Below, in pieces: positions 1 to 64,000 of a DNA stretch of 64,000 nucleotides (its first letter is position 1; each line of letters starts with the position of its first letter). The stretch covers positions 116,624,001 to 116,688,000 of the forward strand of contig NC_086097.1 of NCBI RefSeq assembly GCF_963921235.1, in the 5' to 3' direction. This DNA is from Mobula hypostoma (lineage: Eukaryota). The notes beneath the pieces are model-generated. The model had not been told where the DNA came from and did not search any database. It saw only the letters and a list, made by a program, of their open reading frames with translations. The position numbers were made by a program, and so were the translations under genes.

Positions 1-410
1 TAGTGAGCCTGATTTTGGTACATTCTGCAATCTCCTATTGCTTTTCCCTTGTGCTGCCACAATATGCTTAGATTTTGTATGGATGTCATGCAAAGCTAAG
101 TGTTTCACTGTCTCTTTGTAATAATAATAAAACACTTAACACTCATTATCACAACTCATATTAACTACAGTAACACCAGGAATGTGAATTATGATCAGGA
201 ATAGGCCACTCTTCATTTCATTTCCTCATTTAATAATATTATTGCTACTCAGATAATAACCTCAGTTCTACATTCCTGTCTATGTATGCTAACCTAACAC
301 CCCCTTGCTTATCAAGTATTTACGTACCTCTGCCTTAGCAATGACCGAATACTCTTGATGTTCAACCCATCTGGGAAAGAAACAAACTCCACAACTCTTC
401 TTATACTGAG

Positions 411-690
411 GCAGCATAGTAGCATAGTGGTTAGAGCAATGCTTTACAGTACCAGCAACGGGGTTCAGTTCCCACCGCTGTCTGTTCAGGAGTTTGTACG
501 TTCTCCCTGTGACCGTGCCGGTTTCCTCCGGGTGCTCCAGTTTCCTCCTATAGTCCAAAGGTGTACCGGTCAGTAGGTTGATTGGTCATTGTAAACTGTC
601 CCGTGATTTGGCTAGGGTTAAACTGGGGGATGCTGGGTGGTGCGGCTTAAAGGGCTGGAAAGGCCTGTTCACACTAGATTCTCTCATAAA
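411..690 (+). mobile_element. tRNA-derived V-SINE (HE1-like)
   Basis: tRNA-like head (tagtggttagagca...gggttcagttccc), V-domain core 'ggtttcctccgggtgctccagtttcctcc' and CR1-like tail; related copies recur in the window. Confidence 0.8.
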
Positions 691-1584
691 AGATTGCAAA
701 CTTTTTACATTCATTCAATTAAGACCCTCACGATCTATCTTCTTCAATCAAGCCTTGATACCTTGAATTCTGGTGGACATGTGCCTATCGTGCCAGATAA
801 TCAAGACAGAAAGGACATTGGAACAGAGACTATTCAGAAGTTTGAGTTACTTCCTTCAGGTGAAAGCTGGCGAAACAAATTCTAATCATTGCAATATGTT
901 CATTAACTCTGTGATGTAGTCATTATTTAACACCAAGTTGCATGTACATGCTTTCTATTGTCAGTTTCTTTTCATACGAGCATATGAAGACTTGAATTTT
1001 GTTATTCATCTTTAGGCTTTGAATTTCCAGCATGTCAAAACTTTTTTGTCTAGGTGAATGAAATACTAGTGCTCATCTATCACAAATATTTGGAGAAAGC
1101 ACTGCAGGGTAGTTCCATGCATGTTAATGATAACACATGCTCATCTTGTGACAGTACCGCAGACATAATTTTCAAGTGTTTTGTTGAAAGAAAGAAGATG
1201 TAATTTATTTGGTGATAGGCGTGGGTGCCTTGTTGCCAAATAATTTGTTAATGAAATCTTGCTACCATTGTAGTGAAAAAGATAACTTCTGGGCAGAATC
1301 ACTGCTGGTCACTCCTTGTATCAAAGGTGAGGGATGAATCGCAGAACATAGATTGACCGAATGTGGCAAGTGGACAGGCAGCCAAATGATTGCACAGTAA
1401 ATCAATTGGGCCTCCTGCATGCAAGGGGCCCTTTCTTTCTCACGTGCTTTCAAGTGCATTTTTTTTTGATTCAGCAGCCCAGTTCATTGCTCTTTCACTC
1501 TAAGTTGCCTAGTGTGTACAGTGCTATCATGACTCAGTAAAAACACTTACCTTCTCCCTGACCTCTGCTTTCTGCTTTCTTTCC

Positions 1585-2305
1585 ATGATTCCCCTGTCCA
1601 TTTGTCCCTCCGTCCCGGCACCTACCCCTGCAAGCAGCCTAAGTGCCCATACACCTCCTCCCTTGCCTCCATTCAGGGCTCCAGGCAGCCCTTCCAGGTA
1701 AGGCAACACTTCACCTCCGAATCTGCTGGGGCACCCTATAGTGTCCAGCGCTCCCGTTGTGGCCTCCTCTACATACTGTAGGTGAGACACATCATAAATT
1801 GGAGGACAGCTTTGTCGAGCACCTCCACATCATCAACCATAAGTGGGATTTCCCAGTGGCCAAATATTTTAGTTCAGATTCCCAATCTGATATGTCAGGA
1901 TGCAGGAGCAGAACCTTATATTCTGCCTGGGTAACCTCCAACCTGATGGCATGAATATTGATTTCCCCTTCTGCTAAACAAATTTGCACCTCCGCTTTCC
2001 TCTATTCCCTACTGTGACCTTGTACCTCTTCTCAACTACCTATTACTTCCCCTGGGTCACCTCCTCCTTCTCCTATGGCACATTCTCTCTGATCAGATTC
2101 CGTCTTCTCCAGCCCTTGACCTTTCCCACCAACCTAGCTTTACCTAAAACCTTCCAGCTAGTCTCCTTCCACTTCCTCCCACCTTTTTAATCTGGCATCT
2201 TCCCCCTTTCTTCTCAGTCCTGAAGAAAGGTCTCGGCCCAAAATGTCGACTATCTATTCATTTCTATAGACAATGCCTGCCCTACTGTAGCATTTTGTGT
2301 GTGTT
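1585..2305 (+). mobile_element. Penelope-like element (Neptune type) 3' remnant: decayed GIY-YIG endonuclease plus pseudo-LTR with hammerhead motif
   Basis: Frameshifted 'FT.ESAG..Y...SRCGLLYI-GET...L.D.FVEHL' and 'EQNLIFCLGNLQPDGMNID', pyrimidine-rich spacer, then AGTC-CTGAAGA-AAGGTCTCGGCCC-AAAATGTC-GACT at 2216-2251. Confidence 0.8.
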
Positions 2306-3289
2306 CCTTTAATCTTACTCCTCCATAGCTACTACTGCTCCTTATGTATGTCACAGGGAGGCTCCAAGGCTGACATTACAAGACAAATCGTTTCTCTCAC
2401 ACTTTCACATTAGCTGACATGAAGCAAGAGTGAGAGACAACGTAAAAATGTTAAACTCTAGAGACAAAGCTAGAGAATAAATCACATTTAGTCATTTAGA
2501 AATATGCTACCTACTATTAATATAAGCAAAGCTTTAATATTTGCAGAAAGCAAAATAAAGGATAAATTAGAAACAAACCGATTAAAAAGTATTGGAATTT
2601 TTATTGTTATTGTATGTGGTAGCTCAAGAGGTTTGAATTTTATACTTTAATGATTCAAAACATAATTGAAAAAGTGGGCTAAAATAGTTGGTTTTGTCTT
2701 GTAATGGAAATGAGGACCTTGACCATATTGTGTCTTTAGCTTTTGACATCACTTATATCTTCAATTTTACCTGTTCAAGCGACTTGAGCAGATAAAAGTC
2801 AGCCTGTCCCTGTCCCTCAAAGGAGAGGTTCACTGGAACAAGAAAACAAACAAATTTGCAGCTTGCCAACAGAGACAACGGAAGACAGATGAAGGAGGAC
2901 ACTTCAATTTGATTCTGACCATTCAGAGGCTTTGATTGAAAGCACAGAGAGGGGGTGAACTTTGTACAGTGGGTGGGAGTTCTCCAAGGGCAGTTTAAAG
3001 TATCCCTGAGTGGAGGCGACTGTGTAACCCAAAGGATCTGAATAAACTGACAACAAAATTTCAGTGATTTCATGTGCATTATCAAGGTAATTGAAAACAT
3101 GGTAAAATTTAATCTACCACTAGTAGCATTATCCCAGATCCAGCACTGTGGAGGTTATTCTAAAGGCAGGATCAGCATATGGTGAGCTGTGTGGAATCGG
3201 CTGATCAGCAAAAGAGCAGAAAGAAATGGCAGTGCAGGTTTCTGTTCCCAAGCAATGTCACGAATGGTTTCTGCTACAGCAAAGCAGCG

Positions 3290-4935
3290 ACAAGGGCTTT
3301 GATGCTTCACCTTCATGCTGCGTACGATAAAATGCAAGGTTAATCCATGACCCTGTGATCTCCGTCTCGGAGGCTGGCGTCAGAACACCCTTCAGAAGGG
3401 TAAAGCCCTGAAAAACATTTGACCCAGATGGCCTTCTTGGCTGAGTACTGAAGACCCGTGCTAATCATTTGGCTGAAGTGTTTACAGACCTCTTCAACCC
3501 TTTCACTGTGGCAGTCTGAGGTACCCACCTGCTTCAAGCATACCGGTGGCCAAGGAAAACATGGTAACCTGTCTCAATGACTGTTGTCCAGTAGTACCTA
3601 TCTATGTACAATGTAATGAAATGCTTCCTGAGGTTGGCCATGAAGCATATCAGCTCTGGAACATCTGGACTGTGAGGATGCATACAACGCATCAGAATGC
3701 TCTTCATTGACTCACTCAGCATTCAACACTATCTTTTCCTCAAAACTCATCACTAAGCTCCAAGAGCTGGCCCTTAGTACCTTTCTATACAACTGGGTTC
3801 TCAATTTCCTCACACATACACTCCAGTTATTATGGATTGGCAACACCATCTCTTCTACACTGGCCATGAGCAAGGATGCACCAGAGGGCTGTGTGCTTAT
3901 CCTCCTGCTCCACTCAGTTTACACCTATGATTGTGTGGCTAGGTACAGCACCAGTACCTTGCTGATGACACCTGTTGTTGGCCAAATCAAAGGTGCTGAC
4001 AAATCAACATATTGGAGGGAGATTAAAAATCTGTTTGAATGGTACCACAAAACAAACTCTCATCAGCAAAATCAAAGAGTTGATTATTGACTACAAGAGG
4101 AAGATATCAGAGGTCCATGACCCAGAAATCATTAGGGAATTGAAGGTGGAGAGGGGCAACAGCTTTAAATTCCTTGATGTTAACATATTAAAAGATCTGT
4201 CCTGCAACCAGCACATATGGTAAGTGCCTTCACAAAGAAGGCATGACAGCTTCTCTACTTTCCTAGAAGTTTGTGTAAATTTGGCATGTCATCAAAAACT
4301 TTGATAAAGTTCTACAGATGCACATTGGGGAGTATCCTAATTGGTTGCATCATGGCCATTTATGGACACACTAATGCCCAGGAATGGAAAAAGTTACACA
4401 AAGTGGTGGACAGAACCTAGTCCATCACAGAAAAACAGCCCTCCCCACAATTGAACACATTTATGTGGGACGCTACCACCAGAAAGCATCATTCATCATC
4501 AAAGACCCCCACCAACGAAGCCATACCCGCTTCTCACCAGAGACACTGGGCAGGATGGACAGGAGCCTGAGGTCCCACACCACCATGTTCAGGAACAGTT
4601 ATTATCCTACAACAATCAGGCTCCAGAACTGGCATGGGTAACTCCACTTGCCTCAACTCTGAACTCATTCTATAACTTAAGCCATAATTTTCAAGGATTC
4701 TTTTACAACTCATGATTGATCGATCGATTGATTGATTGATTGATTATTTATTTATTTATTTGCAAAGTTTGTCTTCTCTTGCACCTTGGTTGTTAGCTAT
4801 TTTTCTATTTATATATATTTTTTGTAGATTCTGTTGTACTTCTCCCGTAAATGCCTGCAAGAAAATGAATCTCTAGGTATTATATACTTTGATATATATA
4901 TATGTATACATGCATATACTTTGATAATAAGTTGA
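3290..4935 (+). mobile_element. Rex1/Babar-clade LINE, 5'-truncated and decayed
   Basis: RT motifs 'SAFNTI..KLITKLQEL....L.NWVL.FLT', 'APEGCVL...L.S.YTYDC'; downstream 'LYFLRSL.KFGMS...FYRC'; (GATT)n/(TATT)n in the 3' UTR; tail tactttgataataa. Confidence 0.85.
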
Positions 4936-5109
4936 CTGTGAACTACTTTGAACTATGAATTTGCTTAACAGCTTACATGTGATGCTTGAAATCATGCACC
5001 TTACTTGTAACTTCATGCAAGGCTTGCAGGCCTTTCTCTCTATGGGTGACTCAATCAACTATAAAGTTTCCAAGACAATTATCATAAACAAGAAAAAATC
5101 AGGAGAGCT

Positions 5110-5310
5110 GGAAATCCAAGCAAGATACACAAAATGCTGGAGGAACTCAGCAGTCCAGGCAGTATCTATGGAAAAGAGTACAGTCAACATTTCGGCCGAG
5201 ACCTTTCGGCAGGATTGGAGAAAAAAAAAAGGTGAGAAGTAGATTTAAAAGCTGGTGGTGGAGCGAGAGTGGTTAGAGAAACACAAGGTATAGGTGAAAC
5301 CAGGAGGCTA
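5110..5310 (-). mobile_element. Penelope pseudo-LTR-derived short repeat with degenerate hammerhead motif
   Basis: acacaaaatgctggaggaactcagca...cagtcaacatttcggccgagacctttcggcagga; the reverse complement gives CTGCCGA...GAAATGTT-GACTG. Confidence 0.75.
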
Positions 5311-5319
5311 ATTTTATAA

Positions 5320-6750
5320 ATTAGATAGATTAGTTTTATTTGTCACATGCATATTGAAACATACAGTGAAATGCATTGTTTGCATCAAATCAAATCTGTC
5401 ATGGTCCGGTCCGTGAACTCCGCATTCCGGTTCACGGTCCAGTCCATCGATCCATATTCCAGGTTTTCTGGTTTTCTCTTGTCTTGTTGTGTGCCTTAAT
5501 TGAGGCACATGATTCTGATTTTGGGCTGGCTACATAAACAGCTCCTGGGTTCAGCTTCAGTTGCTGGACTGTTCCTTTCCCTTCCTTTCACCTTCCTCCT
5601 GAAGCCTCTGCCTGCATCCTCGCCCTGAAGACTTGTCAGCAACCTCTCCTGCGTCCTCACCTGTATCCTGTCATGTTCTACCGCTGGAGCAAGACCGGAG
5701 CCTTGCTATGTCTAGATAAGGAACTGTCAATCACTGTTTGGAACTGTCTCTGTGTCCACACCTTCGCTAGGTATGTCTGACTGTTTGCCACTACCTTGTG
5801 TTGAGATCTGTCTCTGTGTCCACGCCTTCACTAGGTAGGTCCAACCCTTTGCCACTAATTTGTGTTAGGAACTGTCTCTCTGTGTTCTGTGTATGAGTCC
5901 CGGCCCTACGTCCTGTTCCCAAGGAGGGGTCCCGGCTCTGTGTTCCATGTTCCTATTCTCTCAAAACCCAGGCTCTGTGTTCCTGTCTCCCTCGACCAAG
6001 CCAAGACTTCGTGTTCTTGTCCTGTCCATGTGTCTTGCCCAGCCCAGGAGTACCTTGCTTAGCCTGGTGCTGGAGTTTCCTCATCCTGTCCAAGCCATGT
6101 CCAAGAAACTCGTCCTGTCCAAGTCAAGGCTTTGTGTTCTCATCCTGTCGATATGCCTCATCCTGTGCAAGAGTTCCATGTCCTGTTCTGTAGCCATGTC
6201 CTGTCCTTGCCAAGATGCTAATCCTGAGTCCTAGCCTAGACCCCGGTTCTAGTTCTGAGTCAAGACCCAGGTTCTGGGTCCTTGTCCAGGCTTTGGTTCC
6301 AGAGTTCTGTGTCACTAGTACAGGCTCCTTGTTCCTAGTTCCTTGTCTGGGTTCCTAGCCCAGGCCCTGCATCCTAGTCTCGTCCAGGGCCTGTGTCAAT
6401 GTCCAGCATCCTTTTTTTCCCCACTTCCCTTGCTTGCTTAACTCTAGCCCTAGTCCTGTTCCTATTATGTCAGTGTCTGTGTCTTGCATTTGGGTCCACT
6501 ACCAACACCCACCCCCATGACAAAATCAGCAAGGATTCTGCCGGGCAGCCCACAAGTGTCACCATTGTAGCATGCCCGCTCCTCACCAACCCTAACCAAA
6601 CGTCATTGGAATGTGGGAGGAAGCAGAGTGCACAAAGGAAACACGTAGTGACAGTGAGAATGTACAGGTTCCTGATAAGCAGCAATGGGAATTGAACCCT
6701 GCTTGATAATCGCTGGTATTGCAACAGCATCACGCCAACCCCTAACACTA
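5320..6750 (-). mobile_element. V-SINE variant split by a solo LTR
   Basis: Tail 5320-5396 and body/head 6523-6750 join to resemble the reverse complement of the uninterrupted copy at 19060-19325. Confidence 0.7.
5397..6522. mobile_element. Solo LTR (Gypsy-like), 1126 bp, with internal tandem repeats
   Basis: Ends TGTCATGG...CCATGACA (8-bp inverted termini) flanked by exact 5-bp TSD AAATC (5392-5396, 6523-6527); no retroviral ORFs inside. Confidence 0.8.
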
Positions 6751-6974
6751 CTCAGGTAGACCATTATTTTCTCCCGTATCCCATGTAGGATTCTGGATTA
6801 ATTTGGCCCCTGCAAATGTACATGAGTAGTGGAATCTAGGCAGTAGTGGGGAAGATAGCAGGAATGTACACAGAATATAATAGATTATGATAGGATTCAT
6901 GTGAAAATGTCATCTTGATAATCAACACAGAGTTGATGTACTAATGGGCTGAATGGGCCTATTTTGGTGTAGTG

Positions 6975-7690
6975 TCTCTTCATGAAGTTCATGGTAGCTA
7001 GAATTTGAAGGCAGAATACAGCATTAATGACAGGAGTTTTGGCAGTGTGAAGGAACAGGAGGATCTTCAGAGTCCACGTCCATAGATCACTCAAAGTTGC
7101 AGCTCAAGTTGATAGGGTTGTTAAGATGGCATATGGTATATTGGACTTCTTTAGTCAGGGGGTAAGTTCAAGAGAGACCAGGTAATGCTGCAGTTGTAAA
7201 CCGTTGGAATATTGTGTTCATTATAGGAAGGATGCAGACGCTTTAGAAAGGGTGCAGAGGAGATTTACTAGGATGCTGCCTGGACTAGAAGGTCACATGA
7301 GGATAGTTTGTGTGAGGTAGGGCTTTTCTCTTTGGAGTGAAAGAGGACCGGAGGTAATTTGATAGAGGTACATAAGATGGTAAGAGGCATAGATAGAGTG
7401 GATACCCAGACTTTTTTTTTCCAGTGTGGAAATGGCTAATATAAGGGGGAATCATTTTAAGGTGATTGGAGGAAAGTATGGGGGGAGATTTTGGAGGTAA
7501 GTTCTTTTCAAAGAGAGTGGTGAACGCATGGAATACCCTGCCAGGGGTGGTGGCAGAGGAAGATACATTAGGAGCATTTAAGAAACTCCTAGATAGGCAC
7601 ATGGATGCTAGAAAAATTGAGGTTTATGTATGAGGTTAGAGCCAAAAGGCCTCTATGTTGTTGTAACGTTCTTTGTTCTGCATATGTTCC
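6975..7690 (+). mobile_element. CR1 LINE 3' fragment
   Basis: Decayed CR1 ORF2 C-terminus (LERVQRRFTRMLPGL) and 3' UTR. Confidence 0.85.
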
Positions 7691-8084
7691 ATGACTCTGT
7701 GGCTCCAAATATCTACTGCAATCAATAGTCTTTGAATCGGTCAGTCAGTCAGTAATTTAATTATTTCAGGTTTGCAGATTGGGCTTTCATTATGCTAAAC
7801 TTGGCTTTTTGTATCCATGTTGAACACATTTCATCACGAATTGCCATTCTGTAAATTCTGAAGCGGTACTGTCACACACGATTAAGTCTTGCGCAAAATG
7901 GAGGTCAACCTGCCTCATAATGCAGATGTGCAAATGTCATATTGGAAGGAAATCAGCACCCAGTGCAGCTGGCAACTGATGCTCTGCAGTCATGGCTTAT
8001 GCTATACATTGTACTTTTCTCATAATTTCCTCCAATTGCTCATCCACTAATCGACCTCACAACCCCAACCCACCAAACACAGGC

Positions 8085-8097
8085 GCGCGCGCACACG

Positions 8098-8129
<32 letters not shown>

Positions 8130-8150
8130 CGCACACACGCACACACGCAC

Positions 8151-8182
<32 letters not shown>
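8085..8182. repeat. (CA)n/(CACG)n microsatellite
   Basis: Direct reading. Confidence 0.95.
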
Positions 8183-8219
8183 TTATCAGATAATGAATAA
8201 ATATTCATAAGAAATACAA

Positions 8220-8902
8220 AAAACACATGGCAGTGCCTCTTTTTTAGAAGTTTGGCAGATTTGGCATATCATCTAAAACTTAGACAAACTTCTATAGATG
8301 TACAGTGGATAGTATCCTGAATGGTTGCATCATGGCCTGGCACGGAAACAACAATGCTCATGAATGACAAAGCCTAAAAAAGTAGTGGATGCAGCCGACT
8401 CCATCACAGGAAATGCACTCCCCGTCATTGAGCACATCTACAAGGAGTACTGCCACTAGAAAGCAGCTTCTATCATCGTCAAGTACCCCCACCATCTAAG
8501 CTATGCTCTCTTCTCACTGGAGGTACAGGAGTTTTAGGTCCCACACCACCAGATTCAAGAACAGGTATTAACCCTTCAACCAAATGGCTCCTGACCAGAG
8601 TGGACAGCTTCAGTTAGCTTAATAATGAACTAATTCCATGACCTTTGGACTCCCAGTTTCAACTCATATTCTCAATATTATGTGCTGCTTGCTTATTTAT
8701 TTGTTTGTTTGTTTGCTTGCTTGTTTGATTGATCTATTTGTTTATTTATTTATTTATTTATTGTTTTACCCGTTTCCCCTCTTTGCACATTAGCTGTTTG
8801 TCTGCCTTCATTTGCATGTAGTTTTTCATTTATTTTATTGTATTTCTTTGTTCTACTGTGAATGCCCGCAAGAAAATCAATCTTATGGTAGTATGTATTG
8901 AC
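8220..8902 (+). mobile_element. Rex/Babar 3' fragment; its tail resumes at 15726-15775 after the Gypsy insertion
   Basis: 'TNFYRCTVDSILNGCIMAWHGN'; tail ...agaaaatcaatcttatggtagtatg | gtgacatatacagtatgtactttgat. Confidence 0.8.
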
Positions 8903-11814
8903 GATTGTGTATTTAGTATTTGAGTAGTTTTGAAAATATATTATTCTATTACACATTCTTTTTTGCTTCCATAATTCATCACAGGTTATATGTAGAAGCA
9001 CAGGAACAGTATGCGTCATTAGGCTACCGCATCATAAGCGCATGCCTCACTTCAAATAAAGAACAAAGCAGACACGCATGCCCTGGCTCTGTGATTTTTC
9101 CTTTTGAATACTGTTATGTTTGGAGTTACAAAACATAATGGTGGTGACAAGAATGTTTTAATACGAACCTGAAATGACTACCTACCTGTTGAAGTGTAGT
9201 GAGACATCTGAGTTTAAAAAAATGCAACATGTTCTATCTTCGGGGTATGGTGAGGAGGAGAAGGACGGTCATTTTAAAGAAAAGTCAGAAAACAGATGAA
9301 ATTCATGGGTTCATAAATAGTGAGTGCTGTGTGATAATAATAAATTCTTAAAAAGCAGAAATGGCTGGCTACATCAGAAAGATGCAGAAGACATGTTCAA
9401 TTGTACAACAAATAAATAGATTTTGTATAACGAGCAAATTAAGCAGTATTTGGAAGCAAATAAGATAGCCAATGAGAATAAAGTGCCAGTTTTTCTGAGT
9501 ACAATTGTTGGATGAGCATACAGTTTTCTTAGAAGTTTTCCAATGAAACCAGCCAAAATGAGCTTTGCTGATTTTTATGAAAGTTATGTAGGAACATTTA
9601 AAACCAAAACCATTTTTGACTGCAGAATGTCTTAGTTTCATAAATGGAATCAGAAGGGTTGGAAGTCTATTTCAGAATATGTGGCTGAACAGAAGAAATT
9701 ATTTAAGCATTGGAACTTCAGTAAAGGGCTTAATGACGCAATGAGAAAGCGTTTAGTTTGTGGTCTCTTCATTCAAAAACGGCACCTAACTGAGGCAAAA
9801 CTCATATTTAAAAGAGCAGTTGAAATTGCTGCAACAATGGTGTTTTGTTTATTTAATATTTCAGTAATATTTGAGTAATGTGAATATGTTGTTTGATTAA
9901 GCATTCTTTGATGTTTACATGTTCATTATGGGTTATATGTAAAAGTACATGAATGGCATTTGATATTACACCATCACAACATATGTGCATGGCTTGCTAA
10001 CGTAAAGAACAAAGAGTAATGTTTATCCATGTCTCCGGTGTTTTTGATTAATTTATGGATTTACAAAACATAACAGTAGTGATGAGGAAGATTTAAAATA
10101 AACCTGAGATGACTACTTACCTGTTGAAATGCAGCGAGACAGTCCAGTTAAAAAAGGCAAAAAATTGACAAAATTCACAGGTTCATAAACAGTAATAACA
10201 AGAAGATTATACTAAAAAGATACAAAGCAGAAATGGCTGGCTACATCAGAAAGACAGATGTGTTTGATTGCACAAAAGATAACTGGTTGATGTATAATCA
10301 GCAAATTCAGCAGCATTTTGAAGCAAATAAAGTAGCCAATGACAAGCGATTGCCAGATTTGTTGAATGTAATAGGTGCAAGAGCATAGAGCTTTCTTAGA
10401 ATATTAACTGCACCAACCAAACCAGCTGAAAGTAATGGAGGAACATTTAAAATCAAAACTATTGCTGACTGCAGAACCCCTTCGGCTCATAAGTGGAATC
10501 AAAAGGAAGGGCAGTTTCTTTTCGCATACAGTATGTGGCTGAATTGAAGAAGTTATCTGAAAACTACCAGTTCAGTGATGGGCTGAAGGAGGTATTGAAT
10601 GATTATTTAGTTGCTGCGATCTTACAATAAGCTATTCCAAAACAGCTCCTAACTGAAGCATAACTCACATTTAAAAGGGCAGTCAATATGATTGTATCGA
10701 TGGAAACAGTAAACAGAGATGCAATTGAGTTACAGTGAGGAATGAAAGTCAGCATGAACAAAATTGCGATGACTAAACAGAAACTAGCCTGGCTGGGGCT
10801 CACGTACACTGGACCAATGCAGGTTTTCAGGTGTTGCAGAAAGTGCAAGAAATAGACTGCTCAGGAAAGAGAAGAAGATAAAAAGTCAATTAGCAGTTTC
10901 AAAAAGAGGACTAATCTGCATGCTGATGAAAAATCTGATAATGGTGAGAGTGATAAAGGTCAGGGAAGCTTTGATATTTACAATGTGAAAATTAACAAGA
11001 GACAAGCAATATGGCTTACGCCAGAAGTGAATGGCAAATTAACTAAAATGGAATTGGGCACTACCTTGGCTATTTCAGTCATTCCACAAAATAAGTTTAA
11101 ATGTCATCTCAAAGATACTGAACAGATTTCAAACTAAGAACATGCGGTATACTGGGGAAAAGATAACTCCTGTGTGAATAACATTCATAACAGTGAAATA
11201 CAACAACTATCAAGCCACATTAGGTTTCTAATGTGGTTAAAACAGAAGGACCAGCACTTGGGGCCATGATTCGTTGAGACAATGACAACTTGACTGGAGA
11301 TCCTTCCATAATTTACATCCCCTGTGATAGAGTCAACTGGAAGTGAATTAGGGACGATTCTAGATAATGCCACAGAAAACTCAACATATCAAGGGTAAAA
11401 GAGTACTAAGTTTAAATGCCGCACCCAAGTTTTACAAAGACCATCTGGTTCCTTATACAATCTGGGATAAATTACCAGGGAGTTAGATCACATGGAGACT
11501 GAAGGAATTCTTTCCACAATTGTGTGAAGCCCATGGGCAATGCCAGTGGTCCCAGTAGCCAAGAAGAATGGGTCTGTCAGGATCTGTGGTAAATTTAAGG
11601 TCTCCATCAACTCAGTACTGAAAGTAAATCAATACCCTCTTTCCAGGATAGAGGATACCTTTGCAAACCTTTCTGGAGTGAAACACTTTAGCAAAGTGGA
11701 CTTAGCTAAGGCCTACATACCAAAGGATATGGAAGAAAAATCTGAAGTTCATAAACACGTTCAAAAGTCTTTATCAGTATAAAAGGCTTATCTTTGGAGT
11801 AGCATCTCCACGCA

Positions 11815-11958
11815 GCAAATTGCTGCAGTCTTTCATTGACTCTATTATCATTATTATTTTATTATGGATATATTAAGTGTGCCTGCAAGAAAATGAATTT
11901 CAGTGTTGTATCTGGTGACATATATGTGCTTTGTTAATAAATTTACTTTGAGTTCTGA
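11815..11958 (+). mobile_element. Rex/Babar 3' tail fragment inside Gypsy pol
   Basis: gcctgcaagaaaatgaatttcagtgttgtatctggtgacatatatgtgctttgttaataaatttactttga matches other Rex tails in the window. Confidence 0.7.
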
Positions 11959-12996
11959 AAGTCTTCCTGTTACATCAGAGATAATCCAAAGGAGACCAGA
12001 AAAGACCCAAACGGTCTCAGATCCACATGGCAAACGAAAATGACTGAAATATGCTGCCAAAATCCCAGTTGCCCCATTTTACCAGCACCATGATGAACTT
12101 GTCTTTGATGGGGTTTGCCTTATGTGGGGATTATGAGTTGTTGTACCATCCAAGCTGAGAGATGAAGTGTTGGAGGAGCTATAGGCCGGTGATCTATGTG
12201 CAGTCAAAATGAAAGCCTTGGCTTGAAGCTTTGTCCTGTGGCCTGGGATAGATCAGCAGATCACGCATCTTGCAATGAACTGTATGAGGTGCCAAAGCAT
12301 GCAGAAGATGGCAAAAACAGCGCCTCTCCATCCCTGGGAATTGCCTTTAAGCCCTGGCAGAGGATTCATGAAGATTTTTCCAGACCATTCATGGAGACAT
12401 ATTTCTTGTGGTAGTGGATGATGCATCTACAGAGTGGCCAGAAGTGTTCCCAATAGTCTCCACTACAGCCTTGCACACTGTTGATGTGATAAGGATCCTT
12501 TTCTCAAGGACTAGTGTTCCAGAACACCTAGTCAGTGACATTGGAACACAGTTTGTTGTGGAACAGTTTCAGTTCCTGAAAATTAATAGAATAAGACATA
12601 TTACTTTTGCACTGAACTGCCCAGCTACAAACGACTTGGCGGAAAGGTTTGTCCAGAATGTCAAGGAGGCATTCTTTGCAATGTTAGCAGAACACACCAC
12701 ATCGACACTGAATCAGAAGCTTGCCAATTTCATTAATTCATATCACAATGCAGCACACTCCACAACCAACAACTCACCAGCTATGCTGTTCCTGGGTTAT
12801 CCCCTGTGCTTATGCTTGCATCTGCTCAAGCCCAATCTCAGAAAGAGTATGCAGGAAAAACAGCAGAGATAAAGTGAGGGCTCCTCGAACAAGGAGGTTC
12901 AATGTTTCACTCTTGGAAAAGGAGTCCTGGTAAGGGACCACAGAGATTATCAAAACTGGGCACTTGGAAAGATACCTAACATTGACTAGCATCTCC

Positions 12997-15360
12997 TTAG
13001 AGCAGAGGGATTAGATGGGGTGGAGTTTGTTAGGTGTGTTCAGGAAGTTTTCCTGACGCAAAATGTAGATAAGGTAACTAGAGGAGAGGCTGTACTTGAT
13101 CTGATATTGGGAAATAAAGCTGGTCAGGTGTCAGACCTCTCAGTGGGAGAGCATTTTGGAAGTAGTGATCACAACTCTATCTCATTTACCATAGTGCCTG
13201 AGAGGGATAGGAGCAGACAATTTGAGAAAACATTTAATTGGGGTAGAGGGAAATATGATGCTGTTAGGCAGGAAATTGGAAAATAAATGGGGAGCAGATG
13301 TTCTCAGGGAAATGCATGGCAGAAATGTGGCAAATGTTCAGGGAACATCTGTATGACGTTCTGCATAGGTATGTTCCATTGAGGCAGGGAAAGGATGATA
13401 GGGTAAAAGAACCATTGTGTACAAAGCATGTGGAAAATTTAGTTAAGAAGAAAAGAAAAGCTTATGGAAGGTTCAAAAAACTAGGTACTGACAGAGTTCT
13501 AGAAAATTACATGGTTGCCAAGAAGGAGCTGAGGAATGAAATTAGGGGAGCTAGAAGGGACCATGAGGAGGCCTTGGTGATCAGGAATGAGGAAAACCCC
13601 AAGGCAATCTACAAGTATGTGAAGATCAAGAGGATGAGCCATGTGAGAATAGGACCAATCAGGTGCGATAGTGGAAATGTGCATGGAGTTGGAGGATATA
13701 GTGGAGGTACTTAATGAATACTTTGCTTCAGTATCCACCGGTGAAAAGAACCTTGGCAATTGTGGGGATGATTTACAGCAGACTGAAATGCTTGAGCATA
13801 TAGACATTCAGAAAGAGGATTTGCTGGATGTTTTGAAAAGTATTAAGTTAGGTAAGTCACCAGGATTGGAAAAGGTATACCCTAGGCCACTGTGGGAAGC
13901 GAGGGAGGAGATTACTGAGCCTCTGGCGATGATCTTTGCATTATCAAAAGGGACAGGAGAAGTATTGGAGGAGAAGTATTACCGGAGCATTGGAGGGTTG
14001 CAAATGTTGTTCCCTTGCTTGAGAAAGGGCGTAGGGATAACCCAAGAAATTAAAGACCAATGAGTCTTACTTCAGTGGTGGGAAAGTTGTTGGAGAAGAT
14101 CCTGAGAGGCAGGATTTATGAGCATTTAGAGAGACATAATCTGATTAGGGATTGTCAGCATGGCTTTGTTAAGGGCGGGTCATGTTTTATGAATTCTTTG
14201 AGGATGTAGCAAAATACATTGATGTAGGTAGAGCAGTGGATGTAGTATATGTGGATTTCAGTCAGGCATTTTATAAGGTTACCCATTCAGCAAGTAAGGA
14301 AACATGAATCTAAGGAGACCTCACTTTGTGGATCCGGAATCGATTTGTCCACAGAAGGCAAAGCGTGGTTGTAGATGGTTTGTATTCTGCTTGGCGATTA
14401 GTGACCAGTGGTGTTCTGCAGGGATCTGTTCTGGGACCCCTCCTCTTTGTGATTTACTTTTTGTAAATGACCTGGATGAAAAGGTAGAAGGGTAGTTAAG
14501 TTTGCTGATGATGCAAAGGTTGAGGTGTGGGGTTGTGGATAGTATGGAGGGTTGTCAGAGGTTACAGCAGGACATCAATAGGATACAGAAGTGGAGTTCA
14601 AGCCAGATAAGTATGAAGTGGTTCATTTTGGAAGGTCAAATTTGAAGACAGAATATAGTATTAATGGTAAGACTCTTGGCAGTGTGGAGGATCACAGAGA
14701 TCTTGGGGTCCGTGTCTATAGGACACTTAAAGTTGCTGTGCAGGTTGACAGTGCTGTTAAGAAGGCGTATGGTATGTTGGCATTTATCAACCATGGGATT
14801 GAGTTCGAGAGCCGTGAGGTCATGTTACAGCTATATAAGACCTTGGTCAGACCCCACTTGGAGTACTGTATTCAGTTCTGGTCACCTCACTACAAGAAGG
14901 ATGTGGATGCTATAGAAAGAGTGCATAGAAGATTTACAAGGATATTGCCTGGTTTGTAGAGTGTGCCTTATGAGAATCGGCTGAGTGAACTTGCCCTTTT
15001 CTCCTTGGGACGATGGAGAATGAGATGTGACCTGATAGAAGTGTATAAGATGAAGAGAGGCATTGATTGTGTGGATAGTCAGAGGCTTTTTCCCGGGGCT
15101 GGAATGGCTAAGGCAAGGGGGCATAGTTTTAAGGTGCTTAGAAACAGGTGCTGAGGGATGTCAGGGGTAAGTTTTTCACACAGAAAATGATGGGTGCATG
15201 GAATGCACTGATGACGACAGTGGTGAAGGCACATACAGTACGGTCTTTTAAGAGACTCTTAGATGGGGACGTGGAACTTAGAAAAATAGAGGGCTATGCG
15301 GTAGGGTAAATCTAGGCACTTTCTAGAGTAGGTTACATGATCAGCACAACACTGTGGACA
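12997..15360 (+). mobile_element. CR1 LINE, 5'-truncated, nested in the Gypsy after the integrase
   Basis: APE C-terminus 'TRGEAVLDL...SDHN', RT region, 'LYKTLVRPHLEYCIQFWSP', 3' UTR; many stops and frameshifts. Confidence 0.92.
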
Positions 15361-15939
15361 CATACACACATATATACACTCATATACTGTATATAAATGA
15401 CTAGAGAGCACAATGTTACAGATTTGAGTTGAGATGCATTCTATATGAAGTTGGAGTTTATAGCTAAGCAGGGAGGAGTGTAGTGTATTTAATATTACAG
15501 TAATATTTGAGTAATATCATAAATATTTTGTTTGATTAAGCACTCATTGATGTGTACATAATTTAGTGCAGGCTATATGTAAAAGTACATGAACAGTATA
15601 TGTTATCATACCACCACATATCAGCACACACCTCACTTAAAGTAAAGAGTGAAGAAGACACGCATTTCCCAGCTCCGTGTTTTCCTTTCAATTAGTTTTA
15701 TGTTTTGGAATTACTAAACATAACAGTGACATATACAGTATGTACTTTGATATTAAATTTACTTTGAAGTTTGAGTTAACAGGAGTATTTGTTCTCACTT
15801 GTCAATCTAAATATTTTATCAATTGTGTTAAAAACAGAAAAAGAGTTAAAAACACAGTCCTTTTTTGAATGGCTGACATGTGATCTCTCTGTGGATTGTG
15901 TCAAATGACCGTCGAAGATAAATCTGTCTTTGAAAGAGA

Positions 15940-16515
15940 GAACGTGAGCAGTTTTGGGCCCCTTATGTAAGAAAGGATGTGCTGGAATTGGAAAGAGTCC
16001 AGAGGAGGTTCACAAGAATGATCCCAGGAATAAAATTGTTAACATATGAGGAGGATTTAATGGCCTGTACTCACTGGAGTTTAGAAGAATGAGGGGCGAT
16101 CTCTTTGAAATCTATTAAATATTGAAATGCCTCAATAAAGTGGATGTGGAGAGAATGTTTCCTATAGTGGAGGAATCTAGGACCAGAGGGCACAGCCTCA
16201 GAATTGAGGGATATCTATTTAGAACAGAGATGAAGACAAATGTCTTTAGTCAGAGGGTGGTGAATCTAAATATACCCAAAGACTTGGCCTGCACAGCTCT
16301 CTGTGGCAAAGAACTAGTCTGTGTGGGCCAAGTTATTGGATATATTTAAGGTGGAGGTTAATAGCTTCTTGATTAAACAGGGTGTCAATGGTTACAGGGC
16401 AAAGGCAGGAGTATAGGATTGAGAGGGATAATGATAATAAATCAACCATGATGGAATGGCGGAGCAGGCTCAATGGACTGAATGGCCTAATTCTCCTCCT
16501 ACGTCTTATGGTCTA
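15940..16515 (+). mobile_element. CR1 LINE 3' fragment
   Basis: 'QFWAPYVRKDVLELERVQRRFTRMIPG', 'RTRGHSL', tail tcttatggtct. Confidence 0.88.
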
Positions 16516-17734
16516 ACTCCACACATAATAATAGAATCTTCCATCTGACATGCACTCAGCCTAGTCAGTGGAGCAAGAGCAATTTTGAATTATTTAGTTG
16601 CCATTTATGAGGTGCTTTTGAGTATCTTTTAAGCAGGGTCTGCAGGCTGTGTTAAATTGAATATTGCAAGTCACTAATATTAGCTAAATATACATACATC
16701 CATAGTTATGCTGTATGGAAACAGGTCCTCTTGCTTAACTTGTCCATGTTGACCAAGATGCCTTCCTGAGCTTGTCCCAATTGGTTATGTTTGGCCCATA
16801 AACCTCTAAAGCATTTCTATGCGTATCCCTATCTAAATAACTTTTAAGCATAATTCTACCTGTCTCTACCACTTTTCTTTGGTAATTTTTCTCTCAACTA
16901 TGTAGCTGAAACCACCCAAATCAAATCAGAAAAATGTTAGGTCATTTAGAAATGAAATCAGGACTACTTTCTCCTATAAAATGTAAGGGAAGTCCAAAGA
17001 AACATCAAAAGAACTCTGGATGCAGTTTTGAATGCAATATTGTTTGGTTGCAGTAATATAGAATACCTTATTTTTCTTCAGTAGCTCCTCAGTTTATGAT
17101 GACTTCCTTCCATTCCAGTTCCAAGAAGCAGAAGATGCCTACGAGAGGTTTTCCATTATGTGGGATGGCCTTAGTGTATCGGTTGCCACTGAGCAAAGTT
17201 TTATTTAAATGGCAAGGTGAAGCAAGATGACCTGAGACTATGGTCCATGTTGTATCTCAAAGGCTTTTTGAGAGTATAAATAGATCAACTACATTCCATG
17301 TAATGAATATAGAAACCAGAATTATTCTGGTTTATTTCATTCAAACAACTTGTGTTCATTAGCACAGTGTTCAACATACCCTTATAAATTAATTAGACAC
17401 TTTAACAGTTACTCCCCATACATTAGTCCACCAATGTTTTGGAGACAACATTTCTTTGACTTACAAAAGTACATTAATATTACATATAAAGCGATAAGCC
17501 CGAATCCAAAAAAGAACCCATTTTGACGGACACTAAGAAAGAGTTCATCCACTTAGCTTTCAAAGTGACCAACAGAAATTAACAGTGTCTAATATGTACA
17601 GGCACTCTGCAAACATTACTCACTAACAGATGTACAGACCTCTCATGCTAAGGGTTCAGAAAGAGCTAAATTGTTATTTTGAACCGTTCAGACGTTCATG
17701 CAATGTTTTACAAAATGTAATACAACACAAGCAG

Positions 17735-18512
17735 GTCACCAAAGAAACTGATAAACTTCTATAGATGCATAGTGGAAATTATCTTAACTGATTGCGTCAT
17801 AACCTGGTATGGAGAGACCAATGTTTAGGAACAGAAAAATCTATAGAAAGTGATTGATACAGCCAGTCCATCAAAAGCAAAGCCCTCCCACCATTGAGAA
17901 CAGTTACAGTATATGCAGCATTGCCACTGAAAGCAGCATCCATCATCTAGGCCATGATCTCTTATTGCTACTACCATCAGGCCCGAACTAGCGTGGATAC
18001 CTTCACCCAACACAACTCTGAAATGATTCGACAAACTGACTTACTTTCAAGAACTCTACAACTCAAGTTCGCAGTTTTTTTTGTAGAACTTGTCTTCTTT
18101 TGCGCATTGATTGTCAATCTTTGTTTATGTATAACTTTACATCTATTCTGTTGTATTTCTTTATTTTCCTGTAAATGCCTGCAAGAAAGTGAATCTCAAG
18201 GTAGTACAGTACTGTGCAAAAGTCTAGCTAAGGTGCCTAAGATTGTATCTACCAATATTAACTAAAACTTAAGACTCACCGATATTGCTGTTTGAAGGGC
18301 AAATAAAGAGAGGTTGGGGATTGGTGTCTTTCAACCATGTGCTTGAAATCAAAATTAACCCATGCAGGAAATGGTATAAAAAAACAGCTTTCAGTACTGT
18401 GCAAAGGTCTTAGGCACCTGAGCTATTTACAGTATATGTGCCTAAGATTTTTTCACTGTACTGAATATGGTAACATACTGTATAGGTACTTTGATAATAA
18501 ATATTACTTTGA
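17735..18512 (+). mobile_element. Rex/Babar 3' fragment interrupted by a Tc1-type MITE
   Basis: 'NFYRCIVEIILTDCVITWYG'; tail split at gtagta | atatggtaaca. Confidence 0.75.
18207..18463. mobile_element. Tc1/mariner-type MITE
   Basis: TA then CAGTACTGTGCAAAAGTCT at left; gtgcctaagattttttcactgtactg at right; second left-type TIR at 18392. Confidence 0.7.
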
Positions 18513-18689
18513 AGGTCAGAATATATTGGTGACATAACATTGAGATACTGTATGTACTGAGGATTGTTTAATGGACAGAAAACAGAGAGGAAGAATTAAC
18601 AAGTTATTTTTGAGTTAAGATTCTATAAATAGTAGTGTGTCCTGGGAATTGGTACTGTATCCCAACTTTTCAAGATGTATATCATTGTT

Positions 18690-18925
18690 CATTTTGAGAT
18701 ATAGCAGAGTAACAGGACTTTCTGGCCCAATGAGTTGGCTTCGTCCAATTACACCCATGTGACCAACTAACCTACTAACCCTTGGAATGTGGGAGGAAAC
18801 CAGAGAACTTGAAGGAAACCCACATGGTCACCGGGAGTACATAAAACTGTGTTGCAGACAGCTGCGGAATTGAACCCATGCAGTTGTCAATGTAATGATG
18901 TTTTACTAACTTCAATGCTACCATG
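18690..18925 (-). mobile_element. V-SINE
   Basis: tgtgggaggaaaccagagaacttgaaggaaacccaca (V-domain, reverse); ggaattgaaccc (B-box, reverse). Confidence 0.75.
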
Positions 18926-19049
18926 CCAATCACAGTTGTCACCCTCATTCTCATAATTATTCTCATTCATAATTGTGTTATTTCTATATTGTGCTGTAAC
19001 CTTAGGGAGCTTTAACAGTTCACCACATCCCCCAATTTACCGGAGGCAG

Positions 19050-19325
19050 CTCTGAAGTATCATGGTTACTGCATCAGTTTGCAGCAACAGTGATCACTGA
19101 TTGGGGCTCAATTCCTGCCGTTGCCTGTAAGAAGTTTGCATGTTCTCTTCCTGATGATGTGGGTTTCTTCCAGGTGCTCTAGTTTCCTCCCACCTTCCAA
19201 AGATATATGGTTAGGGTAAGTGAGTTGTGGGCAGGCTATGTTGACACCAAAATCACAGGTGATTTGATTTGATGCAAACAATACATTTCAATGTTTCACT
19301 GTACATGTGACAAATAAAGCTAATC
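19050..19325 (+). mobile_element. V-SINE variant
   Basis: ggggctcaattcc B-box-like, gggtttcttccaggtgctctagtttcctccca, tail catgtgacaaataaagctaatct. Confidence 0.75.
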
Positions 19326-19589
19326 TACTTCCATATTCATTTTCTTCTTCAAATATTCTCCAAAATAAATTTCAGTTGCAATGTGTAATACATTACTCAT
19401 ACTGTTACACAACCAGACTAATGGCCTGGTGCTTCTATTGAGAACATTGGTGAGGTTATCTATTAGCATGGAACATGTTATTTAGCAATGTCCTGAATCC
19501 ACTAGGTTTCTGATTCTGAGTTACCCTGCTCCAGTTTAGGCTGTTCTGTACCACTAATTCATCAAAAAAACTATTTTGTGAAATCTATA

Positions 19590-20258
19590 TAAGGGGTTGG
19601 GTTGTCAGCATCTCTGAAGATCTGTCCTGGGCCAAATATGTTGATGCAAATTCAAAGCAGACACAACAGTGGCTATATTTCATTTTATTAGTAGCTTGAG
19701 GAGGCTTGTATGTCACCAAAGACTCTCACAAATTTCTACAGAGGTACCGTGAAGGGCATTCTAACTGGTTGCATTACAGTCTGGTATGGACAGCCCCACC
19801 GCACAGGATTGGAAAAAGCTGCAGAAAGTTATAATCTCAGCCAATTCCATCATGGGCACTAGCCTCCCCAGCATCTAGGACTCCTTCAAAAGGTGATACC
19901 TCAGGAAAGAAGGGCATCCTGCATTAAGAACTTCCATCACCCAGGACGTACCCTCTTCCCATTGGTGTCATTAAGCAGGAAGTACAGGCGCCTGAAGACA
20001 CACACTCAATGATTCATTCCCCTCCACCATCAGATTTCTGAATGGACAATGAACCCATGTACACCACCTCACTATTCCTGATCTTCTTATTCTGCTGTCT
20101 TTTGACACTACTTAATTTAGTTTCATATAGATATTTCTTATTGTAATTTATAGTATTTTATTGTTATCTATTGCAAAAAATTGCTGCTGCAAAACAAAAA
20201 TATTTCACGATATGCCAGTGATATTAAACCAGATTCTGATTCTGAAATTTGATTCTGC
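19590..20258 (+). mobile_element. Rex/Babar 3' fragment
   Basis: 'NFYRGTVKGILTGCITVWYG'; tail (attctg)n. Confidence 0.8.
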
Positions 20259-21248
20259 AGTATTTTGAACAGTGATCATTAATAAAGTGTGTTCAACAGA
20301 AATTGCTACATTAATCCCATAAATATTTACACATGGCAGCGAAAGTTAGCACTTCTCTATTCAACATAAATAAATTCTAATATTGTTGTAAACCATGGAT
20401 GCTGCCAAATCACTCTCCTGACATAAAAAGGGAAATGTGAGGCATTTCTCAAATTAATGTTAGAAAAATTTTAAAAATAAGCATTGAAAGAATTATTTTT
20501 TTCCTTCAGCTACTTTAATTCCTTTTTATTTTCTTCTTTTAATTCACTTTATATATACTGTATCTTGTTTACAATGGCATAAATCGAATTTGGAACCCAA
20601 GTCCATACTTCCTGTAGCTCCATCGGACTGAAAGCCATCTTTTATTTTCATATCTAAACACTAGGAAAGATTTCTAAATTCCAAAGTCTATAAAAGAATG
20701 GGTAGCTTTCAACATGGTGAACAGCGATCCTCATTCCTTTGCTGCTGATCATGAAATCTAGGCCGGTAGATTTTACTTATTCTTTCAAATTGTTGTGCCT
20801 TGAAACATGGCAGCATTGATACGTACCGCTGTCATGTCAATGCCAGTCAAGATTTCGTAGTAGAAGCCTTACATCTGCATTAGAAAAGTGTCAGTCTGAC
20901 TGAGCACGTATCCTATACCAACACTACATTCTTGACAGACTATCCGAGATACCATGTTAAGGATGAAATATTAAGCCAGGCTCTGTGTGAAAAAAATGTG
21001 TGTTGAGAAAAAGTGTTAACCACGTCAGCATTGCCTGCAACAGTGTATTCATCTTAAGTTTTACAATTGATAACAGGCATTTCTAGTCAAACTTGTCCTA
21101 CTAATCCCATTGATTAGTTTATAAAATTAGGCCTTTGTACACAGCATTTAAGGTCTTAGATTTGAGAAGCTGCATTCATTTCTCAGATTAAATTAGTAAA
21201 GAGGATAATGTTTAGAGATTTGATTTTAGTCAGGGTGTCAATCTAAAG

Positions 21249-21328
21249 CAGGGTTTCCTAATCTTTTTAATGCCATGAACCAATACAATTAAGCAAGGGG
21301 TCTGTGGACTCCATTTTGGGAACCACTG
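21249..21328. mobile_element. hAT (Charlie-like) MITE, 80 bp
   Basis: TIRs CAGGGTTTCCTAA / TTGGGAACCACTG; 8-bp TSD atctaaag / atctaaaa. Confidence 0.8.
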
Positions 21329-22454
21329 ATCTAAAACTTTGCAAGATTGGCCTTTGCTGAGAAAGAACCAAAACTTAACATGAGACCTAAGTCAACAATG
21401 ATAGGGTCCTGAGCATCATCTAATCTTAGTTATTTACATTATGGCAATATCATTCGACATTTCGTGGAGCAGAATGTGAGGGAATAAGGAACAATAAATG
21501 GCCTTGAATGAGCATGCTACCAAAAATTCAAAAGTTGCCTTCTTGAATTTGAACAGGAGCAAATTGTAGACAGAACATTAGTCATGTATTACCCAAACAA
21601 CACTTCAATATAATTAATGATACTGCCATGTAAACTATTACTCAGAGGTTGTGAGGTATATATGTCTTACTTTATTCAAGTAGCGGTGAACACTGTTTCA
21701 ACATGGCATTGACTTTAACAACTTAAGAAAATCCAGAACAGCTACAAAAATAATAAACCAAAGCAATATGTCATACTCATATATTTTGAGAAGCAAATTG
21801 ACGAGCAAATCATCATGCTGTTCATAATGGTTTCACAGAGAAGTATGAATATTCATTCATCTGATCCCAAGGAATTATGTGCCTGAATCATGGAGACCCA
21901 CAATAATTATAGGACTTACTGAATTTACAGATACACTGTGTTTCTCCCTACACTTCGTCCTGGGCTCCGTGTAGAATCTAGTGTTTTGGTAAAGACATAC
22001 TGAAGTTCTCTGGTAATCGCCTGTCAATCCCATGCCAGATCACACTCCGTTATCTGTGGATGAGAATGCAAAGGCAATAAGTTATTTTTAAATTAATTTA
22101 CTTTAATATCTCGCATTATTTTAAACCTTAATAACTTTAAACTACCATGTGTTGCGAATGTGTTATTACTTTAGTCAGTTTAATAGTATTTAGATGTCAT
22201 AAACATCTAAGAAATTTAAAAACTTTTCAAGTCAATCAGAGGCTTTGAAAGGGGACAAAGTTTAGTCTTCTGCAAAATCCTGCCAAATATTTTGAGGTGG
22301 TTTCAGTGGCACATTACTTGAGACTGACTCAGTATTGAGATCACACTCCCGACTCTGGAATGCAGAGACTCACGATAGTTTGAACGTGAGCAGCTGATGA
22401 TGATGTGTGTTTCCTTCTTTTTATGATGGACTTTGAGCTGACATGGCTGTTCAT

Positions 22455-24110
22455 TTAGAACATAAAACATAATACACAGAACAGTGCTGCTCACGAACAG
22501 GCCCTTCAGCCACAATGTTATGCTGAACAAAATAAATGAGCAATCAAATGGCCAACTAAACTAATCCCTTATGCCTACACAATGTCCATATCCTTCAATT
22601 TTCCTCACATTCATGTGCCTATATGAATGTATTTTACAAGTCCCTAAAGAATCTGCCTTTACCACTACCCCAGACAGTGTATTCCAGAGTCCCACCTATC
22701 TCCGTGTAAAAATACCTGTCCCTTGCATATTCTTTGGAATTACTTCCCCTCACCTTTAATAGCACCCACAGTATTGTAGTGGTTAGCATGATGCTTTTAC
22801 AGCTTGGAGCATTGCAGAGTTTAGAGCTCAAATCCAGCGCTGTTCGGTAAGGATTCTCTGCGAGATGCGTGGGTTTCCCCAGGTGCTCTAGTTTCCTCCC
22901 ACAGTCCAAGTAAGTACTAGGTGGGTTAATTGTCCCCTGGTTAGGTTAGGGTTAAACAAGACTCTGGGGTTGCTGGGGCAGCATGGAGCAAAGGGCCAAA
23001 AGGGCCTACTCTGCACTAAATAAATAAATGCATTACCTCTGGTAATAGATGTTTCAAGCCTTGGAAAGCGATACTGTCTGTCTACTCCATCTACTTCTCT
23101 CAAAATCATATAAACCCCTATCAGATCTCTCCTCAACCTCTGCCACCTCAGAGAAAGCAGGCCAAGTTCGTTTAACCTCTTGTTATAGCACATGCCCTCT
23201 AATCCAGGAAGCATTCTGGTAAACCTCTTCTGCATCCTCTTCACAAGCCTTGACAGCCTTCCTATAGTGGGGCAACCAGAACTGTGTGTAATAGTCCAGA
23301 TATGGTCTATCTACAGTTTTATAAGGCTGCAACATGACTTCCTAACTTCTGAACTTTTGAACTTAAAAGCTATATCCCTTTTTAACTACCATATCAACCT
23401 GTGTAACCACTTTCAGGGAGCTATGAACTTGGACTCCAAAATCCTTCTGCTCATCAATACTGTTAAGTGTTTTGCCCTTGACAGGGTACTGTCTCTTTAC
23501 ATTTAACCTACCAAGGTGTGACACTTCACATTTGGCCAGGTTAAACTCCATCTGCCATTTCTCCGCCCACATCTGTAACTGATTTATGTATCCTGCTATA
23601 TTCTGTTTCAGTCATCTAGCTATCCATAACACCACCAACCTTTGTATCATCAGAAAACTTACTAACCCACCCGTCTACATTTTCATCAAGGTTAAATACA
23701 TCACAGACAGTAGAGTTCCCAGTACAAATCCCTATGGAACACCACTAATCACAGACATCCATCTCGAATAAAACTCTTCAAACACTACTCTCTGTCTTCT
23801 ATGGGCAAGCCAATTCTGAAAACCAAGTGGTCAATTCACCATGGATCCCATGCATCTTCATCTTCTGGATGAGCCTCCCATAAGGGACCTTGTCAAATGC
23901 CTTACTGAAGTCCATGTAAACAACATCCACGGCTCTACCTTCATCAATCATCTGCATCATCTAGTCAAAAACTTAATCAATTAACTGAGACTCAACTTGC
24001 TCCACACAAAGCCATGTTTGCTCTCCCTAAATTAGGCCATGGTTTTCCAAATGTTAACAAATCCTATCCTGAAGAATCCTCTCCAGTAACTTCCCTACCA
24101 CTGACACGAG
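22455..24110 (-). mobile_element. CR1 LINE fragment with a + strand V-SINE nested at ~22765-23030
   Basis: Minus-strand ORF pieces 'WAEKWQMEFN..KCEV.HLGR', 'RMQKRFTRMLPGL'; V-domain gggtttccccaggtgctctagtttcctccca at ~22870. Confidence 0.88.
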
Positions 24111-24344
24111 TCTCTTTTGCAGCCACAGAATTAGCTGGCAACGAATTCAAATAATACGTTTACACAGGACATTGTGACTTACTACCATAATGGAATAAGT
24201 GATATTCCATTATAGTTTAGGAGGGAATTAGTGACATTTTTGATTGGCAGGGACTTCTCTATAAAGGCAATGGAAAAGGGATGTAAGGCAGAAGTTGCCA
24301 TTTTAGCTGATGGTATAACATGGAGGCGTCTATAAATCTTTACT

Positions 24345-24630
24345 TATTTATTGAGATATAGTGCAGAATAAGCCATTCCAGCCCTTCAAGTTACACCACA
24401 CAGCAACCCCCAATTTAATCCTAGCCAAATCACTCGACAGTTTACAATGACCGATCAACCTACCGACCGTTACATCTTTGGACGGTGGGAGAATACCGGA
24501 GCACCCAGAGGAAACCCACATGTTCACGGGGTGAACGTACAAACTCCTTACAAACAGCAGCAGGAATTGAACCTACATCACTGGTACGGTAAAGCGTTGT
24601 GCTAACCACCACGTTATTGTGTTGCCCCCA
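24345..24630 (-). mobile_element. V-SINE, same subfamily as 411-690
   Basis: Reverse complement aligns by eye with 411-690 over its full length. Confidence 0.85.
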
Positions 24631-24728
24631 TATTGCCTGTCTTTTTTTTTGTCAATGTTAATTCTTCAGTACGCAGAACCATTTAACTCTGCTGTAAGTA
24701 TGTGAGTACTGTGATTGATGAGTCTTCC

Positions 24729-24790
24729 ACACACACATACACCGCACATAAACACACACACACTCACACACACATGCAAACACACACATA

Positions 24791-24824
<34 letters not shown>

Positions 24825-25395
24825 ACACACATACCACTCACACACATACACACACACACACACCACACACACACACACACACACATGCAAACACACACAT
24901 ACAAACACACATACACACACACACACACACACACCCCACACACATACCACTCACACACATACACACACACACACACCACACACACACACCCCACACACAA
25001 ATACACACACATAGACAAACACACACTCACACATACACAAGTACACACTCACACTCACACACATTCACACACATACTCACACACACACACACACCACATA
25101 CACACAAACACACACTCACACAGACCACACACACAAACACACACTCACACATACCACACACAAACACACACACACAGACACACACTGATGTACACACAAA
25201 TGCACACTCACACATATACACACACCACACACACAAACACACACTCACACACATGCCACTGACACACACCACACACACACACTCAAACACACACAGACAC
25301 ATACAAACACACTCACAAACACAAACACAACCATACAAACACACACACACTCAAACACACACACACATACAAACACAAAGACACACACATACACT
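24729..25395. repeat. Long degenerate (CA)n microsatellite with higher-order repeats
   Basis: ~670 bp CA-rich tract; unit 'cacacatgcaaacacacacatacaaacac...cataccactcacacacatacac' recurs. Confidence 0.95.
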
Positions 25396-25849
25396 CATTC
25401 TATTTGATATTTAATTATTGTCTTCACATCCAGCATTACATGGTAAGGAAGACACGATTTATTGAAATCCAAATGTGTGGAAAATCTATCATGAATTTTT
25501 AAAGACTCTTTCAAGATAGTATATAATAAAATGCTGCGACGTATTCAGCAACAAGTGGATACAGTATATGTTCCATTAGTTTAATTACGGGTTGTGTTAT
25601 TGTGGACACAGAAGACAGTCAATGAAATATATCAGTGACGGGAAGGGTTCGCAGAATAATAAGCAACAAACATTTCTTACTCACAGGAAAACTGGTGTAT
25701 GGACAGTTCTTGGGATCAGAAATCTTACTTGTATATTACTAAATATTGAAAGCATGTAAACAGCTTTCAGTTGATTTAAACAGCACAAGTCTGTTTAAGG
25801 CTTGCAACTTACAAATATCTTGTAAGGCAGGTGCTTTGAATTTATACCA

Positions 25850-26510
25850 GCACACCAAAAGCAGGAGGAACTCAGCAGGTCAGACAGCACCTATGGAGGG
25901 AAAAAAACAATCGATATTTCAGGTCAAGACTCTTCATCAGGACTGAAAGATAAAGGAGAGAATGCCAGAATAGAAAAGGTGGAGGGAAGGGGTGGAGCAA
26001 GAGCAGGCTGGTGATAGGTGGAAGCAGGTGAAAGGGAAATGATATGCAGATGAGGGAGAGAGTGAGAATGATTTAGGAAGCTGATGGGTGATTGTGTGAT
26101 TGGTACACATGTTAAAGTTCTGAAGAAGATGGAATATGATAGGAGATGGTAGTGGAAATGGAATAAGGAGAAGGAGGTGGGGAGGGAAACCAATGGGAGG
26201 AGTGTGTAGGAGAAGGGCAAATGGAGAGAGTGGGGGAAGAGAAAGAGACAGGGTGATGAGATCGATAGGAAAAAAATAAGAGGGAAGGAAGGGGAAAAAA
26301 GGGAGTGGTTACCGGGAATTTGAGAATTCGATGTTCAGGTTGGAGACTACCAAGGCAAAACATGAGATGCTGTTCCTCTGGCTTGCACCAACAATGGAAG
26401 AGGCGATGGACAGACATTGTTGGTGTGGGAATGGGATGCTACCTGACCTGCTGAGTTCCTAGAGCTCCTTTGCATGATTCCCACCATCTGCAGTCTCTTG
26501 TGTCTCTGCT
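25850..26510 (-). mobile_element. Penelope-like element 3' remnant with an inverted partial pseudo-LTR at its truncated end
   Basis: Hammerhead motif 25908-25945 (-); GIY-YIG C-terminus 'EEQHLMFCLGSLQP' (-); inverted 'gatgctacctgacctgctgagttcct' at ~26435 (+). Confidence 0.82.
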
Positions 26511-26711
26511 TTAAATTTATAGAGCATTGCAGCAGAAGTGCCCAATCAGATCGTCATTCCTCTTTGCCTTCAACCATACCAATTCATCGAATGTAGTCAC
26601 GGGCACAGATTCCCACTGTAAGGCTGGGGTGCAATGCAGCAGAAGATCTGTCCCTGCACAGGCAGCTGAGTTGATAAATTAGTTCTCATTACTCATGAGG
26701 CCCCTCTTTAA

Positions 26712-27080
26712 AAGCTCAAAGTTCAAAGTAAATTTATTATCAAAATGCATATATGTCAGCTTGATATTCAGTTTCTTGCGGCACCTTCAGGAAAATAAAG
26801 AACTGCAACGTAATTTATGAAGAACTATAAAGACTGACAAACAATCGATGTGCAAAAGAAGACAAATTGGGCAAATAGTAAAAAAAGTATATAAATAATA
26901 CTGAGAACATGGATTGTAGAGTTCTTGAAAGTGAGTCTATAGGCTGCGGTGTCAGTTCAGTGTTGAGGTGAGTGAAGTTATCCACTCATGTCAACACTGG
27001 TTCAGGTTGTAGGATAATGACTGATCCTGAACCTGCTGCTCTGGGACCCAAGACCCTGTCCGATGGTAGTAGTGAGAATT
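26712..27080 (-). mobile_element. Rex/Babar 3' UTR fragment
   Basis: aaagttcaaagtaaatttattatcaaa is the reverse complement of the Rex tail seen at 48690-48720. Confidence 0.7.
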
Positions 27081-28176
27081 TCTCCACTGTCAAGCAATCA
27101 ATATCAAATGCTCAAATATAAAAATAAATTATATGATTATCATTTAAAAATACGAATAAAAACAATGAAAACAAACTCATGGATTGCAATGGGAGTGGAG
27201 GTTTGGGGAGGGACTCACCCTTGACTAGAAATTCGTCTGAAGCAGCAGAGTGAGATCAGAATTTCCTGATTTTCTGTCTGCGGCTGACCCCCTTGCCTTC
27301 AGCACAAAGCCCTTTCACTACCTATGAGCATGTTAGTGCATTGGAATGCCCTCTAGTTGCTTGGATGAGAGCAACTCCAACAATCAGGAAATCCACTACC
27401 GCCCTGAAAAAAAAAATCAGACTGCTTAACTGATATTCCATCCATCACCTTATTGGTTTATTGACTATGTAATTTATGACCTAGGATCAGTGTGAACCAT
27501 CTACAAAATACAATGTAGTTCCTCAAAGACTGCTCTTCCTGTACCTGTAGTCTCCATCACCTGGAAGTACAAGTACAGTAAGCACTGAGAAACACCACTG
27601 CCAATTCTGTCTGGCAAATTCGTTATTGATCTGCATTAGCAAAATGAAGTTGAGAACTGTTGGGTTTCCCTTGTAGATATTATTGACGTTATCTTCACTG
27701 AACAATGAGAGAAATGCATGTGATAATGGCTACGTGCAATTTCGAGATCATCCAAATGGAATTGAATAAACAGTCCTTCAAACATTTGGCACTATGATGA
27801 CTTAACTGCCCAGAAATAACTTGTATCATATGTTAATTGTGCTGTTATTTTGGGATGTAGTACATGCAAATATAATACATAGTGTGTGAGACAACGAGAA
27901 TGTGTAAGTTCACGATGAAGAAAAATTTCTAAATTGCTAAGACTTGAAGGCAGCATGCCCTAATATAGTTAATGTTGTTCAGGAGAACCTGGAAAAGTTT
28001 AATCGACATAAAGCTCTGCTTCATGGTTTCATGCAATAGCAATGAATTAAACACACTGATAGTCTTTAAAGTGAATTCACATTATAAAAGGGCATAGAAT
28101 CTGAGGGCCAAGGAATATCTTGTGAACATTATCTGTAAAGGAATGATTGAATAAATGCTGAATCTAAAAGTTTTCT

Positions 28177-28843
28177 TTTTTTCATAATTTATTTTTTATT
28201 GAAGTTCATCATCAAACAAACATTTCCATAAGATGTATTTCAGATATTGTACATATATATCATGTAGTCATATATGCCACAAATCTCCACATAATATTTG
28301 TCTGAAGTATACACTTATAGAAAAGAGAGGAAAGAAAGAGCAAGCAAAAGGAGAAAACTATGTACAAGTAGGGAGCGGTCTTTCTTTTTACAACATATTC
28401 ATTGATTTGTGAAAATAAAATCAGCCCTATGAGGTGTTATGTAGTTGAACCATTTTTCCCAGTATGAATCAAATTGTTCCAACTTATGATTACCAGATGC
28501 TGTTATCTTCTCCATTTTGTAAACGTCCGTTGTAATTTCCATCCATTCATTTAAAGTTGGGCTCTCCTGTGATAACCATTTCCTGGTAAGAGTCTTTTTT
28601 CCAGCCACCAGCAGTATATTCATTAAATATTTATCTCTTTTCAACCATTCTTGAGGTACATACCCAAAATATATGATTTTACTTTCTAAGGGTATTTCAC
28701 ATTTAAAGATGTCTTGTAGGGCATTGTGTATCCCACTCCAATAGTCTTTGATAATGGGGCATTCCCAGAAAATATGATAATGGTTTGCATTTTGATTTCC
28801 ACAATTTCTCCAGCAAACAGGGAGGTTACTATCATAATGGGAT
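28177..28843 (-). mobile_element. L1-clade LINE, 5'-truncated, apparently young
   Basis: Open ORF2 C-terminus 'CWRNCGNQNANHYHIFWECP...YW...RKW...MEK...WEKW', A-rich tail, 16-bp TSD aatctaaaagttttct / aatccaatagttttct (2 mismatches). Confidence 0.85.
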
Positions 28844-29054
28844 AATCCAATAGTTTTCTAATGATATATTATAGATTTCTACATATAATAATTTTCTTTG
28901 CTTAAATGAGTAATTTTTGAATGGCATCTTGGTCAGTGTGCATGAATGAGCCTCTTTCTGTCCTGTGAATCACTATGAATTAATGAATCAAAATATATTC
29001 CCAGAAAAACATGTTCTTGATTGGTGCACTGAAAACCCAGAATTAGCACAAGAG

Positions 29055-29185
29055 ATTCTGCAGATGCTACAAATCCTGAGCAAGACACACAAAATGCTGG
29101 AGGAACTCAGAAGATCAGGCAGCATCTATGGAAATGAAAAAATAAATACAGTCGATGTTTCAGGTGGAAACCCTTCATCAGAATG
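29055..29185 (-). mobile_element. Penelope pseudo-LTR-derived short repeat with hammerhead motif
   Basis: Reverse complement contains CTGATGA-AGGGTTTCCACCT-GAAACATC-GACTG. Confidence 0.78.
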
Positions 29186-29799
29186 AGCATCAGCCTTTAG
29201 CATGGAGGATGAAGGAAGGGTTGAAGATGTACTTTCCTTCTCAAGGCTGACAATGTAAGTTTTAGACTGTTTGTTAAAATGAGTGGAAAGAAATAAAAAT
29301 TGTAATCTTGCCTGTAGCATCATATATTAAACTTCAAATGTTGACATGTTCCTTTCAGTCTAAGGATGCTTCTGTTTACAATTTTATGCTATATGCACTT
29401 TCCGTGATTAGTTATAGAATTATTTGCTTGTACTAAATTTCTTAGCTTTTATCGGTTTCATTCATCCCTGCAATTAAACCCGTAAAAGGAAAGTATTTTG
29501 AGATTTAATTGCAAATGATACTGCTATCAGTTTTAGAATTTGTGGGATAGGCCATTAAGAATTGATGGACCCATACAGCATCAGCAGCTTATCATGGGTA
29601 TATTATTCTTTTGGTATTATATGTTGCTAGGAGCATTCAGCGAAGCCAGGTTAGGAAGTTTCTGCAACAATTTTAGGTTATAGCCAAGATCCTTGGAGGA
29701 TAGAAAACTGAAAAGGAGCACCTGGCTGTCAAGTTGGTTTGAAATGTAAAGAGAATATTAAACTTGTGTCACTATATCTACGGCCAAGCGTTGGAGCAG

Positions 29800-30335
29800 T
29801 ATGCACTTGGTGGCCAACTAATCAGGTACACCTGTATAGCTGCTCATTAATGCAAGTATCTAATCAGCCAATCACGAGGCAGTAACTCAACACATAAAAG
29901 CATGCAAACATGGTCAAGTGGTTCAGTTATTGTTCAGACCAAACATCAGAATGGAGAAGAAATGTGATCTAAGTGACTTTGACCATGGAATGATTGTTGG
30001 TGCCAGAAAGGATGGTTTGAGTATCTCAGAAACTGCTGATCTCCTGGGATTTTCACACAAAGCAGCTTCTAGAGTTTACACAGATGGTGTGGAAACAAAA
30101 ACATTCAGTGAGTTGTTCTGAGGGCAAAAAAACCTTGTAAATGAGAGAGGTCAGAGGAGAATGCCCCAGACTGGTTCAAGCTGACAGGAAGGCTGCAATA
30201 ATTCAAATAACCACATGTTACAACAGTAATGTGCAAAAGAGCATCTCTGAATGCACAACAGGAACCTTGAAGTGGGTGGGGGCAGCAGCAGAAAACCACA
30301 AACATCCACTCAGTGGTCACTTTAGAACGCACCTC
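29800..30335 (+). mobile_element. Non-autonomous Tc1-like element (transposase N-terminal HTH remnant)
   Basis: 'KKCDLSDFDHGMIVGAR..GLSISETADLLGFS....SRVY'; TIR-like cacttggtggcca and cactcagtggtcacttt. Confidence 0.85.
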
Positions 30336-32463
30336 CTGCATTTTACCCCCTTTTTTGTTACACCGCATGCCCAACGCTAAAGTCTCAGTCCAGCATTACG
30401 TGGATAATACACAAGCACAAAGGTATCAATTAGTGAAGAAAGGATGAGGTTGTTAAGGCAATCAATGTCCAGAAGAACACCTCCGTCCCAATACTCCACT
30501 TCGCTCAGTGGTTGTATTTTAGCCGAGAATAATTCCAGCGAAACCGATTGTTTTTGGTTGAGTGAACGGTTCCGGCTACGTTTTTAATGTTACACTGTAT
30601 TAGAAATGTTATCAGGTTTGGGGAATTGCGGGGAATATTGGGCGCTTTTGAAAAAAAAAACCTTGAGTTTTTTTTTCCCCCAGTTTAAGGAAGATTGTTT
30701 CGCCCACTTTACTGGAGATCGATTCGAGGATGGCAAGAAGTTCCAGATGTGTTTTTTGCAGAGCGTCCTCGCCTCGTCAGCAAGCGAGGAGCTTCCTATT
30801 AATTTAATATTCCGGCATAGATCATCTCATTCCCGCTTCCTTCACCCACCACTCACCGCACCAATTATGTTTTCGCAAGATGATAGAGTTGCTTTCTCCG
30901 CAGTGAGATGGTTGAACACCGACGGCCAGAGAGGCGATAAATAGAAGTGCTTAGGAAGAAAAAGAATAGTTAGAGGGAGACCAGACGGTAGGAACAGGGC
31001 TCCCCCAGTTCTACACCACAACACGCGCACACAAATATCTAAATGTATTTTGACATTTTGCATCGGAAGTATCTGTGCGTATCGCATGCATCACTTTGAC
31101 TCCCGGTCGACACATACCCCACATGAATCCGCACATCAACCCGAAGGCATGGGGCAATTCACTTTAAACCACTGAAAAGCAAAAATCTCACTCTACATCC
31201 GCACGTTCGATTTAATCAGGCAGAGATTTGTTTGGATGCACGTTAAATTTCATCCCCTCAACCACATCCCTCCGAGGGAGGGGGGCGTCCAGAGAGTAGG
31301 TGCGAACATATCAAACCAAGAAGTTTATTCATATTTGCAATTGCTGCAATCCACTCGGTGACGGGCAGGCACCACAACTGGTGTGATAGAGCAATGATAT
31401 GGGTCTTCGCTAGATAGGAGAGATCTGTTTCCACTAATCGTTGAATATTTAGTACATTGAGTGGGGGAGCTGGACAGGAGCCCGCGGGTTCGAAGTCACT
31501 GATGGCATTGCCTAGTTGCAACTTGCGGGCTCTGTTTCTATAACGCAAACCCTAATGTCTCGGGTGAGACACTGCCCAACCTTCCACCGTCTGGGGAGAG
31601 GGAGCTCGGCGTGAATGCTGCGCGTCTGAATCATAAATTAAAAAAAAATCATTTGCAGTTGGCGAGCATCGCGCCATGTTCGCTGGGTGCAGATGCACGG
31701 TATGTTGACTGCAGCAAGTTCCTGGTGCCGGGGCGTTCGTCATTTGCTTGTTCGCCTGCACTGAATTCCTACCTGTGCCTCTGGACGAGGCTGTGTTGTG
31801 ATTCAGTGCCTGTCTCCCCCCAGGGCTTTACAGCTGGGTGATGTTTCGCACCTTGTTTTGCCGTTGTTGCTATTATTGATGTTGCCAGATTCTATCAAAT
31901 ACTTGTATTTAAGATTGAATCCACTGTCATGTGACCGAGTCACTTTTTGTTCTCCTTCATCCCTCCCGTTGCCACTGGATTAAAGCGATGAACTTTTCCG
32001 TTATTATTTTCGCAACCGCAACGCGGATGGCGGTAGGAGCGACCCCGGTTCTGGTGAGTGGTCGTAGGCCGGGGAGAGAGCCAGAAGTCGAAGTCTAATG
32101 CAAAACACGTCCCACAAGAGGAAAGGGGGGCAAAGAGCGATTCGTGCACGAGCTGGAACGCTTTCAAGGGGGAAAATCCTTTAATGCCCGATTATTCGTG
32201 ATTTTTAAATGGATCTGTCCTTTTTATGGATTTTTTGTTGCTAAATGCGGCTTGAAAGAGAAGTAATTCTCCTTTTGTACGGATTCTCTCGGAAGATTGC
32301 AAAGGTGGAGTGATCAGAGGGCTGATGACGGACCCATTAATCCCTTTAATGCATCCAAGGAAGCAAGGGCTCGTGGAAACATTTATGTGGGAATCGCGGG
32401 GATATTCTGATCGGCTGGGGATTCTGTGCGAAACTGCTGGTGATTAGTTTTGGCTGAGTTTGG

Positions 32464-32466
<3 letters not shown>

Positions 32467-32497
<31 letters not shown>
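32467..32497. repeat. (CA)n microsatellite ~180 bp upstream of the NETO1 ATG
   Basis: Direct reading. Confidence 0.95.
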
Positions 32498-32499
<2 letters not shown>

Positions 32500-32675
32500 T
32501 ACAATCACACATATGCATAAATATAGTGTTCTGAGTGGAGTTGGAATGTGGATGATCTTCTGCTACCAGCTTTGCTCCTGAATCCATCCATCCATCTGTC
32601 TTTCGTCACCCTGTCAGCCACGCATTGCTTAAATGGAATTAGTTTGGATTGGAGCCCCTTGCATAAGAATCAGAC

Positions 32676-32709
32676 ATGGTACATGGGCATCGGCTCAGAC
32701 TGCTTTACG
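32676..32709 (+). CDS. NETO1: Neuropilin and tolloid-like 1, coding exon 1 (MVHGHRLRLLY)
   Basis: gacATGG strong Kozak context, donor G|gtaagt, phase 1; resembles the mammalian NETO1 N-terminus (MIHGR...). Confidence 0.85.
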
Positions 32710-33467
32710 GTAAGTTCTCTCTGTGAGATGCCAGTGTCATGGCGTTAATTTGGCATAAGTTGGGAGGCTGTGGGTCTGTGGTGATCTGCAAGGAACACTA
32801 AGGTGCCCACAGGCGATGCACAAATGCAGCTGGGTATTCTACAATATAGATCAGACGGAGGTAACGTCGGGAATGAAGCGGGGGTGGGGGCGGGGTCGAA
32901 AGGGAAGAAGGGGAGAAAACAGGCGCTCTCTTGGGTAGTCATTGATCTATCTAAGATAATAAGCAACTGTCTGCATAAGAGCCTTTACTTGTACAGACGA
33001 TTTTAGTTTTCATTTTACTTCCCAGATACTTGGATTTCGCTTTACTACTATGTACAGTTTTCCTTGCCAATATTAACGATTTAAGCTTAAGTTCCTTAAT
33101 TCTATTTGTTTCCAAACTTTCAGCGTTGAATGGTGTACTGAGAGCTCCCGAGGAAGCTGAAATAGAACTTCAATAGATTATCATTAGTTGCCCGCTGCAC
33201 GGTAGGCTGTGCATTTAGACTGCCCGCAAACAAAAGTGTGCGTTCATTTCTGTCTGGATACATTTCTGAGTAGGCAGATATAAGCCTGTGCGCTTATTGA
33301 CAAGGGTGGTGTATTAAAATTGACACAAGCATCATCTGAAATGGCGGTAGAAATGTACATGAACTTCTTCCAGCTGTATTGAACAATATTCTGGAGCATT
33401 ACATCCAGTTTGTAGTTGACGATAGCTATTTAACGAGGAGCCAAAGAAATATCTCGGTGATTATTTC

Positions 33468-33488
33468 TCTCTCTCTCTCTCTCTCTCT
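33468..33488. repeat. (CT)n microsatellite forming the polypyrimidine tract of exon 2
   Basis: ctctctct...cttcttgcag directly before the exon. Confidence 0.9.
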
Positions 33489-33496
33489 TCTTGCAG

Positions 33497-33550
33497 TTGT
33501 ATCAAGTCTTATCCTGTTAGGACATTTTGTATCAACAAAAGAGATATCAG
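33497..33550 (+). CDS. NETO1: NETO1 coding exon 2, signal peptide core (VVSSLILLGHFVSTKEIS)
   Basis: ttgcag| 54 nt |gtaaaa, phase 1-1, hydrophobic, in frame with exons 1 and 3. Confidence 0.9.
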
Positions 33551-34497
33551 GTAAAATTCTTAAAGTGTCCTTTCTTTCATAACGATGTTTTGTTCCTGCA
33601 ATTTTAATTATCTGATTGTAATCACTGGCGGTAGATAATGTCACTTTTTTTTCGAAATTTACTGCAGTGATGTGTCAAACATTAAAGTCAATCATAGTTT
33701 GAAATGGCTGAAGCATTTCTGCACTGCTTTGACCAACACAGGACTGCATTAGAATGAGCACTGTTTGCTATTTGCTGGAATAGGTATGCATATTATTCAA
33801 AGCAGGGGAGGGAAATGAGAGTCATAGGTTTTGTTTTATACTAAGATTTATCACATCTGCTGCACTCAGTACTGAATCATAATTTTCTGTCTCTGAACCA
33901 GTTCAGTCTCTCTTGCCTTGGTTCTCTATATTGTCACCAGTTTTAACAATCTCACAATTGCAGAGAAAAAAAGAACCCTGGCTTAATTGAATTACAGAAA
34001 AAAATATCTCTGATATATTGTCACACTCTATACATGGACTAAGAAGAAATCTCCTGGTAGAGATGGTGTATTAAATTAAATCGATTCTGTTGTAAGTTAC
34101 TTGTCATGGTATTATAAATAAAATGACACCTCCATTATATTGATGCAGAGACTACTAGACCTCTGTGGGTCTTAGATATCATGGAAACAGACTCTCAGCT
34201 CTGTCAGAAATTTCCACTATCCTGACCAATATTGTGCCCTCCTTTAATATAACTGAAACGACGCTCTCTGAACTTATGCTCATTTACTGCTTATTTGACC
34301 AACCTGTATGGGGAAAAAAAATGTTGCTGTTTTTTTTTCAGCGAGTTACTGCTCTTCAAGAGATGAATTAACTCATGCTGTCATACCTTGGGAATATCTT
34401 AGGATAAATTAAACAATTACAATTTACTCTTTCCTTATTTTGTGCTGGCATCAACAAATGCAATTTCCAGGCCCATCTGGCCACTGAGGCAAGGGGA

Positions 34498-34792
34498 GAA
34501 AAAAACCAGAGGACATGGGTTAAGGGTGAGGGGGGAAAAGTTTAAAGGGAACATTGGGGGGGGGCTTCTTCACACAGAGCGTGGTGGGAGTGTGGAATGA
34601 GCTGCCAGACGAGGTGGTAAATGCGGGTTCTTTTTTAACATTTAAGAATAAATTGGACAGATACATGGATGGGAGGTGTATGGAGGGATATGGTCCGTGT
34701 GCAGGTCAGTGGGACTAGGCAGAAAATGATTCGGCACAGCCAAGAAGGGCCAAAAGGCCTGTTTCTGTGCTGTAGTTTCTATGGTTCTATGG
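34498..34792 (+). mobile_element. CR1 3' end in intron 2
   Basis: 'TRGHGLRV..FFTQSVVGVWNELP'; tail (ttctatgg)n. Confidence 0.85.
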
Positions 34793-35049
34793 ATCCCCCT
34801 TCTCCCACATACCTGCATCTGCTCCTCATGAACAATTTCATGAAAAATCTAGTTCTCTTTCTTCTATAAAACAGCTGATCTGTAGTTCACAACTCAACAC
34901 AGAACACCCCCTTACAATGAGCATTCATGTTAGCCTTTTCCCATAATGTCTTACCACTAAAGATCAAAATGAGGGAGACCAACCCATGCTTTTTAATGAA
35001 GTTAGCACCAATGGGTGAGAGTTTGAGGCTGATTCTGATCTCTTTCCAG

Positions 35050-35178
35050 ACAAATCAACCTCTTCAGAGTCAGTGCAATGTGGCTCCTGGATCAAGAACG
35101 TGGATGGTGGCTTCTTCACATCTCCCAATTATCCAAATAAGTACCCTCCTGATAGAGAATGCACATATATTATTGAAG
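35050..35178 (+). CDS. NETO1: NETO1 coding exon 3, start of CUB1 ([43 protein letters not shown])
   Basis: ttccag| 129 nt |gtatgg, phase 1-1; CUB signature CG...G.FTSPNYP..YP...C.Y.I. Confidence 0.96.
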
Positions 35179-35339
35179 GTATGGTCACAGGGAATTGCCA
35201 GGCACAATATATTGTAAAAATAATGGAATACAAATAATTATTTAAAAATTCTAGCAAGGAATTTAAAATGAAAACCGTGCAGCAATTCATTTTTTTAAAA
35301 TATTAAATAAGCTCAAATGATTCCGCAGTAAGCCAAAGC

Positions 35340-36660
35340 AACTTTTATGTCTCTAGCAACTTTGCCTTGTTTAAATCTCCCAAGGTGCTTCACACAAGCA
35401 ATATCAATCAAAATTTGGCAAGAAGGCACAAAGGGAGATAATTGGGCATGTGGCCAAAATCTTGAACAAAGTGGTAGGTTTTAAGGTGAGTTTTGAAAGT
35501 CAGAAAAATGGAGAAGTTTATTCAGAGCTGAGAACCTTGGCAGTTGAAGGTAGGGCAGCTTTATTAGTGTGGTCCGAGAGCCAGAATTGTAAAAGTGCAG
35601 ATATCTTAGAGGGTTGCATGGCTGGGAAAGATAAAGAGATAGACAAAGGTGAAGGATGAGAAGCTCATGGGAATACTATAGCTGAGGAAGTGATAGTAGA
35701 TTAGTGAATGCAGGGGTGAAGAGTAAAAGGAACCATTCCAACACAGAATATTGGATAAGGTATGGCATGAGAGCACAATGGAATAGCTAAGTCATGGATG
35801 AAGGCTTTAGCAACAGATGAGTTAGGGCATGGAGCAATGGTTTTAGGTTTCAGGGTGAAATATAATGCCTTTTGTCAACAGTTGAATTCAGTGTCAGATA
35901 ATTTCCAGATGTAAGAACGGAGATGGTGGTTAATATATGTTAATTTTTTTGGGATCTAATCACCATGGCTGTAGTCTTTTCAGTATGTAGATAGAGGAAA
36001 CTTATACTCATCATCTCCAGCAAGCAATCTGAAAGATGAAAGAAGAGCGTTTGAGATATAATCATGAGGTTGATTTAGACATTATCAGGGTATATAAATG
36101 GGCACAAAATTTTCAAATGTCCATGGGAAAAATATGGAGGACATTATTAAAAGTAATAACATGGGAATAGAAGGAGAAAGCATGGCAGTTGATTCTTTGG
36201 CTATGTTAAGAGGAATAACAATAAAGATAGGCAGTCCCGTGCTATTGTACTAAGGTGGACAGATAGTGGAGAATAGTGTGGTTAACTGTGTAAAAGCATG
36301 GAGACAGGTCAAAATGAACGATGAGGATGATAATCTTTGTATGACCATGTGCGATGTAACTTGTGACATTGATCAGACCCACTACTCTAATGAGGAAGAG
36401 ATGATTAGAAAAAATAATCAAGCAGTGAATTCTGTGAAATAAAACACAGACAAAATTTAGCACAGTGAGTGGAGAGCTGGAATCAAGATTTTAATTTGCA
36501 AAGCGTGATGGTGAAAGCTGTACACAAGAGGGTAAGAAAGGAGAGAGAAAAATCACTGAGCAACAAAGGAGGGAGACAAGGGAAGTGGGAAAGGATGAGT
36601 ACTACCCTGATATTCACCAAGAAGAAGGACATGAGGAAGTGTGAGAGCAGGAAGTGGTAT
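35340..36660 (-). mobile_element. Ancient L2-like LINE, highly decayed
   Basis: Reverse-strand L2-type tail 'cccaaggtgcttcaca' and motif 'catggatgaaggctttagcaacagatgag'; purine-skewed decayed body. Confidence 0.5.
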
Positions 36661-36679
36661 GATGATACTCCAGGACGTT

Positions 36680-38190
36680 AATATCAAGATTAAGGAAGAA
36701 CATCCCTTGAAGAATATTAAGGTGGAGAGAGCCCCAAGAGCTCATGGGACCTGTCTCAGATAACTGAGAGAGACACAAGAGGGATTTCTGGGGCTTTGTA
36801 TGCTCTTCAGCCATAGGTGTGGTCCCAGAGGGCAGAAAAGAGCTAACATTTTTCCTTTTTTTAAGAAGAGCGATACAAAAAAATGGAAGATATTATACGC
36901 CAGTAAACCTTATTTCAGGGGTAGGGAAATTACTGAAAAAGATTCTCAGGAATAGGATCTTCTTACATTTGGAAAGGTGTGGACTTATTAGGGAATGACA
37001 ACATGACTTTATATGGGGAAGGTCATGTCTTACCAATTTGTGTTTTTTGAGGAGGTGATGAAGATGATTGATGAGGGCAGGGCGGTGAATGTTGTATATA
37101 TTGGCTTGAGGAAAGCACTCAATAAGTAGACTGATCCAAAAAATAAATGCAATGTGCTCCCCTGTGACTTGATCAATTGGATTCAAAAACTGCCTTGGCC
37201 ATAGAGATGAAAGAGGAGGGGTGGAGATTTGTGAGCACTGTTGTCAATGGGGATTGGTGCTTGAACTTCCGTTGCTTGTGGTTATGCATGTATAAATAAT
37301 TTGGACGAAAAGGCAGATGGGCTGATTAGGATGTTATCAACTGAAATAAAAATTGGTGGAGTTGTGGAGAATTGGTGGAGAAAGGTGATCAAAGAATGCA
37401 GCAGGGTGTATCGATCAGTATCAGCATGGAAAAGTTGGTTTAATTCAAATAAATGTGAGATGTTCCATCTTGAATGGTAAAATTTAAGAGGAAAGCATAC
37501 TATAAATTGCAGGATCCTTTGAAAAATTGATATACAAGGGAATCTTGGGGTGCACGTTTCACAATCCCTGAAAGTGGGCAGGGTGGCAAAGACAGCCTTC
37601 AGTGGTTGGGGCACTGAGTTTAAAAGTTGGGAAGTCATGTTCTAAAGTATAAAACTTTGGTTTAGCTACATTTAAAGTATTGGCTGCTCCAGTACGTGAT
37701 GGATGAGGAGGCTTTGGAGAGGGTTCAGAGATGTTCACAAGAACCTGCATTAGTGAGTGATAGCTATAGGGAGAGTTTAGACAAACTTGAATTCTGAATT
37801 CGAGGCTGAGTGGTGAACTGATAGAAGCATATAAAGATATGAGCAGCGATGATAGGGTAGATGGTCCAAGTCTTTTTCCCAGGGTAGAAATGTCAAATAC
37901 TAGAGGTACATAGCTTTAAGGTGACAGGGGGAATGTATAAATAAGATTTACAAGGCAATTTGTTTTACAAAGAGAATGGTAGGTGTCTGTAATGCAGTGC
38001 CAGGGGAGGAAGTCCGAATAGATGTGATAGTAATGTTTGAAACACATTTTAGACAGACATATAAACAGGCAGGGAATAGAGGAAAATAGAGCACATTCAG
38101 GCAGACGGGATTAGTTTAAATTGGCTTCATGTTCGGCACAGGCCTCATGGGCCCAAGAGTCTGCTTCTGTGCTGTATATTCCATGTTCAG
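36680..38190 (+). mobile_element. Old CR1 LINE fragment in intron 3
   Basis: Decayed RT ('Y.PVNLISGVGKLLKKILR', 'QHDFIWGRSCLTNL') through 3' UTR. Confidence 0.85.
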
Positions 38191-38916
38191 TATTGAAGGA
38201 AGAGAGGCAGTATTTGAGAAGGGGCAACTATTAGAATTATCAGTTAACACAAGGCTCAGGAAAGGATGCTGACAAAGTTTAACTCTTAAATTCTGAAATA
38301 TAATAAGGAATTTATTTTACAGTATTTCCATGTAATTAATAGGTCTATTGTGAATACTGAGTACTATATTTTTAAAGCACATAACACATCTTATTAGATT
38401 ATAAAATATGTCCTTTCTGTTTTTCAATCTTTCTCTACATTTTCAGAAATTAATTGCAGACAGCTCTTTTTAACAAGGTTATTTTAGAACTGAAAGATAA
38501 TTTGGCCTACTTTGATATACCAATTAATTAAACTCTGTAATTTTGTACTAAGATCCTTCCATATATCATCCATATTGTAGACTTATGAATGACAGCAGAT
38601 AATTTTGATGTAGGACGCAATATACATTAAAAATATTCAGAACAAATAGAAATGGCAAACAATAATTTAGTATAATTATGATGTATTAAGTTGTAATATA
38701 TTGCTGTACATTATAAATACATTGCTTATAATTTGCAACATAAGTTTCACATTTACTTAAAGCACAGTTGCTACTAAATGCCCTGAGTTTCTTTGTATAT
38801 CAACTTGTATCTTCCAAATGCACTTTTTACTTCAGAATATCTTGTGGTCTTATATTGTTATGCTAATTAATAGTATTTTCATTATCTAGTAATAATTGAT
38901 TGATATTTTGGTTTAG

Positions 38917-39165
38917 CTGCTCCAAGGCAAAGTATTGAACTTTACTTTGATGAAAAATACTCCATTGAACCTTCTTGGGAATGCAAATTTGACCACATTG
39001 AAGTGCGGGATGGACCTTTTCCATTTTCTACTGAAATTGGACGTTACTGTGGTCAAAATGTTCCACCTTTTGTAACATCATCGGGCAGATTTTTATGGAT
39101 TAAATTTGTTGCTGATGGTGAGCTTGAATCTATTGGATTTCTGGCAAGATACAACTTTATACCAG
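38917..39165 (+). CDS. NETO1: NETO1 coding exon 4, rest of CUB1 ([83 protein letters not shown])
   Basis: tttag| 249 nt |gtaatt, phase 1-1, stop-free; '[16 protein letters not shown]' and 'ADGELES' fit NETO1 better than NETO2 (from recall of the paralogues). Confidence 0.96.
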
Positions 39166-40427
39166 GTAATTAGATTTTTTTTCTCATCGGAATAATTGAA
39201 ATGAACTCAAATAGATATTACTGATTTTGGATTTATCACTAACATAATGTTTGTGAGCAAGTAACATTTGGCACATAGCATCACTTTTATAGTATTAAAG
39301 ATAATGGAGAAAATGTCATTTATAAATAAATGTTGCTAATAATTGGGCATTTTTCCTTTCCTTAACTGAAAAAAATATTTATATGATTTGCTGATATAAT
39401 ATCGAGATAGGGAATTAATGTTGGCATATTGATTTAGGTAGGAAATAGGAAAAGAATTATATCGGCCACTGATTAGGGTACACTTAAATAAGTGCAGACA
39501 AAAACTGCTTTGGTTGAGACTACAAGAAGATTCATATGATGGAGATTTTCTTATTTTCTTTGCGGATGATTGTGAGAAAGTATTGGAAATTTTTGAACTT
39601 CTTAAATGTTTAGTATATGCTTCTATTTTTAAGTTAAAATTTGCTTTTGAGTGAAGTATAATAATGACATAAACAATATAATCTGGCAGTAATTATTTTG
39701 TTGTTGGTGTGCCAGTGCAGTTTAATATCAATGTTTCCCAGATCAGTCTGATAATACAGAAGCATACAATAGTTTCATACAAGCAAGAGTAAGTTTCACA
39801 CAGACACTGTTGTTTCAAAGTGAATGGCTATGTATCAAGTTATATTAGGATGAGATATTAACAAGATAGTTGTTAATAGATGCTAAGTACTATTATTTTT
39901 AAGGACTATTTTATTTACTGTTGAGTTAAATACGATTTATTTAGTTCCACACACAGAGAGCGCATTTATTTTATAAATAAGTTCGATCCAGACATTAAGG
40001 ATATCAATTAATGGCCCTCGGTCAGAATGGGCACAATGATCGTGATGTATCTTTAAACCAGTTCTATTGATTGCAATGCAGGCAACGTTCCAACTTCAGA
40101 CTGCCTATTCATTCCATGGGTTTCATTGCCCAGTCCATGCTGACTATGCTACTGGGAGAGTCTGAAAGCATTTACAGGGGCAAACATTATGAATGGGTGA
40201 TTCCAGTTCAAGGTATCCCAAGCTCTATACCATTTAGAGGGCAGGTGGATTTTGACTGGAGGGGGTTGCTATGTTTAACTTTGACCAGGGATACAATACA
40301 GAATGGTGCACCGGAGAGTAGTGGGGAGTCATATAGCATTCCAGATGCACACTCAAAAAGTTGTGGGAGCAAATGTTTCTGGAAGTGAATGTTGAGGGTC
40401 TTGTCTCAAGTATGTACATGCCGTGCA

Positions 40428-40912
40428 ATAGTTCAAGATTCGAAATTGTTTATTGTTATTCTGTACACGGGTGTAAAGGAGAATAAAATGATTGTTACTT
40501 CATTACTGATGTGGCATCAACGGAGTAAGCATAAAGAACACAATAAAAAGAAACTAAATGCAACACAGCAAATTAAAATGTAAAATCAAACCAGTCAACA
40601 CAATGTACAATTAACTGTTATATACGTGATTGCATGTAGTGGTGGTGGGTGCTCATGGGATGGGCTAATGGGTGGAGGTGTTAACCAGCTTGATGGCTTA
40701 AAGAAGTAACTGCTTTTGAGTCTAGTGGTCCTCCCCCCGGATGTTATGTAGCCTCTTCCCTGATGGGAGTGGGACCAACAGTCCATAAGCAGGGTGAGTG
40801 GGATCCTTCTGGGTATTACTGGCTTCTCCCCGGCAACTTTCTGTATCTATGTCCTTGATGGCGGCTAGGCTGGTGCCAGTGATGCACTGAGCAGCTTCAA
40901 CTAGAGGGTGGT
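40428..40912 (-). mobile_element. Rex/Babar 3' fragment
   Basis: Minus ORF 'AAQCITGTSLAAIKDI...KDPTHPAYGLLVPLPSG'. Confidence 0.8.
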
Positions 40913-41769
40913 GCCCTCCTTCCCAAGTCACGTTGAGTTTATTGCCATATGCACAATTATGGTGAAGTTCAAGTACAATGAAAAATTATAAATAAAAATA
41001 AATGCAGGTATAATGAAACAGTTCACTGCATGAGTCATCGCACTTGGTAAAAGCATTCACAGAAGCTCTGACTAACATCTGCTGAATCAGACTCACTGCT
41101 CTATTCACCAGCATCAGAGTCAGAGTCAGCTTTAGATTTAATTATCACATGCACATTGAAATATGTCCTTTGCATTAATAACTGACACACCCAAGGATGG
41201 GCTGGGGGCAGCCCGCAAGAGTCCCCACATAACATAACACACCCATGACATTCAAGACAACAGCACGAGACTCACCACAAGCAAAAAGAAGAAGAAGAAG
41301 AACAGAAAAACAAGCCAACACTGAATGTCATTCCAGGCATTCACTTAGCATTCATATGCTTCACCGTCCCCCCCACTGTTGTAAACTTCACACTCAGGTC
41401 TTGCAGCTCACACACACTGTGTGTTACTCAGTCATGGCAGCCACATCATTTAACAAGTATGTATGGTGCTCACTAGGTGCAGTTCCAGAAAGTGCATGAC
41501 ACAGTGGTGCGCAGCTGGGAACAGCAGGCGGTATCTGGAGAGAGCCGATGAGTCTGCAAGATGTGTTCCCCATGGAGGAACTGTTGTTGAGTCTGTGGCT
41601 TGCTGCTGACTTGAGGATATTGAAAATGGTGATAGAATCATACACTGTTTTTACTTTCACATCCCACTCTTAACGATCAACTCAGAACTTCTTCCCAAGC
41701 AGAAATATGCTGTCCTGTCTCAAAAAGAAACGCTTCATCCTTCCACCCAAATGAGGTGCTTTCTGGAAA

Positions 41770-42060
41770 TAATCCAGAAGATGTGTATCTTGGGTGGTCG
41801 ATGGTTGGGTTGAGTTGTCCTACCATCTTGGCAATTTACTTGCAAATGTTTCATCGCCATACGAGGAGACAGCGTCAGTGCGCTCTTGACTGTGGTGTGT
41901 CCTCTGAACGCCTGGTCTTTATCTACTTTTCAATCAGCTCGCTGGATGTCAGTTCGGAGACTCAGTTGTCATGCAGGGAGGAAATCTCGGTGCTGAGGTG
42001 TTTCCTGTTTCCTGTCAGTTTGTTGCGGCCGTGCTGAGAATCTGAGGTCTGTTTTCAGAC
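41770..42060 (-). mobile_element. Pseudo-LTR remnant of a second Penelope-like family with degenerate hammerhead motif
   Basis: Reverse complement of 41841-41882: GCA-CTGACGC-TGTCTCCTCGTATGGCGAT-GAAACATT-TGC. Confidence 0.55.
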
Positions 42061-42139
42061 CTTCCAATAGACAGAAATGTTCCACCTACACAGAGTAGAC
42101 AGAGTATCTACTACAGCGCAGGTAGAAGAATTATCTGTG

Positions 42140-42372
42140 TGGGTGGTACAGTAGTGATGTGGTTACCATAACACTATTACAGCATCAGCCACACGGGTTC
42201 ATTTCTGCCGCTGTTTGTACGTTCTCCCCATCACCACGTGGGTTTCCTCTGGGTGCTCTGGTTTCCTCCCACAGTCCAAAGACGTACAAGTTAGTAGGTT
42301 AATTTGTCATATAGACTCGTTGGGCCGAAAGGGCCTGTTACCGTGTGGTGTTTCTAAATAAAAAAATAAAAT
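42140..42372 (+). mobile_element. V-SINE
   Basis: gggtttcctctgggtgctctggtttcctcccacagtccaaagac; A-rich tail. Confidence 0.82.
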
Positions 42373-42696
42373 TAAGATATTCTTTCAGAAATATAGTGCC
42401 TACAGTCTCCCGGTTGACAATCAGCAGCCTTCCACCAACCAGACTGGGGCCACTGCTGAAGCACAGTGCAGAGAGATCACTAGAAGGTGCACAAGCAGCA
42501 GGAGAGCCGAACAGATACAGAAGAATTGGGCACAAAATACCGAGTTCAATGTTGAATTTGGTTTGAGATGTTTGTTTTGTGTGCCATCAACGGTGTGTCT
42601 ATCATGTTTGGAAACAGGAACCGATAATGGTAAACGACAGTTGCTGAAGGGTTAGTTGGACAGGAAAAAGTCATCTAGGCTATCGCTAACTTAGAC

Positions 42697-43118
42697 CCTA
42701 AGACCATAAGACACTGCAGTAAAACTAACCCATTTGGCCCAACAGAATGAACCCATTCAGTCTAACAGGTCTGCCCTGGCATTTCATCACACTTGATTTA
42801 TTTTCCCTCTCAATCCCACTCTCCTGCAACCTTTGACACTGTTACTAATCAAGAACCTATCAACCTCCACTTTAAATGTACCCAATGATTGGGCCTCTGC
42901 AGCTGCCTATAGCAATGAATTCCACAGATTCACCGCCCTCTGACTAAATAAATTCCTCCTCATCTCTGTTCTAAAGAGATTTCCTTGTACTCTGAGGCTG
43001 TGCCCTCTGGTCCCTGACTCCCCCATTGTTGGAAACACCCTCTCCACCTCCACTCTATCTAGGCCCTTACATATTCATTAGGTTTCAATGAGATATCCCC
43101 CCTCATTCTTCAAAACAT
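42697..43118 (-). mobile_element. CR1 3' fragment
   Basis: Reverse complement of the 16000-16515 type 3' end; tail (agaccata)n. Confidence 0.85.
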
Positions 43119-43800
43119 TAAATTCACTTCTTCCTTTATGTCATACTCCTTAGCTGCTCACTATATAATGAGAGGAAAACGTAGTCTTCTCATCACAGAG
43201 GATGCTAGTTCAGCTCACTTCTTAACATTGGCTTTACCCTGTACTACAGGGCATGTCCAGAGCAGACCAGGCAGAAGAAAGCATTTTTTTTTTGCCAATT
43301 GATGGACAGTTCTGTAATCTTTCCAGAGACAACATAGTTGCTAATATGTACATCAGTTATGAACTCTGTTTTTCAAGAATGTCATCAGCAGAAAGCCTTT
43401 CTCATCCATTAGCAACCATTTGTCCTGCCAATGTGACTCAAATGCAGCTGGCACTGCAGACATACACAGAATGGAGGGATCGTGACTGTTGCTAGGACAC
43501 CAGGTATTGATCTGCATGGTTCACTCCCTATAATCACATCGTAGCTGGACACAGCAGGAGAGGAAACCCTGTCTGGATTCATAAGGTGCCCCCAAAAGCA
43601 ATGTGCATATAGTTAATTTGAAGAAGCCTGAGATTTTATTCAGAGAGCACCCATCGCTGTGTGTGTAGAAGTAATTAAATATGTAAACTGTCCTTCACCA
43701 CCTGCCATTCCACTCCTGGAAAACTCTTACAACTTCAGATCGTCACAGAAAGTGGCAATTAAGCCAACATCTTACAAATATCAAGCCGTAACTAGCTGTA

Positions 43801-44383
43801 CACTCAGTGGCTACATAATTAGGTATGTTTGTACAACTGCTCGATAATGCAAATATCTAATCAGCCAATCACGTGGCAGCAACTCAATACATAAAGCCAT
43901 ACAGAGGTAGTCAAGGCATCTAGTTGCTGTTCAGACCAAAATCAGAATGAGGAAGAAATGACTAAGTGACTTTGACCGTGGAATAATTGTTGGTGTCAGA
44001 TGGGGTGGTTTGAGGATCTCAGAAACCGGGGTACTCAAACCTGGGATTTTCATAGACAACTGTTTCTAGGGATTACAAAGAATGGTGCAAAAGAAACCCC
44101 TCCGCCCAAAAAAAAAAAATTCAGTGCATGGCAGTTCTGTGAGTAAAAATGCTTCATTCATGAGAGTGGTCAGAGGAGAATGGTAGACTGGTTCAACCTG
44201 ACAAGAAGGCAACAGTAACTCAGATAACCACATGTTACAACAGTGGTGTGCAGAAGAGCATCTCTAAATGCACAACATGTCAAGCCTTGAAGTGGAAGGG
44301 CCACAGCAGCAGAACACCATAAATATACACTCCGTGACCACTTTATTAGGTACGGGAGGTACCTGATAAGGTGCCACTGAGTA
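43801..44383 (+). mobile_element. Non-autonomous Tc1-like element with both termini
   Basis: TA|CACTCAGTGGC...GCCACTGAGTA|TA; HTH remnant 'LSDFDRGIIVGVR.GGL.ISET'; extra internal left-TIR copy at ~44328. Confidence 0.88.
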
Positions 44384-44564
44384 TAAGTAGCTGATGATGG
44401 CATTGAATCCCACTTTGTGGCTGTTGATTGCTGTTGATTTGCTCAGCGGTGTAACCTTATTGAGACAGTACAGGGGTATAAGTGAAAATGAGGAAATCAG
44501 GCAGTTCTTGAAAAGCAAAAAAAATACTGGAAGTCTGAACGTAAAACATTAAACGTTATGATTA

Positions 44565-45092
44565 GAGTTACAGAGTCACAAAGTTGTATAGCACAGAAAA
44601 AGGATCTTCTGTCCATGTTCATGCTAACCCAGATATTTCCCTTACCCAGCACTTGGCCCATCTTCCTCTAAACATTTGCCATCAATATTCCTGTTCAAAT
44701 ACTTCTTAAATGTTTCTAATGTGTTTGTCTCAACCACTTTCTCTGATAACTAGTCCAATATATCTGCCACCTGCTGTGTAAAAAAGTTGCCCCCCCCCCA
44801 AGGTTCTTATTAAACCTTTCACCTCCAGCCTTAAAACTATATTCTCTACTTTTCATCTCCCCAACCCTGGGAAAATCAACACTTACCCTATCTACGTTTG
44901 CATATCCCTCATAGTATTAGATACCTCTCTGAGATTACTGCTCAGCCTCCTATGGTTGAAGGAATATAAACCTATCCAGTCTAATCTCTCCCTATTACTC
45001 AGACTTATGAGTCCGGGAAAGATCCTTGTCAATCTTTTTTTTTTGCACTCTTTGCAGTTTAATCACATCCTTCCAATAGCAGGCTGATCTAA
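44565..45092 (-). mobile_element. Old CR1 3' fragment
   Basis: Minus ORF 'KDVIKLQRVQKK'; CR1-type 3' UTR. Confidence 0.75.
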
Positions 45093-45274
45093 AACTGAAG
45101 GCAAAACTCCATGTAAGCGATACTGCAAAACTACATTGCAAGCTCTGCAGCATCTGTGGAGAGATGAACAAAATGAACTTTTCAAGTTGATATCCTTTCA
45201 TCAGAATTAAGAAAGTTTGGAAGTAAGTATATGTTATGTTGCAGAGAAGGGGCAGGATGAAGAGAAGCAGGTTG

Positions 45275-45583
45275 GTATGGTAGCGTAACCATAAACTACA
45301 CTTAGAACACCAGTGACCTGAGTTCATTTTTCATGGCTGTCTGTAACGATTTTGCGCATTTTCTCCATGGCCCTGGGTGCTCCAGTCTCCTCCTGCATTC
45401 CAAAAAACAAAATCAAATAGGTTCACGTTAGGGTTGGGATCAGTAAGTTGTGGAGATGCTATGTTGGTACTGGAAGCATGGCATTACTTATGGACTATCC
45501 TCAGCACATCCTTGGACTGTGTTGGTTGCTGACACATTTCACTCTCTGCCTCTATGTACATTTGACAAATAAAGCCAATCTTT
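45275..45583 (+). mobile_element. V-SINE variant nested in a Penelope-derived inverted repeat (~45120-45830)
   Basis: gggtgctccagtctcctcc core and tail gacaaataaagccaatct; left flank reads CTGATGA-AAGG...CTT-GAAA on the - strand. Confidence 0.65.
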
Positions 45584-46814
45584 AGAATAATGGGACTTTG
45601 TGATAGGGTGGAGACAAAGAAAGATTCAGTAACTCAGGCTATGGTATTCTTTCTCTTTCCCTCCACCATTCCACATACCTTTGCTCTGCCTGCTTGCTGT
45701 CTTCTTTGCAACCTAAAACGAGGTTGAATTTTAACTTAGCCTTGATAAAGAGTTGCACATCTGAGGAGTTTCTTTTTCAGAAATGTCACCTGACTTCTTC
45801 AGTGTTTCCATGATTTTCTGTTTTATTTTATCATGGACATTTTTTTTGTGATTGTTGTTTGAAATGGGTGCAATTTAAAAACAAAATTTCATTAAAAGTT
45901 TTAAAGAAAGATAATCTGAGACAGGAAGAATAACATATTATTTTAATTAGTATTATGATCAGGCGACACACTTCAGTAATTTTGATTGTCACAGTAGTTT
46001 CTTGTGAACACTTTATACAATTTTTCTCACCTTTCCTATTTCACAATAAGTTGAGAGAGAGGTTTCAGAATGTCAGTTATCAACTGAGCCTGAATCTACA
46101 TTGTCACTGTTGACACAGCAGATTTGAGTAAAAATATTGATATTGTAATTTACAATGGCAAATGTTGACATAAAAAATGTGACCTAGGATTGTGGACAGA
46201 AATTGAGATATGTCAAGAGGAAGTGTTTGCTCTATGCAGGATTTTAATACTGCCGACATGGTGATTTTCCATTTACAAAACATTTGTGATAGAACTTGAG
46301 GATAAACTGAAAAAGTGGATTGGGATAAGATCATATGTAATTCTGCGAATGCTTCTGTGGATACAGTATAAGCATTTAGCCAGTACTGAATTTACATATG
46401 TTACATTAAAGACTGGAAATCATGTTTATGCTGACAGAATGCAAATTTGCAATACATTCATTTGACAATGTTCTGTGCTTTAACAGTGGTATTATCTTTG
46501 TATTTTATTCAACTTGATATTGACTTTGACTTTGGGACAGCATAAAGTTTACATATAAAGTGCCAAATGTGAATTTGATATTTGCTTTTTTATAGTTGAT
46601 GCTTGTTACAACCTTTATACAATGAGTACAATCCATATACCAAATAGAAACTGAACTCTGGTGCAAAAAATATCTTAGTTATGTTATAGTTAACTTAAAT
46701 AAAAGATGAACATCTTTAATTTTGCACTTAAACTCTATTCCTATGAAGAAAAATCTCACTTAATTCTTTCTGCTTTTTAATATTCTACCATTATTTAATA
46801 TTGTATTTACTGCA

Positions 46815-47133
46815 TGCTATTAGTGTTTGCGGCAGCAATGAAGGTCCTCCATCTCTGTCTGTCCATTCTGTCACATACAGATAAAGAAGGATTCTTCGTT
46901 GCTGTTTCTGTAACAATTTTGTTCTGACCAGTCAGGCTTGCTAGCCCTGAGCTGAATCCTAAAACCTGGAGAACCAGTGGACCACTCGTCATGTGACCTC
47001 TATCTTGTGACCTGTTTGGTATGGGTAACCCTAGCAAGAGCCAAATTAGAAGTCCCTGACTCCAGCCAACATAGCTTGCTGGGTCATTGAGGCACACAGG
47101 CCTCCAAACCCAATGACAAGATCCTCTTGGAGG
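46815..47133 (-). mobile_element. Bipartite non-autonomous RTE (Expander/Rex3-like) derivative
   Basis: Minus strand: RTE-type 5' UTR ('agctatgttggctgg...tagggttacccataccaaacaggtc') joined to ORF-end motif 'DRQRWRTFIAA'. Confidence 0.6.
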
Positions 47134-47237
47134 ATTTAATATTGTGCATACTTCAAATTCCAAATATCTCCATCAATTCCATATTTTCTCAATTATCCAT
47201 GCAAGCAGTAAGTGGGCAATAGAGCAGGTAATATTGG

Positions 47238-47340
47238 TGACACACATCAAGGTTGCTGGTGAATGTAGCAGGCCAGGCAGCATCTCTAGGAAGAGGCACA
47301 GTCGACGTTTCAGGCCGAGACCCTTCGTCAGGACTAACTG
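47238..47340 (-). mobile_element. Penelope pseudo-LTR-derived short repeat
   Basis: acacacatcaaggttgctggtgaatgtagcaggccaggcagcatctctagg...; same family as 5110, 29055 and 59020. Confidence 0.8.
47300..47335 (-). ncRNA. Minimal type I hammerhead ribozyme motif, core intact
   Basis: Minus strand AGUC-CUGACGA-A-GGGU(CUCG)GCCU-GAA-ACGU-C/GACU: stem I AGUC/GACU, stem II, palindromic ACGU in place of stem III, GUC cleavage triplet. Activity not shown. Confidence 0.78.
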
Positions 47341-47914
47341 TTTTGCATTATTCCACCTCTTTGGTGTTCGGAACATTGCTGGGAAGAGACAAGCAACTCA
47401 CTGTGTGAGGGATCCGAAATACTGTGAAGGCCTTTGCACTTAGCTTTCCAAAGCTTGTTATATTAGTGAATTATATGCTGCTGTCAGTGGTGGTGTAGTG
47501 TAAGATAAACTGTCTTTGAGAAAATCTTAAAAAACTTTTTTGGTGTAGTTTTTCTGATATTTAACAAAATTGCTCTCACAAAATACACTATGCTAGTTAT
47601 CAGTTTTAGGTCACAGGGACAATAATTTTCTTTTTAAGGTACAAAAGTCCATTACTTCCTTTCTCCTCTCACCACTATTGAAAACAAGCCATCCATTTTG
47701 CACATTACACAGAATAAGCAGCTGAATAGCATGATATGTAGCTTTTGGATTTTGTTGCTTCACACAAGTATAGAAAGATGTGTGTGAACATCATCAAAAT
47801 CTTTTTTAAAAAACTCCTTTATTCACAATCTTCAAACATTTGTCATCATTCCAGCACTGAGAAAAATAGCAGAAATGACCACTCATTGGACTAACCAATC
47901 CATCAGGGCTCATT

Positions 47915-48722
47915 AGGCTCATTAAGTTCCTTGGCATTGTAGTATCAGAGGATCTGTCCTGGGAGCAGCTCATTACTGCCATCATGAAGAAGGCACGATA
48001 GCACCTCTACTTTATTAGAAGTTTGCACAGGTTCTGCATGTCATCTAAGGTCTTGACGAGCTTCTATAGATGCATAATGGAGCGTTTATGCTGACTGGTT
48101 GCATCGAGTCCTGGTATGGAAACACCAATGCCCAGGAGTGGGAAAGCCTTCAGAAAGTGATGGATTCAGCCTGGCTCATCATAGGAAAAGCCTCCCCACC
48201 ATTAAGCATATTTATAAGGAGCGCTGCCACAAAAAAGCAGCATCCATCAGTAAGGACCCCATCATCCAGGCCATGCTTGCTTCTCACTGTTACCATTGGG
48301 AAGGAGGTACAGGAACCTTTGATGCCACACAATGAGGTTCAGAAACAATTATTACCCTTCATCCATCAGTCTCATGCATCAGCATGGATAACTTCATTCA
48401 CCTCAACTCCGAGCTGGTTCCACAAACTATGGGCTCATTTTCAAGCTCTTGAAAACTCATATTCTCAGTATCATTGATTGATTAATTTATCTATTTATCT
48501 ATCTATCAATCTATGTATTTATTTCTTTGTTTATTTGTACAGTTTGTCTTTTTTTGCATATTGGTTGTTTGTCAATCTTTGTGTGTTAGTTTCATTTTAC
48601 ATTGATTCTATTGTAATTTCTTTTTTTCTACTCTGAATACCAGCAAGAAAATAAATCTCTAGGTAGTATATGGTGACGTATATGCATTTTGATAATAAAT
48701 TTACTCTGAACTTTGAACTTTA
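47915..48722 (+). mobile_element. Rex/Babar 3' fragment
   Basis: 'KFLGIVVSEDLSW', 'LTGCIESWYGNTNAQE', tail (gaacttt)n. Confidence 0.85.
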
Positions 48723-49059
48723 ACCCTCCCCCTCCCCCCACCCTGACTCATAGTACATGGCTCTTCTTTCTGCTGACAGTGGCAGCCCTGCTCTGATTGA
48801 TGAATCTAATGGCACCACCAACATTCCTGAACAAAAATATTGACAGCCTTTTATATTTACACTGAACATCCCAGGGACAGCTTCATGCGTTCTCCTACTA
48901 CAGGAATTATCACCAGGTAACTGGCCAACTCCTCAAGTTGCTTAGCTATTGGGTGGGAAGTGAAATAGAATTATAATCATCTATTATAATCAACAGGACA
49001 TGCAGTTTTCAAGCTGTGCCTGGACTTGATTGCACCCTGCCTGACTTTGCAAAAACATT

Positions 49060-49205
49060 GGGCTTCACCATCAATTCTTGTGGGTTCTTTCACTGTATCC
49101 AGTATTCTTGGTGCAGGCTCATCAACACTGGTGGGACGCAATATGTTTTGGAGGACCACTTCATTGAGTACCTTCATTCTATCTACCACAGAAGTTGGGT
49201 TTTCC
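49060..49205 (+). mobile_element. Decayed Penelope GIY-YIG fragment
   Basis: 'FHCIQYSWCRLINTGGTQYVLEDHFIEYLHSI' aligns with the GIY-YIG segment at ~1730-1830. Confidence 0.55.
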
Positions 49206-50349
49206 TAGTGTCCACTATATCATTTGTGATGGATATTCACTCTCCTTGGCCTGGGGTGGGGGGGGAGCTTTTTTGTCAAGCTCAGTTTTCTAACGCAGCA
49301 GCTCTCAAAGAGATCACAGAAATCTTTTTAAATAAGTTAAATTTCCATTCAGTATTCTTTGTTCAGCTTCTTCTCATGAACGAGAGCTAGTTTTCGGTTC
49401 ATGTAAATGGCAAGCAATAATCAGTCTGAAGTTAAAAATTCAGCTTTGCAAACAAACAGCACTGTCTGTAGAGCACAGACTACTGGCCCACAGCATAGGA
49501 CTGGCTGTTCAAGAGATGCAGTGTAAACAACTGAGTTATGAAAATTGGACTATATCAAACTAGAGAACCCTGGCTAAGTTATTTAGTTCAGAAAGCTTGC
49601 AGACCAGATTGATACTGTCACTTAGCACATCAAATAGGTGATGTATCAATGGTTGGACACTTTGTGTACTCAGAGAGTCAGCATTCAGAGCATTAATTTT
49701 GGGTGTTTGGTTTATCTGTCTCCAAAAGCTGTTCGACCATCTGTGTGAAAAGCTATCTGAAAAAGTCTCACGTGTATGTACTCACACAAGTGGTGAGAAG
49801 AAAATATAAATGTAAGGGAGAGTTAGTCTTGTTAGGAATAGTCAAGGATCAACAAGAAGAGTGTCAGAAAGACAAGATGAACTAAAATCTGTTCCTCTGC
49901 TTTCACTTTCTGTGATAGATGATTCGTTCATCTGCAGCTCGTTGATATGTCCTTTTAGCTTATAGAAATTGCTCTTGTGTTTTGGAAATCCTTTACATTT
50001 TAGCAATTGTTTGCAACTTGTAAAACTCTTACAAGATTGAAAACCTCTGTGAGTTTAAGCGTGTTTTAAGAAGTATATCTAAATTTAAACACATCACTTA
50101 CTGTAAAATAAATTAACTATGTTAAGCAACACAGTGTTAAGGTGAATAAGATTAACTGGTCGGGAGGGTTCCTGTTGCCCCAATAATGGGTAGTGGTGGC
50201 TAAACCTGCCATGGGGGATAAATAGCAAATTTATCCTTTGAAGAGTAAGCAGCTACAGTTTCCTTTAGTGATGGCCCTGTAGCTATCTATATTGGATAGG
50301 GCATAAGATCTTCATATAGGCATAGAAATTCGCAGTCGGAAAACCCAAT

Positions 50350-50745
50350 ATCATCGCAAGTTCATCTTCCTATTGCCATTCTGACGTGTCTTCCAAGCCA
50401 TTCTCTACTCCCATGATGAGCTGCACTCCAGTTGGATGAACAGCACCTCATATTCCGTCTGGGTAGCCTCCAAGCTCATGGCATGAACATTGACTCCTCT
50501 AACTTACAGTGATTTCTCCTCCTTCTTCCTTTTCTCTTTATCCATTCCCAATTCTGGCTTCTCTCCTACCCCTTCTCCTCATCTCCCCATTACTCCCTCT
50601 GAAGCCCCACTTTCTACCTATACTCCTGTGGTCCACTGTTCTCTCTTATTAGATTCCTTCCACTTTAGCCCCTTTATCTCTTCAACCTATCACCTCCTAG
50701 CTTCTTACTTCATCACCCACCCCCTCCCCATCCGCCCAATCAGAT
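50350..50745 (+). mobile_element. Penelope GIY-YIG C-terminus plus pyrimidine-rich 3' region
   Basis: 'LDEQHLIFRLGSLQAHGMNID', homologous to ~1900-2190. Confidence 0.75.
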
Positions 50746-51399
50746 TGACAGATCAGGAGTTCATCTTTATCATCCAAGATTCATTCAACAAGGTATGTCT
50801 TATAAAAGTAGGATAGAGCTATCTCTTTCAGGGCTATACTTAGAATATTGCAAATAATTCTAAAGAAAGTTCAAAGTTCAAAGTACATTTACTATCAAAG
50901 TGTGCAAGCAGCATTTAACTCTGAGATTCATCTTCTCCAGACAGCAATGAAACAAAGAAAACAATGGCAGTCATTCAAAGAAGAACATCAACCCCTCCCC
51001 ACGTGCAAAAAAAATCACGCAAACAGCAACAAGGATATGAATCATCCCTCGCATGCAAAAAAAATTGCATAAATGGCATCAGGAGCATGAACTGATATCT
51101 GGAAGATATCACCCAAGATAGCATTGTTTGATGGTGCCATTATGACCAGAAAGAAAAAAAAGGGCAGCATTTGGAATATTGCAGTTAATTCCAAAACAAA
51201 CTTTTGCGGGAAACATGCCAAAGTCTTGGGATGAGGTTAGAAAGGAATGTTTCAGGGAATGTGGGCCTTCAGTCATATGAAGAAACCCCAGAGTTTTCTC
51301 TGTTCTCTAATGACCTCAGGAGGTTAGAACAAGGTTTGCTGAGAGCAGTTCAAAATAATGGTTTAGGTAGAGTAAATAACACTTTTCCATTAGAGACAA

Positions 51400-51545
51400 A
51401 CAAAATTCTAGAGGTACTCAGGGAGTTAGGTAGTATCTGTGGAGAAAGAAACATAAAAAAGACCATCAACCTGAAGTGTAAACTTTGCACTTTCTCCACA
51501 GATGCTGCCTGGCTTGCTGAGTATTTTTAGTAAATCACTTTTTAT
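51400..51545. mobile_element. Fold-back element of two inverted Penelope pseudo-LTR tails
   Basis: Arms tactcagggagttaggtagtatctgtggagaaag and ctttctccacagatgctgcctggcttgctgagta. Confidence 0.7.
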
Positions 51546-51875
51546 TTCATATGTCTAGCACCTGTAATTTCCTGCTTTCCAACTTCAGCAGGATCAGTAA
51601 GCAAGACCAATAAATATCTTCCCATCTTTTGAGTAATCAATGATTTTGGGGGTCAGTGGGATTGAGAAGTTAAGTCCAAAGATTAGTTCAGCCATGAAAT
51701 TCATGAAAAGTGGGGTTTGCACAAGAGGCCAAGTGACTACAAACTTGCCCCAGTTTCAAAGGGAAAAGACTAGCGTAATTGGCATAAATAAAACAGATGT
51801 GACAGCAGGAAAATAGGGAAGTTGTTCTGGTTGGAATTGTATGATCTGTGTGGTTGAAGGGAATAGATTCATTAG

Positions 51876-52380
51876 CAACTAATAAAATGGCCACTGAGTG
51901 TATGTTCATGGACTTCTGCTGTAACCCATCCACTTCAAGCTTCAATGTGATGAGCATTCAGAGATGCTGTTCTGCACATAACATGTGGTTATTTCAGTTC
52001 CTGTCACCTTCCAGTCAGCTGGAACCAGTCTGCCATTTTCCTATGACCTCTCTCATTAACAAGGCATTTTCATTCACAGAAATGCTGATCACCAGATGCT
52101 ATAGATTTTTGCACCATTCTCCATGAACTCTAAGGATTATCTTGCATGAAAATCCCAGAATATTGGTGGTTTCTGAGATTCTCAAACCACCCCATCTGGC
52201 ACCAATAATCATTCCACAGTCAAAGTTACTTCGATCACATTTCTTCACCATTATGATGTTTGGCCTGAATGACAACTGAACCTCTAGACTGTATCTGCAT
52301 CCTTTTATATATTGAGTTGCTGCCACATGATTGGCTGATTAGTTATTTGCCTTAATGAGCATCAGGTGTGCCTAACAACG
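51876..52380 (-). mobile_element. Non-autonomous Tc1-like element (third copy)
   Basis: Minus ORF 'KKCDRSNFDCGMIIGARWGGLRISET'; ctaataaaatggccactgagtgta TIR copy. Confidence 0.85.
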
Positions 52381-54976
52381 TGAAGGTGAAAAAATATAGA
52401 GTGTTTTGGGAAAAGAGAAAGAATAGGACTAATTGGATAACTCGTTCAAAGGGTTAGTGCCAGCATAGAGTTTGAATGGCTTCAGTTTGTGCTGTCTCAT
52501 TCTGTGATTCTGTGAAATATTCAGCAGTTCTCAGTGGGACAGAATTCCAGCCAAGCAGTTAATGTTTATTTTATTTTACAATGGCAGATTTGTTGTGCAG
52601 GGAAAATGACACTTCACAATTCCCAAGTGCTGCCTCTGTGCAAATGAAGGATGCACTCCCACTTTTGTCGTGTAGAATGAGTTTTTCATGGCCATTAACT
52701 TAATTATATTTTTCATTTCTGGCACCGAGGGGAAAATTTGACATTCCGAGCACAGGCAGATTTATTAATGAAGGTCTGGTGCTAATATTTCTGTCCCCCT
52801 TCACTCAAGAGATTAGAATGTCCCAGGGTTATTTGTGATGGCATATTGGAACATGCTGTTCTAGAATGATGAGCAGCAAACTATTCAGTGAAAATTATAT
52901 GCAAGTTGTAGGGGAAAGAATAGTGAGTGTTAATAATTAGTCAATATGGATATGGATTGTGTTGATGTGATAACAGGGAGCCATAGACAAAAACAGAGGC
53001 ATGGAATGCAGCAGCAACAACACCCAAGTTTCAGGAACTTCACTCATTATGTTACAGTCTTCACCCATTGCTCTAGACCTGTTGATAGTCCTGCTGTTTG
53101 GTAATCAGGACCTAGCCTGCTATTTCATTAAGCCTTCCTGTTACCAGGTTTATGTTATCAAGATATAGTTTCACTGGGTTTAGCAGCCATGTACTGTATC
53201 TGTTCTCGACCTGCATTGCATTCTGTGTTGAGCATTAATTATGTTTATTATGGTAGTTCATCACGTGGGTGGGTGGTGTGGTAGAAGTGAAGAGTTTTAA
53301 TTACCTGTTCGTACTTTTTAGAGTCTGTCTGGTAAGTTTATAACTAGGGAGTAGGTCGGGGTGATATCTTTATGTTGACCGTTTAATTTCATTTAATTAT
53401 TTTTGTGTTTAACTACACTTAATTTTGTTAGTCTTAGTGTTATTAGTTTCACCACTTCAAGCCTGTTTGTTTTGCTAAATACTAATAAAGGATCAAATAC
53501 ATTTCTTTGACTTTGAACATTAATATTATTGGATTTTATGGAAGATGTGTCAACCAAGATTAACACCCCTTCCCATTTTCTTGTGCCTAGTCTCTAAGCA
53601 ATGCTGGTTTGTTTGAGTAGACATGACACTGGTAGTCTTGTCAACTGAGAATGTAAAAGCTGTATAAAATTTATGGTCAGGTAGATTGGCTTTTGTTGGT
53701 CTCCCGGTGTGCAGCAGTTTTTAATAAATCGCCTGTTATTCGAACACTGACACTGTGTGATCTTTGAGTTTGCTCCTACAGAAATACATATATTTATTAT
53801 TATATATAATATACAGTAATAAAATGGCTTTGCATTGAAAAGATCTATTCATGCTTCGGCTTGTTCCAAAACACGTTACACCAAATGTTTTTGGAAAAAA
53901 AATTGTTATGTATGAAATGCAATTAACAATATTCCACAAGCAACAAATAAATGGAGAGAAAATCTGATATCTTATTGATTTTATTTAACAATAACTATTA
54001 TTCAAGATACTGGAAGGAATTTCAGTGTTCTTCTTCACAGTTAAGGCGTGGTATGTTTTGCTTCAACCTGAGAGGTTTTGGTTTCATTTTGTAAAGTGCT
54101 ATACTCGTTTGATGCTACAGCAAAATACCAAATTGGTTAGTGGGTAGAAAATTTTCTTCTTCCACTTGTGCAAAACATGCAATGTACGCAGCTTGTGCCA
54201 ATTCACTGCCAAAGTTTGACTCTATTGAATGCAAGGAATCAACTTTTGAAGCAGAAGGCAGGACAGACCCACTATTATATGCGTCCATTGACCAAACCTG
54301 CATCTCTAACCCTGTGCAACTAAATTGGGACTTAAGTCAAAAGCATTCCAATTCTTTTCGTTTTAAATCTTTTTATTAACAGCATTCCAATTCAGAGGCA
54401 AGAATGTACCACCAGTGAATTAAGAGTAAAACACTCATTGTAAGCCTAATGCTACAGTATCTATTAAGGATATTATTAAAATTACTATTAAGAAAATTAT
54501 TAAAATGTGAAAGATGAAGCAGGTTTTGATTGCCAAGCTTTAGTTAGATAGTGAAAACTCAGGGAAAATTGAGAGTATTCAAGTAAGTTCTTCGATGAAT
54601 GAAATTAGAATGGCTTAGAATTCATATCATTGCCAACACAGTGATTGAAGATGAAAAGAAAGCAAAGAGTTTCTTCTGCCACAAACAAGACCCAGGGGCA
54701 ACCTGGATGTCACAGGGTAGTGGGAAATACAAGTTAGTAGCCCTTGAAAGTTGGATCGAAGATTATAATGCAGCATTAAGCCATGCTGTTTGGTTCAAAG
54801 CCAGATAGCAGTCTAATGCCCACTAATTACAGCATGTCAGAAGCTCCAATCACATTGTTATGTCTTTATGCATCCCCGCAAATCAATAAAATGAACATCT
54901 AGCATCAAGCCACTATTACCCTTGTGATTACACATCAACCAGGCATTCTTGACTACTGAGGTCCAGTCTGAAGCCA

Positions 54977-57900
54977 GGTCTGGTGTGGAGAGCCCACCTG
55001 TGGCTGTCCCCCTCAGTAACAAGTATCTTGTTCTGGATGCTGTTGAGGGGGATGACCTGACAGGGGACGGCCACGGTGACCGGGTCTCTGGCAGTAGGCC
55101 TGGCACTGTTGTGCAGGAGGGAGGGAGGGAGAAGAGGAATGTGGTAGTCATAGGGGATTCCATAGACAGGGGAACAGACAGGAGATTTTGTGAAGCTGAT
55201 AGAGATACCCATATGGTGTGTTGCCTCCCAGGTGCCAGGGTATGGGATGTCTCGGATCGGGTCCAGAATATTCTGAAGGGAGAGGGTGAGCAGCCAGTTG
55301 TCTTGGTACATGTTGGTACCAATGACATAGAGCAGGTCCTGAAGAGAGATTTCCGGGAGTTAGGAAGGAAGCTGAGAAGCAGGGCCTCCAGGGTAGTAAT
55401 CTCGGGATTGCTGCCTGTGCCACATGCTAGCGAGGGCGAGAATAGTAGGATCAGGCAGATGTATGCGTGGCTGAGAGACTGGTGCAGGGGGCAGGGCTTC
55501 AGATTCTTGGATCATTGGGATCTCTTCTGGGGGAAGTATGACCTGTTCAAAATGGACTGGTTACACCTGAACCCGAAGGGGACCAATATCCTGGTGGGAA
55601 TGTTTAATAGAGCTGTTAGGGAGGGTTTAAACTAATTTGGCAGGGGGATGGGAACCGGAATGCAAGAGCGGAGGAAGGGTAAAACAGAAATAAATCTAAG
55701 ATAGTGAGCAATAAAGATTTCAGGAAAGACAGGCAGGTGATGGGGCAAATTTGTAGCCATTGGGATGAGTTGCAGTGCAATAAAGTTGCAGTGCAATCAA
55801 AGCAAACAGTACCAAATACTGGTCTTAAGGTGTTATACTTAAATGCACGCAGCATAAGGAATAAGGTGGATGATCTTGTCGTACAGCTACAGATTGGCAG
55901 GTATGATATTGTGGCCATCACTGAGACGTGGCTAAAGGATGCATGTCTCTGGGAGCTGATCGTCCAAGGATACACGGTGTATCGGAAGGATAGGAAGGTA
56001 GGCAGAGGGGGAGGCGTGGCTTTATTGGTAAGAAATGATATCAAATCATTAGAAAGAGGTGACAGAGGATCAGAAGGTGCAGAATCTTTGTGGGTTGAGC
56101 TAAGAAATCGCAGGGGTAAAAGGACCCAGATGGCAGTTATATACAGGCCTCCAAACAGCTGTAGTGATATGGACTACAAATTACAACAGGAAATAGAAGA
56201 GGCTTGTCAGAAGGGCAGTGTTATGATCATTGTGGGGGATTTTAACATGCGAGTGGATTGGGAAAATCAAATCGGCACTGGATCTCAAAAGAGAGGATTT
56301 GTAGAATGTCTGTGGGATGGCTTTTTAGAACAGCTTGTTGTTGAGCCCACTAGGGGATCGGCTGTACTGAATTGGGTATTGTGTAATGAACTGGAGGTGA
56401 TTAAAGAGATTGAGGTGAAGGAACCCTTTGGAGGCAGTGATCATAACATGATTGAGTTCACTGTGAAATTTGAAAAAGAGAAGACGAAATCCGATGTGTC
56501 AGTATTTCAGTGGAGTAAAGGAAATTATAGTGGCATGAGAGAGGAACTGGCCAAAGTTGACTGGAAAGAGACACTGGCAGGAAAGACGGCAGAGCAGCAG
56601 TGGCTGGAGTTTATGTGAGAAGTGAGGAAGGTGCAAGATAGGTATATTCCAAAAAAGAAGAAATTTTTGAATGGGAAAAGGATGCAACCGTGGTTGACAA
56701 GAGAAGTCAAAACCTAAGTTAAAGCAAAGGAGAGGGCATACAAGGAAGCAAAAATGAGTGGGAAGACAGAGGATTGGGAAGTTTTTAAAAGCTTACAAAA
56801 GGAAGCTAAAAAGGTCATTAAGAGGGAAAAGGTTAACTATGAAAGAAAGCTAGCAAATAATATCAAAGAGGATACTAAAAGCTTTTTCAAGTATATAAAG
56901 AGTAAAAGACACGTGAGAGTAGATATAGGACCGATAGAAAATGATGCTGGAGAAATTGTAATGGGAGATAAGGAGATGGCAGAGGAAATCAATGAGTATT
57001 TTGCAACAGTCTTCACTGAGGAAGACATCAGCAGTATACTGGACACTCAAGGGTGGCAGGGAAGAAAAGTGTGCGCAGTCACAATTACGACAGAGAAAGT
57101 ACTCAGGAAGCTGAATAGTCTAAAGGTAGATAGATCTCCCTGACCAAATGGAATGCACCCTCGTGTTCTGAAGGAAGTAGCATTGGAGATTGCGGAGGCA
57201 TTAGCGATGATCTTTCAAAAGTCGATAGATTCTGGCATGGTTCCGGAAGACTGGAAGATTGCAAATGTCACTCCGCTATTTAAGAAGGGGGCAAGGAAGC
57301 AAAAAGGAAATCATAGACCTGTTAGTTTGACATCAGTGGTTGGGAAGTTGTTGGAGTCGATTGTCAAGGATGAGGTTACTGAGTACCTGGAGGCATATGA
57401 CAAGATAAGCAGAACTCAGCATGGTTTCCTTAAAGGAAAATGCTGCCTGACAAACCTATTATGATTTTTTGAGGAAAATACAAGTAGGCTAGACAAGGAA
57501 GATGCAGTGGATGTTGTATATTTGGATTTTCAGAAGGCCGTTGACAAGGTGCCACACATGAGGCTGCTTAACAAGATAAGAGCCCATGGAATCACGGGAA
57601 AGTTACATACGTGGATAGAGCGTTGGTTATTGGCAGGAAACAGAGAGTGGGAATAAAGGGATCCTTTTCTGTTTGGCTGCCGGTTACCAATGGTGTTCCA
57701 CAGGGGTTTGTGTTGGGGCCGCTTCTTTTTACATTGTACATCAACGATTTGGATTATAGAATAGATGGCTTTGTGGCTAATTTTGCTGATGATACGAAGA
57801 TAGGTGGAGGGACCAGTAGTGCTGAGGAAACAGAATGGCGGTGCTGGCTCGAAGGGCTGAATGGCCTACTCCTGCAACTATTGTCTATTGTCTAGTCTGC

Positions 57901-58785
57901 AGAGAGACTTGCGTAGATTGGAAGAATGGGCAACGAAGTGGCAAATGAAATACAATGTTGGAAAGTGTACGGTTATGCACTTTGGCAGAAGAAATAAATG
58001 GGCAGACTATTATTTAAATGGGGAGAGTATTCAAAGTTCTGAGATGCAACAGGACTTGGGAGTCCTCGTGCAGGATACCCTTAAGGTTAACCTCCAGGTT
58101 GAGTCACTGGTGAAGAAAGCGAATGTAATGTTGGCATTCACTTCTGGAGGAATAGAGTATAGGAGCAGGGATGTCATGTTGAGGCTCTATAAGGCGCTGG
58201 TGAGACTTCACTTGGAGTACTGTAGGCAGTTTTGATCTCCTTATTTAAGAAAGGATGTGCTGACATTGGAGAGGGTACAGAGAAGATTCACTAGAAGGAT
58301 TCCGGGAATAAGAGGGTTAACATATGAGGAACGTTTGTCTGCTCTTGGACTGTACTCCTTGGAGTTTAGAAGAATGAGGGGGGACCTCATAGAAACATTT
58401 TGAATGTTGAAAGGCATGGACAGAGTGGATGTGGCAAAGTTGTTTCCCATGATGGGGGAGTCTAGTACAAGAGGGCATGACTTAAGGATTGAAGGGCACC
58501 CATTCAGAACAGAGATGTGAAGAAACTTTTTTCGCCAGAAGGTGGTGAATCTATGGAATTTGTTGCCACGGGTGGCAGTGGAGGCCAAGTCATTGGGTGT
58601 ATTTAAGGCAGAGATTGATAGGTATCTGAGTAGCCAGGATATCAAAGGTTATGGTGAGAAGGCGGGGGAGTGGAACTAAATGGGAGAATGGATCAGCTCA
58701 TGATAAAATGGCGGAGTAGGCTCGATGGGCCGAATGGCCGACTTCTGCTGCTTTGTCTTATGGTCTTATGGCCTTATGGTCTTTT
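54977..58785 (+). mobile_element. Long CR1 LINE: ORF1 esterase (SGNH) part plus disrupted ORF2 (APE and RT) and 3' tail
   Basis: ORF1 'VVIGDSI', 'PGA', 'HVGTND', 'DWLHLN' (stop 55635); ORF2 'LYLNARSIRNK', 'TETW', 'GDFN', 'SDH', 'GVPQG..LGPLLF..YIND', 'FADD'; in-frame stops (e.g. 56616, 57141, 57462); tail (ttatggtc)n. Confidence 0.95.
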
Positions 58786-58999
58786 AACCACAGAGCTGCT
58801 CCAGGTCATCTCAATCTTCCTGACTTAAAGTCACCACACTTCCATCAGCTATGAGGCAGCTTCTGGGGTCATATTACTGAGGCAGGAAAAAGCTAGGAGA
58901 AGAACCATAGGAACCAATGAAAAATGTTTATGTCAGGTATGACTTGCTTAAATTCATAAATTTGATTTAGAATGCCTATCATAAACAAAAAAAGCAGTC

Positions 59000-59120
59000 C
59001 GTAGATGCAGGAAGTCTAGAGTAACACACATAAAATGCAGGAAGAACTTAGCAGGTCAAACAGTATCTATGGAGAGGAATAAACGTTTGATATTTCAGGC
59101 TGAGACCCTTCATTTGGACG
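59000..59120 (-). mobile_element. Penelope pseudo-LTR-derived short repeat, degenerate hammerhead
   Basis: acacacataaaatgcaggaagaacttagcaggtc...gatatttcaggctgagacccttcat. Confidence 0.72.
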
Positions 59121-59827
59121 TTCATTTGGATTGCTTACTTTGTGTTGCTTGAATTGTTGCACCATGGCCAAGCCGAGACTGCAACTGTCAGGAGTTGATT
59201 TCAGCTCGAGTGGAGTAGCATTGGTGGCTGGTAAGTCGATATCTCCAATAGGTAGGTTGTTCACAGACACCTGGATGGAAAGGAATCGTTCCAGTCACCT
59301 CTTACTTAGATTTTGTTGGCGTTCTTTGTTAACCTGCCATGATTCTTCTTACTCTGCCTCATCAGCTGGTTTTACAGTGAGTCTCAGTGCTCTTCAGCAT
59401 TCCTTCCACTGTTCCTTGTTAGCTTTAGCATCTTCCTGAAGTACTAAATCCTGGTACCGTTAAAGAAGCAGACAATAGAAGTCAACTAGTGACTAATGTG
59501 CCTGTTGTAGATTATTGCTTTGAATACCAGTGGCAGGGCTCCTTTCTGATGCTGAATGTATCTTTAAATGTGTGATTTTAGGAAGAAATTTTAGCTAATA
59601 AGTCACAGTCTACTTAGTCTGAAAGCATAGTAAACAGGATGGAGTATAACACCTCGATACCATGGCATTCACTACTCCCACAAATATGTTCTGCATAGCT
59701 GTCCCCATCATGAAATCAAAGTTCAAAGGTTCATTTATTATCAAAGTATGCAACTCTGAAATTCTTCTTCTCCAATGTAAGCAGCACCTATTGTTCAAGA
59801 TCTAGACGACTTAGTTCCAACTTTTCT

Positions 59828-60376
59828 CAAGGATATAATGTCGAGGCTTTTTGAAGCACTGGTGGCGCCTCATTTGGAGTATTGTGAGCAGCTTTGGGCC
59901 CCTTATCTAAAAAAGGATGTGCTGACATTGGAGAGAGTTCGAAGGATTCCAGGATTGAAAAGATTGTCATATGAGGAGCATTTGATGGCTCTGGGCTTGT
60001 ACTCACTGGAATTCAGAGCAATGAAACCTATTGAATGTTGAAAAGCCTTGAAAGAGTGGATGTGCAGAGGATGTGTCCTGTGGTCACAGCCTCAGAACAG
60101 AGGTTTGTCATTTTAGAATGGAGATGGGGAGGAACGTCTTCAGCCAGAGAGTGGTGAATTTGTGGAATTTGTTACCACAGGCGGCTGTGGAGGCCAGGTC
60201 ATTGGGTATACTTAAGGCAGAGGTTGATAGATAATTGATAAGTCAGGCCATGCTAGGATATGGGGAGAAGGTAGGAGATTGGGATTGAGAGGGAAAATGG
60301 ATCTGCCATGATGAAATAATGGAGCAGACTCAAAGGGGGAAATGGCCTAATTCTGTTCCTATATCTTATAGTCTAA
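59828..60376 (+). mobile_element. CR1 3' fragment
   Basis: 'LVAPHLEYCEQLWAPYLKKDVLTLERV'; tail tcttatagtct. Confidence 0.88.
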
Positions 60377-60802
60377 TAAAGGAGTACACTGTTTTTTAAC
60401 TTAACTACAAGTGATTTTGGGATCACTTCTACCTTAATCATATTCTGAGTATACAGTAATTGCTTGACGTACAACATCTGATTTACATTTTGCTATAATC
60501 CCAGTGTTATAATGTCCGAATGAATGTTGTTTCCTTTGGCAGTATACACGTATACGGTTGAATGACAATAAACTTGCACTTGATATCTTGAGCTATATGA
60601 CTTTGATAGAAGAAGGTCTTTCCTTTGGCTATAATAAATGGTGTCCCACTGCGTGCATTTCTCATACTGTATTTTAGAATGAGTTGCCTGAGGAGATAAT
60701 GGAAGCTGATACTATTTCAATGTTTGAAATGCATTTGGACAGGTATTTGGATAGGAAAGGAGTAGTGGGATATGAGCCTTGTGCAGGAAAATGGGATTAG
60801 CA

Positions 60803-61003
60803 TCACACTCACTGAATAGTGGAGGAATTCACCAGATCAGAAATGAATAAAGAGTTGATGTTTTGAGCCAAGACCCTGATGAGGGCCTTAGCCTGAAACA
60901 GTGACTCTTCATTTCTTTCTATAGATGCAGCCTGACCCGCTTAGTTCCTCCGGTATTGAGGGTGTTTTATTCTGGACTTCTAGCATCTGCAGAACTCTTG
61001 TGT
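60803..61003. mobile_element. Fold-back Penelope pseudo-LTR derivative inserted in an old CR1 3' end (~60670-61090)
   Basis: Left arm (-) ggaggaattcacca...gatgttttgagccaagaccc; right arm (+) CTGATGA-GGGCCTTAGCCT-GAAA...gatgcagcctgacccgcttagttcctcc. Confidence 0.7.
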
Positions 61004-62489
61004 TTAGATAGGCATCTTGGTCGTCATGGATTTACTGGGCTGTAACAGCCCATTTCTGTACTGTGATTATCTGTTATTCTGTGATTTTATGAAACATTTT
61101 TTCTGGAATGCAGCCCTTTCACAAATCGGTTAATGTAAATTGTCACCACATTTTTACTTGGTACCATTTTCTGTGTTTCCTGGGCTCTCTTCTACTGCAG
61201 GACTGAAGTTGTTCTCTGCGGTCACTGGGTTAAGTAAGATCTGCTGCAGTCTCTGTGATTAGTAATAATGGATTCATGTTAATGCTTTGTAATCACTGTT
61301 TACAGAAGCAGTAATTTTCACTTGTGTAGAGCAACCTAATAGTATAGAACTGATTCAACTAGAAAGGGGGCCAATTAGTTAATCTAGCATCAGTGCTGAA
61401 GGTCTTGCTTAGAATCTCTGCCCTTCATGAAGGTATAATGCTCAGTACTCGGTATTGTAAAGCTCCCTCATGCTTTCTAATAATCATTCACTATGCAAGC
61501 TGGCTGTAATAACACCACAGAACTTCAATCCTAAAGTGCCTGCTGCAGCTGAGAGAATATTGGTGAGCAAAATACATTTAACCCACAGAAGGTGTCTAAT
61601 GTAAATGTCATTTATACTTGTGTGTATTTAATGGCAGACAAATGGAAGTAACCTTATTCAAATCTAAGTATATAAGTTAAATTCAATATGTCTTGACCAT
61701 TCTCACAGTCTTCCAATAGACCTACTAAAATCGGCATCACTTGGCAATTCAATTGTTCAACCCTCATTCCTGCTATTCCTTTTTCTAATTGGTGGCTGTA
61801 CACCCATTTTCTATTTTATTCTCAAACTTAAAGGCCGTGTTCAGTGTGGTTGTATATTTAAGTAGTAGGTGCTAGGTGTTGGTATTTCATATGAAAGACA
61901 GACTTTGTCAGATTGACCACTAGGTTTGCTTGCACTGTGAAGAAAGTATGTGATGCACAAAAGTACATCTCCATTGGAGCAAATATTACCATCACTGGCA
62001 ATGTAGGAAATGGGGCACAACCATGTTTACCCATTACTTTGAGCGGATGATACAAATGAAGATCAATTTAATTATCTGGAAATTTCACCCACTGGCACCT
62101 TTATATAAAATGCATGTATCAAAAATTTTCTCTGCTTTTAAGTTTTAATTGTGTCTGTCAATTACTTCTGAAGTCCTACCCATCCAGAAAGTGGACCAAG
62201 CATTTCTGTAACAATGCATGCATCACCACATGGCTTTTATTTCTTTGTCTGGCTTTGGGCTTCTGACAGTGTCATCAACGTGCATGGCCTATTTCAGTTA
62301 CTTAATGACCGAAGATGGATAAAAGATAATCACTTACGCCATTCCTCAGTATCTCAAATACTGAGACAGGCTGGGTTTTTCCTGGAAATCAATGTTATTT
62401 TTATATATGTATATGTGTGTATATATATATATTCACACACAAGCATTTATATAAATGTATAACGTATAAACTTTGGAACTTAGGAGAGG

Positions 62490-63008
62490 GAGGAGCTAAA
62501 GATGGTGCCAGAGATTGTTGCAGACCCAAGCGACTTCTCTCTCTCTGGATGGTGAACGAGAGTCTGTTGGTCCTCGAGTTGGGGAACTCAGACAAGCAAT
62601 GTGGCAGATTGTGAAATCAAAATAGTGAGCTCTCCTGCTCTTGTTTTTTTTGCGGGAGCTACATATCTCTCTCCCTCGCTTGTGGGAGAAAGCCTGTCTG
62701 AGAAGTTGATGTATTGAGATGAGCAATGGTTTTTTGACGGACTCTAGACCACGGTTTCTTTGGGGCTTTGCTGTTACTTGCATGGTGGGTGGTGGGGGTG
62801 CTGATGCTTTGCTGGAGCAAGTGAGGGGGGAGAGAGTCAGTGCTTTTGCTTGTGCATAGGAGAGCTCTGGGCTTCTGATATTTTCTGTCATTCATTCCTT
62901 GGGGTTTTTTCCTGTTTCGTGGATGTCCGTGAAGTGTAAGAATTTCAGGTTGTATACTGTATACATTTTCCGATATTAAATTGAACCATTGAATCTTTGA
63001 ACCATTGA
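62490..63008 (+). mobile_element. Non-coding non-LTR element with Rex/Babar-type tail
   Basis: Starts near aagatggtg (AAGATGGCG-like), no ORF, ends gtaagaatttcaggttgtata...attaaa(ttgaacca)n. Confidence 0.55.
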
Positions 63009-63502
63009 CTTCAAAAGCAATTTTGACTACAAAACTCCAGCATCAATAGGCCTCTGTAAAGGTGTCTTTGAACTAGTAACTATGGCTCACAAGTAAACTA
63101 TGACCAGATGCTGTTGTTGATTCTGGGAGCTTGATCCTGTGTGTTCACATGCAAATGAGGTCACGTTTTTAGGTAGGACAGTAGTAGCAAGAGGGAAATG
63201 TGCAAATCAGGTTTTAATGTTCTTGAAGGGGAGACAACATGATTTTCTAAAGCAAGGAAGTCCCAAAGTTGTAGCTTCATTTTGCTTTTGGTTTAGCACA
63301 TCGAGAGTGACTGTAGTACAATTCCTATATAATTATGTACTAATTGCTCCAAAACAATCTTAATTCTTTCTACAGTTTGTAAATTATTTTCTGTAGATCT
63401 GTGTCTTCACTTTTAGAACCTGTACTGTACCAATGTACTAGTTTTGCTTTGAAGTGTAAATATTATTGGAATAAAATGATTAGATCCTTAAAAAGCAAGA
63501 GA

Positions 63503-63755
63503 AAACCTGCCGAAGGATTTTGGCCCGTAACGTCGACTGTACTATGTTCCTGGATGCTGCCTGGCCTGCTGAGTTCCTCCTGCATTTTGTGTGTGTAGAT
63601 CCGTAAAAAACTCCTTTTTTTTGCTGTTTATTGCAATTCACACAAAATACTGGAAGAACCCAGTAGGTGAGGCAGCATCTATGGAGAGAAATAAAAATGT
63701 TGACGGTTCGGTGGAGAACCCTTCATCAGGATTGCTGAGTTCCTCCAGTATTTTG
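63503..63755. mobile_element. Two Penelope pseudo-LTR repeats tail-to-tail (+ 63503-63597; - 63639-63733 with short inverted tail to 63755)
   Basis: CTGCCGA-AGGATTTTGGCCC-GTAA-CGTC-GACT on +; CTGATGA-AGGGTTCTCCACC-GAAC-CGTC on -. Confidence 0.78.
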
Positions 63756-63756
63756 A

Positions 63757-64000
63757 GATCATAAGACATAGGAGCAGGATTAGGCCATTCTACCCATCAA
63801 GTATGCTCCACCATTCAATCGTGGCTGATTTATTTTCCATCTTTCTTTTATTTAAATATACCCAATGACTTGGTGTGCACAGCTGTCTGTGGCAATGAAT
63901 TCCACAGATGCACCATCCTCTGGCTAAAGAAATTCACATGTCATCCTTCTATTCCAAGACTGTGCCCTCTGGGCCTAAATGCTCCCGCTATTGGAAATAT
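63757..64000 (-). mobile_element. CR1 3' end, runs off the window
   Basis: cataagacataggagcaggattaggccattc... is the reverse complement of the CR1 3' UTR type at 16400-16515. Confidence 0.85.

What the first reader, a model, noticed from the sequence alone, without database searches (positions are those of the whole stretch)
47300..47335. Intact 36-nt minimal hammerhead ribozyme antisense in NETO1 intron 4
Seen: the - strand reads AGUC CUGACGA A GGGU-CUCG-GCCU GAA ACGU C GACU. All core nucleotides (CUGANGA, GAAA, GUC site) are present, stems I and II pair, and stem III is replaced by the self-complementary tetramer ACGU. Established: Penelope-like retroelements carry minimal type I hammerheads of this form, which are thought to cleave as dimers via the palindromic stem III. 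Inference: this is the best-preserved copy here (its CpGs are retained) and could be catalytically competent, here without any adjacent coding sequence.
Basis: partly seen in the sequence, partly recalled or inferred. Interest (0 to 1): 0.8.

Follow-up and report, generated by a model that had tools for sequence, protein, structure and literature searches.

The report
Penelope retroelement stub carrying minimal hammerhead
The 36 bases are a real minimal hammerhead ribozyme motif inside a 101-base leftover of a Penelope-like jumping gene, repeated letter for letter about 33,000 times in this ray genome, so this copy is ordinary and likely does nothing for the NETO1 gene it sits in.

Summary
The motif is there as described (47300-47335, minus strand, antisense in the ~215-kb intron 4 of NETO1). 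It is not free-standing. It is the core of a 101-nt, 5'-truncated copy of the end of a 3.5-kb Neptune-type Penelope-like element (RT, Zn-linker, GIY-YIG), whose long copies carry the motif in both pseudo-LTRs. The exact 36-mer occurs 32,886 times in the genome, twice more in this intron. The copy is probably inert. It has G·U at the usually G-C 10.1-11.1 pair, its predicted monomer fold buries the core, it has no tandem partner, and the host transcript carries its reverse complement. No compensatory changes were seen in 156 copies.

Side results:
- 5' ends of copies pile up at the outer edge of stem I (26 of 100 within 17 nt), not at the cut site.
- An older subfamily spread with a broken core (A6C).
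Together these suggest cleaved RNA is rarely copied and catalysis may be dispensable.

The kind is known (Cervera and De la Pena 2014). The scan noted this family and the hotspot before on other DNA.

The parts
47300..47335 (-). Minimal type I hammerhead motif (36 nt); predicted scissile bond between 47304 and 47303
   Evidence: identical 36-mer 32,886 times in the genome
47240..47340 (-). Whole insertion: last 101 nt of the Penelope-like element, 5'-truncated 37 nt upstream of the cut site, without the ~38-nt tail; no target-site duplication seen
   Evidence: 95.05% identical to the 3' end of near full-length copy L035; flanks read; junction position
47332..47335 (-). Stem I 5' strand; its first two letters also complete a pyrimidine-tract + YAG motif in the element, and mark the family-wide 5'-end hotspot
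47312..47323 (-). Stem II, 4 bp with CUCG loop; closing pair 10.1-11.1 is G·U
   Evidence: G-C variant has 4,891 exact copies
47305..47308 (-). Palindromic ACGU in place of helix III (dimer interface by the published model)
   Evidence: ACGT in 141 of 156 copies
38917..39165 (+). NETO1 exon 4 (CUB1); the insertion lies 8.1 kb into the following intron, antisense

Best explanation
The motif is the minimal hammerhead of a highly amplified Penelope-like retroelement, carried on a 101-base 5'-truncated copy that is likely a dead-end product of one retrotransposition event and likely inert. Shown: parent elements are ~3.5-kb units with RT, a CX4CxxC linker and GIY-YIG, with the motif about 100 nt from the unit end in both pseudo-LTRs. 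Inferred, by analogy with the anole element PAc (PMC11167929): the element's protein nicked the intron and started reverse transcription inside the RNA ~70 nt downstream of the cut site. It copied an uncleaved RNA through the hammerhead and stopped at its outer edge, where about a quarter of the family's copies stop. I think the stop is most likely run-off at an RNA 5' end made by transcription starting at the initiator-like YCAGT/TTAGT there (about 45%). Alternatives are a block at the splice-acceptor-like site or bound protein (35%), or cDNA pairing and microhomology (20%). In the parent element the motif probably acts, if at all, as a weak dimer- or protein-assisted ribozyme that is not needed for copying.
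For: Identity and context: 95% to the 3' end of L035. L035 and L036 carry the motif twice, 3,513 and 3,514 bp apart, around the ORF. GIY-YIG E=2e-4 to 1e-3 and RVT_1 E=5e-3, all under Pfam's cut-offs. There are 638 homologues, the best a bamboo-shark protein at 67%. Abundance: 32,886 and 4,891 exact 36-mers, 73,875 exact 3' anchors, 56,299 RT candidates. Family hallmarks: inverted 5' partners, and 3' ends in two classes, 60 of 100 short and 40 of 100 with tail. Uncleaved template: about 1,240 flank-joined 5' ends at -31 against about 13 at the cut site. Inertness: hammerhead-compatible monomer fold p<0.001, stems I/II paired 0.06/0.2 in 300-nt context; antisense to the host; nearest intact same-strand copy found is ~84 kb away.
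Against: No RNA data bear on this locus, so silence is inferred. All invariant core letters are present, so the RNA could cleave in vitro as a dimer or with the element's protein. Folding predictions ignore tertiary and protein effects. No target-site duplication was found for this copy, whereas most flank-joined relatives have one. A perfect initiator in the young subfamily sits at -36, yet the peak is at -31, which fits the run-off idea imperfectly. Neptune placement rests on motifs, not a tree.
Confidence: 0.9

Rival explanations
1. A host-adopted, active ribozyme that cuts an antisense transcript and thereby influences NETO1, like the conserved intronic hammerheads of amniotes.
For: Core intact; conserved intronic hammerheads exist in RECK, CTCL and DTNB (passage in PMC6155905).
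Against: Young copy, 95-98% like tens of thousands of others. It lacks helix III and tertiary loops, has G·U at 10.1-11.1, misfolds as a monomer in prediction and has no partner. A single S. mansoni minimal motif showed no cleavage in vitro (PMC4209133).
Confidence: 0.03
2. The ~100-140-nt pieces are a non-autonomous mini-element (retrozyme- or SINE-like) that is transcribed and spreads by itself, rather than truncation products of the long element.
For: 42 of 100 copies begin within 39 nt upstream of the cut site or downstream of it up to +8, many at nearly the same base, and often have clean target-site duplications.
Against: 5' ends form a continuum up to more than 860 nt. Short copies carry the same letters as long ones. 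No head-to-tail array of the short unit was seen in the loci read, and retrozymes are defined by such arrays (bioRxiv 2026.07.22.740005).
Confidence: 0.06
3. The motif is kept for a non-catalytic job (splice acceptor, initiator or protein-binding site) and only looks like a ribozyme in this lineage.
For: Pyrimidine tract + YAG ending on stem I's first letters in young and older subfamilies. A subfamily with A6C reached hundreds of copies or more (530 pattern hits; 9 of 10 loci share distinct flanks). No compensatory changes seen. This bears on the parent element and is compatible with the best explanation for this copy.
Against: Older subfamilies keep the whole 36-mer as the majority sequence while both flanks differ. 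The same architecture is published for PLEs across animals, with weak cleavage shown.
Confidence: 0.2

Closest known systems
Minimal hammerheads (min-HHR) in pLTRs of metazoan Penelope-like elements: Xena, Poseidon, Neptune (Cervera and De la Pena 2014, PMC4209133; parts 1-2 of 4 read)
   Same: Type I, no helix III, palindromic 15.1-16.1 segment, extra nucleotide between 9 and 10.1, short helix I, mostly solitary copies from truncated elements.
   Different: G·U instead of the conserved G10.1-C11.1 in the dominant young subfamily; 4-bp helix II; tens of thousands of identical copies against 4,000-9,000 varied motifs reported for coelacanth and Xenopus.
Neptune-clade EN+ Penelope-like elements (Craig et al. 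2021, PMC8557442; passages read)
   Same: RT then CX2-5CxxC linker then GIY-YIG with CCHH, partial tandems, inverted 5' partners, 30-40-nt tail, frequent 5' truncation.
   Different: Clade not tested on a tree; a sharp 5'-end hotspot at stem I is not described in the passages I saw.
PAc (Poseidon of Anolis carolinensis; Frangieh et al. 2024, PMC11167929; parts 1-2 of 4 read)
   Same: Two 3'-end classes differing by a tail; genomic copies derive from uncleaved RNA; hammerhead upstream of the RT start sites.
   Different: In PAc the ORF starts inside the hammerhead; here the likely start codon is ~140 nt past the cut site. PAc belongs to the Penelope/Poseidon clade, which lacks the Zn-linker.
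Animal non-LTR retrozymes (Li et al. 2026, bioRxiv 10.64898/2026.07.22.740005; part 1, section 14 and passages read)
   Same: Type I hammerhead, derived from PLE pLTRs, present in a chondrichthyan.
   Different: Retrozymes are tandem arrays; this is a solitary truncated copy.

Membership tests
PLE minimal hammerhead | Core CUGANGA, GAAA, UH | tested here: met
PLE minimal hammerhead | Helix I of 4-5 bp and a helix II, no helix III | tested here: met
   AGUC/GACU plus U·G; 4-bp helix II
PLE minimal hammerhead | Extra nucleotide between 9 and 10.1; palindromic 15.1-16.1 | tested here: met
   A at 47324; ACGU
PLE minimal hammerhead | G10.1-C11.1 pair (described as highly conserved, not invariant) | tested here: not met
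   G·U here and in 32,886 copies; G-C in 4,891 and in much of the depth from other organisms' contigs (30-86%, rough)
PLE minimal hammerhead | Located in the pLTR of a PLE | tested here: met
   L035, L036
PLE minimal hammerhead | Compensatory changes in stems | tested here: inconclusive
   None in 156 mostly young copies; 41 older copies show decay around one majority sequence; distant relatives' DNA not obtained
PLE minimal hammerhead | Self-cleavage as dimer or with protein | not testable with these tools
   needs in vitro assay
EN+ Penelope-like element | Single ORF with RT and C-terminal GIY-YIG | tested here: met
   1043-aa open frame in L035, frame-shifted across the YIDD motif; DKG, RT and GIY-YIG motifs
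EN+ Penelope-like element | Partial tandems, inverted 5' partners, optional 30-40-nt tail | tested here: met
Neptune clade | CX2-5CxxC linker and CCHH motif | tested here: met
   CKRNKCYTC linker; CSRC..H..H in the EN; definition from PMC8557442
Neptune clade | RT phylogenetic placement | not tested
   no named reference PLE proteins on hand
Non-LTR retrozyme | Tandem array with two or more consecutive hammerhead-bearing units | tested here: not met
   single copy between unrelated flanks
Domesticated intronic hammerhead (RECK type) | Canonical three-helix motif | tested here: not met
   no helix III; no Rfam match
Domesticated intronic hammerhead (RECK type) | Conserved at the orthologous site across species | not tested
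   no relative's genome held for this window

The most novel reading that the evidence does not exclude
This ray's more than 70,000 young insertions are a fossil read-out of the Penelope RNA template. Reverse transcription runs off at the first bases of the hammerhead because the element's RNA begins there, cleaved RNA is almost never copied, and a lineage with a dead core (A6C) still spread. The hammerhead would then be a 5'-terminal passenger or regulator, not the processing step of transposition.
Probability: 0.35. Interest if true: 0.5.

Novelty: new member of a known kind. Interest (0 to 1): 0.2.

Why it matters
This single copy matters little. The family bears on an open question: Craig et al. 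2021 state that hammerhead function in EN+ PLEs is still unclear (passage). Two genomic facts here speak to it without bench work: flank-joined 5' ends are roughly 60-fold commoner at the outer edge of stem I than at the scissile bond, and a core-mutant subfamily amplified. Both agree with the in vitro result that cleavage is not needed for PAc insertion.

Tried and rejected
Rfam: no hammerhead hit, whole window at gathering score or locally by E-value.

RNA evidence: no RNA holder listed and no raw reads, so ends and strand could not be examined. Contigs of 8 of 24 runs were laid. The joints shown included no GT..AG skip ending at the hammerhead, but 42 joints were not shown and a candidate donor in the EN region lay outside the stretch laid, so splicing is untested.

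Spliced templates as cause of the hotspot: rejected for flank-joined copies, since the duplicated target abuts or nearly abuts the element and no shared extra sequence lies between.

cDNA fold-back through stem I: only 95 exact junctions, a minor route.

Cleavage-site run-off: 544 hits with a purine at -1 were mostly substitutions (28 of 41 read; 11 inverted, 1 flank, 1 other, three rows reclassified by eye).

Papers: Lunse et al. 2017 was not held and is cited only through PMC6765202. Searches gave no paper on this family in rays or on the 5'-end hotspot. Supplement file 1 of PMC4209133 could not be searched, bioRxiv supplements were not seen, and Repbase was not available; any of these may already list the family.

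Full report
Observation. The window holds 46 CUGANGA words, against 40.4 expected by chance; only this one passes a descriptor that also asks for stems I and II, GAAA and UH. The 36-mer folds no better than shuffles (z -0.37), and Rfam has no match. The host gene is NETO1: the exon at 38917-39165 is 99% identical to a named ray isoform and 94-95% to shark and chimaera proteins. Four coding exons lie in the window and exon 5 at window-equivalent ~253,790. The motif is thus antisense, 8.1 kb into an intron of about 215 kb.

What it belongs to. A search of the 3.48-Gb genome gave 2,058 candidates, 40 scored, the best 96-98% identical over 96 nt. The window's similarity stops 5 nt upstream of stem I, but 22 of the 29 other loci share more than 300 nt upstream: a pyrimidine-rich 3' UTR and, in the longer ones, the end of an ORF with a GIY-YIG motif. 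Of 12 long-frame regions fetched, L035 and L036 show the whole unit: partial pLTR with the motif, ~40-nt tail, ORF, ~290-nt UTR, motif again, 3,513 and 3,514 bp apart. The L035 frame is open for 1,043 codons but shifted across the YIDD motif seen in other copies. It has the DKG motif, a CX4CxxC linker and CCHH. Pfam scores are weak and under cut-off, but 638 homologues exist, the best from a bamboo shark at 67%. By the motif definitions in PMC8557442 (passages) this is Neptune-type; I built no tree. The window copy equals the last 101 nt of the unit (95.05% to L035).

Abundance. The exact 36-mer occurs 16,386 + 16,500 times, control 0; the G-C variant of pair 10.1-11.1 4,891 times; a 3' anchor 73,875 times. 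Two more identical 36-mers lie on the same strand in the same intron, near window-equivalent 131,900 and 247,800. In 264 kb around the window there are 32 copies of all ages.

Could this copy cut? All invariant letters are present. Against activity: (a) G10.1·U11.1, where PMC4209133 reports a highly conserved G-C; (b) the predicted monomer pairs G5-G8 with the cleavage strand, the open-core fold has p<0.001, and in 300-nt context stems I and II form at 0.06 and 0.2; (c) single minimal motifs did not cleave and dimers did so weakly, and the PAc motif needed the element's protein; (d) no tandem partner; (e) NETO1 transcripts carry the reverse complement. No RNA data were available. In 156 core-intact copies from my loci (chosen by searches on this family, so biased to young ones) no stem pair showed a compensatory change; variation was mostly CpG decay. 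In 41 older copies the majority sequence is the same 36-mer while both flanks differ, which suggests the block was conserved between subfamilies.

How such stubs arise. I read the first 100 exact 3' anchors on contig C1. 3' ends fall into two classes, 60 short and 40 with tail, like the two internal RT start sites of PAc. Relative to the cut site (0), 26 of 100 5' ends lie at -39..-23, 7 of them at -31. Stops per base at risk are 2.2% there, against 0.44% at -22..+18 and 0.33% at -160..-40 (binomial p 6e-11; the interval was chosen after seeing the data). A second set of 40 incidental copies had 7 at -32..-26 (partly neighbours of selected loci). The window copy's junction is -37.

Genome-wide check of the hotspot. 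2,865 copies have a non-A at -32 against 151 substitutions at an internal A; 1,389 have a non-G at -31. Of the first 30 such loci, 13 join flank, mostly with a target-site duplication (two are one duplicated locus), 13 join an inverted piece and 4 are substitutions (two rows reclassified by eye). At the cut site 544 of 33,337 have a purine at -1. Of 41 read (41 of the first 42 listed) 28 are substitutions, 11 inverted, 1 other and 1 flank-joined. That gives about 1,240 against 13 flank-joined ends. Correcting for letters the patterns cannot see gives roughly 60-fold, but this rests on one event, so only 'more than about tenfold' is safe. Cleaved RNA is therefore rarely the template.

Why the stop? 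Not shown. The sequence just upstream is both initiator-like and splice-acceptor-like (consensus motifs recalled). D. virilis Penelope has its start site and an intron in the pLTR (PMC2377424 passages), the intron ending at helix I. Spliced templates and cDNA fold-back are minor at most. I favour run-off at an RNA 5' end (45%), then a block at the acceptor or a bound protein (35%), then microhomology (20%).

A core-mutant lineage. A pattern with A6C has 530 hits; 9 of the 10 loci read share flanks unlike the young family, and two window copies (5149, 63570) are of this kind. A6 is a conserved core position (established knowledge), so this subfamily probably spread without a working ribozyme; in 3 of those 9 the 5' end is at or next to -32.

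Comparison and verdict. The motif class, its place in pLTRs and its solitary truncated copies were described in 2014 (PMC4209133). My searches found no paper on this ray family or on the hotspot, but unseen supplements and Repbase may hold the family. Earlier notes of this scan, looked up after my tests, report the same family and hotspot on other DNA; they are not independent support. New member of a known kind; this copy is ordinary; interest 0.2.

Noticed in passing
window 5149-5214 (-) and 63506-63570 (+); L184-L193: Older subfamily whose hammerhead core reads CUGCCGA (A6C); 530 pattern hits genome-wide, 9 of 10 loci with shared distinct flanks.
   Followed up: partly
window 2214, 25827, 29049, 51466, 58992, 60875, 63629: Further decayed copies of older subfamilies of the same element end, on both strands.
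   Followed up: partly
window 1578-1976, 26316-26417, 50368-50505: Remnants of the Penelope-like endonuclease region.
   Followed up: no
window 46831-47120: Another decayed repeat 120 nt from the insertion (75% over 292 nt to L197); it resembles the 5' part of RTE-type elements (recalled). An earlier scan note reports a twister at the start of such an element; not tested here, no Rfam match.
   Followed up: no
window 54928-58232 (+): Broken LINE of CR1/L2 type: GDSL-esterase-like ORF1, AP endonuclease and RT pieces (30 of 98 open stretches scanned).
   Followed up: no
window 12372-12869 (+): Weak integrase-core match (rve, E 9e-4), a fragment of an LTR-type element.
   Followed up: no
G000 window-equivalent ~206,465: Alternative last exon of a short one-CUB NETO1 isoform inside intron 4, matching the end of protein P0122.
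   Followed up: no
L032:1-5377: Tandem array with a period that is a multiple of 28 bp, over 5 kb long.
   Followed up: no
G000 window-equivalent 177,174 and 181,582; L145/L146: Local duplications about 4 kb apart that each copy the same insertion with identical flanks.
   Followed up: no
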